Positions 1 to 56,464 of a DNA stretch of 56,464 nt are shown here, piece by piece. The notes beneath the pieces were generated by a model that was given only the letters and a program-made list of their open reading frames with translations, was not told the origin of the DNA and ran no database searches. Made by a program: the position numbers and the translations under genes. Positions within the stretch are counted from its first letter, which is position 1. Each line of letters begins with the position of its first letter. This DNA comes from Polymyxa betae A26-41 (taxonomy: Eukaryota > Protista > Endomyxa: Phytomyxea): positions 1 through 56,464 of the forward strand of contig RBZT01000281.1 in NCBI GenBank assembly GCA_003693705.1. The letters are read 5' to 3'.

Positions 1-414
1 GAGAGAGGGTCGGAGTGGAGCGGTGAGGGGATCGTAGTGGAGCGTAGGAAGGACGTACGGAGCGGTGCCGGTGAGACGGAGGCGGAGCGGAGACGAAGGT
101 CGGAGGGGAGTCGGAGGTGAGGCGAGGCGAGAGAACGAAGCAATAGAGAGTCGGAGACGAGATGAGAAACGTATGAATTTTGGAGTTGATCGGAATGGTT
201 GCGTGGAGGTGCCTCGCCATTCATAGTTGGGAGACGAGGGGACCCGCGCAGTCCGTGACAATGTTTGTTATTCTTTACCATTTGTATGAGAGTAATGTCC
301 ACTTTCGTTCCTGGTTCAGCACGTTCTCCAGTTTTTTCTGTCTGCAATGATTTTTGACATTGCTCGTGCTACAGATGCGCACTATTAGTATGGGAAATGT
401 AATTGTCGGAGGGG

Positions 415-461
415 TGGATGTCACTATTTGAAGGTGTCACTATATCGAGGATAACTCTGTA
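415..461 (-). mobile_element. Terminal inverted repeat of a pogo/Tigger-like (Tc1/mariner) DNA transposon, followed by a TA target site
   Basis: Reverse strand reads TA|CAGAGTTATCCTCGATATAGTGACACC, and the GTCACTAT subterminal motif is repeated (420-427, 436-443). This resembles pogo-family TIRs. The partner end is not in the window. Confidence 0.5.
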
Positions 462-566
462 CCTATTTTTCACCGACTTTATAGCATGAACAGCAAAGTT
501 TAAAGTGCTTTAAAGACCCTTTAAATCAGACGTTTAAAGCTACGAAATGCGCAGGCTTCATACCCA

Positions 567-3500
567 CTAATGCACATGTATTGAATGTGAAGTCCAGAGT
601 GCTTGATCTTGCTTGATGCGGCCCTCGAATCGGCGCGCTATTAACATAACATTTTCTACTTTGCAGAATCTGATAATTTTATTGACAGATTGCACGATAA
701 TACTTGCTGAACGTCTCCGAATACGAGTTCACAACACCTTGCGATTCCAATTTAACGTAGAACGAATGCAATGCCTGCGCTTGATCGCGAAGATCGCGTG
801 ATGCCTGGCATCACAATTAACCAAATGTGAACTCAAGAAAATGAACTGGAACGTACTGCTACCAAAGTCTGTGGTCGAGACAATTCTTGACCGTGACTTC
901 TGATAATCTCGTATTTGTTGTATAGAATCTTCATAATGGCGGCGGCGAGCTCCGGGAAGATTCTGGCTAATAGAGCGTTGGTGACAGTGTTAGTATAATC
1001 GAACTGTTGCAGAGCAGGTTGGACATCGGCGGATCCCAACGGCACGAACCCGGTCGAAGTCTGCGAACTGAATGTCGCAATCTGCATCACAAATCGATTT
1101 AAAAGTCCATTAAGCAGACAATACCCAAAACATACAAGAAGAGCTTCGTCGTAACGAACAGCATGATTAGCATTGAAGAACATTGCAAGCTGAACTAAAG
1201 AGCTCAGAGCATCCCGCAGTCTGAAAACAAAGAGCATTAACGTTGAGACAGCAAATAATAGAACGAATGAGCAACCTTGGATTGAGATTGGTGCTATCTA
1301 GAACCGCTCGAGCACGGTCAAGCGCCATTTGCCGAATGGGTGACGACAACGACAACATGTGAATGTCGATAAGCCGAATCAATGTGCGAGCATATTGTTC
1401 TTGCGGCTGTTGTCTGTTAACAAACAGCAAAAATGATTTCCGGGCGAATGTCCTACCTGAGGTTCGGCGAATTGATAGAGCTGGCAGGCAACGAGGTAGG
1501 ATTGGTCATTAACGGCGGTTTGTGCTGCAGTCAAGCACAGCTTATCCACCCGGTCGTTCGTGACATAATCGCGAGCCAGACCGGAATCCTGAAAAACGTT
1601 CGTCAGCAAAGAGTTGCCATATCAAGGCGTGCTCTGCAACCTTGTTGACGAGCTTCCGAATGGTTTCAATCTGATCCATCGGGGGTGCGTTTCCAATCAG
1701 CATTCTGACAAACAGATGATCGAACACGTCCGGATGTCTATCGGCGACCAGAGCGAGGTATCGCATGGCCGTCTCAACATCAACCAGCGATTGCGGATTG
1801 TCGATCACATAATCTCTCAGAATTATTTCAATGTCCGCCGAGATCGTCTGCCTCTCGGCCTCTATCCAAGAACCGTGAATCACATTCGAAATATTTGAAG
1901 AGGTAGCATTACCTTGGATATCACGAGGAAGCAACAGGCCTAGTTCGTCAAGAGCGATAGCGAAGTGCACAGCATCTGTACGGAACTTGGAATTCGTGAG
2001 AAGATACACGACAGCGGCGGGAAACTGCAAGCTGAGCAGCAGAACCTAAGCGAATGTAAGACTGTGAGAAATGTGAGAAATGGTGCATTGTACGAGGAAG
2101 TAGAGCAGCGGGTCCGTTTGATTGCGCGAGAAATGCTGTTCATAGCCGCGAATTGACGACTGGAATTCTCTCAGGTTCTCTTCGAAATTGCCATTTTTCA
2201 ACAATTGCATCTAGGCATTAGTTTACAGCAAATTCGACGGTGATGGAGCACGATTACCGAGAACCAAAGATAGTCTGTGTGCGAAGGCGTGATGTATCGC
2301 CGAAACTAAACCTACGATTTAGAATCGAGCGAATATAAGGGAAAACTGAGCGCCTACCAGATTGCGGTATTCAGGATGCTGTCGATATTTCATGTTGTCG
2401 TAGGTCTCTAAAGCGCCTCCGGAAATGATATTGTAGACAGCGACGGCGAACGGGTCGGATTCGTTGCGAACGTACGAATTGTAATCCAGCGTCAGCGCCT
2501 TCAGCTGTTCGTCGTTCAGCTGCTGATTCCCGATGCAGGTCGTCAGCAACGACAGCTGCGTATTCTCCGGATACATTCGGCTCGCCTGAAACGAAACGTG
2601 AATTCGCATCCAACACCAGGATTGAGGAATACTGGACCATGGCGGCGAGATCGACAGCTTCGTCAATAGCACCGGATCGCAGGCAGTAGAACAGCTGCGG
2701 CCAAAGCGGAACGTCATTGAGCATCTCCATTCTCACTATAGAAAGCTGTTAAGGCGAGATTGGCGAAACGCTTCATAGGCTGACTGAAACTCGGGTAGCG
2801 CTGCTTGAAAATGATCGTCTTGATGAACGCCCGGATATGATTGGCGATGCCCGGCGTGCCGCCAATCCGTGCCTTGTCAAGATGTGACGACATCCAGTCC
2901 TGGAATTGAACTTCCAAAAAATGAATCGAAGCTTTGAGCAGGTCTGGATAGGACGCCGGCGCTATTCGCTGCTGCAACGTCGCATACGCAAACCTAAACC
3001 GGTTCAGAAACAATTTCAGGAAAAAAACATGCAAGAACGAACTCTTCAACGAGCATCCATAATTCGAGAATCGAAGTGTCTTTGCTAGAGGTCTGCTCGT
3101 TGAACGACGTGATCGCCTTCGCGAACAGCTGAGCGCAATGGCCGCGTTTCTGCAGCACTTCTTGAGCAGCTTGGCCATATTTAAGCTCTTTAGTAACGGG
3201 GCCTGGAGCCATCAGCGCCGTCGTTTGCTGCCCTACATACAAGCGTCACAGCCTGATAGAAATCGAGCAATTCGTTCATACTTGCAACAAGCGGCTTGGC
3301 AACGATCTGCTTTCCGGGTGCCGATTCACTGAAGTGAACCGTCAAGTTTCGTAACAGCCTGTTCTTCTGCGTTTGCCAAACTTGATCCAGACGGGCATTA
3401 TGGCTATCAATGAAACCTTGAAGAATCTGAAGCATGCAAATGAGGAATATTTTAAACCAAGTTTCCATAAATCGTTCGACCTTGCCGTTATTCTCTTCAA

Positions 3501-3890
3501 TGAGCGTGTTAACAAGCAAAGATTGTTGGTAATCAAGATACCGTTCGAGATTATTATCAGCGGCCGGCTCGAAATCTTCGTAGGCCGAGCTCAGGTCGAT
3601 TTTATCCAGCGCGCGGCGCTCCTTGCTTAGATCGAATCGATCGACCCCAGCAACAGTAAGCCCAACACCGGTGGCGATCGCTCGTCTGGAGGGCCTGCTG
3701 ACGAATCGGGACGATTCCGCTCGAAGCTGAGGCAAAGTTCGGATCAGCTGGCTGCCTGCTCGCTGCTGCAACGACGTCGGCAATTCGGCAAGCAGCGCTT
3801 CATTCTACAGCAATGGTTTAGAGTCGAGCTGGCGGTTTGGAAAGGCGAGTGTACTTCAAGGACGAGCTGCTGGTAGTCCATGGCAGCCAT
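567..3890 (-). CDS. NUP93: Nuclear pore protein Nup93/Nic96 (multi-exon)
   Basis: Exon peptides NLERYLDYQQSLLVNTLIEE, PLWPQLFYCLRSG, DPFAVAVYNIISG, DAVHFAIALDELGLL and C-terminal LRDQAQALHSF match Nic96/Nup93 motifs. ATG at 3890; 3' end approximate. Confidence 0.88.
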
Positions 3891-4436
3891 GGCTGAGTAG
3901 ACAGAATCAAAGAGAAGAGCGCAGAAACCCCGATGGTTTGCGCTGTGAAAGGAAGGCAAGGAGCGCTCTGAGCGAGACTTCTGATTTGCAACTTCTCATC
4001 TGAATGCATAGACAGCTCTTATCAAAGATACGATTGTTATTATCAAAATACTTGAATTGCTGCAATACCAGATTCGGTTTTTGACTGAAATAAAAATTTT
4101 TTAGCAATATATTGGCGTCTAAAATGGTAGATGGAAATGTGATAAGGCAGCCGATGTTGTACTCATTCCATGACGGAATCCGATCATCGTAAGTTGAGAT
4201 AAAGAATGAAAAGGCTTTTTTGTTAGCGGTGCAGCCTCGAAGTTAAATGCTACGAACGCAGCCTCGACGTAACGTGACACTATCGATGCGGAAGCCATCT
4301 CATTCTCTCAGTATTGTTCTCTAACATTCTGGACATTTCCATTTCACGTCTCTATACCAAACGAGACGGCTTTTTACCTGCCATCGTGAAACGCGTCATT
4401 TCCTGGTGCTTACCAGAAGCGCCTTTGCATCGCAAT

Positions 4437-5428
4437 ATGGCTCAATCGGAGGAAGCCGGTGCCCCATCGAACGCCGATATCATACGGCAGGTACACAATC
4501 GGGCTCCAGCATTTTCGATGTCTAATCACCAGCTTACAGCAAGATGAGATCCAGGCTGAGATCGCTTCTGAATCGGCAATAGTGGCGCCACTGGCCCCGA
4601 TCGGCGCTTTAACAAAGCAAGAGGTTCGTGAGCATGCTCTCAAAAAGCTGGAAGTATATAGTCTTATTGCAAAATGCGCTGCAAGTTATCAAAGTTCGTC
4701 CTTAGGAATTGGAATCAGCTTACGAAGGAGTTTATTGCATTCGCGGCGACGGCAATTGCTTCTTCCGCTCCTTCTTGGTCGGCATGTTTATTCGATTTGT
4801 TGAAGATCCAAAACTATCAGATCGTCTAAATTCAGTGTCCAAGTTTATAACCGAGTCCAAAGAATTACTAATGCAAGTCGGCATGCCCGAATTCGCAATA
4901 GAGGACTTTTGGGAGGAATTTCAAAACCAGCTATCGGTAAGCTGGCTCGCAGATCATCCGATTCTGGCGAACTAAACAAGTTGCAGAATTTAAAATCGGA
5001 TAGCTTAACGGCAGACGACATTGTTGATATTTTCAATCAGCAATCTGTATCGGATTATCTTGTCATGTACGCCAGATTTTTGACCTCATGGTATCTGCAA
5101 GTAAATTCTGAGCAATATTTGCCATATTTACAAGACTGTGCCACAATGCAGCAGTTCGTTCGTTCCGAAGTCGAGCCGATGGGGAAGGTATAAATATTTA
5201 AAGCCAAGAAGTTTTGCTCTGTATTGAAGTTTAATTTCTTAGGAAGCCGATCACATTCACAGCATAGCGTTGACACGCTGCCTTGATATCCCAATCAGGA
5301 TTGAGTATCTGGACAATAGTCCAGGTCCTATTTCACATGTACTGTTTCCAGATGAAGAGTCTGATCCGGTAATATGCCTGTTGTACAGACCAGGGCATTA
5401 CGATCTTCTTCAGAGAAAACCGCGATAA
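4437..5428 (+). CDS. OTUB1: Otubain-family ubiquitin thioesterase (peptidase C65), multi-exon
   Basis: Catalytic IRGDGNCFFRSF, YLVMYARFLTS, FVRSEVEPMGKEADH, IRIEYLD and LLYRPGHYD motifs are joined by short GT-AG introns. Confidence 0.92.
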
Positions 5429-5494
5429 AAGTTTGAATAAGATGTTAACATTAACGACCATAACAATTGTATTGTGTAGATTTAGCGGAATGAC

Positions 5495-7163
5495 TTATTC
5501 GGTTTTCTTCTTCTTTTTCTTGCTTTCTCCATCAACTTCTTCGGACGACCTCTTCTTGCTCTTCTCTTTTTTCTCTTTCTTCTCCTTTTTGGATTTCTTC
5601 TCCTCACTCTCCTCTTTCTTCTTTGACTTGTCCTTCTTCTCCTTTTTAGCTTTCACTTCCTCGCCAGCTTCCTCTGACACGTTATTAGTGGATTCTACTT
5701 GCATGGGTTCAGGAGCTGATTTGGATTTCTCCTCCGTCGAAACAACATTCTTGATTTCAACAATGGGCTGCAAACAAATTGTTAATTCTCATATGATGTG
5801 AAAACAACGATCACGTACCTTGTAGCCATCCTTCCAATCAGCTGGAGTCTTATCATTGGGCTGACCGTATTTATCCAAGGTTCCGGCCTGGATCATGCTC
5901 TTCTTCTGCAGAGCGACAGGGCCCAGACCCCATCTTCGTGGGTATGTATCACGCTCCATAACGACACGCTTGATCTTAGCAACGACACCATGATCACAGG
6001 TAGCCTACATTCTCGGTATCAGCAATTGCCTTACAGAACTGTATCTAATGCCGACAGACCATTTGGGCAGTTGTCATCTGGGCATAAGCCAGAGCGATAG
6101 CCTCACCCTTGGTGGAGACCAGGACGACTTCATCTCCAACTTCGATATCGTTCGCGAACCGCAGCAAACCAGGAATCATCATCTTAGCACCATAGCAAAT
6201 AGCATTGACAGCGCTATCCTTAACAATAATACGCTACAAAACTGTCACGAAAAACTGATAACCGCATTCGAAAGCTTTTGCTCACCTTGTAGTTGATTAG
6301 AAGCGATTCCAGAGGCGCAATGACACGACGAAGGTAGGATTCATCACCGGTCGTATCATACAGCCACTGAGCGTCGAGAACATCATGCATGGTGACCATG
6401 TTGTCAGCCTCGCCCATAGCTCCAGAACGGACACGTCGCAGCTCCTGCATGTGAGCGCCGACACCCAGCAGCAGACCCAGATGGACACATAGGGTACGAA
6501 TATAGGTACCAGCCTGGCAGCTGACCCAGAAGACACCAAGGTTGCGTTCCTGATCGTATTCGATCAGTTTGCTCTCATAGATGGTTCGGATTCGTAGCTG
6601 GCGCTTGACGGCCGAGATCAATGGCGGGCGCTGGAACAGGGCACCGGTCAGTGTCTCCAGGGCTTTGCCCAGCTTGTTTTTGCCGTCCTCGAGCGGGCCG
6701 TGCAGGCGAATGACGCAGACGTACTCCTTACCGGCGGCCTGCTGCGACTTTACCAGACGAGTGGCGCGATCCACGCAGACAATCAAGTTACCGGTAACCT
6801 AATGGTCAGTTTAGGGCAAGTTTGGACAGGACTAGCACGACTGCCGACCTTAGGATCCAGAGTACCGGAGTGACCGGTCTTCTCGACTTTCAGCATTCGG
6901 CGGATCCAGGCGACGACCTCGTGCGAGGACGGGTTGGAAGGTTTATCGAGGTTGATGATACCGTAGCGTTTGTATTCGTCGATGGGGCGTTTTAGGGGCG
7001 TCCATCCCTGCGGAATCGGAGTGTAATGGCCGGTTCGGATGTTGAGCTGATCATAGTTCTTCAAGAGCAGCGGCCATTTCGACGTGTCGATGGAAGCAGG
7101 GCCCGACTCGGGCTTCAGGCTGAACTCGTCGAACGACGGCTCCGTCGCTTTCTTGGAGGACAT
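5495..7163 (-). CDS. CBF5: H/ACA snoRNP pseudouridine synthase Cbf5/dyskerin
   Basis: [57 protein letters not shown], a PUA region and a KKE-rich tail. Confidence 0.97.
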
Positions 7164-7349
7164 GGCCGTGATCGAGAAATGAAGGCCAAAACTTTCAGGT
7201 CACGGTGTCATTCGGAGAAATTGCACGGACTCCGCAAGGTCCGAAATCTGTTTTGTTGGACAAAAAATTATCCCGCTTGCCCAAAGGCAAAGTAGCACGG
7301 AATTGCAGGCCTAGGCTGCTGAAAGCTCTATGGAATAAAGTTTCAGCAC

Positions 7350-8100
7350 TTTATATGGCGAAGCGACGAAGATTATTCCGTTACAGTTTGTATAACCAGA
7401 CAAAGCAAATTCTCCATGGCGTGGATGAAAAAGAGTTCTTAAAATACCTATCCTCAGCATCAAGGCGTTCAAGCGAGAGAAACGCTCGAGATTTGATCGG
7501 TGAAGTGTTGGTGGCAAGGGTTAGAAAACATTTCAAATTTCAAGCAAAGAAAATGTAGTTGTCATGAAGCAATCGGTTGCGGATTTGTAGTGCTGCTTTC
7601 CTTAAATAACAATGCTACTAAGCCGGAAACATTTAACCGGTCGCCTCTGCTCGCGATATGATGTTGTCTATGAAGAATTTGGTTTCACGTAGATGAGAGG
7701 CTCCTAGCACGGTTTAGATGACGACGAATAGATGTCCAAGTTCCTCGCCTTAGATCACTAGTTGCGAAAGTTTGTAATGTCAAAGCCGAAAGGCCAAGAA
7801 GAGGCACCAGTTTGTTGATAGAATCAGATAAACTTCGACACGATCTTGCCTCTTTAGCAGAATCAGGCGAAGCCCTGACATATGAAGCAATATTAGCAGA
7901 GAAGCAAACATAAAGCCCACTCTGAATTCGCCGCTAGCGTCGGCGCACGATCTTCAATATTTGCAACGGGATTGAAGTACATCATCCAAACCCGTTCAGT
8001 TAAAAATAATCAAATATTGACCATGAGAAGCCTCGGCTTCCCATGCTCCAACACCCTAAAGACATTTCATCTTTACATACCGGTCAGGGCAAGAAGGTTC
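7350..8100 (+). pseudogene. Degenerate coding-like remnant, possibly a decayed transposase
   Basis: Broken reading frames with many stops (e.g. ERPRRGTSLL, MRSLGF). No intact diagnostic motif. Confidence 0.2.
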
Positions 8101-8226
8101 TTTGAGGAGTCGGCTCTGCTCTTCTTCTAGCCAAGCTGAGATTTTAGCGACACAGACTTCGCAAATCGCATCATGCAGGACGATTTAACGATTTATTATG
8201 ACCAGATGAGGCCTGTCAATGGTCAA

Positions 8227-9666
8227 TCAAGCGCGTGTAGGTTCTACAGCCAAGGCTTGAGAGGGGTTCATGTCTACCATTGTGGAGAACTCTAATACGT
8301 AGGTGACATACTGAGGGCTGCGCCGAAATCTCAAGAACGTGTCCTTCATGAGGTCCATTACACAATAGTCCACTTTCTGTATCAGCTGCAGGCCACGACG
8401 AATAGTCTCTTGAACCATGCCGGGGTCGGAGCCGGCTTTGGAGACGTCGATGCGGTTGACGAAGTCGAGGATCGCAGCCGTCGTCGATGAGGGCAAGTTC
8501 AGCGTCAGGACGCCATCGGCGCGAATAAAGCCTTGAACGAGGTTATCGAGATCGACGATAAATTCGCCAAAGTCGATTGGCTCTGCCGTCGCATATTCTG
8601 ACCCAGCCTGGTCGCTGAATGTTGCACATTTCGATTTGAGATTGTCGCTGGATTCGAGCCAGAGAATGTTCTCGACCGAAAATTCACTGATACAGAACTT
8701 TTTGAACAGGGCTCGACCGCCGTCGTCGTCGCGTAGCACATCAGCCAAAGTCGACGAAAGAGTGAGCGCGCATCGGCCAGGCTGGACCATCGCCGACATG
8801 TTTCGCAGCTCAGATGCCTTCCGAAATGACTTGCTCAGCTTATTAGGCCCGTATTTGGCACTGGAGATATAGAGCGGCAAGCATATCGACCAGATTAAGG
8901 TAATCGAGATGATCGTCAGCACGTGGAAGAACTCGACGAGACGTTTGACACTGGATGGCAAGACCGACTCGAGGCCTATGAAGACGGCCGCAGCGCCCAA
9001 CGATGCCGAAATCCCGACTGTCTCACGGCTCAGGCCGAATCGGTCGTAAACGGAATAAAGACTTTTAGCGAGCAGAGCCAACGCCAACGCCGCGATACCA
9101 AACACAACAGCCGTGACGACGCCTGTATCTCCGGAGCAGCTATCCAACATTGAGACACCATCAGGATCAACAGTGTCGAACCCGGCTTTGATCATGGTTT
9201 TTAGAAACGGCGCGCCTAACGCCACCATCAGCATCATTCCGAGGCCGATTTCAAATATCGGCGACGTTAAGAAACGTCGATACCGAAGAAAGCTTGGCGG
9301 TTTCAGAATCGTGACGCGCTTGTCATGGGCGTTGATGATCATCGTGAGCGATGACCAGCAAACATAGGTGTGCCAGCATTGAACGGCGACCGATGAGATA
9401 TACGAGTAGAAGAAGACGAGCGATGCAGTGCAGAATCGACACAGATATTGGTCATCAACGAGACCGACATCACCAAGGACTGTTAAATTGACCCAGAGAA
9501 GCATCAGAATGGAACGGATAAGAATGGTGGTCCAGCCTCGAAACACGATATGTGCTTCGTGCCGGAAATGATACAGTTTGATCAAGGCGATAATGCATAC
9601 AAAGTCGACCCAGCCAATGACGGCAGCTATGAGCGGCTCTGGTATAATGGCTTCTTCGGGTCGCAT
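8227..9666 (-). CDS. 7TM receptor-like protein with C-terminal RGS domain (7TM-RGS), intronless, 479 aa
   Basis: About seven hydrophobic segments, then the RGS signature TLADVLRDDDGGRALFKKFCISEFSVENILWL...TLNLPS...DTFLRFRRSPQY. Confidence 0.88.
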   Translation of the reverse strand: MRPEEAIIPEPLIAAVIGWVDFVCIIALIKLYHFRHEAHIVFRGWTTILIRSILMLLWVNLTVLGDVGLVDDQYLCRFCTASLVFFYSYISSVAVQCWHTYVCWSSLTMIINAHDKRVTILKPPSFLRYRRFLTSPIFEIGLGMMLMVALGAPFLKTMIKAGFDTVDPDGVSMLDSCSGDTGVVTAVVFGIAALALALLAKSLYSVYDRFGLSRETVGISASLGAAAVFIGLESVLPSSVKRLVEFFHVLTIISITLIWSICLPLYISSAKYGPNKLSKSFRKASELRNMSAMVQPGRCALTLSSTLADVLRDDDGGRALFKKFCISEFSVENILWLESSDNLKSKCATFSDQAGSEYATAEPIDFGEFIVDLDNLVQGFIRADGVLTLNLPSSTTAAILDFVNRIDVSKAGSDPGMVQETIRRGLQLIQKVDYCVMDLMKDTFLRFRRSPQYVTYVLEFSTMVDMNPSQALAVEPTRA

Positions 9667-11068
9667 CTGCGATATTATGGAAGATTTAGTCGTTTCAAGA
9701 TGAGCGATCTTCGAAGATGAGCACGTGACCAGTGCTTGGTACGAAGGTTATATCCAGAAATGAGGGCTTGAATCAGTGATCTCACATGACTTGAGGGATC
9801 TCAAACATCCTTAAACGGTCGTGCAGGCTATTGACTACTGTTAACAGCTGAATACAAACTTGAACAGCTGATGCCAAGTACCTTGTTGATGAAGATCATT
9901 TTAAAGAGCGAGTAATCTGAGTTTCAGAGAAGGGTTTAGGCAGAGGATTCGCTTTTCGGCGCCACATTGTCAGTAGAGAAGTTACGCCCGCTGTTTCGAA
10001 ACTCGCCTTTGTTAGCCTGCTGTACCGTTGTTGCCATTTCACGATTCGGCAATAAAGAGACGTGATCTCATCAAGAAATAAGTTTGAAGTTATTGCTCAC
10101 ATGGTCTCAGAGGCACCAATCACAGCGCGAGCTGGCCAATACGAGCGGTGGTTGGTTTAGTTGAATTTGTTGTCGGCCCTAGCAAAACCCAAATAACGCT
10201 TCCGTATTTCGGCAATTCTCAGTTACGCCAAGCCCTTGGTGCCTTGGAGTTGTTCTCTTGTAATTAAATACGTGACCATCATCGAGGGACAATAAAAACA
10301 GGTGCTTCAGAATTGGGATTGGTGTGACTAAGACTGGTTGGGCGATACAGTTCAGTCTGACATTATAAGTAGTCGGACAGATTGCCACGTAATGCCTCGC
10401 CTATCAAAAAGAACATTTTCGGAGCAGGTTTCGAGAGAATCTGGATTTTGGAATCCAATTCCAGCGGTTGATTGACAAATTGAGAATCAGATAGGACAAG
10501 CTTCGCCGAGGTCTGTTGGAGGTACAACAACAGGTGGCATGACAAACAGCAATAAAACTGTCAAGGACATCAATAACGTCAAAGAATAAAGGCTTGCAAC
10601 GGTCCAGTCAACTTCTGAATGCCAACAGGCGAGCGGTTGCTGGAGCCATTGTCAACAGTTCCCGGAACCGTCGATGACCGTCAGCAGTAGTCCGACCCGC
10701 TGTGTTTATGCGGCGAAACGCCAAAGTAAAGAAACCCTAATCCAATCCCTATCTAGTTCAAAATCACAATCCCGACATCTACCGGTACCAGTTTCATTGA
10801 TTGGCCATTCCTCCGCATTCCCGTTTCCAAAAGAAATAGAAACACTTCACATCACCGCTTTATTCAAGCATCGATATAAAGAATATATATTAAAGAAATC
10901 TTGATGCAGCCGAATAACAGATAGCAATCACAGAACGCGGGCACTTCGTATAGTTGATTCATGGGCAACTGCGACGAAATTGTCTTGAATCTGTTATGGA
11001 TAATATGGGTGAACACCAATTTAACTGGAACTGATGCCAAAAATTAAGAGCGCTTTAAAATAAGAAAG

Positions 11069-11718
11069 TCAGATAGAACCTTCTCGGCAGCAGGGATAAA
11101 TGGCCACATTCCCGTTGTTGAAAAAAATGACGGCAATGTTGGCCTTTTGCTGGAGGTTTAAATCTCGGTGTGTCCCAGCACAGACAGCAGCCGTATCATC
11201 TGATGCAAAGCATAAGACTATATGAGCACAGTAAACAGTGAGCTTCATCTTAATACTGGTTGGGATATCAACAAATTCAGCAGGGTAGCCAGCTTCTCCC
11301 GCTACTTGCACCCGATCGAATCCGAGATTCAGCGTCCCTAAAGCTTCTCCAGCATCGTCTACGTGAATTGAGATTATCTGGAGATTAGGTCTCGTGTAAA
11401 CCAGCACGTTGCGTCGTTGCCGGGCCAGATTAGTTACGACCAGATCATAGTCCATGTTGGTCACGAGCGCTGATGTACATGAAGGGTTATTAAATCTGGG
11501 ACCATTTGGCCCCTTGGAAATGACGTCATGAGAATACGTCGACGGCGTGCCTTGTACACGCTACGTTCAGTACTGATACTGACTTGACTATCGCTGACAG
11601 AAACTGGTAAGCAAAGTAATCCATTAGCAAAGATAACGCAGATAACAATGAGTTCTTCGCAATCGGACCAAACTGCTGCGAGTTCAGAGTCGAGCTGGGA
11701 TTTGACGTGCTTTCTCAT
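11069..11718 (-). pseudogene. Frameshifted paralog (copy A) of the 12622-13240 orphan gene
   Basis: The same peptide is split across ORFs 11461-11718 and 11069-11464. Indels relative to copy B include ctaatggatt vs ctaatgggatt. Confidence 0.55.
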
Positions 11719-12621
11719 CTCTTTTTCAGCTCTGCTGCGATTCTCTCATTTTCCTCCCCGCATCCGCGCCAGTGCACGATAAAACCCCTATCCAAACCCA
11801 AAAATCTGATTCAAATCACAATCCCAAAACATCTTCCTTAATAACAGCATCATTTATCTAGTGCCTATTCTGTCATTTGTAATTCTAATTCATCTGTTTA
11901 ATTTGGCATACTTGAACGTAGCCGTTCTCATTAACGTATGGGTTAAAGCCAGATCTATCGCCTCTGAGACTTGTCACATGATGAAGAATTGTTGGTTATC
12001 TGTTCCATTCCAGGATTCCACAATGACACTAAAAATAACGAGATTGGCTTCGTATTGGACCTTCGAAGGAGCAAGTCAACTTTACATTGCCAATTTTATT
12101 GCAGTTTGAATTCGCTATAGTCCATAATGCATTCGATATGAAGCAATCGCTTCGTGCCTGATTACTGCATTTCAGGAGATTTATTTGTTACTAGAAGCGT
12201 AAAAATCGCTTACCTGGCTTCAGAAGTTAATCAGCTCGAATACCGACAGTAACACTTTTGAATGCACATTCTTCTATGTGTGCTTTCTCATGGCTATCTT
12301 TTTTCAAAATGATGCAAATTTTGAAGTCTTTCCAGAGTGCAAAATTCCTTTAATTCGTCATACCTCCACATTCCCGTTTCCAAAGAAAATAAACACTTCA
12401 CATCACCATTTTATTCAAGCATCGATATATATCATTCATAGCAAGGAGATCTTGATACAACCAAACAACAATTGGAAATTACAAAACGTGGGCACTTCAG
12501 ATAGTTGATTCATGGGCAACTGCGACGAACATGTCTTGAATCTGTTATGGATAATACGGGTGAACACCAATTTAACTGGAACTGATGCCAAAAAATTAAT
12601 AGCGCTTAAAAATAAGGAAAG

Positions 12622-13240
12622 TCAGATAGAACCTTCTCGGCAGCAGGGATAAATGGCCACATTCCCGCTGTTGAAAAAAATGACGGCAATGTTGGCCTTT
12701 TGCTGGAGGCCCAAATCTCGGTGTGTCCCAACACAGACAGCAGCCGTATCATCTGAAGCAAACCATAAGACTACAGGAACAGTGAGGAGCACTGAAACAT
12801 TGAGTTTCATCTTAATACTGGTTGGGATATCAACAAATTCAGCAGGATAGCCAGCTTCTCGAGCTACTTGCACCCGATCGAATCCGACATTCAGCGTCCC
12901 TAAAGCTTCTCCAGCATCGTCTACGTGAATTGAGATTATCTGGAGATTAGGTCTCGTGCCAACCACCACGGTGCGTCGTTGCTGGGCCAGATTAGTTACG
13001 ACCAGATCATAGTCCATGTTGGTCACGAGCGCTGATGTACATGAAGGGTTATTAAATCTGGGACCATTTGGTCTCTTGGAAATGACGTCATGCGAGTACG
13101 TTGACGGCGTAATCTTGCACACGCTACGAACAGTACTGACATGACCATCGCTGACAGAGACTGGTAAGCAAAGTAATCCCATTAGCAAAGATAATGCAGA
13201 TAACAATGAATTCTTCGCAATCGGACCAAACTGCTGCGAA
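12622..13240 (-). CDS. Orphan protein with a hydrophobic, signal-like N-terminus (copy B)
   Basis: 194-aa ORF LLSALSLLMGLLCLPVSVSDG...AIYPCCREGSI; possible small intron near 12750-12800; start codon uncertain. Confidence 0.45.
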
Positions 13241-13599
13241 TTCAGAGTCGAGCTGGGATTCGATTATTGTGCTTTCTAATCTCTCTCTTTCTCATCGCTG
13301 CTGCGATTCTCTCATTTTCCTCCACCGCATCCGCGCCAGTGCACATTAAAACCCTAACTCAAACGCCCTTCTGGCCGTCCCCGGTGAAATCGAATCGTCA
13401 CCCTGAACACGGTCACAACGTCAGTTGAACAGCATCATGTTACAAACTTGCAGGGTTCGATAGATGTAATCGACGGCGTCGCATCCAATAGGTCCACTGC
13501 AAGAAACACCTGTGGTTGATAATGTTCATCGCTCTCTATATAATTCGAATCCAAACCATGATCCTGCGCAAATCAACTGAGCTGAATGAAGTAAGAGAT

Positions 13600-14358
13600 C
13601 AAAGTTGAAAATACCTTCTCGTAATCAATGATGAGGTTATGCAGGATTACACAAGCTTTGATTACAGTGGTCATAGTAATTCCGATCCCACAGCTCACGC
13701 GGTTTCGTCAGAGCGTGGAATCTTCTTTGCAGAATGCCGAATGCTCGTTCGAAATCTTTACGAACACCTTCTTGCTTCCTAGCAAACAATCTCGTTTTCT
13801 TGCTAGAGGAGTTACGAACGGTTTTCACGATACAAGCATGTTCAGGATATATTCCATCTCCAAGCCAGTAGGCGAAGTTGATCTCTCACCATTTACTTCA
13901 AACTTGACAGATGGAGACTGGTCATTGATAATATCATGGTAAAGATGCGACCTAACGATACTTTGGTGATTGAGACGTAAACCGAGAATCAACTTACCTA
14001 TCCAGCACGTTAATATCATTGAGACATCCGGGAGTTTCGAAGAAGTGCCAAAATCGGCAGTTTTTGTCAGCTATGGCTTCCAGAATGATGATCGGTCCGT
14101 CTTCTTTGCCTGATGTAAACTGTCCCTGCCATGCCGTCGGGCAATTTCTCCATCGCCAATGCATGCAATTTAAACTTCCCAAGCAGCCACCCTAGGCCTC
14201 GAGACAATTTTTTTCTCCAGAATGCGGTTAATATCGCTTGTAATTGGCGACCGTAATGCCACGCTGCCATAGATGCGGTCAATGGATTGACAAAATCTTT
14301 TGAGGCACTCCAAAGCGGTAGATTTAGCCATCATGTAAATGAACCGTGCTTCGGCCAT
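13600..14358 (-). mobile_element. PIF/Harbinger DDE transposase pseudogene
   Basis: GSLNCMHWRWRNCPTAWQGQF, IILEAIAD, PGCLNDINVLDR and FARKQEGVRKDFERAFGILQRRF are Harbinger (plant-transposon-protein type) motifs, spread over several frames. Confidence 0.9.
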
Positions 14359-14499
14359 CCTGCTTCAGTTGATGAGAATTCGTTCAGGTGGATGCAGCAC
14401 TTGAAGTTGGACACCAAATACGTTGCGTTGAACGGTTTCCACAAAGGCAAACAAACCTTTGCCTGTTTCCGTTCTGCTGAATCCATCAGTAACCCGAGC

Positions 14500-16300
14500 A
14501 AGGTTACTGTTCTACAAGGAAAAGAGTACAAGCAGCTCCTTCCGAAGACATCCTGCAAACTCAAAACTTCCTGCATTTCAAGAATCCACGTTTCACAAAT
14601 CAAACGCTGTTCACGTCTGAAGGTTAATTTCATTTCTACTCATTCTGGCACGACACGAGAACGCATTAAAAGACAGGTCCGTAGCGTTCCGGTGAGTGAC
14701 CCAAAAGAATTAAAGTTTGAGCGATTACCAAGCTCACTCAAGAACCAGATCATGACACAGCTGCTGCAATCAATTCCGCCCAATAAGATTGTGTGGAACA
14801 TAACGCAAGCGCTTCAGAACCCTGAATTAAGGCAAGCAGGGCTTGTTCAGGAATTTCTTGATCGTTTGTACGATAGTATTTCTGTTTACATTCCTCAATA
14901 TAGGATGACCTCCGATGTCAATTGGTCACAATCAGGGATGTTTATATCTGCAAGGCGATAATCGACCGAATGGCAGGAGGTAAATGCATGCAGCGATGTT
15001 GTAATGGCTGATCGGCTTATTTTGCAGCTACAGCACCAGAAATACCCGGTGCTGTATTATAAAAAGGTCAGGGTGATGGCTCCAAATTGTTTGAACTGTT
15101 CAGATGACCTTTTCACTTTAGCACCAGGACTGGACGACGCAACTCAAAAAGGATTCGACAAATCGGATTTGTTTCTGATTTTTCAAACACAATTCATGGC
15201 GGAGCGAATGCTGCTGTAAGTTTATCATGTAAAAGTCTTTGTTTGCTAACTGAATTCGCTCATAGGTTCGGCAAGAATAATTTACCATTGATTCAACTCA
15301 TGACACTGCACCTGCAGGACTGAAGCTGATAACAATTGTTGCCGTCGATCCACAATCTAATGAAGGTTATTCATGCTGTTTCTGCTTCTGTTCGAAGGAG
15401 AACGGCAATGCTTTACAAAAATTGTTCAAATCGTTAAACGTGAGTTATCTAGAGAAATTAATATATTAGTTCTAAAGCATCGTCAATTAGGAACGTCAAC
15501 CTTCTTGGTGTCCTACCACTATGGTCTCCGAAGGTGACAACACGGCGTGGTCTGAATCAAGTCAAGTGCTGATTTCCCTGAAAAACCACTATTCTTGCTC
15601 TTGGCATATTGACAAGAACTGGAAAAAAAATGTAAAACTTCCTGCCTGTATTTACGCCACTGATCACTGATCCCTTTTGTAGGTTAACCAAAAAGTTTCC
15701 AAGGAGAACAGACTGGCTGTGTATCAAGATCTGACGTATCTTCGAACGGAGAGTGATCGCACAGCTTTTCAAAAAAGTTTTGAAGGGTTCGCTTTCAAAT
15801 GGCTCAAACTAGGTGACGCAGATTTGGTGAGGTATTTTGTTGATCATTACGCAAACCGTCCAACCACTTGGGCGGTTGCTTCAGGAATCGCGACGTTCCG
15901 GATACGGCTGCTCACGTTGAGGCCTGGCATCACGTTCTCAAGTACAGCATTCTTGAGAAGAAGAGCCGATCAAAACTCCACTCATCCATCCAGGCGTTGA
16001 TAAGTGCCGAGACACAATACTATATCAAATTTTCTAGGTAAGTTCATTTATCAATCCTTGAAATCCGTTAAAGGATTAAGCGTCGCCAGGAAAATGCACG
16101 GCATCGATTCGCGCGGCTGTCCTGCTCGTTTGAGAGACAGTATCAAGACAATGCGATTGATGTCTAAAGATCAAGCTCATGTGATCGAACCTGAACCAAA
16201 TTTGAGCGAAGAAGTCGCCCGATCTTTTTTCGTTCGAAGCAGTTCACAAAACCGCATCTACTATGTTTCTGCTGTAAGTGAGTTGGTCAGTAATTAATAT
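14500..16300 (+). mobile_element. Mutator-like (MULE) transposase pseudogene
   Basis: PVLYYKK, FLIFQTQFM, IDSTHDT..LITIVAVD..EG, CSWHIDKNWKK and FVRSSSQNRIYYVS (pre-SWIM). Interrupted by stops and frameshifts. Confidence 0.75.
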
Positions 16301-16569
16301 TTTCTGTAGATGTAGTTTGTGCTTAGATTTTTACTATCGCTTTCTGGTTATTCCTTTTTCTATTATCTCATGTTTTTTCTAGAATTGCCGGGATTAGAGT
16401 CCCTTCTTCGTAGTCGGTTTTGCTGCCCAAGTTTCGTTAGCCCTATCTGTGCGCGCGAGATATATATGATGATGCTGAGTTATTACCATCCCTTCATACT
16501 GAACAGCATTATTGTGTCCAAGGATATTCGGTTAATGGCTCATTTTATGAAGGGAGCAATCTAACGATT

Positions 16570-17177
16570 TATTTTCAAGACGTCGACAATTCAAAACACA
16601 TTCTCATTTGTCTGACTGCCGGCGAAACTCAGCGAATCATGTCTTTTCAATATGTGAAACCATCGCATCAATACATCATCAATTTCGAATTTTGGCAGGA
16701 TACTGCCAAACAGAAGGCATTCATGCTGATGCCTGCTTTACCATCAACGCTTGAACCAATACCCTTTCTGATACGTGATCGTGTTCAAGTGTTTTGGACA
16801 CACATGAATCTGCCTTGAGTTATGGTATTCATCATTTGGGTTTTGCTCACGGAGATGTTTAACCTCCCAACATTTGCATATCCTACAATGCAGACTTTAC
16901 ACTAATCGATCTTGGAAATATCACAAGATTCGGCCAGCGAATCAAGACGACACCCGCGTACCTTCCATCCGATATGGATCATGATACCATTAGAGCTTCT
17001 GCTGAACTCGATTGGTGGATGCTATGTTTGACTCTAGCTGAGAAATGCTGTGGCAAAGAATATGGATTGGAAATAGGCATTCGTAAGACTCCATGACGTC
17101 AACAGGTTCTGGAGCATTTAATGGCACACCTGCCTTCCAATATTCTGCGTAACTTAAAAGCAAAGTTGGATTTATAA
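16570..17177 (+). pseudogene. Protein kinase-domain pseudogene (Crinkler/effector-type kinase-like)
   Basis: FMLMPALPSTLE...IHHLGFAHGDV*PPNICI...FTLIDLG...TTPAYLP...LDWWMLCLTLAE. The catalytic-loop Lys codon position is TAA (16860-16862). Confidence 0.75.
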
Positions 17178-17570
17178 CCAACTTTGTCATTATTATCAAG
17201 TCAAGGCCCATCATTTAACATTAGTTACAATAAACCCCCTATTATTAATTTTCAATAAATCCCCAATTTATTCGTCCCCAAATAAATATTTTTTTTTTAA
17301 ATCATCACAATACCGTCGCGGACATCTTGACTGTCATAGATTACTAAGGGAGTATAGTAACATGATTCAATAAGGCTTGCCCGGGCAACCCTTCTGTCAA
17401 TATCAAAGGCCGTTTTCGAATAGATCTCGTCGAAAGGAACAAAGCAACGGCCCCGGTTTTTTAAATTTCCAAATACTCGCGCAGTTTTAATGGTTTGTAG
17501 TTGTAAGGGGACCGTCGGAATGCACCAATAGGCGCATATCTAGGTTTCTCACTAGCAAAATAAAGTGCGT

Positions 17571-18674
17571 CAGTGTAGGGAAAAAGTGCGCTGTCAGAAA
17601 AGTCCGGAGAGAGCGCATTTCTTTTTTAACTTGATTTTGATCATCCTGGCGCGGTGCGGCAGACTTCTATCGTTCGCCATGCCTTGAAAGCGAAAGCTTT
17701 TCGCTCACCTGACTCGAATGAATGCGGAAAGAGCTAAGAGGGCTTCTTTGCGCTCTGAGGGCGGCCCCGCCGCTGCTATTGAAATTGCAGAGAGCCAGCG
17801 TCCAGATTCTGAAGATTCGGATAACGACGAACTTCCATATTGGCCAGCCGAAGATGATACTGAGCCTATTTGCCTTTCTGATGGGGAGATCGAGTCGCTG
17901 AAGCTAAAATGGGTTCCAGAAGCGCGGTCAATTAACAGAAGGCCCCATATTGGAACTAGCCGATGGACGCTCTGGTGGCTTCAAGGTTAAATCTAAAGGA
18001 TGGAGGGGCAAACATAAAGGTAGTAATGAGAGATGGTTGGTTTATCAGCGAAACTGGTCAGCGGATCGTCCACTCGAACAGCAATGCGAAGGGTGAGCAG
18101 AAGGGTTTACGGACAATTTTAAAAGAGAGAAATCTCTGGAGAGAAGGAATGAAGCGGCAAGCTTTGAATCTTCTCAAGAGCCAGCCTGATTTCCTCGCGC
18201 AAAAGGAATGGCTGACCGAAACTGTGACGGCTTATAGTGGTTTCGCTATTGATTTCTTTCCAAAATTTCATTGCGAATTTAATTTTATTGAAATGTTTTG
18301 GGGAGCTGTTAAACATTACACGCGTTTGCATTGCAATTATTCTTTTAACGGTTTGGTCAATATATTAATTACCCTTGGCTTTATCTTCTGTTTCCATTAT
18401 CCAGATTCGCCGATTCGCTCGAAAATGCTTTAGGTTGGTACTATTTGGCGTTATGGTTTTGTTTGCTTAACTTTGCATAACTGTAGATATATGGATGCAT
18501 ATCGGGAGAAAAACGGAGAAGTTTTATCAGTTAAAGATGTGGAGCGTGCTGTTCGCAAGTTTAAAAGTCACCGAACGATCCTGAGTCGCGCCGTTTAAGT
18601 TGCATTCCTGGTGCCTTCTGGATTACAATTTGTTTGCTGTTGTCTGTGCTGGTCCGCATTTCTTCTACAAAGTA
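17571..18674 (+). mobile_element. IS630/Tc1/mariner-superfamily transposon remnant (PKFHCE-type DDE transposase, internally deleted)
   Basis: [54 protein letters not shown]. Weak candidate TIRs (CAGTGTAGGGAAAAAGTGCG / CTTTGTAGAAGAAATGCG). Confidence 0.8.
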
Positions 18675-18932
18675 GATTCTCGAGACTGACCTTGCAGGCT
18701 CAATAGCCAATGGACAATATCGAAGGGGTTGGAACTCTCAGAACAATCGCCTTTGTTTTGTTCCGCGTAATCAGACGCTGTTTAGCCAAATTTCTATCAA
18801 ACAGCTTTCCAGAATGTATTGCATTTTCGAGACAATCGACGCTGCTAACAAAGTCAAGAGTCATATAGAGAAGCTTGATAGCACAAGTTGATTGAAAATA
18901 GATTCGCGGATTCATCTCGTTAAACAAATCTT

Positions 18933-20079
18933 TCAAACAAAGACATAGTTTTGCATGACCGCGATGAAAATCAATCGTAGGACGGCGACCTCCGGGATGC
19001 TGGAACCTAGAAGTATGGACAGCCGGTGTTGGCATCCGTCCTTGCTGCTCGTGGCGAACGTCGCCGATCGGCCTGATAACAGCACCTTGCTGACCTGCTC
19101 ACAGACGATCGAATCTGAGCGCGACATTGCCTGCATCACCGTCTCCATCGCCGAATCGACGTTGGCCTCCGCCTCCAATCTCTCGGCGAACGCATCGACG
19201 ACGTCTTTGACGGACTCCCCTTTTCGTAGGAACAGCAGCCGATCCAGGGCATACAGGCCCAGCTGCGACGTGCCCTTGATTTTATGCTTGCATTTCTCTA
19301 GACGATCCAACGCCGAGGCCAGGGCGTCCTGCGTCGGCGATTCGGCGTCGTGATTTTGTAGTCGTTGAAATAGCGGCGTCCAGATCGAGAAGATGTCGTG
19401 CCTGGCGACGAATTCGCCCAAATCTAGCGACGCCTTTTGGACGGCGGATCGGAGCGGGACCACGACCGAATTCGTCACATTGATGATGTGACGAATAGCT
19501 TCTTGGGAACATCAGGTAGAGTAGAAATCCAATCATCGTTTTGAAACCAGGCTGGACATAATGCTGGTCTTCATAGACTGAGCGAACCGAATCTCGGAAC
19601 CGGAACATGATCGCATCGAACGCCCACAGAAGCTTCTCGCCGAGCCCGATCAGCTGGTCTCTGTCAATCTCGGGATGGTCGTTGATCAAATCAACGACCC
19701 AGAGACGGACCGACATGGAGATGAAGGGCCGGCACCGCTTCAGCTTCGACACGACGGCACATTGCCGATGTTCTTTGATATCATGGATAGCGCTCAGAAG
19801 CAAACCGGGCACGAACGTCGATTCACAGCCTCGGGGTTCGGTATAAGCAGCGGTGACAGCGATCCGCCTCGTCTGATGAAATGGAGATAGGATCTGAAAC
19901 GAATCGAGATGCGGCCTTACAGCGATCCGCCTCGTCTTAAGAAATGGAGATCGAATATGAGACGAATCGAGATGTGGCCTTACTGTCCAGGGCGGAGTCG
20001 CCGTGATGCTCAATGGTGATATTGCCAGCTGGGCTGCACTGGCGTTCAGAAAGAAAGCGGCGAGCAGAAGCGTTAGCAT
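18933..20079 (-). CDS. Candidate secreted protein/effector, two exons (intron 19502-19547)
   Basis: Signal peptide MLTLLLAAFFLNASA. A 46-nt GT-AG intron joins ORF 19282-20079 in frame to ORF 18933-19478. No family recognised. Confidence 0.7.
19856..19983. repeat. 63-bp tandem repeat x2 within the secreted protein gene
   Basis: Encodes VRPHLDSSHIRSPFLKTRRIA / VRPHLDSFQILSPFHQTRRIA. Confidence 0.9.
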
Positions 20080-20558
20080 TGATTGGAAAGGATTGAACGT
20101 TGCAGTCGTGTGAAGGACTCAAGGACGACGCCTTCGCTGCGGGATGAGAACGACGAGTCACCCAAAGAGCGGCGCTTTTGACAGTGACCATCAGGGAGAC
20201 CTGTGGACTTGGCGTGAAACCCGCCAAATATCCGGAAGAGCCAAGGATGGGCATCTGGTCAGCTTTACCAACAGAAATAGAAGTTCACTAGTTGGATGAG
20301 AAGGGCCGGACCTGTTATAGGCGCAAGATCGGTAATAAGCCAGTGATTAAGGTCAAAACTCTTCCCAAATCATGAAATCATTCTCTATAGACGGTCTATG
20401 AAAATGAGATAAACGAGTCTAAATTGCACCAGTGAAGTTAAATGGATAGAAGAGGCAAACAAAGCGAAGGTGAGATTCTGATGATCTGAGGTGAGCATGA
20501 TGCGGTGACGAACTGCGTGCTGGTCCGCCAGAAGGTCGACGATCTGGCCGACCTCTCC

Positions 20559-21625
20559 ATGTCCAGTCATCGCTCTCCGAATGTCGAGATCACCGAGATC
20601 GCACACGACACCATGTCGTTCACGTTGTCGGGCGTTGATACGTCGGTGGCCAATGCCCTGCGCCGGGTCATGATCGCCGAGGTCCCGACCCTCGCCATCG
20701 ACCTGGTCGAGATTCGTGTGAATACTTCCATCTGCCATGACGAATTCATCGCTCACCGGTTAGGGCTGATTCCCTTAATCTCTGTCAACGCCGATACATA
20801 CAATTACGCCAAGGTCGTTGGGCGTCCTTGCTGCTTCTCTGAAACTGAGATTGCATAGGATTGTAAATGTGATGGGAACTGTGTCGATTGCTCGATCACA
20901 TTTGAGTTGTCAGTACGTAACAATACTTTGGAAGATATCAGTATCACATCACATGATCTGATTCCGGTTGGAGAAACCGATATCAAACCCGTCGACAATC
21001 GGGATAGTCCAGAGAAGGTCGACTGGCGTTCTGCATTTGTCGCTTGGCTGACGATTTTTTTCAGATTCTTATCGTGAAATTGGGTCCGAATGAGGAATTG
21101 TCGCTGTCGGCGATCGCCAGGAAAGGGACCGCCAAAGAGCACACCAAATGGTCTCCGGTTGCAGTCGCCACATACCAATTCGATCCCCTAATACAGGTTA
21201 ATTCGTCCAGAATGGATCTGTTGACGGAATCGCAGAAGAAGGCGTTTGTTTCCAGCTGTCCAACTCGTGTTTATCACTACGAAGAGCAGGTGAACGTTTC
21301 AATTGATTGCATTCGTTAAGTTACTGATTCACTTTCAGCATCGGGTTGTAGTTGTTGAAGAATCTGTATCCTGCATGTTCTGTGAGCAATGCTTACGAGC
21401 TGCTGAATCATTCAATGTTAAAGATCTTGTGAAAGTCTCCGTCAAACCAGGTAATTGTCGTGGCATCCTGCGCTTTGTCAATGGCATTAACTTTTGATAG
21501 GGAGATTCCTATTCAAAGTGGAATCAACGGGAGTCATGCCGCCGGAACAGATTGTGTTTGATGCTTTGAAAATCTTATCGGATAAATTAGACACAGTGGA
21601 TCACGAAATCCATGAAGCAGCATAA
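20559..21625 (+). CDS. RPB3: RNA polymerase II subunit RPB3
   Basis: FTLSGVDTSVANALRRVMIAEVPTLAID, DEFIAHRLGLIPL, Zn-binding cysteines, ARKGTAKEHTKWSP and FLFKVESTG. Confidence 0.96.
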
Positions 21626-21759
21626 ATCAAATCCCTGTATGTCATCGCAATCTTTCTAATTTTAATGTATGTTAAATTGGATGCGGTGGATATCAAGATA
21701 TATGCATGAAGCAACATATTCTGAGTTCTTAAATGTTCTAGTTTTAAGTGTATGGTATT

Positions 21760-23781
21760 TCATAAAACAAACAGCGGCGTTTCATGTGGAAGAAAAGCTC
21801 TTCTTGAGTAGAACGTGGCTATAGCATTGCGTTCAGTCTGGTTAATAACAACCGATAAGCGATACTCACTATCTAGCGGGTAGTGCATTAAATTGCTAAC
21901 TCTGCTGGTGTAGATATCTGCATATCTCGCGATGTTGTAGAAGTAATGTGTTTTTGCATTATATGTGCTACAGATCGGTTAGTGTCTTTCGATCCAAATC
22001 TGGATATGTTTTTTTGTACCGGAAAATGCTGCCAAAATTCACATTGATGCAGCGTTTTAAACGAAGACGAAGTTCGTTCCGCTCTTTCTTCAGTTCAGCG
22101 AAAGCTTTTTTCACTTCGTTATCAGTTGATATTGTCTGTCCATCTGCGATCAAGCGCTCAATCTGAATCAGACGGGCAAGATTATTTCGATAAGATTCTT
22201 GACTCGTAATTTGGATCTCGCGTTCTGCATATGCTTCAGTCGCATTCGTCCGGCATTGGATAACCTACCCAATTCTTTGATCACAGCAGCCGTTTTCCAC
22301 GCCCCAAGCCTTTATGATATCAGAAAGAAGTTGACAAATTGACGTCAGGTTCCACCTTTGTGGTTCAAACAGGTCAGAATTAATATGATCACCGAAATAC
22401 AGCACTGTATCGCCTGCCCACTTCGTAATCCGGTTGAATTCAGCAAGGGAGCCTTGCTAATCAATGTCAGTAATGCCTCATCAAGCATCTTCTGCTTTCA
22501 ATACCGTATATATCTCTGATCGCTCAAACTTATCAACGCGCGATAACGCTTGCTTTCCTGATTCATCGACTCGACGAAACTTCGACTGTCTCACATACCA
22601 AGCCGGTTTGCCTGCAGAAGCTATAACAACATCGAACATGGACCTCCAGTCGTCGCCATAAATGAAAGACATTCCCGTATTGATGAAGTGATATGGGGAA
22701 TTGGAAAGCAGAAAGATCTGTGTACGGGTTGAAGAGGTGTGAGAGAGGATGGATAGTGTTAACCTTCTTTCCAGCATCTGCCAATGTCTGGATATATTGC
22801 TTCGTAGCTATGCTTTTTGACAGGAATCTCTCTGGATGATCCATGATATGCTGATGGATGATTCCGTTCGCATGTAATTTCTCAAGCGACTGTCTAACGT
22901 CCTGATAGATATACAACGGATGGAATTCGGCTTTGACATCTCGAAAGTGTTGCACAACATCAGCAAGCAAACCTGTTATGAGTTACATGATATACAACTG
23001 CTGTGAGCTCTTACACGCCTCAGGCAAGCTGAATATGTCGCTTAAAAGCCGCAAACCGCTGGATTCATCTGTCAACAAAATGAATCTTGGTGAAGGGATC
23101 AGGCATCTCTTACAATCTTGAGGCATTCTTCTTCCTTGGTAAACTTCAGAAACAGTTTCGGCAGGAACCTTGAAATTCGGTTAATTTTGTTGTCCTGGTG
23201 GAATGCAAGTAAATCAGTACCTTTTCGCGTCCCAAAAGTATTGTATCATTCTGAAATTCCCCGAATTGATCAAGCTTTAAAAGATAACCTAGAAAAGTCA
23301 GATAATCATGGAAAATGCAGCGATCAAATGGACCTGTTGTTCGGTCGAAATGGAGCCCTTTGATTACAAAATTGGGATCAAACTTCTTCTGTTTGAGTTC
23401 TTGTGGATATCCAAGCTCGTCGACCAGTACTTCGGCACCTAGGTCTACAGAAAAAGTTATTGCCATCCTGAGGATTCATCATGCCGATACCGTATATATG
23501 GCTTTCAAGTTGACTATTGTAGTTTGCTAATGTGTAATCGTAATCGAATCTAATCTAACTTAAGATAATGAATGTATAGTCTGATGTAAACTCCAATACC
23601 CATAAACGTTGATGTATTGCAGCCCGGTGTCATTATTAACGAAGACTCCGTGTTTGCTCTGGATCGGATACGAAAGCGCCTTAGCGGAATGCAATGATTG
23701 AACCTCCTGGTATCGTTTGAGAAAATCGGCAACCTTGGTTGAAAACGCCCGACGTATGGACTTCTGTATGGGTAGAGCCAT
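21760..23781 (-). CDS. 5'-nucleotidase domain-containing HAD phosphatase (NT5DC2/3-like), multi-exon
   Basis: VFVNN...YG|FDYDYTLANY, FVIKGLHFD, DWRSMFDVVIASAGKP, LYFGDHINSDL, NFGSIFR and RYADIYTS. Confidence 0.9.
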
Positions 23782-24068
23782 CTCTAAATGAGACGAGTAT
23801 GAACAGGATGCCTCGTTAACGATGCAGTCAGCTTACGTTACAAATGAAGAGTAAAAGAGGCCGCTTTCTCCAGGCTTCTGATTCTCTGGCTGTCATCTTC
23901 CCACATCGATATCGCATCCATTCACTCCTTCCAGATTATATGTGCAGAATCGAGCATTCCTCTATCGAGTTCGAATTACACGTTCAAGTAATTGAAATGA
24001 CAAAATTTTGCCTTATGATTGAATTTCTTTAGAAAATTAACTATGGAATTTATTTACATTAAAGGTTA

Positions 24069-25439
24069 TTACAATAAACGAACTTGTACAAGGGAGCAAT
24101 TATCTGTAGCAAGGACAATGTCGTTGACAGAATCGGGGCGCACGTCGACCGAATTCAGAGGCATTAGGAGCTCCAGCGAGGTATCATCGTCCGTTGACAG
24201 GTCGTCTTGAGAAAGCCTGGTGTCGGAAAGCACCAGACGACCGTCTTGACCGCAAGAAAACACCATCCCAGACTGAACAGGAAGGCTTGATAGCGACCTT
24301 GAGAGACGAGTTAATACACTGGCATTATGCCGGTAGCATAACAATGTACCAAATCGGGGAGGCAATCGCATGACGACCGGCCGCGCTGATGCATTCCAAA
24401 GTAGCTGGTTCGCCTCGACCATATCTGATATCCCAGACGGAGATGACGCCATCGATACCGCCGGCTACGATCGACGACAGTTCTGGGATAGACAACACCG
24501 ATGTGATTTCAGAGCCAGACAAAGACGAGCTGAGAATGGATCAATATTGGTCGCTTGATCTTACGATAAACAATCGAAACGACAACCAAATCAAACACAG
24601 ATTTCGGCACACAACAGAAATTGAATCAGAGCGGCTATAAAATCATTTACGTCAATGGAGCTGGGGATGAAGCCTGCTGACGAACATCCCAGAGAGAAAG
24701 TTGTTTGGACATCCCGCCTACTACCAAGGTGGATGGCGTCATAAACGACACATCCCGAAGAGAGCCAGCGCTGACCCTCTGATGGAAGAAGGACGCTCCA
24801 GTCTCAACTGCCATCACACTGAGGTGCCCATCTTCACCGACACTACCCAGGCCGCTATCAAACCGCCGATCCAGAATGCTGAGCGCCGAAACGGCATCTA
24901 ACAGACATCATCAATCACTTTTTGAAACTTGTATCACGAGCCAATAGCGAAAGTTTGAATGCTACAAAGCTAATCCCTGTAAAACTCGAAATAAATTTCT
25001 GAATTTGAAAAACGTACGTTTATGACGCTTAACAGTTCGAAGCGTAGTGAAGCTTTGCTGTTCTAAACGCCCAACAAGTAAAGACCCCGACCCAAGCCCA
25101 CTAACTGTAATTCCTTCCCGATTGCAAGCGATATCCATAACGCTACTGTCGACCTCGACAGAGCAGATAGGTTTGGGTGTCGTATCCACCATCTGATGCA
25201 GCTGCCAGACTTCGATACGATTTGTCTACAGATGAACCATCAGCGACATCGGGTTGGCAGAATACCGACATACATGTTGGGCGTAGGACCCAAAGATGAC
25301 CTGCCGGGATTGCAGCCATCGGGCGACCTTCAGCTTGCGCTGGGCTGGATGGGAAGCCCAGTCGGCCTTCAACGTCATGGCGACAGATTTGATGGCCAAG
25401 ACGACGGAGTTCCCGCACCAATTTCGAAGATTCAAGCAA
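24069..25439 (-). CDS. WD40-repeat protein (multi-exon; ends approximate)
   Basis: WD-like repeats: IVAGGIDGVISVWDIR, VFSCGQDGRLVLSDTR and VSGLGSGSLLV. Confidence 0.6.
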
Positions 25440-25515
25440 ACGAGCTATCTCATGAATATATTCCTCAGCAACAGCCCGAGACGATTAATTCAAATGTTTA
25501 TTTATCAAACGTGCC

Positions 25516-27913
25516 CTAAACGTCATCCTCAGCGGCGTTGAAGCCATTACTGATCGGGAGCTTACATTTGCAATTTTCGGAATTGTGAGTAGAAGCTCGA
25601 AATGATGATTTGGAGCTCATACGGGGACCCCTACTTGAGCTTCGACGTCGTCTTCTGCTAGGCGCTATCTCCTGAGCAAACAATGATGAATCTTGCAAAA
25701 ATGAATGCCAAATTACAGATTACAGGCTTTGCATTCAATTTAGAATCATCGACCTTTTCTGTCACTTTGGCCTGATAAACAATGAGACGTACTGTAGCAC
25801 AGATTCGAAACGGTTTCATTCACCGGTCCCATTTTTAAACTTAATTGGGACATTTCCCGATTTCGCTCCTTGCAATCACTTTCCTATCGAATCTTTGATC
25901 AGTAGGGTAGAAGGAAAACCAATAACTTCGATTACCTCCGATGCACTTTGAGTTAGATCATGCTCAATGGTTTCCACCTTGGCTTGTTTCGGACAGGGAC
26001 TTCTTACATCATTATCATCTTTACGCTCAGGAGAAAAATACTTTGTGATGGGATTTGGAGATCTTTCCTTCGAGATTTTGGGTATTCTTGACCATTTGTT
26101 GAATTTCCGCCTTTTCTTTTCGGAATCAGCTGCAGAAGTCACTGATTTCGCGTTGACAGTTTTTGAACCTGAACTTGAACCATAAAAGTCCCTATCGCTG
26201 AACCTCGATTGGGAGAGGCTGGGAGATTGCGAAAAGGGTTTCGGCGCTTTTTTCAGCGAACCCAACCCCTTTCTTGGTGCATCTTGAAATTGACCGTCCT
26301 CTTCGCATTCCGAAACTTCAGGTTTCGATTTCAGCCGCTTTGATGAAAGAGACTTCGGTGTTTGCGTCAGCGAACCGGATTGCTTTCTTGTCGCATTGAA
26401 ATCTTGATCGTCAGCATCGCTGTCAGAAACGTTAGGTTTCGATTTCGGACGACTCGGTGTAGTCGAAGAATCAAGGTTGGAGCGATTCAGCGATTTCTGC
26501 GATTGGGGACGATTGGGAACCGTCAGCTGAGGAAGAAATTTCATCCGATTCTCCTCCTCTTCCTCACTATCGTCACAATTCGGTTTCCAACCAGGCCTGG
26601 AGCAACATTGAGATTTGAGCTTAGGTGAGAAAGTTTTCTATTTGTACCGTTCTGCTGGGACATCGTGTCGTTTCGGCGTCTGTTCCCTTTTTGGTGACGG
26701 GTCGACTTTCTTCTTCGGCTTCTTCTTTGGCTTGGGAGTATAATCAGCATCTTTGGCTTCCTGCTTACCAACTTCGACTTTCTATCGAGCAAATAATTAG
26801 ATTGTGGGTAGAAAACAACCCAATGGAACGAACTCGGGTATTGCCGAAAGGATCCCTGAACATATGAGCATATGCAGGGTTCTCGGCTTTCAAAGTGTCG
26901 ATACGATCTTGCACAGATTGGCATATCATATCAGCGATACGAACACCGTTGACGCTAGATGTCTTGAGCTTGTACTTGCGCAGAGGCATCGATTTGGTCT
27001 CGATCGGTTTCAGCATTTTAACCTAAGCTCGGAGGATGGATTCGAAAGACGAGCGTCGAAGGCGATGGGGCTGATTACCGAATCATCCATAGTGAGAACA
27101 TGACCCGAATCCAGCTCGAGCGGGATCTGAGACTCCGAATAACGACTCGGATGGTGAACCTATTAGATTCAGAATTACATTGATGTCAAGAGCTCGTTAA
27201 GCTGAACAATTTCCAGAAATCATAATGCTTCCAAACAAACGTAAATGAAAGGCAGCGCTTTAGAATGGCAAACGCTTAACTATAAGAAAAACACCTTCCG
27301 ACCGTGAGAACGCGGGCATACATTTCAGACTCTTCGCGACCAGCAATCATGCCAGGAATCCAGAAGAAGATGTGAGCTCCGGCAGCCAATTCTATGGTAG
27401 GGGGCGGTTCATTCGCGTCAGCAACTGCACAACACCTTAGACGGCTGCAATTAACAGTGATCAGCTTCTAGTACTGGCCGAGCGCTGCGTTGCTTTTTCA
27501 ACCAAGCGCTGATACTCCTCCTGGACCTGTTTCTTTCTTGTCTCATACAATTGAGTTGTCAGAGCCAAGACTTCATCGAATTGGTTCCTTAGCAGTGATG
27601 TCTGGTTCCCGTTTCCTGCGTCTGGGACGAATTTCGACACCGATCGCGGCTCAAAAAGACATAGAGAATTCCTTTCTTTGGAGAATTTCCTGATGCATTC
27701 CGTTTTCAACACGAACAGCCAATCGAAATTTTCAAATGTTTACCTTGAAGCGAGAATGTCATCGAGATTCTTGTGATGTCTCAAAATGAAGCAGATGATG
27801 CATTTTGTAGGCTCATCAGGGACCCTTGCCTCGACGACGACAGCAGGCCACATGCTGGTGCCTTGCTTCGTTCCGGGCCCCCAGACTACATCGCCATCTG
27901 AAAACCCGCCCAT
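25516..27913 (-). CDS. PWWP-domain protein with a long S/K-rich disordered C-terminus (multi-exon; 3' end approximate)
   Basis: FSDGDVVWGPGTKQGTSMWPAVV (PWWP-like), NLS-like KKRRK and low-complexity exons. Confidence 0.55.
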
Positions 27914-29064
27914 GAAAGCTCCCGCGCCGTTCCGAAAATCGACAGAATAATCGGCTGCTGTCTGCGCCGTTGCCAGGTGCGGAATCAAAAATGTCACCAG
28001 ATCGACCCAGCACACACCGTAACATGACTGTAGCCTTTTAAATGTGCCTCAGCATTCATGCATATCACATCTTGTGCTATACTTTTACTGATTTTGCCTG
28101 ACCTTATCGCTGTGCCATCTCAATGCTTTTGAAGCAATCGTCCGCGCCTTGACTTCCCAGAATTGCTTGAAAGCGGTTAGCATTGCTGTTTGTTCAACAG
28201 GCTTAGAAGTTTAAAAGGTGTTTAGTTTCAAAAGAATGGCTTAAACAGGTGTTTAATTTCATGAGGATGGTTTCTATAACCATTCTTGAAAATGAGTTAC
28301 ATATTCTCCGCAGTTCCTTTTGTAAGCTTCTTTCTGCTACTTCGCTTTGGACGATCTTCGTTTATAGAGTGGCCGGTCTTGTAGCTGGAGTTAGAAGCGG
28401 CGCCATGAGCCTCTTTATCGCTTCGATCTAGAACCTACGAGCCCATCACTACCGACATCAAGGCTATTGTTTGATCAACTGTGAACTCGATGCATTTCCA
28501 CCCATGGTGTGTTTACTAACATACGGTGCCATAATCTTGGCTCGACTATAATCAAGTCCTGCGTCAAACTCTGCACAGCAAGAACTGCAAGAGATGAGCA
28601 TTCAAACGGCATCATTTGGATTCATTTCTCATTTCTGCAATTAATTGATATCTCTCCTGCTGCGCGCATCCACCGGCAGATAAACAGCCGTTAAATTGAT
28701 CCTGTTTAATCTTCCAGCTTGGCATTTCTCTCCATTGCCTAGGTAGAGCATTGACCGAACGATCAAGAAGCAATCTAGGGCTTATATATTTCGGAGCTAG
28801 AACCCATGAGCTTGACAGGATAGATCTCGCTGCAGATATTTATCCCTAGCGCAAGCAGCTTCTGGATTCTTTGCAGAACTCTTCGTCGGAACTTGAAGGG
28901 CATTGCGTCATCAAGTCAACAGTCATCGCCCAGTGTTGTGATTCCGGTTCTCTTCAGCCAGTTCTGAGGTCACCTTGTTACAGAGAGAATCTCTCATTCA
29001 CTCTGTCTATATCTGCATCAGCATCCATCGTTAGAAGAAGGCCGCTGGATTGCACGCCCCAGCG

Positions 29065-30143
29065 ATGGATAGCTTCCGGACGCAAGATCTGGCGAAGATG
29101 CCGGTCTCGGCGCTGACAATCGCCGCCTGCTGCGGGGTCTACGTCTACCAGCGCGTTAAAGACACTGACCTCTCGAAAATCTGGTTTTCATACAACCGTA
29201 TGCTGTCGCTTTACCGTGCAAATCAGCTGCCTGATTCAGCGGTCTGTAGAAATCGTTGCGAAGAAAGAATTCTGGCGCATCGTAACGTCCGCATACACGC
29301 ACGGCGGCTTACTGCATTTGGGCATGAACATGTTTACAACATTTCAGCAAGGAATGTCCTTTGAAGCCTATGTATGCAGAACTGAATCAGCCTTACAATT
29401 GGCCTGAGATGTTCTTCAGATCGGCTGGTTGAACTTTTCGAAAGCGATCTATTTCCTTGTCATGCTATCCGCGCTGGTGACACTTGTCGTATCGTTCATT
29501 CTGAATCGAATGGGCTACAGCCAATACGCCAACATGCCAGCTGTGGGATATTCCGGGTCGGCATATCATTCGGCTGCGAGGGCTCTGCGCTGACAAATGC
29601 TTTCAGGGTTCTTTTCGGGATCTTTGCCTTGGAATCGCTGCAGAGACCATTTGACACTGTCTTACTGCTGTATTTCATTCCGGTCCCTTTCATCGTTGTT
29701 CCCTTTATCTACTTGGTCGTCATGCAAGTGTTGGTCCCAAACGTATCGTTTATTGTAAGCTCATGGGTCCGAGTATCTCGCTCGTATCTGATTCGGGTTT
29801 AGGGCCATGCGGCCGGTATCGCTGCTGGGTATTTGACGTATTTCCTCCGAATTAATAGATGGTTCGATTCGATTGCCTTCGGCATTGCGCTCGCCTTGTA
29901 AGATTCCTTGCGTTCTTTCGATTCCTTTTCTGAATCAATTTCTCGCAATCAGAACGGCGACAGTGAGTGTCTATTCTTATAAAAAAATCCACGGTCGTAG
30001 CCAGCACTGGGAGCTTCCATCGCATTCGTCAAGTGCTGGAGGAGGAGGAGGCAAGGCTCGAATTGTTAACGGGTAAATTTTCAACGGTTGCGCTGAGATT
30101 GTTGTTCTTGACCTTAAATTCCAGAGTTCTAATCCGAAGTTGA
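29065..30143 (+). CDS. Rhomboid-family intramembrane serine protease
   Basis: EFWRIVTSAYTHGGLLHLGMNM, catalytic VGYSG|VLFG and SFI|GHAAGI, reconstructed across GT-AG introns. Confidence 0.88.
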
Positions 30144-30766
30144 AACCTATATTTTCGTAATAAAATTGCTATTCAGAAGTGGCTAGCTTTATACTGCCAG
30201 GGTCCTATTGCGATTAATCTTGAATATGTGAACAGATTGGCAATTAAATAAAAAAAGAGAATGAAATGGAAAGAATTCGGTCAGAGGTCTTCAGTTTATT
30301 CCGATGCAGAGCAATGCTTTCCTGCCAACTAACGTCTTGCGTTGCTATCAATTTGATAGAATCAACAGCAAATGTACATAAAGAACAACGTCCCTAGTGT
30401 ACATCATCGATCTAAAACGTCCTCGATCCCCAGTCGTGATAGGAAACGAACAATGGCTTTGACGTGTCCCAGGCCGACTGCCTCCGTCATCGGAGCTAAA
30501 AAAAGAACGGGCGTGGACTGCGACCTGGGTGACGGCGCAACCTGCGCTGGCTGTCGCCTGTCAACTTGAGGCCCTCTTGTCGGATTTTAGGGGGTCGTGA
30601 CACACACTCCACGGCACGCGCTCCCTTCTCTCATTCTGATATCGATCGAGCACGCGACCCTACTCTACGATCTACTCGACTTCTGCTCGATCCGTATCTG
30701 TCCTTTCATTCTGCATTCGCATCTACATCTCGAACACCAGTTCAAGCAACCAACAGAACAGCAATC

Positions 30767-31897
30767 ATGTGTGACGATGAACTCCAAGCTTTGGTCGTCG
30801 ACAACGGCTCCGGTATGGTGAAGGCCGGATTCGCCGGTGACGACGCCCCCCGTGCTGTCTTCCCATCCATCGTCGGCCGTCCCCGACACACCGGTATCAT
30901 GGTCGGCGCCACCCAGAAGGACGCCTACGTCGGTGACGAAGCCCAAGCCAAGCGTGGTATTCTCACCCTGAAGTACCCGATTGAGCACGGTATCGTCACC
31001 AACTGGGATGATATGGAGAAGATCTGGCACCACACCTTCTACAACGAGCTTCGTGTCGCCCCTGAAGAGCACCCGGTCCTGTTGACGGAAGCTCCTCTGA
31101 ACCCCAAGGCCAATCGTGAAAAGATGACTCAGATCATGTTCGAGACCTTCAACACGCCGGCCATGTACGTCGCTATCCAGGCCGTCCTGTCTCTGTACGC
31201 CTCCGGTCGTACCACGGGTATCGTCCTGGATTGTGGTGATGGTGTCTCGCACACGGTCCCCATCTACGAAGGTTACGCTCTGCCTCACGCCATCCTTCGT
31301 CTGGATTTGGCCGGACGTGATCTGACCGACTACCTGATGAAGATCTTGACCGAGCGTGGTTACTCGTTCACGACCACCGCCGAGCGAGAAATTGTTCGTG
31401 ACATCAAGGAGAAGCTGTCGTACGTCGCCCAGGACTTCGACTCCGAACTTTCCAACTCTGAACAATCCTCTGAAGTCGAGAAATCGTACGAGCTGCCAGA
31501 TGGTCAAGTCATCACTGTCGGCAACGAGCGATTCCGATGCCCAGAAGTTCTGTTCACACCATCCCTGATCGGCCTTGAACAGGAAGGTGTTCATCAGCTG
31601 ACTTACCAATCGATCATGAAATGTGATGTCGATATCCGTAAGGATCTGTACGGCAACATCGTCCTGTCTGGTGGTACCACCATGTTCGACGGTATCGCCG
31701 ACCGTATCTCCAAAGAAGTCACTGCTCTGGCGCCGTCTTCGATCCGAGTCAAGGTCGTTGCTCCCCCTGAACGTAAATACTCTGTCTGGATCGGTGGATC
31801 GATTCTGTCGTCCCTGTCCACCTTCCAACAGATGTGGATCAGCAAGGAGGAGTACGATGAGGCCGGTCCCGCCATCGTCCACCGCAAGTGCTTCTAA
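30767..31897 (+). CDS. ACT: Actin (376 aa, intronless CDS; probable 5'-UTR intron 30694-30740)
   Basis: Full canonical actin, [16 protein letters not shown]...IVHRKCF. Confidence 0.99.
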
Positions 31898-32249
31898 GTG
31901 CTTTCATTTCTTCTCAGGCCCTCTCTCAAACTGTTTTGTTTTTTTGTGCTTGTACATGATGTGAATATCTAAATTCGACCCTTTGGGCGAACTGTCCTAC
32001 TAAACAATATTGTACATAGCTTGACTCACATCTTGTATCGGTTTTCACCAATAAGACTCAAATTCACTTAGCAACGAACTTCTCTATTGTAGCAATCGCA
32101 AAATAGCTCTAATTAGCTTCAGAAGACTTATTTCGCCCTTGGTATGGGTTCTGATGCTGGATTCCTCATTAGTCATTATTCATTTTCTTGGTAGCTAGTC
32201 TATTAGCAACAATCAAGAGTGATGTCTTTTAAGGAGTGATTATTTTTAT

Positions 32250-34521
32250 TTATCTTAATGAAGGTCGAGTTGATCTCCTATCGACATTCGGCCTAAACAA
32301 TCGAGCATTCCTTTCTGTCATCTGATTCTCAGCCAACATAATCTTGGTTAATGCATCTCCAGCGAACATCTCTTCATCGTCAGATTCATAGAAAGCTTCG
32401 TCTATCTCATCGGTTAAGGGGACATTCAGTGCTTTCACCTTCTTAAGAATCTGAAGCAATCTGTTAATTGCCAAACGATAGTTATGCATTTAACATGAAC
32501 CTTTTCGACTTCTGCCTTGAGCTTTTGCCGTTCTTGTAAGTTCTCCTCAATCGCAATGAGCACTAAGCAATAGTTTTCGATATCATGAGCCCGGACGTTG
32601 TCATAGCTCGGAAAGGTCGTTGGTGTTTGCATTTTCCATACAGCTAAATACAGGTTTAGCTTCAAATAATAAGTGTTGCAACAAATTTAGAAAGTAGTCT
32701 TCTGGCAAATGATTCGTAAACAATTCAATGTTATCAAAAAAGGCAAAAGATTTCAAATTAATTTGATATAGTGTGGTGGCAGCACACGTAAATCGTGATC
32801 GGAAGGATTCCAAGCAGAATCTCTGCTTTGACCGAAGATTACAGCAGCGCATAGAATGATTGCAAAAAGCATTTCGCTTCCCAAGCTAATAACAGCAACC
32901 TTGTAAATGTTTTTTAAACACTCCCAACACAAAAAAACTGACAAACACTGGAAAAGAATCCCAGATGGAGCAAGACAGTAAAATTAAGCTCTACATCGCC
33001 CGAACCTGCAATCTCTTATGACAGAAGCAGAATGAAAGAGGAACGAGGCGATAAAACATTATTAAAGGAACCCAGAAAGAAAAAATCTCAGACGACGAAG
33101 CTGTAAACAGAAGCAGAATGAAAGAGCTCTGCAAAGAAACAAACATAAAGAGCGTAAATGAGAGTCTTTAGAAGCTCATTACCAGATCTGTCTGCTGCTG
33201 ATGAGATCATCTCTATAATCGGCTCTTCAATACGATCCTCGTCAGTCTTGGCAGCCTCTTTTCCGACGTCGTTCATCTCAGCGTCCTCGTTCGTCCCATC
33301 GTCAATCAGCTTCCGATGGTCGATACGACGAATGGCTCGCAGCTCGTTATGGGCGGCCAGCAAGTTCATGACAGTCAGACCGGCGATAATCTGGGTGAAG
33401 ACCCACCCGCCGATTATGATGAAAACGACAGCATAGATGGCGGCTGATAACCCATAGCCCATATCTCTCAGATCCTCATAGATCGACGCCCAGCCATCCT
33501 GCGACATGAACACGAACAATGTGAACATTGCTTTCGAGATCGACGCGAAATAATCGTTCGGGACGCTCGAGAACAGATCGATGCCAATCACGGCGAAGAC
33601 GAACATGACGATTAAAAGCAAGCCGACGACATTGATCATATCTGGCAGCGAACGGATGATCGACGACACTACCATCTGCATGCCTTTGAACGCCGAGGCG
33701 CTTCTCAAGCTTCGGAACGCACGAAGGATGCGAAAGATTCGCAGCAGACGACCTGTCGATACAAACGCCATCCCGGTTCCCAATAGCGAGATCACCACCA
33801 GCAAGAAATCGAACACATTCCAGCCGACCTTCCAAAACGTTCGAAATCCGTGCATCCATTTCAGGCAGAGTTCCAGTGTGAAGATCGTTAGGAAGATGGC
33901 GTCCAGCGCCTGAAAGACCGGCAGGTAGTTGATTGAGAACGACTTCACCGTTTGCAGCCCGATCATCAGCGAATTGATCGTGATCGCCAGCAGAATCACG
34001 AGCTTGAACGGCGTGCTCTCCAGCAGGGCCCCGACCAGGACCTCGCGGACGCGATCGTCGCCTTGTTGGACCACGTCGAAGTCCATGACGTCGTTGATGT
34101 TGACGAAGGCGAATTTACGTCGCGACCGCTCCGAGATTCGCAGCTGCGACGACGTCGGATATTCGCTCTTCAGGGGCCAGGAAGCCAGCGGGGCGCCGAT
34201 CGCGTTTCGAGGCGGTGCCGTGAACAGTTTCCGGGGCGGGATGCCGTCCTGGCGAGCCAGTACTCCCGAAGGTTTCGGGTTAACGACGCCGCTGGCGACG
34301 TAACTTTGCTGCATTTGGTAGAGCGACAAGCAGCCGCCTGGATCGGCGTGGTCGGCCACCAGTGGCAGGTGCCGGGTCGACGACGCCGGCGACGACCCGA
34401 AGGTGACTTCGCCATCCTCGTCGATGGAGTTCTCGCTGGAATTCGTTCGGCTATGAGACCGATGCAGCTGAAATTTGGCGAGCGCTGCTTTCAGCATGAT
34501 GATCACAGACGGGTTTCTCAA
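32250..34521 (-). CDS. CATSPER4: CatSper alpha subunit (CatSper4-like) 6TM Ca2+ channel
   Basis: S4 RLLRIFRILRAFRSLR, FWKVGWNVFDF, pore FTLFVFMSQDGW (CatSper4 has TQDGW) and C-terminal coiled coil ENYCLVLIAIEENLQE in downstream exons. Confidence 0.8.
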
Positions 34522-35138
34522 GCCATTATTCGATTATGCTGGCGTACCGTACTAGAACGCTTCCTAAACACCATACATTTATAGGCAGTATAATTATTGT
34601 CAGCACCCTATTTGCAGATGCCAATTGTCACTATGGTTTCTGTCTTTTAGTCCTATTTCTTCGCCGAAGATAGCATCCATAATCAAACGCAGCTTTATAA
34701 TTGATAGTGAGACACTCTGGCATAGGCGATCATTAAAAATGTGTCTATTTATCTGAGTGATCATTTTTAAAACTTTTGTTCGATTTGCTTAAAATAGGTT
34801 GAAATCTGCGCGAGTTTTAGTGGATGAATGAAGCAATTGAGAGATCTCATATTCACATCCGTGGAGCTCGCTATTTGTCTGCGGGCTGCGCAATCCATAT
34901 ACAGACTCTAATATAGCGTCCATCATACAACCTATCGATATGGGACCTTTTAACCATCTTTGCTCAATTTCTATACGCACGTTATGAGCGCAGCTGCCAT
35001 TTTTTGGTTTTATAAACCATTGTTTATTGACGTGTAGATAAGGTTAGACCAGGCAATGGAACTTGAAATGTGATGAATGATGGTGATGTTTTCTGCGATG
35101 AGGCCCACAGCGGGACAGACAGGAAACCAATGCTTAGG

Positions 35139-35318
35139 TTAGCGAGCGGGGTCAGCGGCGGCTTTGGCGGCTGCGGCTTGTAGAGCGCGAACCTCATCTG
35201 AGTCGAAGCGATCCGCGCCCGACAGACGCCAGATCACCCACCCGAATACGGATGCGGTAAACAACGACAGGCCGATGCCGGTCGCCTGGTTACGAGCTCG
35301 TAGCGATTTGCTGATCAT
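35139..35318 (-). CDS. Cytochrome c oxidase assembly factor COA3/CCDC56-like small membrane protein
   Basis: 59 aa MISKSLRARNQATGIGLSLFTASVFGWVIWRLSGADRFD resembles the COA3 R-N-TG-G-TM-(E/D)RF pattern. Confidence 0.55.
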   Translation of the reverse strand: MISKSLRARNQATGIGLSLFTASVFGWVIWRLSGADRFDSDEVRALQAAAAKAAADPAR

Positions 35319-35876
35319 CTGATGGGATCGGATTCGTCGCTGCCGGCACCTGCAAAGCTTTTGATCGATTTCCTCTAGAGTTTCGTATGTTTTGTTAGGC
35401 GCGGAGAATGTACACGGATGACCAGCCCGCTCTGACGTTCTAGCAACAAATTCTGCAACAAATTCTGCAACAACAAATTCTGCTTTAATCAGCCTGGAGC
35501 TTTGTGTAATGGGTAAGCTGAGATAAATTTTGAAATAGACTGTTATTGTCAAATCCGACATTATGAATTCCTGGAAGGATTTTTAATTAAGGTAACTCTT
35601 GCTCCCCCTAAGAAATATGAAGTGCCGCTCCTCAGATGACAGCGATAGCGATTCCGACTCGTTAGAAAATACTTGAACAAATACGTGGACAGAGAATCTA
35701 CACCGAAATGCATTGCTGGAGATTGTGAACACCCAAATATCTTAATTTTAATTAATAGGATAAGTCTGATAGAGAATACTTGACACTCGAATATGGCACA
35801 TGGCACTATTAAAGTCAGCCAATTCAAACATAGTCCGATAAATATACAGATTAAATGTTGCAGCAGAATGCAGATG

Positions 35877-37352
35877 TCACCTAGTGATTCGCCCTCTACA
35901 ATTTCTGAAAGAGTTCACAAGCTGCAAGCAAGCGGTCTTGAATCCCCTCATGAAAGGCGTATACCACCTCCTCCTTGCGACAGTTCTCAATTCCGCATCT
36001 GGCTCAGGCTCTTCGTCAGAAAAAATTCGATCCTCATGCAGCGACAATCCGGTCTCTTCCTCGGCTCGACACACAAACTTCAGTTTCCGAACACTGATTA
36101 GCTCCTCAATCACAACCGGCGGCTCTTCGATATTGGTATAAGAAGCATCGAGATATTTCAACTTTCTACATGCAACAAGAGCATCAATATTTGTGACGTC
36201 CGTGTGCGAAACGTCAATGAAAGTCAGCTGCAGACAAGTTGCTAAAGGTACGATATCGGTCAATGGACAGAATTGCGCCTCCAATTTCTCCAGTTTCAGG
36301 AAATTTGTCAGCGGAGCCAAGTCCGACACACGAGTGTGATCCAAATCGAGAGAAACGAGGCTATTCGACAGATATCGTAGCGGGCGTATATCTACAATTG
36401 GGACATGCCGGATAAGTAAGCGCTTGAGTTTGGTACAGAAACGTAAAATGTCGATTTGGGTGAGCCGAGTCCCAGATATATCCAGATATTCGAGATTGGG
36501 AAGGTATTGCAGTACATCGAGGGAGTTAATGTGAGTATTGGCCAAATCCAGCCAAACCAGGCGCGGGCATTTCGACAGTATAGAGATGTTGGAAACCCTT
36601 GAGAAATGCAGATTTAGATGAACCAGCCGAGGCGTGGACCGAAGGCCTTCGATCGAATCGACAGCATCCGAATGGCAGAGCTCCAAATGGCGAACTTGCT
36701 GAGGGAAACATACTGGATATGTGAGCTGCAGAAGAAGCAGACAAGCCCGGATCGTCTTCAGAGAAGTACTCTTGCGAAGACAGGAAATATCATTAACACG
36801 AGTCACCGATATATCAAGCGTTATCAATGACGGGCATTGAGCTAGTGGGGCGATCTCTCGAATCGGTGAATGAGAAAGGTCGAGCCAACGCAGATTCTGG
36901 AGGTTACTGAGCTCTTCGATATGCAAAATAGCAGTATGCGATAAATCGATAGATTCCAGTGAAGGCGCAGATGTAATACATTGGGGAATATCCCTCAAAA
37001 GATTCCATCCATGTAGGGACAGCGATTTTAGATGCCTGAATGGTGAAGGGGTGCTTAATAGTACATCCATTGGAGGCGCAGGCATTATTGGCGGCGGCGA
37101 CAAGATGAGCGATTCTAGAAACGGGAACCGTTCTGAAATGACAGAGACAGGACCCTCCGACTTCCAATGCTTTACCAAAGGCAGCAGCGCTCTCATCCGT
37201 CGGCATGTACATGCAACCTTCAGTACATCCGCTCTGGCAGCCAGCACCCCCATGATCACGACCAGCAGACTATCGGGGATGTCCAGCAGGTTGGTCACCG
37301 ACCCCTGGGAACCGGACTCGGCGGGCCCCGGCTCGGTCGGCCTCGGCGTCAT
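35877..37352 (-). CDS. F-box / leucine-rich-repeat (internalin-like) protein, intronless
   Basis: F-box-like LLDIPDSLLVVIMGVL...VACTCRRMR followed by ~22-aa LRRs (LxxLDLSxTxIxxIxxL). Confidence 0.85.
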   Translation of the reverse strand: MTPRPTEPGPAESGSQGSVTNLLDIPDSLLVVIMGVLAARADVLKVACTCRRMRALLPLVKHWKSEGPVSVISERFPFLESLILSPPPIMPAPPMDVLLSTPSPFRHLKSLSLHGWNLLRDIPQCITSAPSLESIDLSHTAILHIEELSNLQNLRWLDLSHSPIREIAPLAQCPSLITLDISVTRVNDISCLRKSTSLKTIRACLLLLQLTYPVCFPQQVRHLELCHSDAVDSIEGLRSTPRLVHLNLHFSRVSNISILSKCPRLVWLDLANTHINSLDVLQYLPNLEYLDISGTRLTQIDILRFCTKLKRLLIRHVPIVDIRPLRYLSNSLVSLDLDHTRVSDLAPLTNFLKLEKLEAQFCPLTDIVPLATCLQLTFIDVSHTDVTNIDALVACRKLKYLDASYTNIEEPPVVIEELISVRKLKFVCRAEEETGLSLHEDRIFSDEEPEPDAELRTVARRRWYTPFMRGFKTACLQLVNSFRNCRGRITR

Positions 37353-37780
37353 CGCCTCGGCCAATCGGGTGAGAGGACAAGCAGCGGCTGACTAAAGTAG
37401 TAAATGGTAGAGAGGCGACCATCATCGGGGAAACTGACGAGAGCGGCGCAGCCCTCCATCGGGTCTATAAGAACGACAAGACCCTACACGATTGTGGGGG
37501 GTTGTCTCTCGTCCTCTGCCAGAGCGGCCCTGCAGGGCACTGGTCTCACGCGTCCGCTTGAGTACGTCACGCGACGGTGCAAGCCAGACCTTGACGCGTT
37601 CTATTTTTAGTGACTGGCATCCGCCTCCCAACAAAAAAATGGTCACTTATCAAAAAAAAGATCCGTTGCTTTCAGTTACAAAAAGCAGATTTTTTTCCTA
37701 ATGAGGAAATCGTCATTAGATGGTGTTTGATAACGGATTTGTACGACCCAGCGGCACGTGCCCAGCCATTCGAAGCTAGC

Positions 37781-39002
37781 ATGGCGACGAAATCGCTGCC
37801 TTTGATCTTGAAGGAGAATGCGGACGAGATCGTGGACCAAGTCGCCAACAACGTCCTTGAGGTGATGGCGGCCTACCCGGACCCACCACCCAGAAAGCCT
37901 TTTTCTAATCGTCTCGTACGAATCGTAAACAGCCCCGATCTGGTCAAGAGGCCGCTATCCGATGATGAACGAGCCGCCGTCCGAGAGATGATCGATGAAA
38001 CGAAAAAAATTCGGCAGCGCGGCCACAATCAGACCCTAAGGTTGCAGGAAATCCAGAGACGATTCGAGCTGGAAATGGAGCACATCGAGAACCAGGAGCA
38101 TCTCGAGGTCAAGAACAAACTCAAACAGGCCGAGGAGAAACGCGAAGCCGAACGTCAAAAGCGGGCCGAGATTGCTCTCATAAACCTCGCTAAGCGATCA
38201 CAGCTGAAACAGGAAGAGAAGCAGCGTCTACGGTGTGCCCGCGATTTGATCCGCCGATCAAGCAAAACCAACATCCAACGTCCGGGACAAAAGCAGTTCA
38301 TTCCAAAACCCAAACAAGACGTCGCTATGGATCCTGTCGCCAGGGAACGCTGGAAGCATTTCATTCGGCGTTATCGCCGCACGAAATGGTTCAAGATGAT
38401 TGCAGGCGAGATCGCCGCGCTTGCCGCCGAAAAGCGTCGCGGTTACGAGGATATCTGCGCCCGGCTCATCCGACGCCGCGATTACGGCGCGACGGTTCGC
38501 GATCAGCACGCCCCGGAGCCCAGCGCCAAGCTGCACGACCAGTTGCAGGCGCGAATCGACCAGCTGCGGCATCCGGATTACGTCCGTCAGGCGCGCGACG
38601 TTCGAGCTCGGCATCCTGTCATCGGCGGCAAACCCGGAACCGAAAAGCCGGCCCCGGAACCTCTGGCCAGCACAGCGAAGAAGTACCGGAACTATCTGGC
38701 GGATCTGCATCGAATTCGGGTTCAAAATGGGCCAGGTTTGGATCTTGGGATCAGTATTACCGATTGCTGATAGGGTGATAGATGAATATCGGCATCTGTC
38801 TAAGGCGGAGCTGCAGGCGAAGATTCGGGAGCTGGACAGAGAGATTGAAGATCGCGATGGTAGTCACAGACCGGATGCTACATCGGCTGTCAATTTAACA
38901 GACAACCTGGCACGCCTCTCACACGCCTATCTGAAGGCCCTGCGCGCCAAATCGCAGCTCTGCGATCTGTACGAAGCCGAGCATCTCTTTGCCAGGTCGT
39001 AG
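37781..39002 (+). CDS. Coiled-coil hypothetical protein (intron ~38735-38773)
   Basis: Long E/K/R-rich helical ORF. A GT-AG intron links it to the IDEYRHLSK...FARS* exon. Confidence 0.65.
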
Positions 39003-39052
39003 GCTGGGATAGAAACAGTTTTAATACAGATATATAGGGCCAACACGACGAC

Positions 39053-40610
39053 TTATTTCAGCCAGCGCAGGCGATGGCTTAAATAGACGGAATATTGCGG
39101 GAAGAAGATGACACAGATTCGTCCGACGACCATCAAATAACGCTGCCAAAGCGCGCCGAGCTGTTCGTAATCAGACGCGGACGGGAACGAATCGCAAAGC
39201 GCCTCGAAGAACAGCTGCACGTCCTTCTGTTGCATGATCAATCTGCAGAGTGGATGGACGATCTGTTCAGTGATGTCCAGGAACAGATCGCTGAGAGCTT
39301 TCGGGCGATTCAGCGCCGAACCGATCGTGCAAAGAACCTTGACAATGGCGACGACCCGAGTCGAGAGCTTGAGCAAATCGGCATGGCCACGCCCGGATTC
39401 GATTATTTCGCGCAAGGCGACCTCGACCCGAGCTCGGTAGAGATCCATCAGCTCGCGATTGTTCGCCAGCAGAAGCTTCAGGTCGCGCAGCTCCGAGATG
39501 AATTCGTGGTCGAGGTCGTGGGTCCCTTCAACGGTCCATTTCTTCATTAAGACGCCGGCGATCTGCAGAATATCGGATAGATTCGCCGGCCGTAGCTTTC
39601 TTTTCAACGTTTCTGGGCGATTTTAAGCGACAAAACCTTTGTTAAAAATGTTTCCTCCTGACCGAAGCGGTAGCGAGACAGGAAGATCAGGCGAGCGTAT
39701 TTGATAGCCAGCCCTTGTGATAGCATGAATTGCGATTGTATTTCAGTAACCAAATTGATTCCTGCAAATGGATTAGTTAGGGATCAGAATGGCTGCTAAT
39801 AGGACATATACCTCTTTCTTCTCGATCGTCTTCGCCTAACACACGAGAAATCCGCCTCAGGTTCTCAATCTATGTGGTAATTCAGAAAAGAACACATTTT
39901 TGTCTACGAAGAGATACCTGTCTTGATACGCTGGCTAATTGAAAATGCGTTCGTTCGGCAAGCGTCTCGAGTTCTTTTCTGAAATTGTGCCTGCTGAGTT
40001 TATGCCCGACAATCTCACGACACAAATCGGTGTCTAGGCTATAATAGCTGCAAAAGCAGTCTGAGAACGAATAGTAAAAATAGACGGAAAAAAAATACAA
40101 AAACAAGAAAGCAACCAATGTTGTTTGAGATATCTGTCTACGAGTATCTGAAGCCTTATTTAGATAAATGTTATGGAGAAATAACAGAAAACGCAAACTA
40201 GAATACGAACCTCTCGACCATCCTTTGAAGCGTATCTGGGTGAAGTTCCAACAGCGGGAATTTGGAGCGGAAATTGCCAGGACGATGCAGCAACGGGATG
40301 AATAACTCGAAGATGTTAAACTGGTCCTGGGTCTCACACGTGATACAATGTCGCAGGCGATCTTTATCCTTGCCATTGGCATTCAGGCCATATTCGTGCA
40401 GAGAGCTGGCGATCGCCGCCTCCACTAAACAATGACTGATTCGGTCCAGTTCGGGCGACGACGCTTACCGGTGTAGCCGTCTATCCAGATATCATACAAG
40501 GTTATGTCGATTCGAACCGGCGACAGGCACAGGGCATGGAATTCGATGTCGGGATGGGCCTGGCCAGGGATGCCGGACGAGCTCGTCTTTCGTGATAGCC
40601 GCGTGAACAT
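39053..40610 (-). CDS. FIBP: Acidic FGF intracellular-binding protein (FIBP) homolog
   Basis: IDITLYDIWIDGYT, YYSLDTDLCREIVGHKLS..RKELE..LASVSRQ, LAIKYARLIFLSRYRF, LRDLKLL and DLFLDITEQIVHP. Confidence 0.85.
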
Positions 40611-41052
40611 ACAAACAGCAATAGAGTGAGTCTCGTAACAGCTGACCTCCAAATCACGCGCAGCGATTTGACAGAAATTTCCACAGAAAGCGAATCAGCC
40701 TGCAGACGCCTACAGCTCCTAGAACTTACTGTACTTTGGTTTTGCATATGAAATCGATCTAATATAGTTCTAGCAAGAAATAGTGAATCTCAGCGCTTTT
40801 TTAGATGGAAGTTATCATATGTTGTCTAATAGAAGCTAGAATGGAATAAGATTGTAACTTACATCTAGAGAGCCTTTGTTCAAGCTTGCATGTCTTATCA
40901 CTTGAAAAGAGAAAACCTCTCAAGTGATAAAAGAATTTGGAAAAACTCGAGTATAAACTTCTGAAAAAGTTGAGTGGAACGCAGAAATATTTTCCGTAAA
41001 AGTTTTCCAGCGCCATCTTCAGACTTCAGTCATTATTGATGGTAACTTGGCC

Positions 41053-42300
41053 ATGATTAAACGTCAAGCGGTCCAGTATAGACGAGGTCAGCGTCCTACC
41101 TGGTTAGACGAGCCGGAATCGCAGGCACCAACCGAGGCTGCCGTTGAAGAGGAAGCCTCGGTAGTTGTTGAGGATGATCGGCGTCAGCCTGTCTCGAAAG
41201 GCGCACGAAGCCGCATTCAAGTTCGTGTCGTTGAAGCTTATGTCGAAGGCGAGAGGAAACCAGAGCCGTCTAGGAAAGCGCCAGTTATTGAAACTGATGG
41301 GCTGGAGGTCCCTGAAGCTGCTGTCGAAGTCGATGAGGATGATGTTGAAGAGAGGCGACGTCGAGCTCGTTTAAAATTAGCCCAGGCAGAGGTCGAGGTC
41401 GCAGTGCCAGCAGCTGATATTCCAGACCTCGAAGAGATTGTCGAAGTGGAAGAAGAGGAAGAGGAGGAAGAAGAAACAGAAGAAGAGGAATCCGAAGACG
41501 ATGGCGATTACGATTACGGCCGCGTTTTGATGAAGCCCGTTTTCGTCTCAAAGGCCAATCGAAACACGGCCACTGATCGCGTAAATATCGTTGATTCCAA
41601 AGAGATCGATAAGAACGACGAGATCCGAGCAGACGAGCGCAAACAAGAGATCGAACAAAGGCTGATCGATGCAATTCAGCGCGAAGAGACCGAAAGGGAG
41701 CTTGCAGCGAAAGCGGCGAAGATTGGAATCCCGGACGATACTGATCTTCCCGACGACCCGGTTGAATACGAGAAATGGAGGCTGCGAGAGATGGTTCGTA
41801 TCCTGCGAGATCGTGAGGCTCGTCGTCTTGCTGAAGAGGAGCGTGCTGAGACGGAACGCCGACGGCTTCTTTCTGATGAAACCATCATGAAAGAGCACCA
41901 AGAAAAGGAGGCAGCGGCACCGCCCAAAGCCAAGATCAAATTCCTCCAGAGGTATCATCACAAAGGCGTTTTCTACACCGATTCTATCGATCAAGATTTG
42001 CTGCAACGAGACCATCTTGTGGCGACCGGAGTAGACGCCGAAGTCGATCGTTCACTGCTTCCGAAAGTGTTGCAGGTGAAGAACTTCGGTTTGGCGAGCC
42101 GAACGAAATGTAACTATGCTATAGCCTGTGCTTGATATTCTTTTAATCCAGATTTAGATACACATTTGACCGATCAGGATACATCTAGGGATGATCCCTG
42201 GGCAGAAGAAAAATCGTTTGCCCGGCCGACAGGGTTCTCAAGCAAGCGAGCTGAAGAGGCCAGCAGGGATCGGGATCCTAAGCGCCCTCGAACAACGTAA
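41053..42300 (+). CDS. MFAP1: MFAP1/Spp381-family splicing factor
   Basis: LMKPVFVSK, EYEKWRLREMVRILRDR, KFLQRYHHKGVFY and LPKVLQVKNFG..RTK|YTHLTDQDTS. Confidence 0.95.
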
Positions 42301-42452
42301 TCTATATTTAATATAATGATATTGCTTTTAAATCTACTCGATTACCGGATTTTATATTCATAAGAAACGTCCTGTTTATAGTTTTAAAACTTCCGAATGA
42401 AATAATACAATATTTTGAGACATTAATGTCTTTCGAGAAGATTCTTGCATGA

Positions 42453-44225
42453 TCAAACTGCATCGGCGATTCGCACATGTGCCAGCTCAGTAGGCTTTGG
42501 TTGGACGATAACCGCATTGGCATCCGCCGCTGCAGCTCGAGGTCCTCCCCAGGAACGTACTCTGAACGTAAACATGCCGTATATTTGGAAGATCGCCGAG
42601 AAGATGGGCAGGAACAGCAAGATCAGGGGATAGCCAAAGACGACTTTATACCGATTGATGTGAACCGCCCAGCTGCTGACAAACAACCAGATCGGGATGA
42701 ATATCATGACCGCGAATCCGATCGTCTGCCAAGTGCCATGGCCTAAAGCCGCCTCCATGAAGAACACGTAGACAAACAGCGGACCGTTCTTCAAGGCCGA
42801 TAATCCAATCAGGACGTTCAAACCGGGGAACTGCATCCAGAGAACCGGTGACGTCAACATGTAAATTTCGTTCGTGACTGTCCCGAGATACCATCGGCGG
42901 CGCTGCTTCATCAGCGACCGAAAGCTATCACAGCCTTCGGTCTTGCAACGGGCGGCCGGGCAGAACCCGATTCGGTATTTTCCTGCGCGCTTCTCCATGA
43001 GCAGATGCGTTAGATAACGATCCTCGCCCAGATGCGTTCGGTTGAAATCGAAATCGTCTTCGGCGGTCATCTCCCCGAAGTAAACATCAGCGACGGATTC
43101 CAGCGCTTCGAATCGGACCATCGTTAGAGCGCCGGGTAAGCACGACACCGACCCGAGATAGTCCTCCGTGTTTCGCTGCAGCATCTGCGACTCGATATAT
43201 TCGCTGTCTTGGATGAGTTTGTAGAAACTGTACGTGCCGGCAGTCTTGCAGGTGATCAGGCCGGTCAGCGCCTCACGACTGATGCCTTTATGCCGGTTCA
43301 TGTCGTAGACGAAATGGGCCATGGCGGTCGGTTCCAGTTCGATATCACTATCGATGAAGAGCAGCAGCGGCTTCACAGCCAACTGCCTGTAATGCTTCTG
43401 CAGATACTGGAAGGCGCACATCTGCGCGTGACGCTTGCCGCCGTGCTCGAATCGGCATGGCGTTATAATCAGGTTGCGATATTTGATATCGCCGATGAGC
43501 GGGTAATCTTTCGGGTCGTTCGAGATGCCAAGCTCGGCCTGGCCTTCGGCCGTCGATAACAGCTTGTAATCCGGGTTCGGATTGCCGCTCGTTAGACAGT
43601 AGATGACCGCTTTGTAGACCAAGGTGAGCTTGTCGTCGTCGAACGCCATCAACAGATGCAAGCGCTTCTTCGGATATTTCGCTTGAACGACCGAGTTGAC
43701 GGCGACCATCAGCGTTTCGATGGGCTCGTTATAGATGGGCATGACGACGGTGATGGCTGGTAGACCGTCCTTCTTTCCACTCACTTCAGCTCGAAGCAGA
43801 CCCGAAACATCGCGATTGTTGGGCGACCGACGCCAGGCGTCCGAGGCGCAGCCGATCTTGAACCAGGTCGTGGCGATCAGCAGGATCGGCTCGAAATACA
43901 GGAATCGGACCCATTCGCGATCGAAAATCGAGCCGACCCAGGGCCGTTGCAGAAGCAGGATCCCGCTCCAGTTGATGATGGTGATGAGGATGTAATAGAC
44001 GAAGCCGTTATAGCCAATATAAGCAACAAGATAGAGAAGGGCCGTCAGTCGAGTTCGGAACGGGAAATCGTTGGACTTTTCGCCGTCCCGAATCACTTTC
44101 GCTAACGTAACGACATAGACGGTGAAGTAGGAGATGGCGTGACCCAGGGCGATTACCAGGAAGAACGACACGACGCCGTTCGTGATCAGGGCGGAATTCG
44201 ACCCCAGCCACTGGACGACATCCAT
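42453..44225 (-). CDS. Chitin synthase (GT2), resembling fungal class VI / division 3 (ChsD-like)
   Basis: HGGKRHAQ, LFIDSD, QDSEY, SCLPGALT, HLGEDRYLT and QRRRW, with flanking TM helices. 590 aa, intronless. Confidence 0.9.
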   Translation of the reverse strand: MDVVQWLGSNSALITNGVVSFFLVIALGHAISYFTVYVVTLAKVIRDGEKSNDFPFRTRLTALLYLVAYIGYNGFVYYILITIINWSGILLLQRPWVGSIFDREWVRFLYFEPILLIATTWFKIGCASDAWRRSPNNRDVSGLLRAEVSGKKDGLPAITVVMPIYNEPIETLMVAVNSVVQAKYPKKRLHLLMAFDDDKLTLVYKAVIYCLTSGNPNPDYKLLSTAEGQAELGISNDPKDYPLIGDIKYRNLIITPCRFEHGGKRHAQMCAFQYLQKHYRQLAVKPLLLFIDSDIELEPTAMAHFVYDMNRHKGISREALTGLITCKTAGTYSFYKLIQDSEYIESQMLQRNTEDYLGSVSCLPGALTMVRFEALESVADVYFGEMTAEDDFDFNRTHLGEDRYLTHLLMEKRAGKYRIGFCPAARCKTEGCDSFRSLMKQRRRWYLGTVTNEIYMLTSPVLWMQFPGLNVLIGLSALKNGPLFVYVFFMEAALGHGTWQTIGFAVMIFIPIWLFVSSWAVHINRYKVVFGYPLILLFLPIFSAIFQIYGMFTFRVRSWGGPRAAAADANAVIVQPKPTELAHVRIADAV

Positions 44226-45802
44226 GGAATCACCGACGAGGGAAATATGGGGGCAGTAATTTAAAGGCTCCTAGGACGACAATGACGAATTCTGGTCGGA
44301 TTCGAGACATGTGTAAGGAAGCTGACTCATGGTGTTGGATGCCCAATGAGTCATTGCTGCCGAACTGAGTACAGATTTGTAGGTTGCTTCCGATCACGAA
44401 ATGGAGCGAATCAGACAGAGCTGGCCAGGCGCTTCTCCCATATAAGCCAGCCCATATAAGCTAGCCTAATGGCGTCAATATGGCAGCGCTTTGGTGAAAT
44501 CGTAGGAGATACCCGATAAGGCGATAATTGAGAGCGATTTGATAGGTTATTGTAGTGAACGAATTCATCTCGGATTGATTCTCCTCCCGAGACTTAGAAA
44601 CAGGGTCCATTCAAGGTCCATCTTGCTTTATAGCCAGTTGAACATTCAAACGCCCGCAATTAGACAGGTGACACGGTCATCATGCATCTGTGCAGTTCGA
44701 TCATCATTTGTGGAAGCCAAAGGGTGAGTGATTGGTGGAACTGCTGACCACAATCCGGTGAACCGTTGCAGTCTCTGTCTAGCAATAATGTTGCCAAAAT
44801 CTTCAATAGAGTATGATCACGCTAGTCCTTGACGATATCAAATTGGAGATTCGTGTTGTCCATGATTGCCAGAATCTCTCGTTCGTGGCCATCAACCTGC
44901 ATAAACACCAGCTTTTGAAGCTATTGAGCGCTATTGTCGAAAGATCTTTTCGACGATAAACTGCATAACCCCAGCGCCTGTAGCTAGGATAGCTAGAACC
45001 AGCCTTCCAAGGGTGAGAAATGCTGAGGAAGCAGCGCTGCAAGATGACCTCTAATTGCAACCAACCCGCAAGCAGAACCGTGAACGCCATAATAGGAACT
45101 GTCACATCGCCATCATTGATTATCAAACAAGCAGGCGGTGAAACTGACATTAAAGATATTAGGTAATTAAGCTTGCAACGACATTCATATATTATATAAG
45201 ATGGGAGACAAGCTAGCTAAAGAAGCAAAAGATTAAGTACATCTTTTACAGGGTAGAGGATGCTGAATAGAATACTTGTTCAATGAAACCAGTTCAACGC
45301 CATAAATGTTTCACAAAGTTAGAACAATTCAAGCGTTCTGGTAAACTCATCTCCACAAAATATTCTACCAAGTTCTTTTCTTATTAACAACCTTTCCAGT
45401 CTAACTCCCTCTGTTCTGAAAATGATACGGAGTATTATAATATCATTGAAGGGTGTTACTATTTATTGTGGTATGGAGGTTTGTAATTGAGAAAAAATTA
45501 AAATCCTCATTCATACCGTCGCGGACATCTTAACTGTCATAAACTGACCGGGTTGTTGCAAACTGAATCCAAAAGTGCGTACGCAGAAAACGTTATTGCG
45601 TGACTTCGCAATAAAAATTGCGGACGCAAAATCTCAGTTTTTTATTTAGAGCTCCTCTCTGTTCCACCACGCTCTCCAATGCTGAGTGAGCTGAACTGCT
45701 TTACGAATCCATTTCGCTAACCGCTGCGTTCGTGGCAAGCCGAATAAATTTTGGAAAAATTTATCACAGTTTGAAGGAAACTTCGATTTGATTTATTGAG
45801 GA

Positions 45803-45992
45803 TTGGTGCCGCAACGCTCTGCTGTAGTGCAATACAGAGGTCACGTGCGACCAGCAGGGATGGCAAGCCAGAGCCCCGACCAGTCAGGCGACAAAAATAA
45901 TCGTGAACAGTGTCCCCAGTGGAGACAAGAACTTTGTCACGAGTTCTAGAACAGATACTACACTTGATCTTAGCCAAAAGGCCGAGAAGGTT
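45803..45992 (-). ncRNA. U2: U2 spliceosomal snRNA
   Basis: Reverse strand has CCTTCTCGGCCTTTTGGCTAAGATCAAGTGTAGTATCTGTTCT (invariant 5' domain with branch-pairing GTAGTA), Sm site ATTTTTG and loop IV ATTGCACTAC. About 190 nt. Confidence 0.97.
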
Positions 45993-46017
45993 GCTTTCAA
46001 TAACGAAATCGCCGTCC

Positions 46018-46055
46018 TTATATAGCCACCGAAATGCCCGTTGCCATTATGGGAC
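46018..46055 (-). promoter_or_regulatory. Putative U2 promoter: TATA box (~-30) and USE/PSE-like GTCCCATAATG (~-60)
   Basis: CTATATAA at 46025-46018 and GTCCCATAATG at 46055-46045, upstream of the U2 5' end. Confidence 0.45.
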
Positions 46056-46200
46056 CTTTTTAGTTAATGCGCCTTACCAAATGTGGCGCACATTTCCACC
46101 AAGTGCCGCACATTTTGTCTCAACTTGCGCAGATATTCGTTGCATACAATGGGTTACCTTTGTCATTTTGGCGCGAGAATTCCTATTGGCGTCCCAGCTC

Positions 46201-47940
46201 ATGAAACGTCGCCACAACGACCTCATCGAGGGCGAGAGATACGCCGCGCCCGACAGCAAACGCACGGCCTGCAGCGCTGTCGATGCTTGCGAGAAATGGA
46301 GCCAGGCTCTGAGTCAGCACACTGAGGAGCCCGTCGTCTACGATCGGGTCGGCGACCGCATCATCGTCCCTGTAATCGGCAGCTATAATGCTGGGAAATC
46401 AGGTTTGCCTCCTTGCTATCTTTCGTTAGGTTTTGATGATCGTAAACTTGTTCATACAATTTTAACATTTTGCAATTCATTATAATCGATTGTGTGGCAT
46501 GTTTACTGAGTATTTCTGTCTAAAGCGCTCGTCAATCGAATTATATCAGAAGAGCTATTAATATCAGCTCCCGTTGAGCAGACAGCAGTGCCTTGGTGCA
46601 TCCTACAGCCGGATACATCACCACCTCCCCTACAGCATCGATTCCCGAACATAGTCTTCGTCAATGCTGCTCGAATGCCATACGAGAACATGGTGCTGGT
46701 AGATACGCCCGGATACGGTGTAAGCTGGCAAACCCTTCGCTATACATCCATACCAATCTGCAATTAGGGCATCGACCCGGTCGATGTATGTTTAGAGCCT
46801 TTACTTAGTGTCTCACATGCTGCTATCCTCTGTATATCATCCCAGACACCCGTTACGCTTTCCGATATCACAATCTTGAAGCAGTTACGTCATTACCGGC
46901 ATAAACTTTTCATCGCCCTCACAAAGGTGTCGTCATTGCTCACAGTTCGATCCATTGCTAATCAACCACAGGCTGATTTATGCAAGGAAGGGAACGAATT
47001 AGAAGCTGTGGTGGCTTCTGTGAAAGCTCGCCTCTCACCCATCCTGCATTATAGCCCCGAGGTCTACCCGGTCTCATCGCTATTAGAATCGCCGTTCGAA
47101 TTCGCCAAACTCAGCTCCATGATCCACGCTCTGGATTGTAATGCGACCCAGAGAAGGACGTTGCTGCTGCGCAGGGCGCTGGACGTGCTCAGCGTCCGCA
47201 ACGACGACGTCGTACAGGACCTTGAGACGCGACGCCAGACGCATCGCGAAGCGTCGGCCAAGTTTAGCGAGATGACGTCTCGTATCGGGCAGATGTGCCG
47301 CGATATTATCAGCGAAATCGCTGCTTGTCGGCATGCGCTGCGTCGCCAGGTGCATCTGCAGCCGAGCGGCAGCGAAGGGCCAGCGCTATCGGCGCCGCTT
47401 TCCGGTCTGCGAACGCAGATCGATCACGCCGTGATCAGCATCACGCGCGACTATAAAGACATCCCTCAAGACCGGCTGTTGCTGTTCCGTCAGGAGACGA
47501 GCAAGAAGCTCAGACAGGCGGAAGCGGTGATGGAGACGGCCGGCGAGCCCGAACCGGAAACGGCAGCGCAGCCGTACGAGAAAGGGTTAACGGCAACGTC
47601 GGCGGCAGGTGTCATGATTGCGACCGCCTTGAATCCGGTGGTTGGTGTCGGTGCCGCTGTCGCCTGGTTCGCCGCCTCGAAATATATGAACCGGAGGTCG
47701 GATGAGGAAAATGCTGTTCAAAGGAAGCTGCTTGGCATTCCGTTGACTGTATTGGATCTGATCGCCAGCGATATCAGCCGATTGGAGAACACTTTGGTCG
47801 GGCCGCTTCTGGAGAAGGCCGCCTTGGCCGATTCGGAAGCTTCCGCTGCACAAGACAAGATTGACGAACTCGAGCGTATTGGGCGTGCTTGCAGGCGCGA
47901 TATCAATGCGGATATCGACTGCCCGAAGAAATCCGAATAA
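46201..47940 (+). CDS. Dynamin-like GTPase of bacterial DLP/mitofusin type (3 introns)
   Basis: G1 VIGSYNAGKS, G3 LVDTPG, G4 LTK|AD, a helical stalk and a hydrophobic segment AAGVMIATALNPVVGVGAAVAWF. Confidence 0.75.
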
Positions 47941-47996
47941 ACCACGACCTCGGATCAATGAAAGATCGAACAGTCTACCTCGTTTAGTGTATCAGA

Positions 47997-48900
47997 ATGG
48001 AGGTGGCGGCTGGTCTCCGACGACCGTCCAGCCGTGTGTCAAGGGCGGCGCTCAGGCTGCCGTCAGACGAACAGCATGAAACTCAGACCGACGAGGATAA
48101 GTTCGTAGCCTCAGCTGGAGATTATCTCGAGCGGCATCAAATCTGGGACCTGTTTGCTTCGCTGATGGGACGCTTAGCGATTGACAAGCCGACTGATCCC
48201 GTCTCGTATCTGATCGACGAACTGAAATACCCTACTTGTCAGACCGATGCTTGCGCTATTATCGTTATGGTTGAATTTAGCTTTTAGCGACATTGAAGGT
48301 GGTCGTAATCGGTGGAACGCATGGAGGGAAGTCGTCAATCTGTGCGAATGTCACTCGTGAATTTAAAACCGAATGTAACGGGGAGCTCTTTTGGAGTTTT
48401 TATGCCTAATATTGCTTGTATAGTGGTGGTCGTATCAAATTTGCTGGATAAGGAAGCTTCGAGCGATTCCGAAGCGGGCTCCACCATCCGGGCTTGCCGG
48501 GAACGGAACGAGCAGGTCCCGCCCGATCTTATAGCCACCATTCTGAAACGGGCATTGGACACGCCCAATTGTAAATTGCACGGATGGGTTCTCGATAATT
48601 ATCCCACGACCCGGCGACAAGCCGAAGCAATGCTTCGAGGTAAATCGCCCCACTCCTAGATTCATCATGTTTTTCATCGCGCCAACAGCGGGTATCCTAC
48701 CAAACAAGGTCCTGGCCATCGATCGAGGCGCTATCGACAGCGAGATGAATAATACGCTGGATCTGTTCAAGCGTGATTTCTGCATAATCGGCGCCGGCAC
48801 GCTGCCAATTGCTTGGCAGAAAGCTCGAGAATACCTGACGATTGCCGAGCCCAGCCATGCATCGCAGCGTGCTTGCCAACCAGATAGCACAAGCAAGTAG
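47997..48900 (+). CDS. Adenylate kinase-like protein with RIIa/Dpy-30-like docking domain (AK8-like, ciliary type)
   Basis: YLERHQIWDLFASLMGRLAIDKPTDPVSYL, P-loop IGGTHGGKS, GWVLDNYPTTRRQA and GILPNKV. Confidence 0.75.
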
Positions 48901-48947
48901 CGTTCTGGCTGATTTCTGCTAGAATCGATAAAATTGAGGCGACAGTA

Positions 48948-51900
48948 TTAAGATCTTTGATTATTCTCTGAATTATTTCGCTTTGGACCATTCCTTTTCT
49001 TCATGATGCTCTCCTCTTTGTAGATATTCATTCCTTTCAGAAGCCGATCGATCACGATTTTTAAGTGTTTTCGTAACTTTTTGGTATCTGTAGGGATTGA
49101 CAAATCCGATGTTAGCTGGATCGGTTGCGATTTGTCCTCTTTCGCAAGTGTCGTTGACAGCAAAAATGCAATTCCAGCATCTAACCGTTCTTCGAAGCCT
49201 TGATCGATACCATCGTCCAAAATGGGATTAAAATAAGCCCGAAGGCAGGTTGCATTGTCATTATCCATTTGGCAGATTTCCACCAGCAGATTCGAGATTA
49301 GCGACAGGCAACAGGAAATGTCATGCCCAGTCTTTTTGACATTTTCTTCAAGATTTCGGGTTGAATCAGCAATTTTGATCAAATCGTCCAATGTCTCCCT
49401 CAAAAGCAGGTCGAGCTAATCAACTCTCAGTCTAAATTTGATGCATAGGGAAATGGACGTACATTGGATAGTGATGAAGGAGTTGCGTCTCGGAAGCGAG
49501 ATAAGAGTCGTTTTTGAATTGCTCTAAGCTGCTGAGAGAGTTTGTCCATTCTAACTGAATTCTCACTGATGACATTGCGCGATTTCAAATGGGAATCAAC
49601 CAAAGTCCAAAATTCTTCCAAAGGCAGGTCGCCATCAAGAGAAATTCTTAAAGGACCATTAGATTTATTGCACTGGGACTGTGTTCCTTCAGGTTAGATA
49701 GGGGTCGATACCGCAAACGCGAGCGTTACCTGAAGTTCTCCATCTAAACTCCAATACCAACGTAATCGGGTGATCAGTTCCGTCGTCAGCAACGACAATC
49801 CGCAAAATTCGCTTGATTGAATACGGTAACGGCCTGAACCGAATAAACAACCGAATTGCTAAAGGATACATATATTTGACCTGCATTCTTGGACAGAATA
49901 ATTGTGCAGTCGGTGCTTCTGCAATGATACCTCACGCTGATTACGTTGGGGTTGTCAGAGGAATCCAGAAAAGTAAAGAGCTCCTTTAAAGATCCGGGAG
50001 CGGGACGATTTGTATCTATCGTTAGCTAAACTTATTTACTTTAAGATGATGGAGGATAAAAACAGAAACTTACAAAGCACTGCGAATTTCTAATAGGAGG
50101 TACAATATTTCCAAGCATCTGGAATGGCAAAGGAATCACAACAAACGAAACACGTAGCTGATTTTCGCTATTGCTAAATGAAGCCGAAACCTATCATCAG
50201 TTATTTTTAACACTTTATGCTTAAGGCAAAGCTCTTACTTTTATATTCTGCTCAACAGGCAAAATCGATTTGCTAGCAAAAATCCTGATCTGCAATTGAG
50301 AGGACTTGCAACCGGTTCTGCCTGCATAATTAATTTAGAAGTAATGATAAAAAGAAACCTTATCCATACCAAAATCCTTTATGCATAGTGTGTTGGTCTC
50401 AACGATAAATCCTGGTCCTGGATTAATGCAGACAAAGAGCGAATCGATCGGATCGTCTCTTTCATAACAGATCCTCAAGTTTACTAAAGCGCAGATGGGA
50501 GAGCCAGTCGAATCTATCGCGATGTCGTTGCCTGGCTGCATAGCGAAAGCAGATTTCGACATTAAACTATCCATTTTAACCTTGTGCTCGAATGAGAAGA
50601 TCGGTCTGTTCTCAGGCTCAACGACTCCTTCTAAAAATAATGTAATTAACAAAGATTTGCATAACCGTCTGACGCGTACGGTTTTGCATCTGACGAATCT
50701 GTTTTTGGAGATTTCGATATTGTTCGGTAACGGCGCTGTAATTCATATCATCAGAGTTAACAGGGGGCCGGGCTATTGTTGATGGATCCTAGGCGACGGT
50801 CAAGGTTGCAATAAAGACGTTTGTAGAGCGTACTGTGCCCAGATAGCAGATTTGAATTTCGCCGGATTGAAACATGACGGCAATCATTCCGGGAATGGAG
50901 CCCATCGTTGTAACCGCAATTGAAATCGGGACAGCTTTGACCCTGGCCGTCCATAACAGCTGCGTGTCACGAAATACCATCAATATCTTCTGATGAGTCC
51001 CAATAATGATATTCCTCCTTGCCCCAACTACCCATAGAAATTTGGTCTAGCTACCCAGCAAAAGCACAGTGTAACAACCTTCATTTGACGATCCCGGAAT
51101 GTATGAAGTTACACATGAAGGATTCACTTCTGAAAGCGTTTTCGACATCGAGATTTCGCCCTGAAACAAAACCTGAGTCGTTGATTATTTAACAAGGTTG
51201 ATCTCACCAACCTGAGATTTCAATGCTATCAGTGATTTTTCACCGATGATAATGATGTCAGAATGTGAAGGTCCAGACAGCTCAGTGAGCCGAGCAATCA
51301 AGATATCGACCGCATGTTGGCCAATATGACAGCCCCAGGTTCTTTGAAGCTGTTGTGACCCGGGGCTTTTCGAATTGAAAGCATGAGCGGATCCCAGAGC
51401 TTGATAGCTTATTTTCAGTTTAGCCATTGAAGAGCGAACACTACGTTCGCTACCTGTATGATTCGCAAGTCATCTCCGAGTTCACGAACACGAAGCTGTC
51501 CGATCGTGAGACGTATGCGAATGGAATTGGAAGAAGGATATTCGGCAAGGCGCACGAGAAGGAGACTGCATTCTGCTCGAAGAACGACAACCTGCCATCC
51601 ATTGACTGGACGCAGATCGAGTCCTTATCTGCAAATGGCGATTTATACCATCAACCGCAAAGAACGCGTTTTCGTACTGACCATAACCACCAAATTGCCC
51701 ATAGACAAAGCTATGAGCTGGCGCTTCCAGCATATGCTCATACTGCAGCTGTAGGCTGTAATACCGGGAGCCTTGGCCGAACCCGCCAACAGGTATCACT
51801 TCGTAAACGACCAGCGATCTCAGATGTAAAATCGCCAATGCCAGCCCAGATTTAATTCTATTTGAGTATATTTAGTTTCTATTCACCTATGTCCTCAATC

Positions 51901-52168
51901 CATACGATAGAAACTGTCCCGCCGAGATTTGTAATATAGGCTTGCCCATATCCATCTCAGCGACCAGATCTTCAATTCTATAATCGCGTTGTGTCGGGCA
52001 ATAGATACGAACGCGCCCGTCCAACGTTCCGACCACAATCTTATCCTGGACCGGGACCTGGTTGTCGACATTCGCCACGACCATGGCTCGCCGGCTGACG
52101 CGCATGGCGTCGTCGCCGGCACCATCGGGGGCGACCGTCCACCATTCCCTGGCCTCGAACAGCGACAT
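48948..52168 (-). CDS. BBS9: BBSome core subunit BBS9/PTHB1 (multi-exon)
   Basis: MSLFEAREWW, DKIVVGTLDGRVRIYCP, LAILHLRSLVVY, ICVQSMDG, LLWTAR, YLGTDP and QQLRAIQKRLLSRFRD. Confidence 0.95.
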
Positions 52169-52198
52169 TTAATTCATAATGGGAGATAAGAGACTATG

Positions 52199-52616
52199 GC
52201 AGGGCGGGCTGCTGCTCAAAGAGGCGGCCTCTCTGCCCCCAAGACTGGGCCCCATCACCCCATGACTAACGACATGTCCCGGGTGAGGCCGCTCTGCTCA
52301 ACCACTGGATGACACAATGTGTTCCGAGTGCAGCGCGACCTTCGCTCGATCTCGATCAGCATCTGGGGTTCTCCGTGACCCCATCGCCGTTCCAAAGTCA
52401 TTGCAGTGCAGGGCGGGCTGCTGCTCAAAGAGGGCGGCCTCTTCCCAATACTGGGTCCCATCACCCCATGATTGACGACATGTCCCGCGTGAAGGCCACT
52501 CTGCTCAACCACTGGATGCCACGACGTGTCCCGAGTGCAGCGCGACCTTCGCTCGATCTCGATCAGCATCTGAGGTTCTCCGTGACCCCATCGCCCCTTC
52601 CAAAGTCATTTCAGGT
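52199..52616. repeat. ~209-bp GC-rich tandem repeat, two diverged copies
   Basis: Units start gcagggcgggctgctgctcaaagag at 52199 and 52408 and end ...ttccaaagtcatt(g/t)cag. Confidence 0.9.
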
Positions 52617-53625
52617 TTTTATATAAAAAATTATACACGTCTTTGATACGATGCAGCGGGCTCTTATGATACGGGAATAGTCTGAAACATTTGACCTCAC
52701 CAATATGCACCGTGGGCAGGTTCTGGCGGACCATCGTCTCCAGGCATTGCTGCGTGCCGGCGTTCGACGGCATACAGCCCAGCTCGACCATGATGGCGAT
52801 CGGGATCGCCGGCGCCATTCGCGTGATCAACTGCAGGCGCAGGAGGATGAAGTTCAGCAGGCGCGCCCGATCCGACAGCGAATGGACGGCGATGATGGCG
52901 GCGAGGGCGTCGCGGCGCCCGTCCCCAAACAAGGCGTGCGTCCCCGTGCGGATATCGGCGTGATACTGCCAGGGCGTCTCGTGGATGCGGACGATGCGGA
53001 CGCGGCGTATGCTGGCTCGGCATGAGAGCAAGACCCAGCAATAGCTGATGGCTGACCAGGAGAGACGGAAGCGTCGCCGAATCGTCGAGCGCCGATCGAG
53101 GTATTCGTGGTCGAGAATCTCGACGCACCCGGGGCCGTATTCGAAAGCCCACGACGGCCATTGACGAACGACGGCCCCGGGATGGTACAGGTTCTGCAGG
53201 TCGTCTCCAGGGTCGTTCAGCTCGAACACGATCAGATCGACCTGGTGCATGGAATCCGAGATGATCACCTGTGGGGAATAAACCCTAAACCCTAGTCCAG
53301 AGCAGCAATCGACCGGCCAGCACTTACCATTGGCCAGATCAGGACGGCGGCGGCGGAATCTCGGTCGTCGTCGTTCGAGACGGGATGGTGACTGGGCTGG
53401 GCGTACCGGCCCAGCAGCTGCCGAACGACCGCGGACGCAGCCACGCCCGCCCAGTCGGCCCACAGGCAGCGCCCGCACCACGACGTTCATCTGTTTTGTG
53501 TGCGACGAGACTTTATTCATGCCGACGAAGACTGAAACGGAACCTGGTCGTACCGGCCCGCCCCGCCCCGGCCATCGGTTGATAGAGATTTCATCATCAA
53601 CGTCGAGGATGGTGCGCCTTCCCAC
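52606..53625 (-). CDS. GC-rich hypothetical protein (spliced; intron ~53269-53327)
   Basis: Long ORF with a coding-like segment LIVFELNDPG...NLPTVHIGE and a GTAAGT...CAG intron. No family recognised. Confidence 0.4.
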   Translation of the reverse strand: MGRRTILDVDDEISINRWPGRGGPVRPGSVSVFVGMNKVSSHTKQMNVVVRALPVGRLGGRGCVRGRSAAAGPVRPAQSPSRLERRRPRFRRRRPDLANGKCWPVDCCSGLGFRVYSPQVIISDSMHQVDLIVFELNDPGDDLQNLYHPGAVVRQWPSWAFEYGPGCVEILDHEYLDRRSTIRRRFRLSWSAISYCWVLLSCRASIRRVRIVRIHETPWQYHADIRTGTHALFGDGRRDALAAIIAVHSLSDRARLLNFILLRLQLITRMAPAIPIAIMVELGCMPSNAGTQQCLETMVRQNLPTVHIGEVKCFRLFPYHKSPLHRIKDVYNFLYKNLK

Positions 53626-54668
53626 GATGGACGGCCTCTATGAGGTCGGGAGGGCGTCGGCCTGGGCGGCGTTCTGGCCGATCGTCGCGGCGCCTTCTGC
53701 AGCCCAGCCTGCGACGCGACCTTGAGACAAGCTGTACTATCTATTGGCTGTATTACGACGGCGGCGGCGTGTTTCGGGAGCCTCACAGCGAGGCGCAGCG
53801 ACCGCATGATACCGTGATAATCAAGCCAGGCGATGTTTTTCCAGCAGCAGTCGGTCGGTGGTAACATGATCGACTACGTGGCCGTTACTGGCCCAACGCC
53901 GAGCCTCGGACGAGGTCCTCGAAATCCTGGAACGCTGCAAGTCCGAGCTCGTCGCGATCAAGGCGCCCCGACGATATCGATGCCGCCATGCGCGACGACA
54001 TCGACCTGCCCGTGTTCCAGGCCAGATTCAGCGACGTCATACTGGCCGATAGCCGAGCGAGTACAACTCCGAGCGGGAGCGCGGCGTGACCACGACGAAA
54101 GTGAGGAACAGCGATTGCGACGTCTTGCAAATTCAGTCGGGGGTCGTTCTGGGGGTGGTCCAGTACGCCCCGCCAAAATGATGCCCGAGTGCTATGTGGC
54201 CGAATAAGCAGCAAGAAACAGATTTCGTTGTCTGGTTGGTTGCATCAATGACAATTATCAAAAATTGGGAAAATAATATCGATGTGTGAAGGATTCATTA
54301 CTGTAATTCCTCCCTTAGAAACATTTTTCATTCTGGCACAGAGAATTGAGGAATAATTTCATGGATTTTATTAGAGGAAGAAACCATCATCCCTTCAGTT
54401 CTGAGTATCATATGACCAGATTTTATTTTCCAGACCAAATATCGAATAGGAATAATTATTTTGGTGATAATTCGGCCGCAAGATGCGAACAAATAATGTA
54501 ACCCAATCAACCATCAAGCCTCTCGAAATTATTCGATTTGGGGTCGTGGATGTGTTTAAAATCACGAACGAAATCTCGCGTAATAGGTAAAAGGTTCACA
54601 AAAAGCGACGCCGTTGGAAATCTGCGATTAATCGGAATCCGAGCACCCACAACTCCCAGTGACATCTC

Positions 54669-54742
54669 AGCCCGTGCCGGGACTCGAACCCGGAGCCTTG
54701 AGATTAAAAGTCCCACGCTCTAACCAATTGAGCTACACGGGC
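54669..54742 (-). tRNA. trnK-UUU: tRNA-Lys (anticodon UUU)
   Basis: GCCCGTG TA GCTC AATTGGTTA GAGC G TGGGA CT TTT AA TCTCA AGGCT CCGGG TTCGAGT CCCGG CACGGGC T folds as a cloverleaf. Confidence 0.97.
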
Positions 54743-54752
54743 GTCTGCTGAC

Positions 54753-54904
54753 TGTTAGCAGATGAGCGCTGTTAGATCAATCTCGAGATATCGATAGCGT
54801 TGACTCACGCTAATTCAACCGGAAGCATTGCCTTCCGCTTGCATACTAAGAAATAAAACACTTCTTCAAACACATTCCAGTTCAAAACCCTCTCCCGTCT
54901 AACA
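54753..54904 (+). mobile_element. Solo LTR (152 bp) with 5-bp TSD CTGAC
   Basis: Termini TGTTAG...CTAACA form a perfect 6-bp IR; internal AATAAA; flanked by CTGAC at 54748-54752 and 54905-54909; 151/152 identical to 56252-56403. Confidence 0.9.
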
Positions 54905-55244
54905 CTGACGATGTCAATTGACGAGCGACAAACGTGTTTACAGGAAACAGATTCGAGGCGGCGAACAACATTGTCACATTGCTCTGTTGCGTTATGGATT
55001 GTAAAATCTAAAATCCTTGACGAAACCGAAACTGAAAACCCTTAAAGTCCAGATATTTGCGCCGATCGCAGATTTGGTAGCAACGTCCACGTCCCTGTCG
55101 TACAGCATCACACAAAATCGGATGAGCAGTGCTCATCACGCGCGCAGCGCTTTAGTATCCAGCTGCCCTTACCTAAGGGGATATCACGCAACCGGGTACA
55201 CCGACATCGATGATGGGAATTATTCAAATTGATCAGACGGCGAT

Positions 55245-56081
55245 ATGGGAGCCTATGCCCCGATCATCATCATCTTCGTCACGTATCAATCGCTGCTGCT
55301 GACGATCTTCGCCTTGTTCGTCTATCGGAAATATGACCCGAAGGCCCGTCTCTGGAACCTCATCAACATGATCATGATCGTCTCGGGCCCGATCGGCATC
55401 TCTTGGTACGCCATGCACCTGGAACCAGCAACACCTGAGACCTGCGCTGTCATCATGATGTTCGGTGCCTCGCTCTACCACGTCGCCTACTTCATGATGA
55501 TGGTAGCGTCCGCGCTGCGCATGTTCGCCCTGAATGACCTGCAGGGGGTCAAGAACAAACGGATTGACGGGGCCATCCTCGGCGCCATCTTACTGGACCA
55601 GATCGTCACCATCATCCTGCACAACACGACGCTGACCCCGATCGTGGATACGAACACCGACCAGTGCGCCATCGTCGTAACCAAACTGTTCGCCTGGGTG
55701 GCGTTCGGCATCCCGGTCGTACTTGACCTCGCCATCGTCGCTCGCCTTTACAAGTACCTCGGGGGGGTCTCGGCTCACCATATCGAACGTCTGCTGCGAG
55801 TCATGATGGGGTTTCTGAGCCTTCACGTCGTTGTTGGAGTCACGTACGTGTGCATCGTGATGTTTGGGCTGGTCCCGTTGACGCCCAGCGTCCGCATCAT
55901 ACTGGTCAGCGTACAACTGATCTCCGGCTACACGTCCATGACGTTGCCGCATATCGTCGTGCAGATGTGGCGAAGTTGCGGCTGGTTGCAGAGCAGTAAG
56001 ATGACGGGGAAGAGGACCAACACGGCCGGGTCGAAACCGCTCGCCACCAACACGAAAACGACTGCCGAAGGAAGAGTTTGA
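55245..56081 (+). CDS. Seven-transmembrane GPCR-like protein, intronless, 278 aa
   Basis: Seven hydrophobic segments, with Cys at the start of TM3 (ETC) and in ECL2 (DQC). Confidence 0.75.
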   Translation: MGAYAPIIIIFVTYQSLLLTIFALFVYRKYDPKARLWNLINMIMIVSGPIGISWYAMHLEPATPETCAVIMMFGASLYHVAYFMMMVASALRMFALNDLQGVKNKRIDGAILGAILLDQIVTIILHNTTLTPIVDTNTDQCAIVVTKLFAWVAFGIPVVLDLAIVARLYKYLGGVSAHHIERLLRVMMGFLSLHVVVGVTYVCIVMFGLVPLTPSVRIILVSVQLISGYTSMTLPHIVVQMWRSCGWLQSSKMTGKRTNTAGSKPLATNTKTTAEGRV

Positions 56082-56166
56082 GCTTGACACCACTCGTGTC
56101 GCTTGTAAATAAACTAGCAAATCCGTCAAATTGATAAAAATTGAGCAGCACCAACCCACGGTTGAT

Positions 56167-56240
56167 AGCCCGTGCCGGGACTCGAACCCGGAGCCTTGAG
56201 ATTAAAAGTCCCACGCTCTAACCAATTGAGCTACACGGGC
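56167..56240 (-). tRNA. trnK-UUU: tRNA-Lys (anticodon UUU), identical second copy
   Basis: Same 74-nt sequence as 54669-54742. Confidence 0.97.
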
Positions 56241-56251
56241 TGCTCGATATC

Positions 56252-56464
56252 TGTTAGCAGATGAGCGCTGTTAGATCAATCTCGAGATATCGATAGCGTT
56301 GACTCACGCTAATTCAACCGGAAGCATTGCCTTCCGCTTGCGTACTAAGAAATAAAACACTTCTTCAAACACATTCCAGTTCAAAACCCTCTCCCGTCTA
56401 ACAGATTAAGAGTCCCACTTGCCTCTATTTATAGCTGCGTGGAGTTTCGCTGCACAGACTAGCG
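56252..56464 (+). mobile_element. 5' LTR (56252-56403), half-tRNA-Lys primer-binding site (56404-56418) and start of the internal region of a copia-like retrotransposon, truncated by the window end
   Basis: Same TG...CA LTR, but flanks do not match (ATATC vs GATTA). The next 15 nt, GATTAAGAGTCCCAC, are the reverse complement of tRNA-Lys nt 26-40. Confidence 0.85.

Follow-up and report, generated by a model that had tools for sequence, protein, structure and literature searches.

A non-coding TRIM-like LTR retrotransposon inserts a few base pairs upstream of tRNA genes in Polymyxa betae and is probably mobilised by copia-type machinery

What places two nearly identical 152-bp blocks at almost the same short distance upstream of two tRNA-Lys genes? 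This arrangement is found close to one end of the window, by which we mean the whole 56,464-nucleotide stretch of Polymyxa betae A26-41 DNA that was analysed (contig RBZT01000281.1). Targeting of tRNA genes is a textbook case of retroelement survival in compact genomes, the examples so far coming from yeasts and from dictyostelid amoebae. The initial annotation of the locus had interpreted the blocks as LTRs of a recently inserted retrotransposon, apparently of the copia lineage, that integrates at a fixed position next to Pol III-transcribed genes, and it had suggested searching the genome with the LTR, extracting TSDs and comparing isolates for empty sites. Its description of the locus, with one block 10 bp and the other 11 bp from the tRNA-Lys 5' ends, was reproduced in all its coordinates, spacers and flanks, as was the CTGAC TSD of the first block (Table 1).

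Table 1. Features of the two tRNA-Lys(UUU) loci and the adjoining LTR blocks (window coordinates)
Feature	Position	Strand	Remarks
tRNA-Lys(UUU) gene 1	54669..54742	-	target gene; intact; same sequence as unoccupied paralogues (ARAGORN)
Copy 1 spacer, tRNA 5' end to LTR	54743..54752		10 bp; final 5 bp CTGAC (54748-54752) = left TSD
Copy 1, solo LTR	54753..54904	+	152 bp, TGTTAG..CTAACA; missing from second isolate
Copy 1 right TSD copy, CTGAC	54905..54909
tRNA-Lys(UUU) gene 2	56167..56240 (Rfam) / 56166-56241 (ARAGORN)	-	target gene
Copy 2 spacer	56241..56251		11 bp; final 5 bp ATATC (56247-56251) = left TSD of complete element
Copy 2, 5' LTR of complete TRIM-like element	56252..56403	+	152 bp, TGTTAG..CTAACA
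Copy 2 PBS GATTAAGAGTCCCAC	56404..56418	+	15/15 complement of spliced tRNA-Lys(CUU) anticodon arm
Copy 2 internal region, first 61 bp of ~445 bp	56404..56464	+	non-coding

The two tRNA genes are identical (74/74) and the two blocks match at 151/152 positions, while a third 152-bp block is absent within the window, where none would be expected by chance. The two blocks do not form the LTR pair of a single element: the first is a solo LTR, and the second is a 5' LTR, belonging to a complete element whose internal region leaves the contig and resumes, with an overlap of ~31 bp, at G000:C10:1-414. There it ends in a polypurine tract and its own 3' LTR (G000:C10:415-566, 151/152 identical to the 5' LTR), with the right ATATC TSD directly after. 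Together with a second complete copy (C959:61344-62106), this gave a layout of LTR, PBS, internal region of 445–460 bp, polypurine tract and LTR, about 750–760 bp overall. The polypurine tract (..GCGAAGGGGCG) adjoins the 3' LTR, and the complementarity of the PBS to spliced tRNA-Lys(CUU) crosses the intron junction over its full 15/15 length. LTRs, PBS, polypurine tract and 5-bp TSDs were seen at more than 15 sites. With regard to coding content, the sole listed ORF starting in the internal region (107 aa) had no match in Pfam, tblastn of copia polyproteins against the element yielded no similarity, and related degenerate copies in C349 and C391 had neither long ORFs nor LTR pairs in their vicinity. 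The 152-bp blocks are the LTRs of a non-autonomous, non-coding TRIM-like LTR retrotransposon, which combines short LTRs with TG..CA termini, a PBS and a polypurine tract, TSDs of fixed length, a size below 1 kb without gag or pol, and insertion polymorphism. Given that the element carries no coding sequence, its lineage is not readable from the element itself.

Both tRNA-plus-block units might have been made by a segmental or tandem duplication, as the two identical tRNA genes with their near-identical blocks lie ~1.5 kb apart in the same order and a further locus (C655) carries a tRNA-Lys, here truncated, and a 10-bp spacer, both as at copy 1. However, the two window loci differ in their TSDs (CTGAC versus ATATC), in their spacers, in the tRNA 3' flanks and in bearing a solo LTR versus a full element, and the same LTR accompanies over 20 further tRNA genes that belong to different isotypes. 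Moreover, an empty site in another isolate exists for copy 1 only. In run X2, from this second isolate, one assembled contig joins position 54747 to 54905 at full local depth and so lacks 157 bp, made up of the LTR and one TSD; this is the exact empty site of copy 1 with a single CTGAC, the kind of site that the comparison of isolates had been suggested to look for. The empty site and the differing TSDs refute the duplication, to which we attach practically no residual probability, and the two insertions were independent, as the initial annotation had argued. The exact empty site also implies that the family moved recently. Recency had been claimed before from the 151/152 match, a figure that compared LTRs of two different insertions; the claim itself is supported by the 5'/3' LTR pairs, which are 150–152/152 identical, and seven LTR copies are identical to each other. 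Such presence/absence polymorphism provides ready-made strain markers at tRNA loci.

Throughout the 27 Mb of genome searched, in which the LTR was located by BLAST and tRNA genes by ARAGORN, we found at least 44 LTR copies marking ~31 insertion sites; these copy numbers, like the identity values above, are approximate because many copies lie at the ends of contigs, where the assembly may have collapsed repeats. At least 23 of the ~31 sites were positioned 8–13 bp (mode 11) off the mature 5' end of a tRNA gene, and the binomial tail for this LTR-tRNA proximity was ~1e-74. The targeted tRNAs represented 18 anticodon types and 14 amino-acid classes. In cases where the tRNA 5' end faced the LTR, the BLAST and ARAGORN coordinates gave raw distances of 8, 10 (six times), 11 (ten times) or 12 bp (twice), and four more raw distances (20, 32, 74 and 168 bp) correspond to partial alignments or outer members of tandem LTRs. 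The 240 bp next to tRNA 3' ends were free of LTR copies. Either LTR end faced the tRNA, at about equal frequency. The extracted TSDs were 5 bp long and matched at no fewer than 15 solo LTRs or paired ends; they had no consensus across the sites compared, and at a tRNA-Ala gene (C390) one 5-bp site had been hit twice. In a tRNA-centred sample, ~17/62 tRNA genes had an LTR end between -10 and -13, and these ends came from at least four confirmed LTR families. The proposal that integration is directed at Pol III genes was thus confirmed far beyond the window; the proposed distance of 10–11 bp is indeed narrow, even though it extends genome-wide to 8–13 bp (mostly 10–12), and the shared orientation of the two window copies is no general rule. 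At these 23 or more sites, insertion falls within a few base pairs upstream of the tRNA gene, in a Ty3-like manner, whatever the tRNA, the local sequence or the orientation.

Another four or five sites adjoin tRNA-like Pol III cassettes that have kept a box B and a T-run and not the cloverleaf, these two signals having been recognised by eye at four flanks. For 16 loci without an adjacent ARAGORN tRNA (including distal ends and one contig-start copy), an Rfam search recovered, as the only tRNA beside an LTR, the truncated tRNA-Lys of C655, and no 5S, U6 or 7SL genes, and relaxed ARAGORN on the flanks of 13 of those LTR ends returned nothing. The copies next to which we recognised no Pol III gene comprise a solo LTR in C643 (L023), a copy in C432 (L006) that is nested against another LTR, and several distal or unpaired ends. 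As a separate observation, the 5S genes of this assembly sit 100–150 bp from contig starts.

A distribution of this kind could in principle be produced by random or loosely biased integration, followed by purifying selection that clears insertions from elsewhere in a gene-dense genome. This genome is indeed compact and gene-dense, and the regions upstream of tRNA genes are classic 'safe havens' (PMC5911963, PMC5006619). Yet selection cannot yield a window of +/-2 bp or the re-use of one 5-bp site, very young, identical copies are already found at -11, and copies have not built up on the downstream side of tRNA genes or elsewhere between genes, so that we regard this scenario as highly improbable. 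A different possibility is that targeting is real and that the integrase reads the DNA of tRNA genes directly, for example through box A or DNA shape, without being tethered to a Pol III factor. Every confirmed target does have a tRNA-type internal promoter, and the insertion point keeps a fixed distance from it. Nonetheless, neither TSDs nor spacers contain a consensus, the targets include the tRNA-like cassettes that lack a cloverleaf, and the studied precedents Ty3, Ty1 and TRE5-A all use protein tethers (PMC5911963), which makes direct recognition quite unlikely compared with a tethered integrase.

To which lineage might the targeting machinery belong? With up to two mismatches allowed, 73 occurrences of the PBS core were counted in the genome. 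One element that contains it (C730) has TGTTAG..TAACA LTRs and encodes the domains of a copia polyprotein, namely copia gag (Retrotran_gag_2), Pol_BBD, rve, SH3 and RVT_2, with the integrase before the RT, and it is inserted 11 bp upstream of a tRNA-Thr(CGU) gene. A further family (C406) lies 11 bp from a tRNA-Arg gene. On a metagenome contig (L136), a copia element whose LTRs are identical to each other lies 10–11 bp from a tRNA-Gly gene; its PBS is of the mini-element type and it has the polypurine tract GAAGGGGCG in common with the mini element. Other metagenome relatives (L135, L137-L139) share the PBS type and had no tRNA on the assessable sides. Taken together, the PBS, LTR termini, 5-bp TSD and -11 position in common with autonomous copia elements indirectly support a copia affinity of the non-coding element. 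The assignment in the initial annotation has this indirect support and no more; the element itself, being non-coding, has no copia protein similarity.

As for an autonomous partner, searching the genome with the LTR, with the 92-nt leader and with the entire internal region recovered short elements only, and the 152-bp LTR is unrelated to those of the copia elements that share its element's PBS (C730, C607, C687, C20 and C240). The mobiliser might hence be non-copia or chimeric, such as a gypsy-type element or a copia/gypsy hybrid, in which case the copia label would be wrong for the targeting integrase; an element that has no coding capacity, in a genome where we found no autonomous relative with similar LTRs, leaves room for this. 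The PBS type, termini and target position are nevertheless common to elements with copia gag, rve and RVT_2 and the integrase before the RT, and the polypurine tract is shared with the copia element on the metagenome contig, and we thus consider a non-copia mobiliser unlikely.

Weighing these observations, we think it highly probable that this TRIM-like element is mobilised in trans and primed by a half-tRNA, and that a copia integrase is tethered to the Pol III initiation complex at tRNA-type genes. Reverse transcription would most likely start from a piece of spliced tRNA-Lys(CUU) whose end lies in the anticodon arm; half-tRNA priming of this kind characterises some Ty1/copia elements. The integrase would be supplied in trans, most likely by an autonomous copia element with the same PBS, LTR termini, 5-bp staggered cut and target position, and might be tethered to TFIIIB/TFIIIC or to Pol III itself, assembled on tRNA-type genes. 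By analogy with the ~10-nt leaders of yeast tRNAs (PMC5911963), position -11 would correspond to the Pol III transcription start. All in all, the pattern most likely reflects convergent evolution, within the copia lineage, of Ty3-like targeting to Pol III start sites. With more reserve, we also favour the broader reading that a plasmodiophorid Ty1/copia clade, together with its miniature non-coding parasite, has independently evolved Ty3-like base-precise Pol III start-site integration, with a new copia integrase tether and priming by a spliced tRNA-Lys(CUU) half-molecule.

Start-site precision has so far been described only for Ty3/gypsy-type and some non-LTR (L1-type) elements. In the table of a 2018 review, the start-site-precise LTR elements all belong to Ty3/gypsy and copia windows are broad (PMC5911963), and in the openly accessible full texts searched we found no copia element at a fixed distance from tRNA genes and nothing of this kind in plasmodiophorids. 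If our interpretation is correct, the copia lineage would here have its first example of precise targeting to Pol III start sites, and Rhizaria their first known Pol III-targeting system, and a copia-associated 8–13 bp window in a rhizarian would represent a third independent origin. It would also mean that integration machinery of the copia type is capable of base-level precision, and a new, naturally occurring tether between integrase and Pol III would become available for study. The mini element, consisting of LTR ends, PBS and polypurine tract only, offers a small natural substrate through which the activity of this machinery can be read, in a host group, the plasmodiophorids, that includes parasites of crop roots. 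The HSP90 of this genome points to such a host, with 88% identity to Plasmodiophora brassicae and no more than 80% to other hits, leaving aside unnamed metagenome sequences at 85–95%; a diatom host was rejected for lack of LHC and silicon-transporter genes.

The closest resemblance in insertion pattern is to Ty3 of Saccharomyces cerevisiae and to Ty3p, Tj1 and Tyl3/Ylt1/Tyl6, which are likewise LTR elements located within a few base pairs of the Pol III start of tRNA genes. Ty3 inserts in either orientation with a 5-bp TSD, independently of tRNA identity, and has left many solo LTRs beside tRNA genes. However, the Ty3 group consists of fungal Metaviridae with the gypsy domain order, whereas the present element is non-coding, resides in a rhizarian host and has shared features that point to Ty1/copia. 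In addition, the Ty3 integrase contacts TFIIIB/TFIIIC, while the tether in the present system is one that we infer. Ty1, Ty2 and Ty4 of Saccharomyces, which also belong to the copia lineage, also target Pol III genes and generate a 5-bp TSD. Ty1 integrates in a broad, nucleosome-phased window of several hundred base pairs and uses the 3' end of initiator tRNA-Met as its primer. The present element differs from it in both respects, with a window of 8–13 bp versus the broad Ty1-type window, and with putative priming by an anticodon-arm fragment of tRNA-Lys(CUU) rather than by a tRNA 3' end. For Ty4, a window of ~1 kb upstream of Pol III genes is listed in a review table (PMC5911963), and Ty1 targeting occurs via binding of the integrase to Pol III subunits, in particular AC40 (PMC5911963; PMC7459421).

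Among protists, the dictyostelids provide a parallel in which targeting upstream of tRNA genes arose independently in a compact genome, by DGLT-A (Ty3/gypsy) and the TRE5/NLTR elements. Upstream of the mature coding sequence, DGLT-A inserts at a distance of 13–33 bp and NLTR-A at 2–6 bp (PMC5911963; PMC5006619), and dictyostelids are without copia elements (PMC5006619). These dictyostelid elements are thus of gypsy or non-LTR lineages, and the DGLT-A window is wider than that of the present element. In its anatomy, the latter is like the TRIMs of plants and animals, including Cassandra, which are likewise shorter than 1 kb, have short LTRs, a PBS and a polypurine tract but no ORFs, and are mobilised in trans. 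To our knowledge, Pol III start-site targeting has not been reported for known TRIMs; Cassandra, whose LTRs contain a 5S-like gene, is not known to insert beside Pol III genes. Lastly, Drosophila copia, Ty5, Osser and Tp1 also have a PBS that pairs with an internal stretch of a tRNA terminating in the anticodon arm; they use initiator tRNA-Met, whereas the PBS of the present element matches spliced tRNA-Lys(CUU).

The window, which is the entire contig C666 of the Polymyxa betae assembly G000 (27.1 Mb, 1001 contigs), was analysed with ARAGORN, Rfam and sequence comparison. The initial annotation had placed two 152-bp blocks 10 bp (copy 1) and 11 bp (copy 2) from the 5' ends of two tRNA-Lys genes, with CTGAC at either flank of copy 1, and this description was correct. 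The two tRNA-Lys(UUU) genes are identical across 74 nt, the blocks match each other at 151 of 152 positions, a similarity not expected by chance, and the sequences of the two spacers are mutually unrelated. As both tRNA genes lie on the minus strand, each block is situated upstream of a tRNA 5' end. With its target-site duplication (TSD) CTGAC, copy 1 is a solo long terminal repeat (LTR), whereas copy 2 belongs to a complete element as its 5' LTR. Copy 2 is followed by 61 internal bases up to the contig end, where the overlapping contig C10 carries on through the internal region to a 3' LTR (C10:415-566) that is 151/152 identical to the 5' LTR; the 5 bp ATATC stand both after this 3' LTR and before copy 2. 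Between the two units lies an ORF of 278 aa (55245-56081, plus strand), which is hydrophobic-rich, belongs to no Pfam family and is covered by a 1119-nt contig of sequencing run X3.

Coordinates of the tRNA genes and LTRs of the window and of tRNA-like cassettes elsewhere in the assembly (L, fetched DNA stretch)
Feature	Location	Strand	Remark
tRNA-Lys(UUU) gene 1	window 54669-54742	minus	called by ARAGORN and Rfam
tRNA-Lys(UUU) gene 2	window 56167-56240	minus	called by ARAGORN and Rfam
152-bp block, copy 1	window 54753-54904		TGTTAG..CTAACA ends
152-bp block, copy 2	window 56252-56403		TGTTAG..CTAACA ends
tRNA-like cassette	L016:1654-1760 (G000:C482)		adjoins LTR copy
tRNA-like cassette	L017:1400-1500 (G000:C285)		adjoins LTR copy
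tRNA-like cassette	L004:2264-2360 (G000:C959)		adjoins 3' LTR of C959
tRNA-like cassette	L024:243-330 (G000:C612)		adjoins LTR copy

The 152-bp block occurs in at least 44 copies genome-wide, and alignment of their flanks revealed three recurring contexts: the LTR followed by one conserved sequence starting GATTAAGAGTCCCAC, one conserved sequence ending in the purine run ..GCGAAGGGGCG followed by the LTR, and the LTR with neither of these sequences but with a perfect direct repeat of 5 bp on its two sides. The first context marks 5' LTRs, the second 3' LTRs and the third solo LTRs. The internal region between paired LTRs measures only 445-460 bp; it is uninterrupted in contigs C784, C737 and C10, and a complete copy of the element (C959:61344-62106) includes a 20-N gap. 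Given this short internal region, the absence of a Pfam match for its single listed ORF (107 aa) and the lack of any similarity found to copia polyproteins, the element is a non-autonomous, TRIM-like LTR retrotransposon of approximately 760 bp.

To describe target choice across the genome, we fetched 41 LTR-bearing stretches, called tRNAs in them and paired 5' and 3' LTRs by their TSDs, which resulted in about 31 distinct insertion sites. At least 23 of these had a bona fide tRNA gene with its 5' end toward the LTR, at a distance of 8-13 bp (mostly 10-12, mode 11, with the tRNA 5' end defined uniformly); raw distances of 20 and 32 bp stemmed from partial BLAST alignments, and those of 74 and 168 bp from the outer members of tandem LTRs. 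Even with up to 1372 tRNA-like targets allowed, the binomial tail for 23 of 31 insertions within a 6-bp window is about 1e-74. No LTR copy was located within 240 bp of a tRNA 3' end, as judged by raw BLAST-tRNA distances. The targeted tRNAs include Lys-UUU, Thr-UGU, Gly-UCC, Gly-GCC, Leu-CAA, Leu-UAG, Ala-AGC, Glu-CUC, His-GUG, Asn-GUU, Ser-AGA, Phe-GAA, Arg-UCG, Arg-ACG, Gln-CUG and Ile-AAU. The tRNA list is a lower bound; the assembly is fragmented, with many LTR copies at contig ends. Either LTR end faced the tRNA about equally often, and the 5-bp TSDs had no consensus. Upstream of a tRNA-Ala gene on contig C390 (L011:1414-1815; C390:19450-19850), two tandem solo LTRs that differ in age (identity to the query: 96.7% and 91.4%) are separated by a common 5-bp target, CCATT; the same 5-bp site was thus hit twice.

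Among the copies next to which no tRNA was called, four or five directly adjoin short tRNA-like cassettes. These have an oligo-T terminator and a box-B-like GGTTCGA motif, spaced as expected, and neither Rfam nor ARAGORN with relaxed settings called them as tRNAs. Since the adjoining LTR copies are at about the usual spacing, these cassettes are probably additional Pol III targets, and their use fits recognition of the Pol III transcription unit rather than of tRNA sequence. The only copies without a Pol III-type neighbour were the solo LTR of stretch L023, that of L006, which is nested against another LTR, and a few unpaired distal ends. LTR copies at L052:3430-3560 (C737) and L016:1654-1783 (C482, low-coordinate side) adjoin paralogous flanks with degenerate TTTAGGG-like repeats, which are possibly subtelomeric. 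We also observed that three 5S rRNA genes (G000:C68:154-274, C179:104-224 and C150:125-245) lie 100-150 bp from contig starts, as if the assembly were broken by a repeat just upstream.

As a tRNA-centred control, we inspected 700 bp upstream of 62 tRNA genes selected by Rfam score alone. About 17 of them (27%) had an LTR end (..TAACA or ..TGACA) at -10 to -13, and the upstream sequences of unoccupied paralogues of the same tRNAs were unrelated. Nine of these ends belonged to the 152-bp family and others to at least three more confirmed LTR families, namely the '..CTTACTTAACA' family (three tRNAs), the family of contig C406 and the element of contig C730; single cases in stretches L128, L097 and L104 are candidate LTR ends by motif and distance only.

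The primer-binding site (PBS) of the miniature element is perfectly complementary to a 15-nt stretch of tRNA-Lys(CUU) that ends in the anticodon arm, at about position 40; to tRNA-Lys(UUU) it has one mismatch. Both tRNA-Lys(CUU) genes that we found (L122, G000:C654:2707-2793; L123, G000:C649:41878-41970) carry introns in the anticodon loop, of 14 and 20 nt, and the PBS matches only the spliced form, across the splice junction, so that spliced tRNA-Lys(CUU) would be the source of the primer. Some copia elements, such as copia and Ty5, are known to be primed by an internal tRNA fragment. With up to two mismatches allowed, the genome contains 73 occurrences of the PBS core (reversed-pattern control: 0), many of them in contigs with matches to RVT_2, of which there are more than 150. 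In the C730 element, an LTR with TGTTAG..TAACA ends is followed by the same PBS core and by Retrotran_gag_2 (copia gag), Pol_BBD, rve, an SH3-like domain and RVT_2, so that the integrase precedes the reverse transcriptase; its 5' LTR begins upstream of a tRNA-Thr(CGU) gene, at a distance of 11 bp. This PBS core is also present in the C406 family, which begins 11 bp upstream of a tRNA-Arg(UCG) gene. An unrelated metagenome contig (L136:9212-13531; ENA ERZ25039503 contig_14055) contains a full-length copia element with 100% identical 206-bp LTRs, a GTGAT TSD, a PBS with one mismatch and the polypurine tract GAAGGGGCG, the same as that of the miniature element; this copia element is situated upstream of a tRNA-Gly(GCC) gene, at 10-11 bp, and the same targeting therefore also exists outside assembly G000. 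The target position is common to several copia families. The miniature element shares with them the cis-signals but not LTR body, leader or coding sequence, so its assignment to the copia lineage is one by association.

We found the window locus in four sequencing runs, of which X1, from which the assembly was probably made, shows the occupied allele. Run X2 bears the same species label and comes from another study. A 1325-nt X2 contig, at the full local depth of 16, joins 54747 to 54905 and skips exactly 157 bp, i.e., the LTR plus one TSD, with 5 nt common at the joint. This contig matches the empty site, with only one CTGAC, that was predicted for other isolates; being one assembled contig, it shows that the empty allele is present, not its frequency. 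The 5' and 3' LTRs of single elements are identical at 150-152 of 152 positions and seven LTR copies are mutually identical; collapse at contig ends could inflate LTR identity. At the start of contig C655 (L022, G000:C655:1-240), the tRNA-Lys(UUU), the 10-bp spacer and the CTGAC duplication are the same as those of copy 1, but the LTR is of another subfamily and the distal flank is unrelated; this is either an artefact of assembly at a contig end or a paralogous locus at which the same 5 bp were targeted. At 53267-53325, contigs of runs X3 and X6 lack 59 bp with CT..AC ends (GT..AG on the minus strand), which looks like a spliced intron, so that these runs are probably RNA and the gene there would be on the minus strand. 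Their depth on the internal region of the element far exceeds that on neighbouring genes, which hints at abundant element transcripts, depth sums over repeats being unreliable.

The host is most likely a plasmodiophorid (Rhizaria), judging from HSP90, which is 88% identical to that of Plasmodiophora brassicae, 85-95% to metagenome sequences and at most 80% to all other matches; no LHC or silicon-transporter genes were found in the genome. Elsewhere in the window, a 590-aa chitin-synthase-like GT2 glycosyltransferase (42453-44225, minus strand) has its closest protein-atlas clusters in giant viruses (Nucleocytoviricota), and 10792-13364 holds a tandem duplication of about 1.55 kb, whose copies are 79-95% identical over their parts.

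That the distance is fixed, that targets lack a consensus and that neither tRNA identity nor orientation matters suggests positional targeting via a protein bound where Pol III genes start, as does the use of tRNA-like cassettes. An 11-bp spacer combined with a 5-bp stagger places the target at about -11 to -7 from the mature tRNA 5' end; in yeast, Pol III starts about 10 bp upstream of the mature 5' end (PMC5911963), and we infer that target and start site may coincide and that a protein would act as the tether. Ty3 is targeted via TFIIIB/TFIIIC, TRE5-A via TFIIIB and Ty1 via an interaction of its integrase with Pol III subunits (PMC5911963; AC40 according to PMC7459421). In the table of a 2018 review, which covers fungal and dictyostelid hosts, all Pol III-targeting LTR elements with start-site precision belong to Ty3/gypsy, and Ty4, the copia element listed, uses a broad window (PMC5911963); dictyostelids are devoid of copia elements (PMC5006619). 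Neither a full-text literature search nor the P. brassicae genome papers yielded a description of such copia-associated targeting. Pol III start-site targeting itself is a known kind of behaviour, and it is the copia association, the TRIM carrier, the half tRNA-Lys(CUU) primer and the host supergroup that appear to be new.

Follow-up and report, generated by a model that had tools for sequence, protein, structure and literature searches.

The right end of contig RBZT01000281.1 of Polymyxa betae A26-41 raised the question of what primes an LTR element whose terminal repeat is followed by the 15-mer GATTAAGAGTCCCAC and not by TGG. The whole stretch of DNA that was analyzed, 56,464 nucleotides long, is referred to here as the window. 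Comparison of the 15-mer with the tRNA genes and LTR elements of the same genome pointed to a putative minus-strand primer-binding site of a ~750-bp TRIM, complementary to a 5' fragment of spliced tRNA-Lys(CUU), and we gave this reading a probability of about 0.78. The features of the window that bear on it were the following.

56166..56241, minus strand: tRNA-Lys(UUU), the insertion target (ARAGORN; Rfam RF00005 at 56167-56240; sequence)
56247..56251, plus strand: ATATC, left copy of the 5-bp target-site duplication, inside the tRNA-LTR gap (sequence)
56252..56403, plus strand: 5' LTR of the TRIM-type element, 152 bp, with TGTTAG...CTAACA termini (at least 43 genomic matches; 13-copy alignment)
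56404..56418, plus strand: putative primer-binding site, complement of spliced tRNA-Lys(CUU) nt 40-26
56404-56417, plus strand: 14-nt core of the primer site, corresponding to nt 40-27
56419..56464, plus strand: first 46 nt of the ~430-nt non-coding internal region, up to the contig end
54753..54904, plus strand: solo LTR belonging to this family (99% identity with the window LTR)
54669..54742, minus strand: second tRNA-Lys(UUU), target of the solo LTR (ARAGORN, Rfam, similarity search)
54748-54752 and 54905-54909: CTGAC duplication flanking the solo LTR

The 152-bp LTR began with TGTTAGCA at 56252 and ended with GTCTAACA at 56403, in the form TG...CA, and the 15-mer directly abutted the terminal CA. 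Between the 5' end of tRNA-Lys(UUU) and the LTR lay a gap of 10-11 nt, the last 5 nt of which were ATATC, and the second tRNA-Lys(UUU) had the solo LTR 10 nt upstream of it. The 15-mer had one exact match in the window and two further matches with one mismatch, while 100 shuffles yielded 0; the two inexact matches were the anticodon arms of both tRNA-Lys(UUU) genes, in which the sole difference between nt 26-40 and the complement of the primer site was at wobble position 34. The first-pass annotation of this DNA had described a non-TGG 15-mer immediately after the terminal CA and had read its reverse complement as tRNA-Lys nt 26-40 with C34, and the sequence at 56404-56418 agreed on both counts.

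A single read joint (X1) running from 54905 to 56252, with CATT between, probably comes from reads of a tandem LTR-LTR arrangement elsewhere and not from a local deletion. One such tandem pair was present on another contig (C390:19536-19844; L021 1501-1809), where two LTRs of the family stood upstream of tRNA-Ala with CCATT between them. The C390 tandem itself points either to more than one insertion at the same place or to an LTR-LTR junction.

In the reconstruction of the window element, a 152-bp LTR stands at either end; the primer site follows the first of these, and ~430 nt of non-coding sequence then leads to a purine-rich tract in front of the second. The ~430-nt internal region recurred on C737, C784, C10, C959, C722, C285, C93, and C147, and on four of these contigs (C959, C10, C93, and C147) it led after ~430 nt to a purine tract and a 3' LTR; on C959 the layout was LTR, primer site, ~440 nt, the purine tract GAAGGGGCG, and LTR. 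No open reading frame longer than 67 aa was found in the window family. The family thus had the features of a TRIM, being shorter than 1 kb and non-coding, with two LTRs and an internal region bounded by the primer site and the purine tract. The first-pass annotation had instead expected a copia element of 4-6 kb with the coding order gag-PR-IN-RT, an order that was absent from the window family and present in the elements on C20 and C607, which share its primer site. It would be very unlikely for the window to hold the 5' end of such an autonomous, hemivirus-like copia, with the contig stopping before gag. The contig does end 46 nt past the primer site, and coding copia families do have the same site; however, those 46 nt matched the internal region of the short element at 96% or more, with the 3' LTR following at the distance given above, no coding element with the window LTR was found among at least 43 LTR matches, and the 3' LTR on C10 was followed by a matching ATATC duplication.

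Target-site duplications of the TRIM were 5 bp long, as for copia. Eight solo LTRs were flanked by perfect duplications (CTGAC, TGGCG, GTGGA, CCATT, CAAAC, ACCAA, ATACC, and AATCA), and 5' and 3' halves could be paired through the duplications ATATC and AAGTA. Contig C10 begins inside the internal region, and its 3' LTR (L013 415-566) runs into ATATC, the arrangement that had been predicted for the downstream end of the window element; by this sequence C10 is likely the other half of that element. The last 31 nt of the window differed from the start of C10 by one mismatch, so it is only the ATATC duplication that pairs the two. In a read contig of run X8, ATATCCAATTAG... followed an LTR end. 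The copy on C959 was rejected as a complete element, as its duplications (AAGTA and AGATT) were mismatched, an N gap was present, and its 5' half paired with the 3' LTR on C313 (AAGTA); the join on C959 is probably a scaffolding chimera.

Two neighboring stretches were recorded alongside these copies. Directly after the 3' LTR on C959, positions 62108-63396 (L031 1309-2597) were very AT-rich, unlike the rest of the genome, and contained a minus-strand Cys-rich open reading frame; given the N gap and the mismatched duplications, this stretch may be a mis-join or foreign DNA. On C737, a short run of TTTAGGG-like repeats was located inside the contig (L032, about 1440-1470).

The search for the cognate tRNA covered the genome of 27.1 Mb in 1001 contigs, which is eukaryotic. 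An uninterrupted complement of the primer site was absent from all genomic tRNA genes; the 20 exact 15-mer sites of the genome included 0 tRNA genes, and ARAGORN in its default mode gave no Lys(CUU) gene there. The default mode miscalls intron-bearing Lys(CUU) genes, which are detected by a similarity search together with the intron mode. When a tRNA-Lys(UUU) gene was used as the query of a DNA similarity search, six UUU genes were recovered along with 11 loci of ~88 nt at 73-75% identity. Alignment of these 11 Lys(CUU) loci revealed a common 5' exon, ending in ...GTGGGACTCTTA, and a 3' exon that opens with ATC, with 13-14 nt of intron in between, and the intron mode of ARAGORN called tRNA-Lys(ctt) with a 13-14-nt intron in 9 of the 11. 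With the intron cut out at the canonical position 37/38, nt 26-40 of the mature tRNA-Lys(CUU) read GTGGGACTCTTAATC, an exact complement of the primer site (15/15). Under canonical splicing the mature tRNA would contain GUGGGACUCUUAAUC, and its exon junction would read ...CUCUUAAUC....

The 15/15 match assumes the canonical intron position; ARAGORN drew the intron one base further 3', which gave C38 and a match of 14/15. The sequences favored A38, by the canonical position, by the A38 of the intron-less Lys(UUU), and by the primer sites themselves. The expectation of perfect pairing with a Lys(CUU) isoacceptor that has an identical stem was therefore upheld by 11 loci after canonical splicing. 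The accompanying expectation of a Lys(CUU) gene containing the complement held in part, as no gene carried it uninterrupted and the match became exact once the intron was removed. Twelve nt of the primer site correspond to the 5' exon and 3 nt to the 3' exon. Because the site spans the splice junction, only the spliced tRNA pairs with the whole of it, and the primer must derive from that spliced form. On the sequences compared here, a 5' half released by the splicing endonuclease and ending at nt 37 would be unable to pair with the whole site. The intron was present in 11 of 11 tRNA-Lys(CUU) loci (e.g., C692:4557-4645 and C664:24039-24127) and absent from the six Lys(UUU) genes. Its sequence differed in the Lys(CUU) loci on C937 and C214, and C649 also held an aberrant copy in which the anticodon loop was duplicated (L086 472-565).

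The same primer site was widespread in the genome. The exact 15-mer occurred at 20 sites, compared with 0 for the reversed control, and allowing up to 2 mismatches raised these counts to 116 and 14, respectively. Another 48 sites differed from the 15-mer at base 15 alone, so that the 14-nt core was present 68 times in total, against 0.2 expected by chance. The exact 15-mer stood directly after five LTR ends that could not be aligned with one another (the window TRIM; C13/C155; C20/C300/C302/C393; C607; and C687), and in a sixth family (C432/C406/C428) the first 14 bases followed the LTR end. At 20 sites, a match on the same strand to RVT_2, the Pfam domain of copia-type reverse transcriptase, lay 2.3-3.7 kb downstream; the genome gave at least 152 RVT_2 matches. 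The C20 element encoded, in order, copia gag, Pol_BBD (Pol beta-barrel), pre-integrase, rve (integrase core), and RVT_2; the C607 element, 5.26 kb long with 88-bp LTRs, had the same domain order; copia gag was present on C13; and C687 was a decayed copy with many stop codons. In the C20 copia (L066 1938-2175), the gag-PR-IN and RT reading frames overlapped by ~240 nt in different frames, which could be a programmed frameshift or a mutation.

Conservation across families, together with the copia coding regions downstream, indicated that half-tRNA-Lys(CUU) sites are, as judged from these sequences, a common copia primer site in this genome and not a peculiarity of the window. Recurrence of the 15-mer in other copies had been put forward as a check on the first-pass annotation, and the 15-mer was retained in 12 of 13 aligned family copies as well as in coding copia families. 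Across the 13 aligned TRIM copies, the whole U5 region was about as conserved as the primer site, and the conservation of the 15-mer within the family therefore adds little. The 14-nt core provides a simple tag for locating copia 5' ends in the genome.

The tRNA that supplies the primer could also be thought of as a half of tRNA-Lys(UUU), bound through a G:U wobble at position 34. Such a primer would match at 14 of 15 positions plus the G:U pair, the predicted duplex (-22.0 kcal/mol) would be just 2.6 kcal/mol weaker than that with CUU (-24.6 kcal/mol), and the 6-7 UUU genes of the genome are identical at nt 26-33 and 35-40. In opposition to this, G stood opposite position 34 in 68 of 68 sites, and Lys(CUU) genes, with 11 loci, outnumber those for UUU. 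The A-type sites, GATTAAAAGTCCCAC, were seven in number, of which six were the tRNA-Lys(UUU) genes and the seventh was on C991; no LTR-adjacent site with A opposite position 34 was found in a check that covered the sites other than that on C991. In retroviral-type replication, part of the primer is copied into the progeny DNA, so regular use of the UUU tRNA should leave A-type sites, which favors CUU. The U34 of Lys(UUU) is also usually heavily modified, which counts against a UUU primer, and we regarded the UUU tRNA as an unlikely primer.

A different objection would be that the tRNA match is incidental, with the 14-mer serving packaging or dimerization, or being a target of silencing by host tRNA fragments, and with priming achieved in some other way. 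Half-tRNA-Lys priming is proposed here from sequence comparison, and the folding predictions spoke for a structural role neither way, as the primer-site region had no significant fold of its own and the U5 region plus primer site had no structure beyond that of shuffled controls (RNA fold). Nevertheless, the 14-mer occupies exactly the position of a primer-binding site, it matches an abundant host tRNA exactly, in a register known from hemiviruses, the sequence beside the LTR offers neither a TGG-type nor a self-priming alternative, and precedents have been published (PMC5445492, PMC10886601, PMC6317226), all of which made an incidental match extremely improbable.

If the 15-mer is a primer site for spliced tRNA-Lys(CUU), the mechanism would follow that of hemivirus-type copia elements. 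The site abuts the LTR and its first base lies opposite tRNA nt 40, with no TGG, which is the hemivirus-like half-tRNA-Lys register that the first-pass annotation had recognized. We propose that mature, spliced tRNA-Lys(CUU) would be cleaved directly 3' of nt 40, within the 3' strand of its anticodon stem, and that its 5' fragment would be packaged. By analogy with copia and Ty5 (PMC1181622, and references in PMC10886601), this fragment would anneal to the primer site, and extension from its 3'-OH across U5-R would yield minus-strand strong-stop DNA, as it does in hemivirus-type copia elements. The A37 of Lys tRNAs is normally modified to t6A, which could hinder this pairing and counts against the proposal. 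The 14-nt core extends no further than nt 27, perhaps because position 26 blocks copying of the primer during plus-strand synthesis. In eukaryotes, tRNA position 26 is typically m2,2G, a modification that blocks reverse transcriptases, and it could thereby determine how much of the primer is copied back into the element.

As a non-coding element, the TRIM would be mobilized in trans, with Gag, reverse transcriptase, and integrase borrowed from a copia family that may use the same primer and, like the TRIM, favor insertion 8-11 bp upstream of tRNA genes. Over 74 nt, the U5 end and primer site of the TRIM shared 78-80% identity with the C432-type copia LTR, while BLAST of the TRIM internal region gave no match in the coding loci examined. 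On C730, a primer site (4794-4808, minus strand) and an RVT_2 match (1621-2349, minus strand) were found with a tRNA at 4979-5050 (plus strand), a spacing that would suit a copia element with a ~160-bp LTR situated ~11 nt upstream of the tRNA.

Insertion of the TRIM family next to tRNA genes was precise. Fourteen LTR copies among those examined were located 8-11 nt upstream of the 5' ends of mature tRNAs (window 54669-54909 and 56166-56403; L005, L008, L011, L016-L018, and L020-L024). Their targets comprised at least 11 anticodon types, namely Lys-UUU, Gly-UCC, Phe-GAA, Glu-CUC, Thr-UGU, Leu-UAG, Leu-CAA, Ala-AGC, His-GUG, and Ser-AGA, with Asn as a further type in a nested case. The U3 end pointed toward the tRNA in 9 of the 14 copies and the U5 end in 5; both orientations being present, a U3 end that always faces the tRNA was ruled out. 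Among solo LTRs with both flanks visible, 6 of 9 were at a tRNA gene, and an Rfam scan of LTR copies without a nearby tRNA detected no other Pol III gene. None of the sampled copies had a Lys(CUU) gene as its target, and in the 10 nt upstream of the 11 Lys(CUU) genes no LTR terminus was found at the end.

The first-pass annotation had proposed that the element is primed by the same tRNA family that it targets, a proposal contradicted by this range of anticodons and by the lack of sampled copies at Lys(CUU). Since insertion takes place at tRNA genes of any type, the Lys primer beside Lys targets in the window is a coincidence without mechanistic meaning, and a link between the identity of the primer and that of the target does not hold. 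Older TRIM relatives with 71-77% identity and decayed primer sites were observed on C391 (L091 7122-7700), adjoining tRNA-Ala, and on C349 (L092 5182-5614), upstream of tRNA-Asp; the position of such diverged relatives near tRNA genes indicated that the targeting habit is old. The fixed spacing of 8-11 bp from tRNA genes in a copia-associated TRIM is more unusual biology than the primer site.

Among the elements with which the Polymyxa family can be compared, Candida Tca2 uses a half tRNA-Arg as its primer. Half-tRNA priming defines the genus Hemivirus (PMC8515867), and hemiviruses, which initiate from the 3'-OH of nt 40 (PMC1181622), include elements such as Drosophila copia, 1731, yeast Ty5, and Volvox Osser (PMC1181622, PMC8515867). 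In plants, the copia lineages Osser/Bryco/Gymco-II and Bianca use half tRNA-Met and half tRNA-Ile (PMC6317226). The Polymyxa elements resemble these hemivirus-type elements in that the primer site abuts the LTR and the proposed primer is the 5' portion of a tRNA, with its end near nt 39-40; they differ in that the established primers are iMet, Ile, or Arg, and in that the Polymyxa window copy is non-coding.

A closer counterpart in primer identity is the FunCo1 Copia clade, which Donnart et al. (2017) reported from 270 fungal species, almost all of them Pezizomycotina, and whose primer site, ATTAAGAGTCT, is the complement of an internal stretch of tRNA-Lys (PMC5445492). Ten of the 11 bases of ATTAAGAGTCT are the same as bases 2-11 of the Polymyxa site, and the same tRNA-Lys(CUU) anticodon loop is involved, whereas the stem part is TCT in FunCo1 and TCCCA in the Polymyxa site, tracking the host tRNA. 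Unlike the Polymyxa family, FunCo1 was reported with neither tRNA-gene targeting nor a TRIM (PMC5445492). Kojima (2024) described Puccinia Copia families and Helenus TRIMs whose primer sites match spliced tRNAs (Tyr, Ile, Asp, and iMet) at the anticodon loop (PMC10886601). As in Polymyxa, the Puccinia sites match spliced tRNAs and are common to Copia elements and TRIMs, with 5-bp target-site duplications (PMC10886601), but none of the four tRNAs is Lys, the one matched by the Polymyxa primer site. The Helenus LTR has a tRNA-like Pol III promoter (PMC10886601), which the Polymyxa TRIM LTR lacks; neither ARAGORN nor Rfam detected a tRNA inside its LTR copies. With regard to targeting, Ty3 and Dictyostelium DGLT-A are LTR elements that integrate at tRNA genes (PMC5911963, PMC5006619). 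They share with the Polymyxa family a very narrow range of integration immediately upstream of tRNA genes, irrespective of tRNA type, but they are Ty3/gypsy elements primed by tRNA 3' ends, in contrast to the copia-type coding associates and half-tRNA primer site in Polymyxa.

The type of priming, the use of tRNA-Lys, the reliance on spliced tRNAs, and primer sites common to TRIMs are consequently all precedented. The combination of primer and target had been offered in the first-pass annotation as possibly novel, a suggestion weakened by the tRNA-Lys site of FunCo1 (PMC5445492) and the spliced-tRNA sites of Puccinia (PMC10886601). Three features may be new: the host lineage, the dominance of one primer across the genome, and its co-occurrence with very precise tRNA-gene targeting. 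In a search of the published literature, no paper was found that describes this combination.

A broader scenario, which we put forward tentatively and consider doubtful, is that a copia radiation outside Pezizomycotina, together with its TRIM parasite, settled on the 5' half of spliced tRNA-Lys(CUU) as primer, and that in at least one of its lineages Ty3-like integration, at 8-11 bp upstream of tRNA genes of whatever type, arose independently. If true, this would give a copia-type counterpart of Ty3 or DGLT-A, with a 14-nt boundary set by the modified base 26. The Polymyxa elements add a well-documented, genome-wide, multi-family case to the copia lineages that prime from halves of tRNAs other than iMet.
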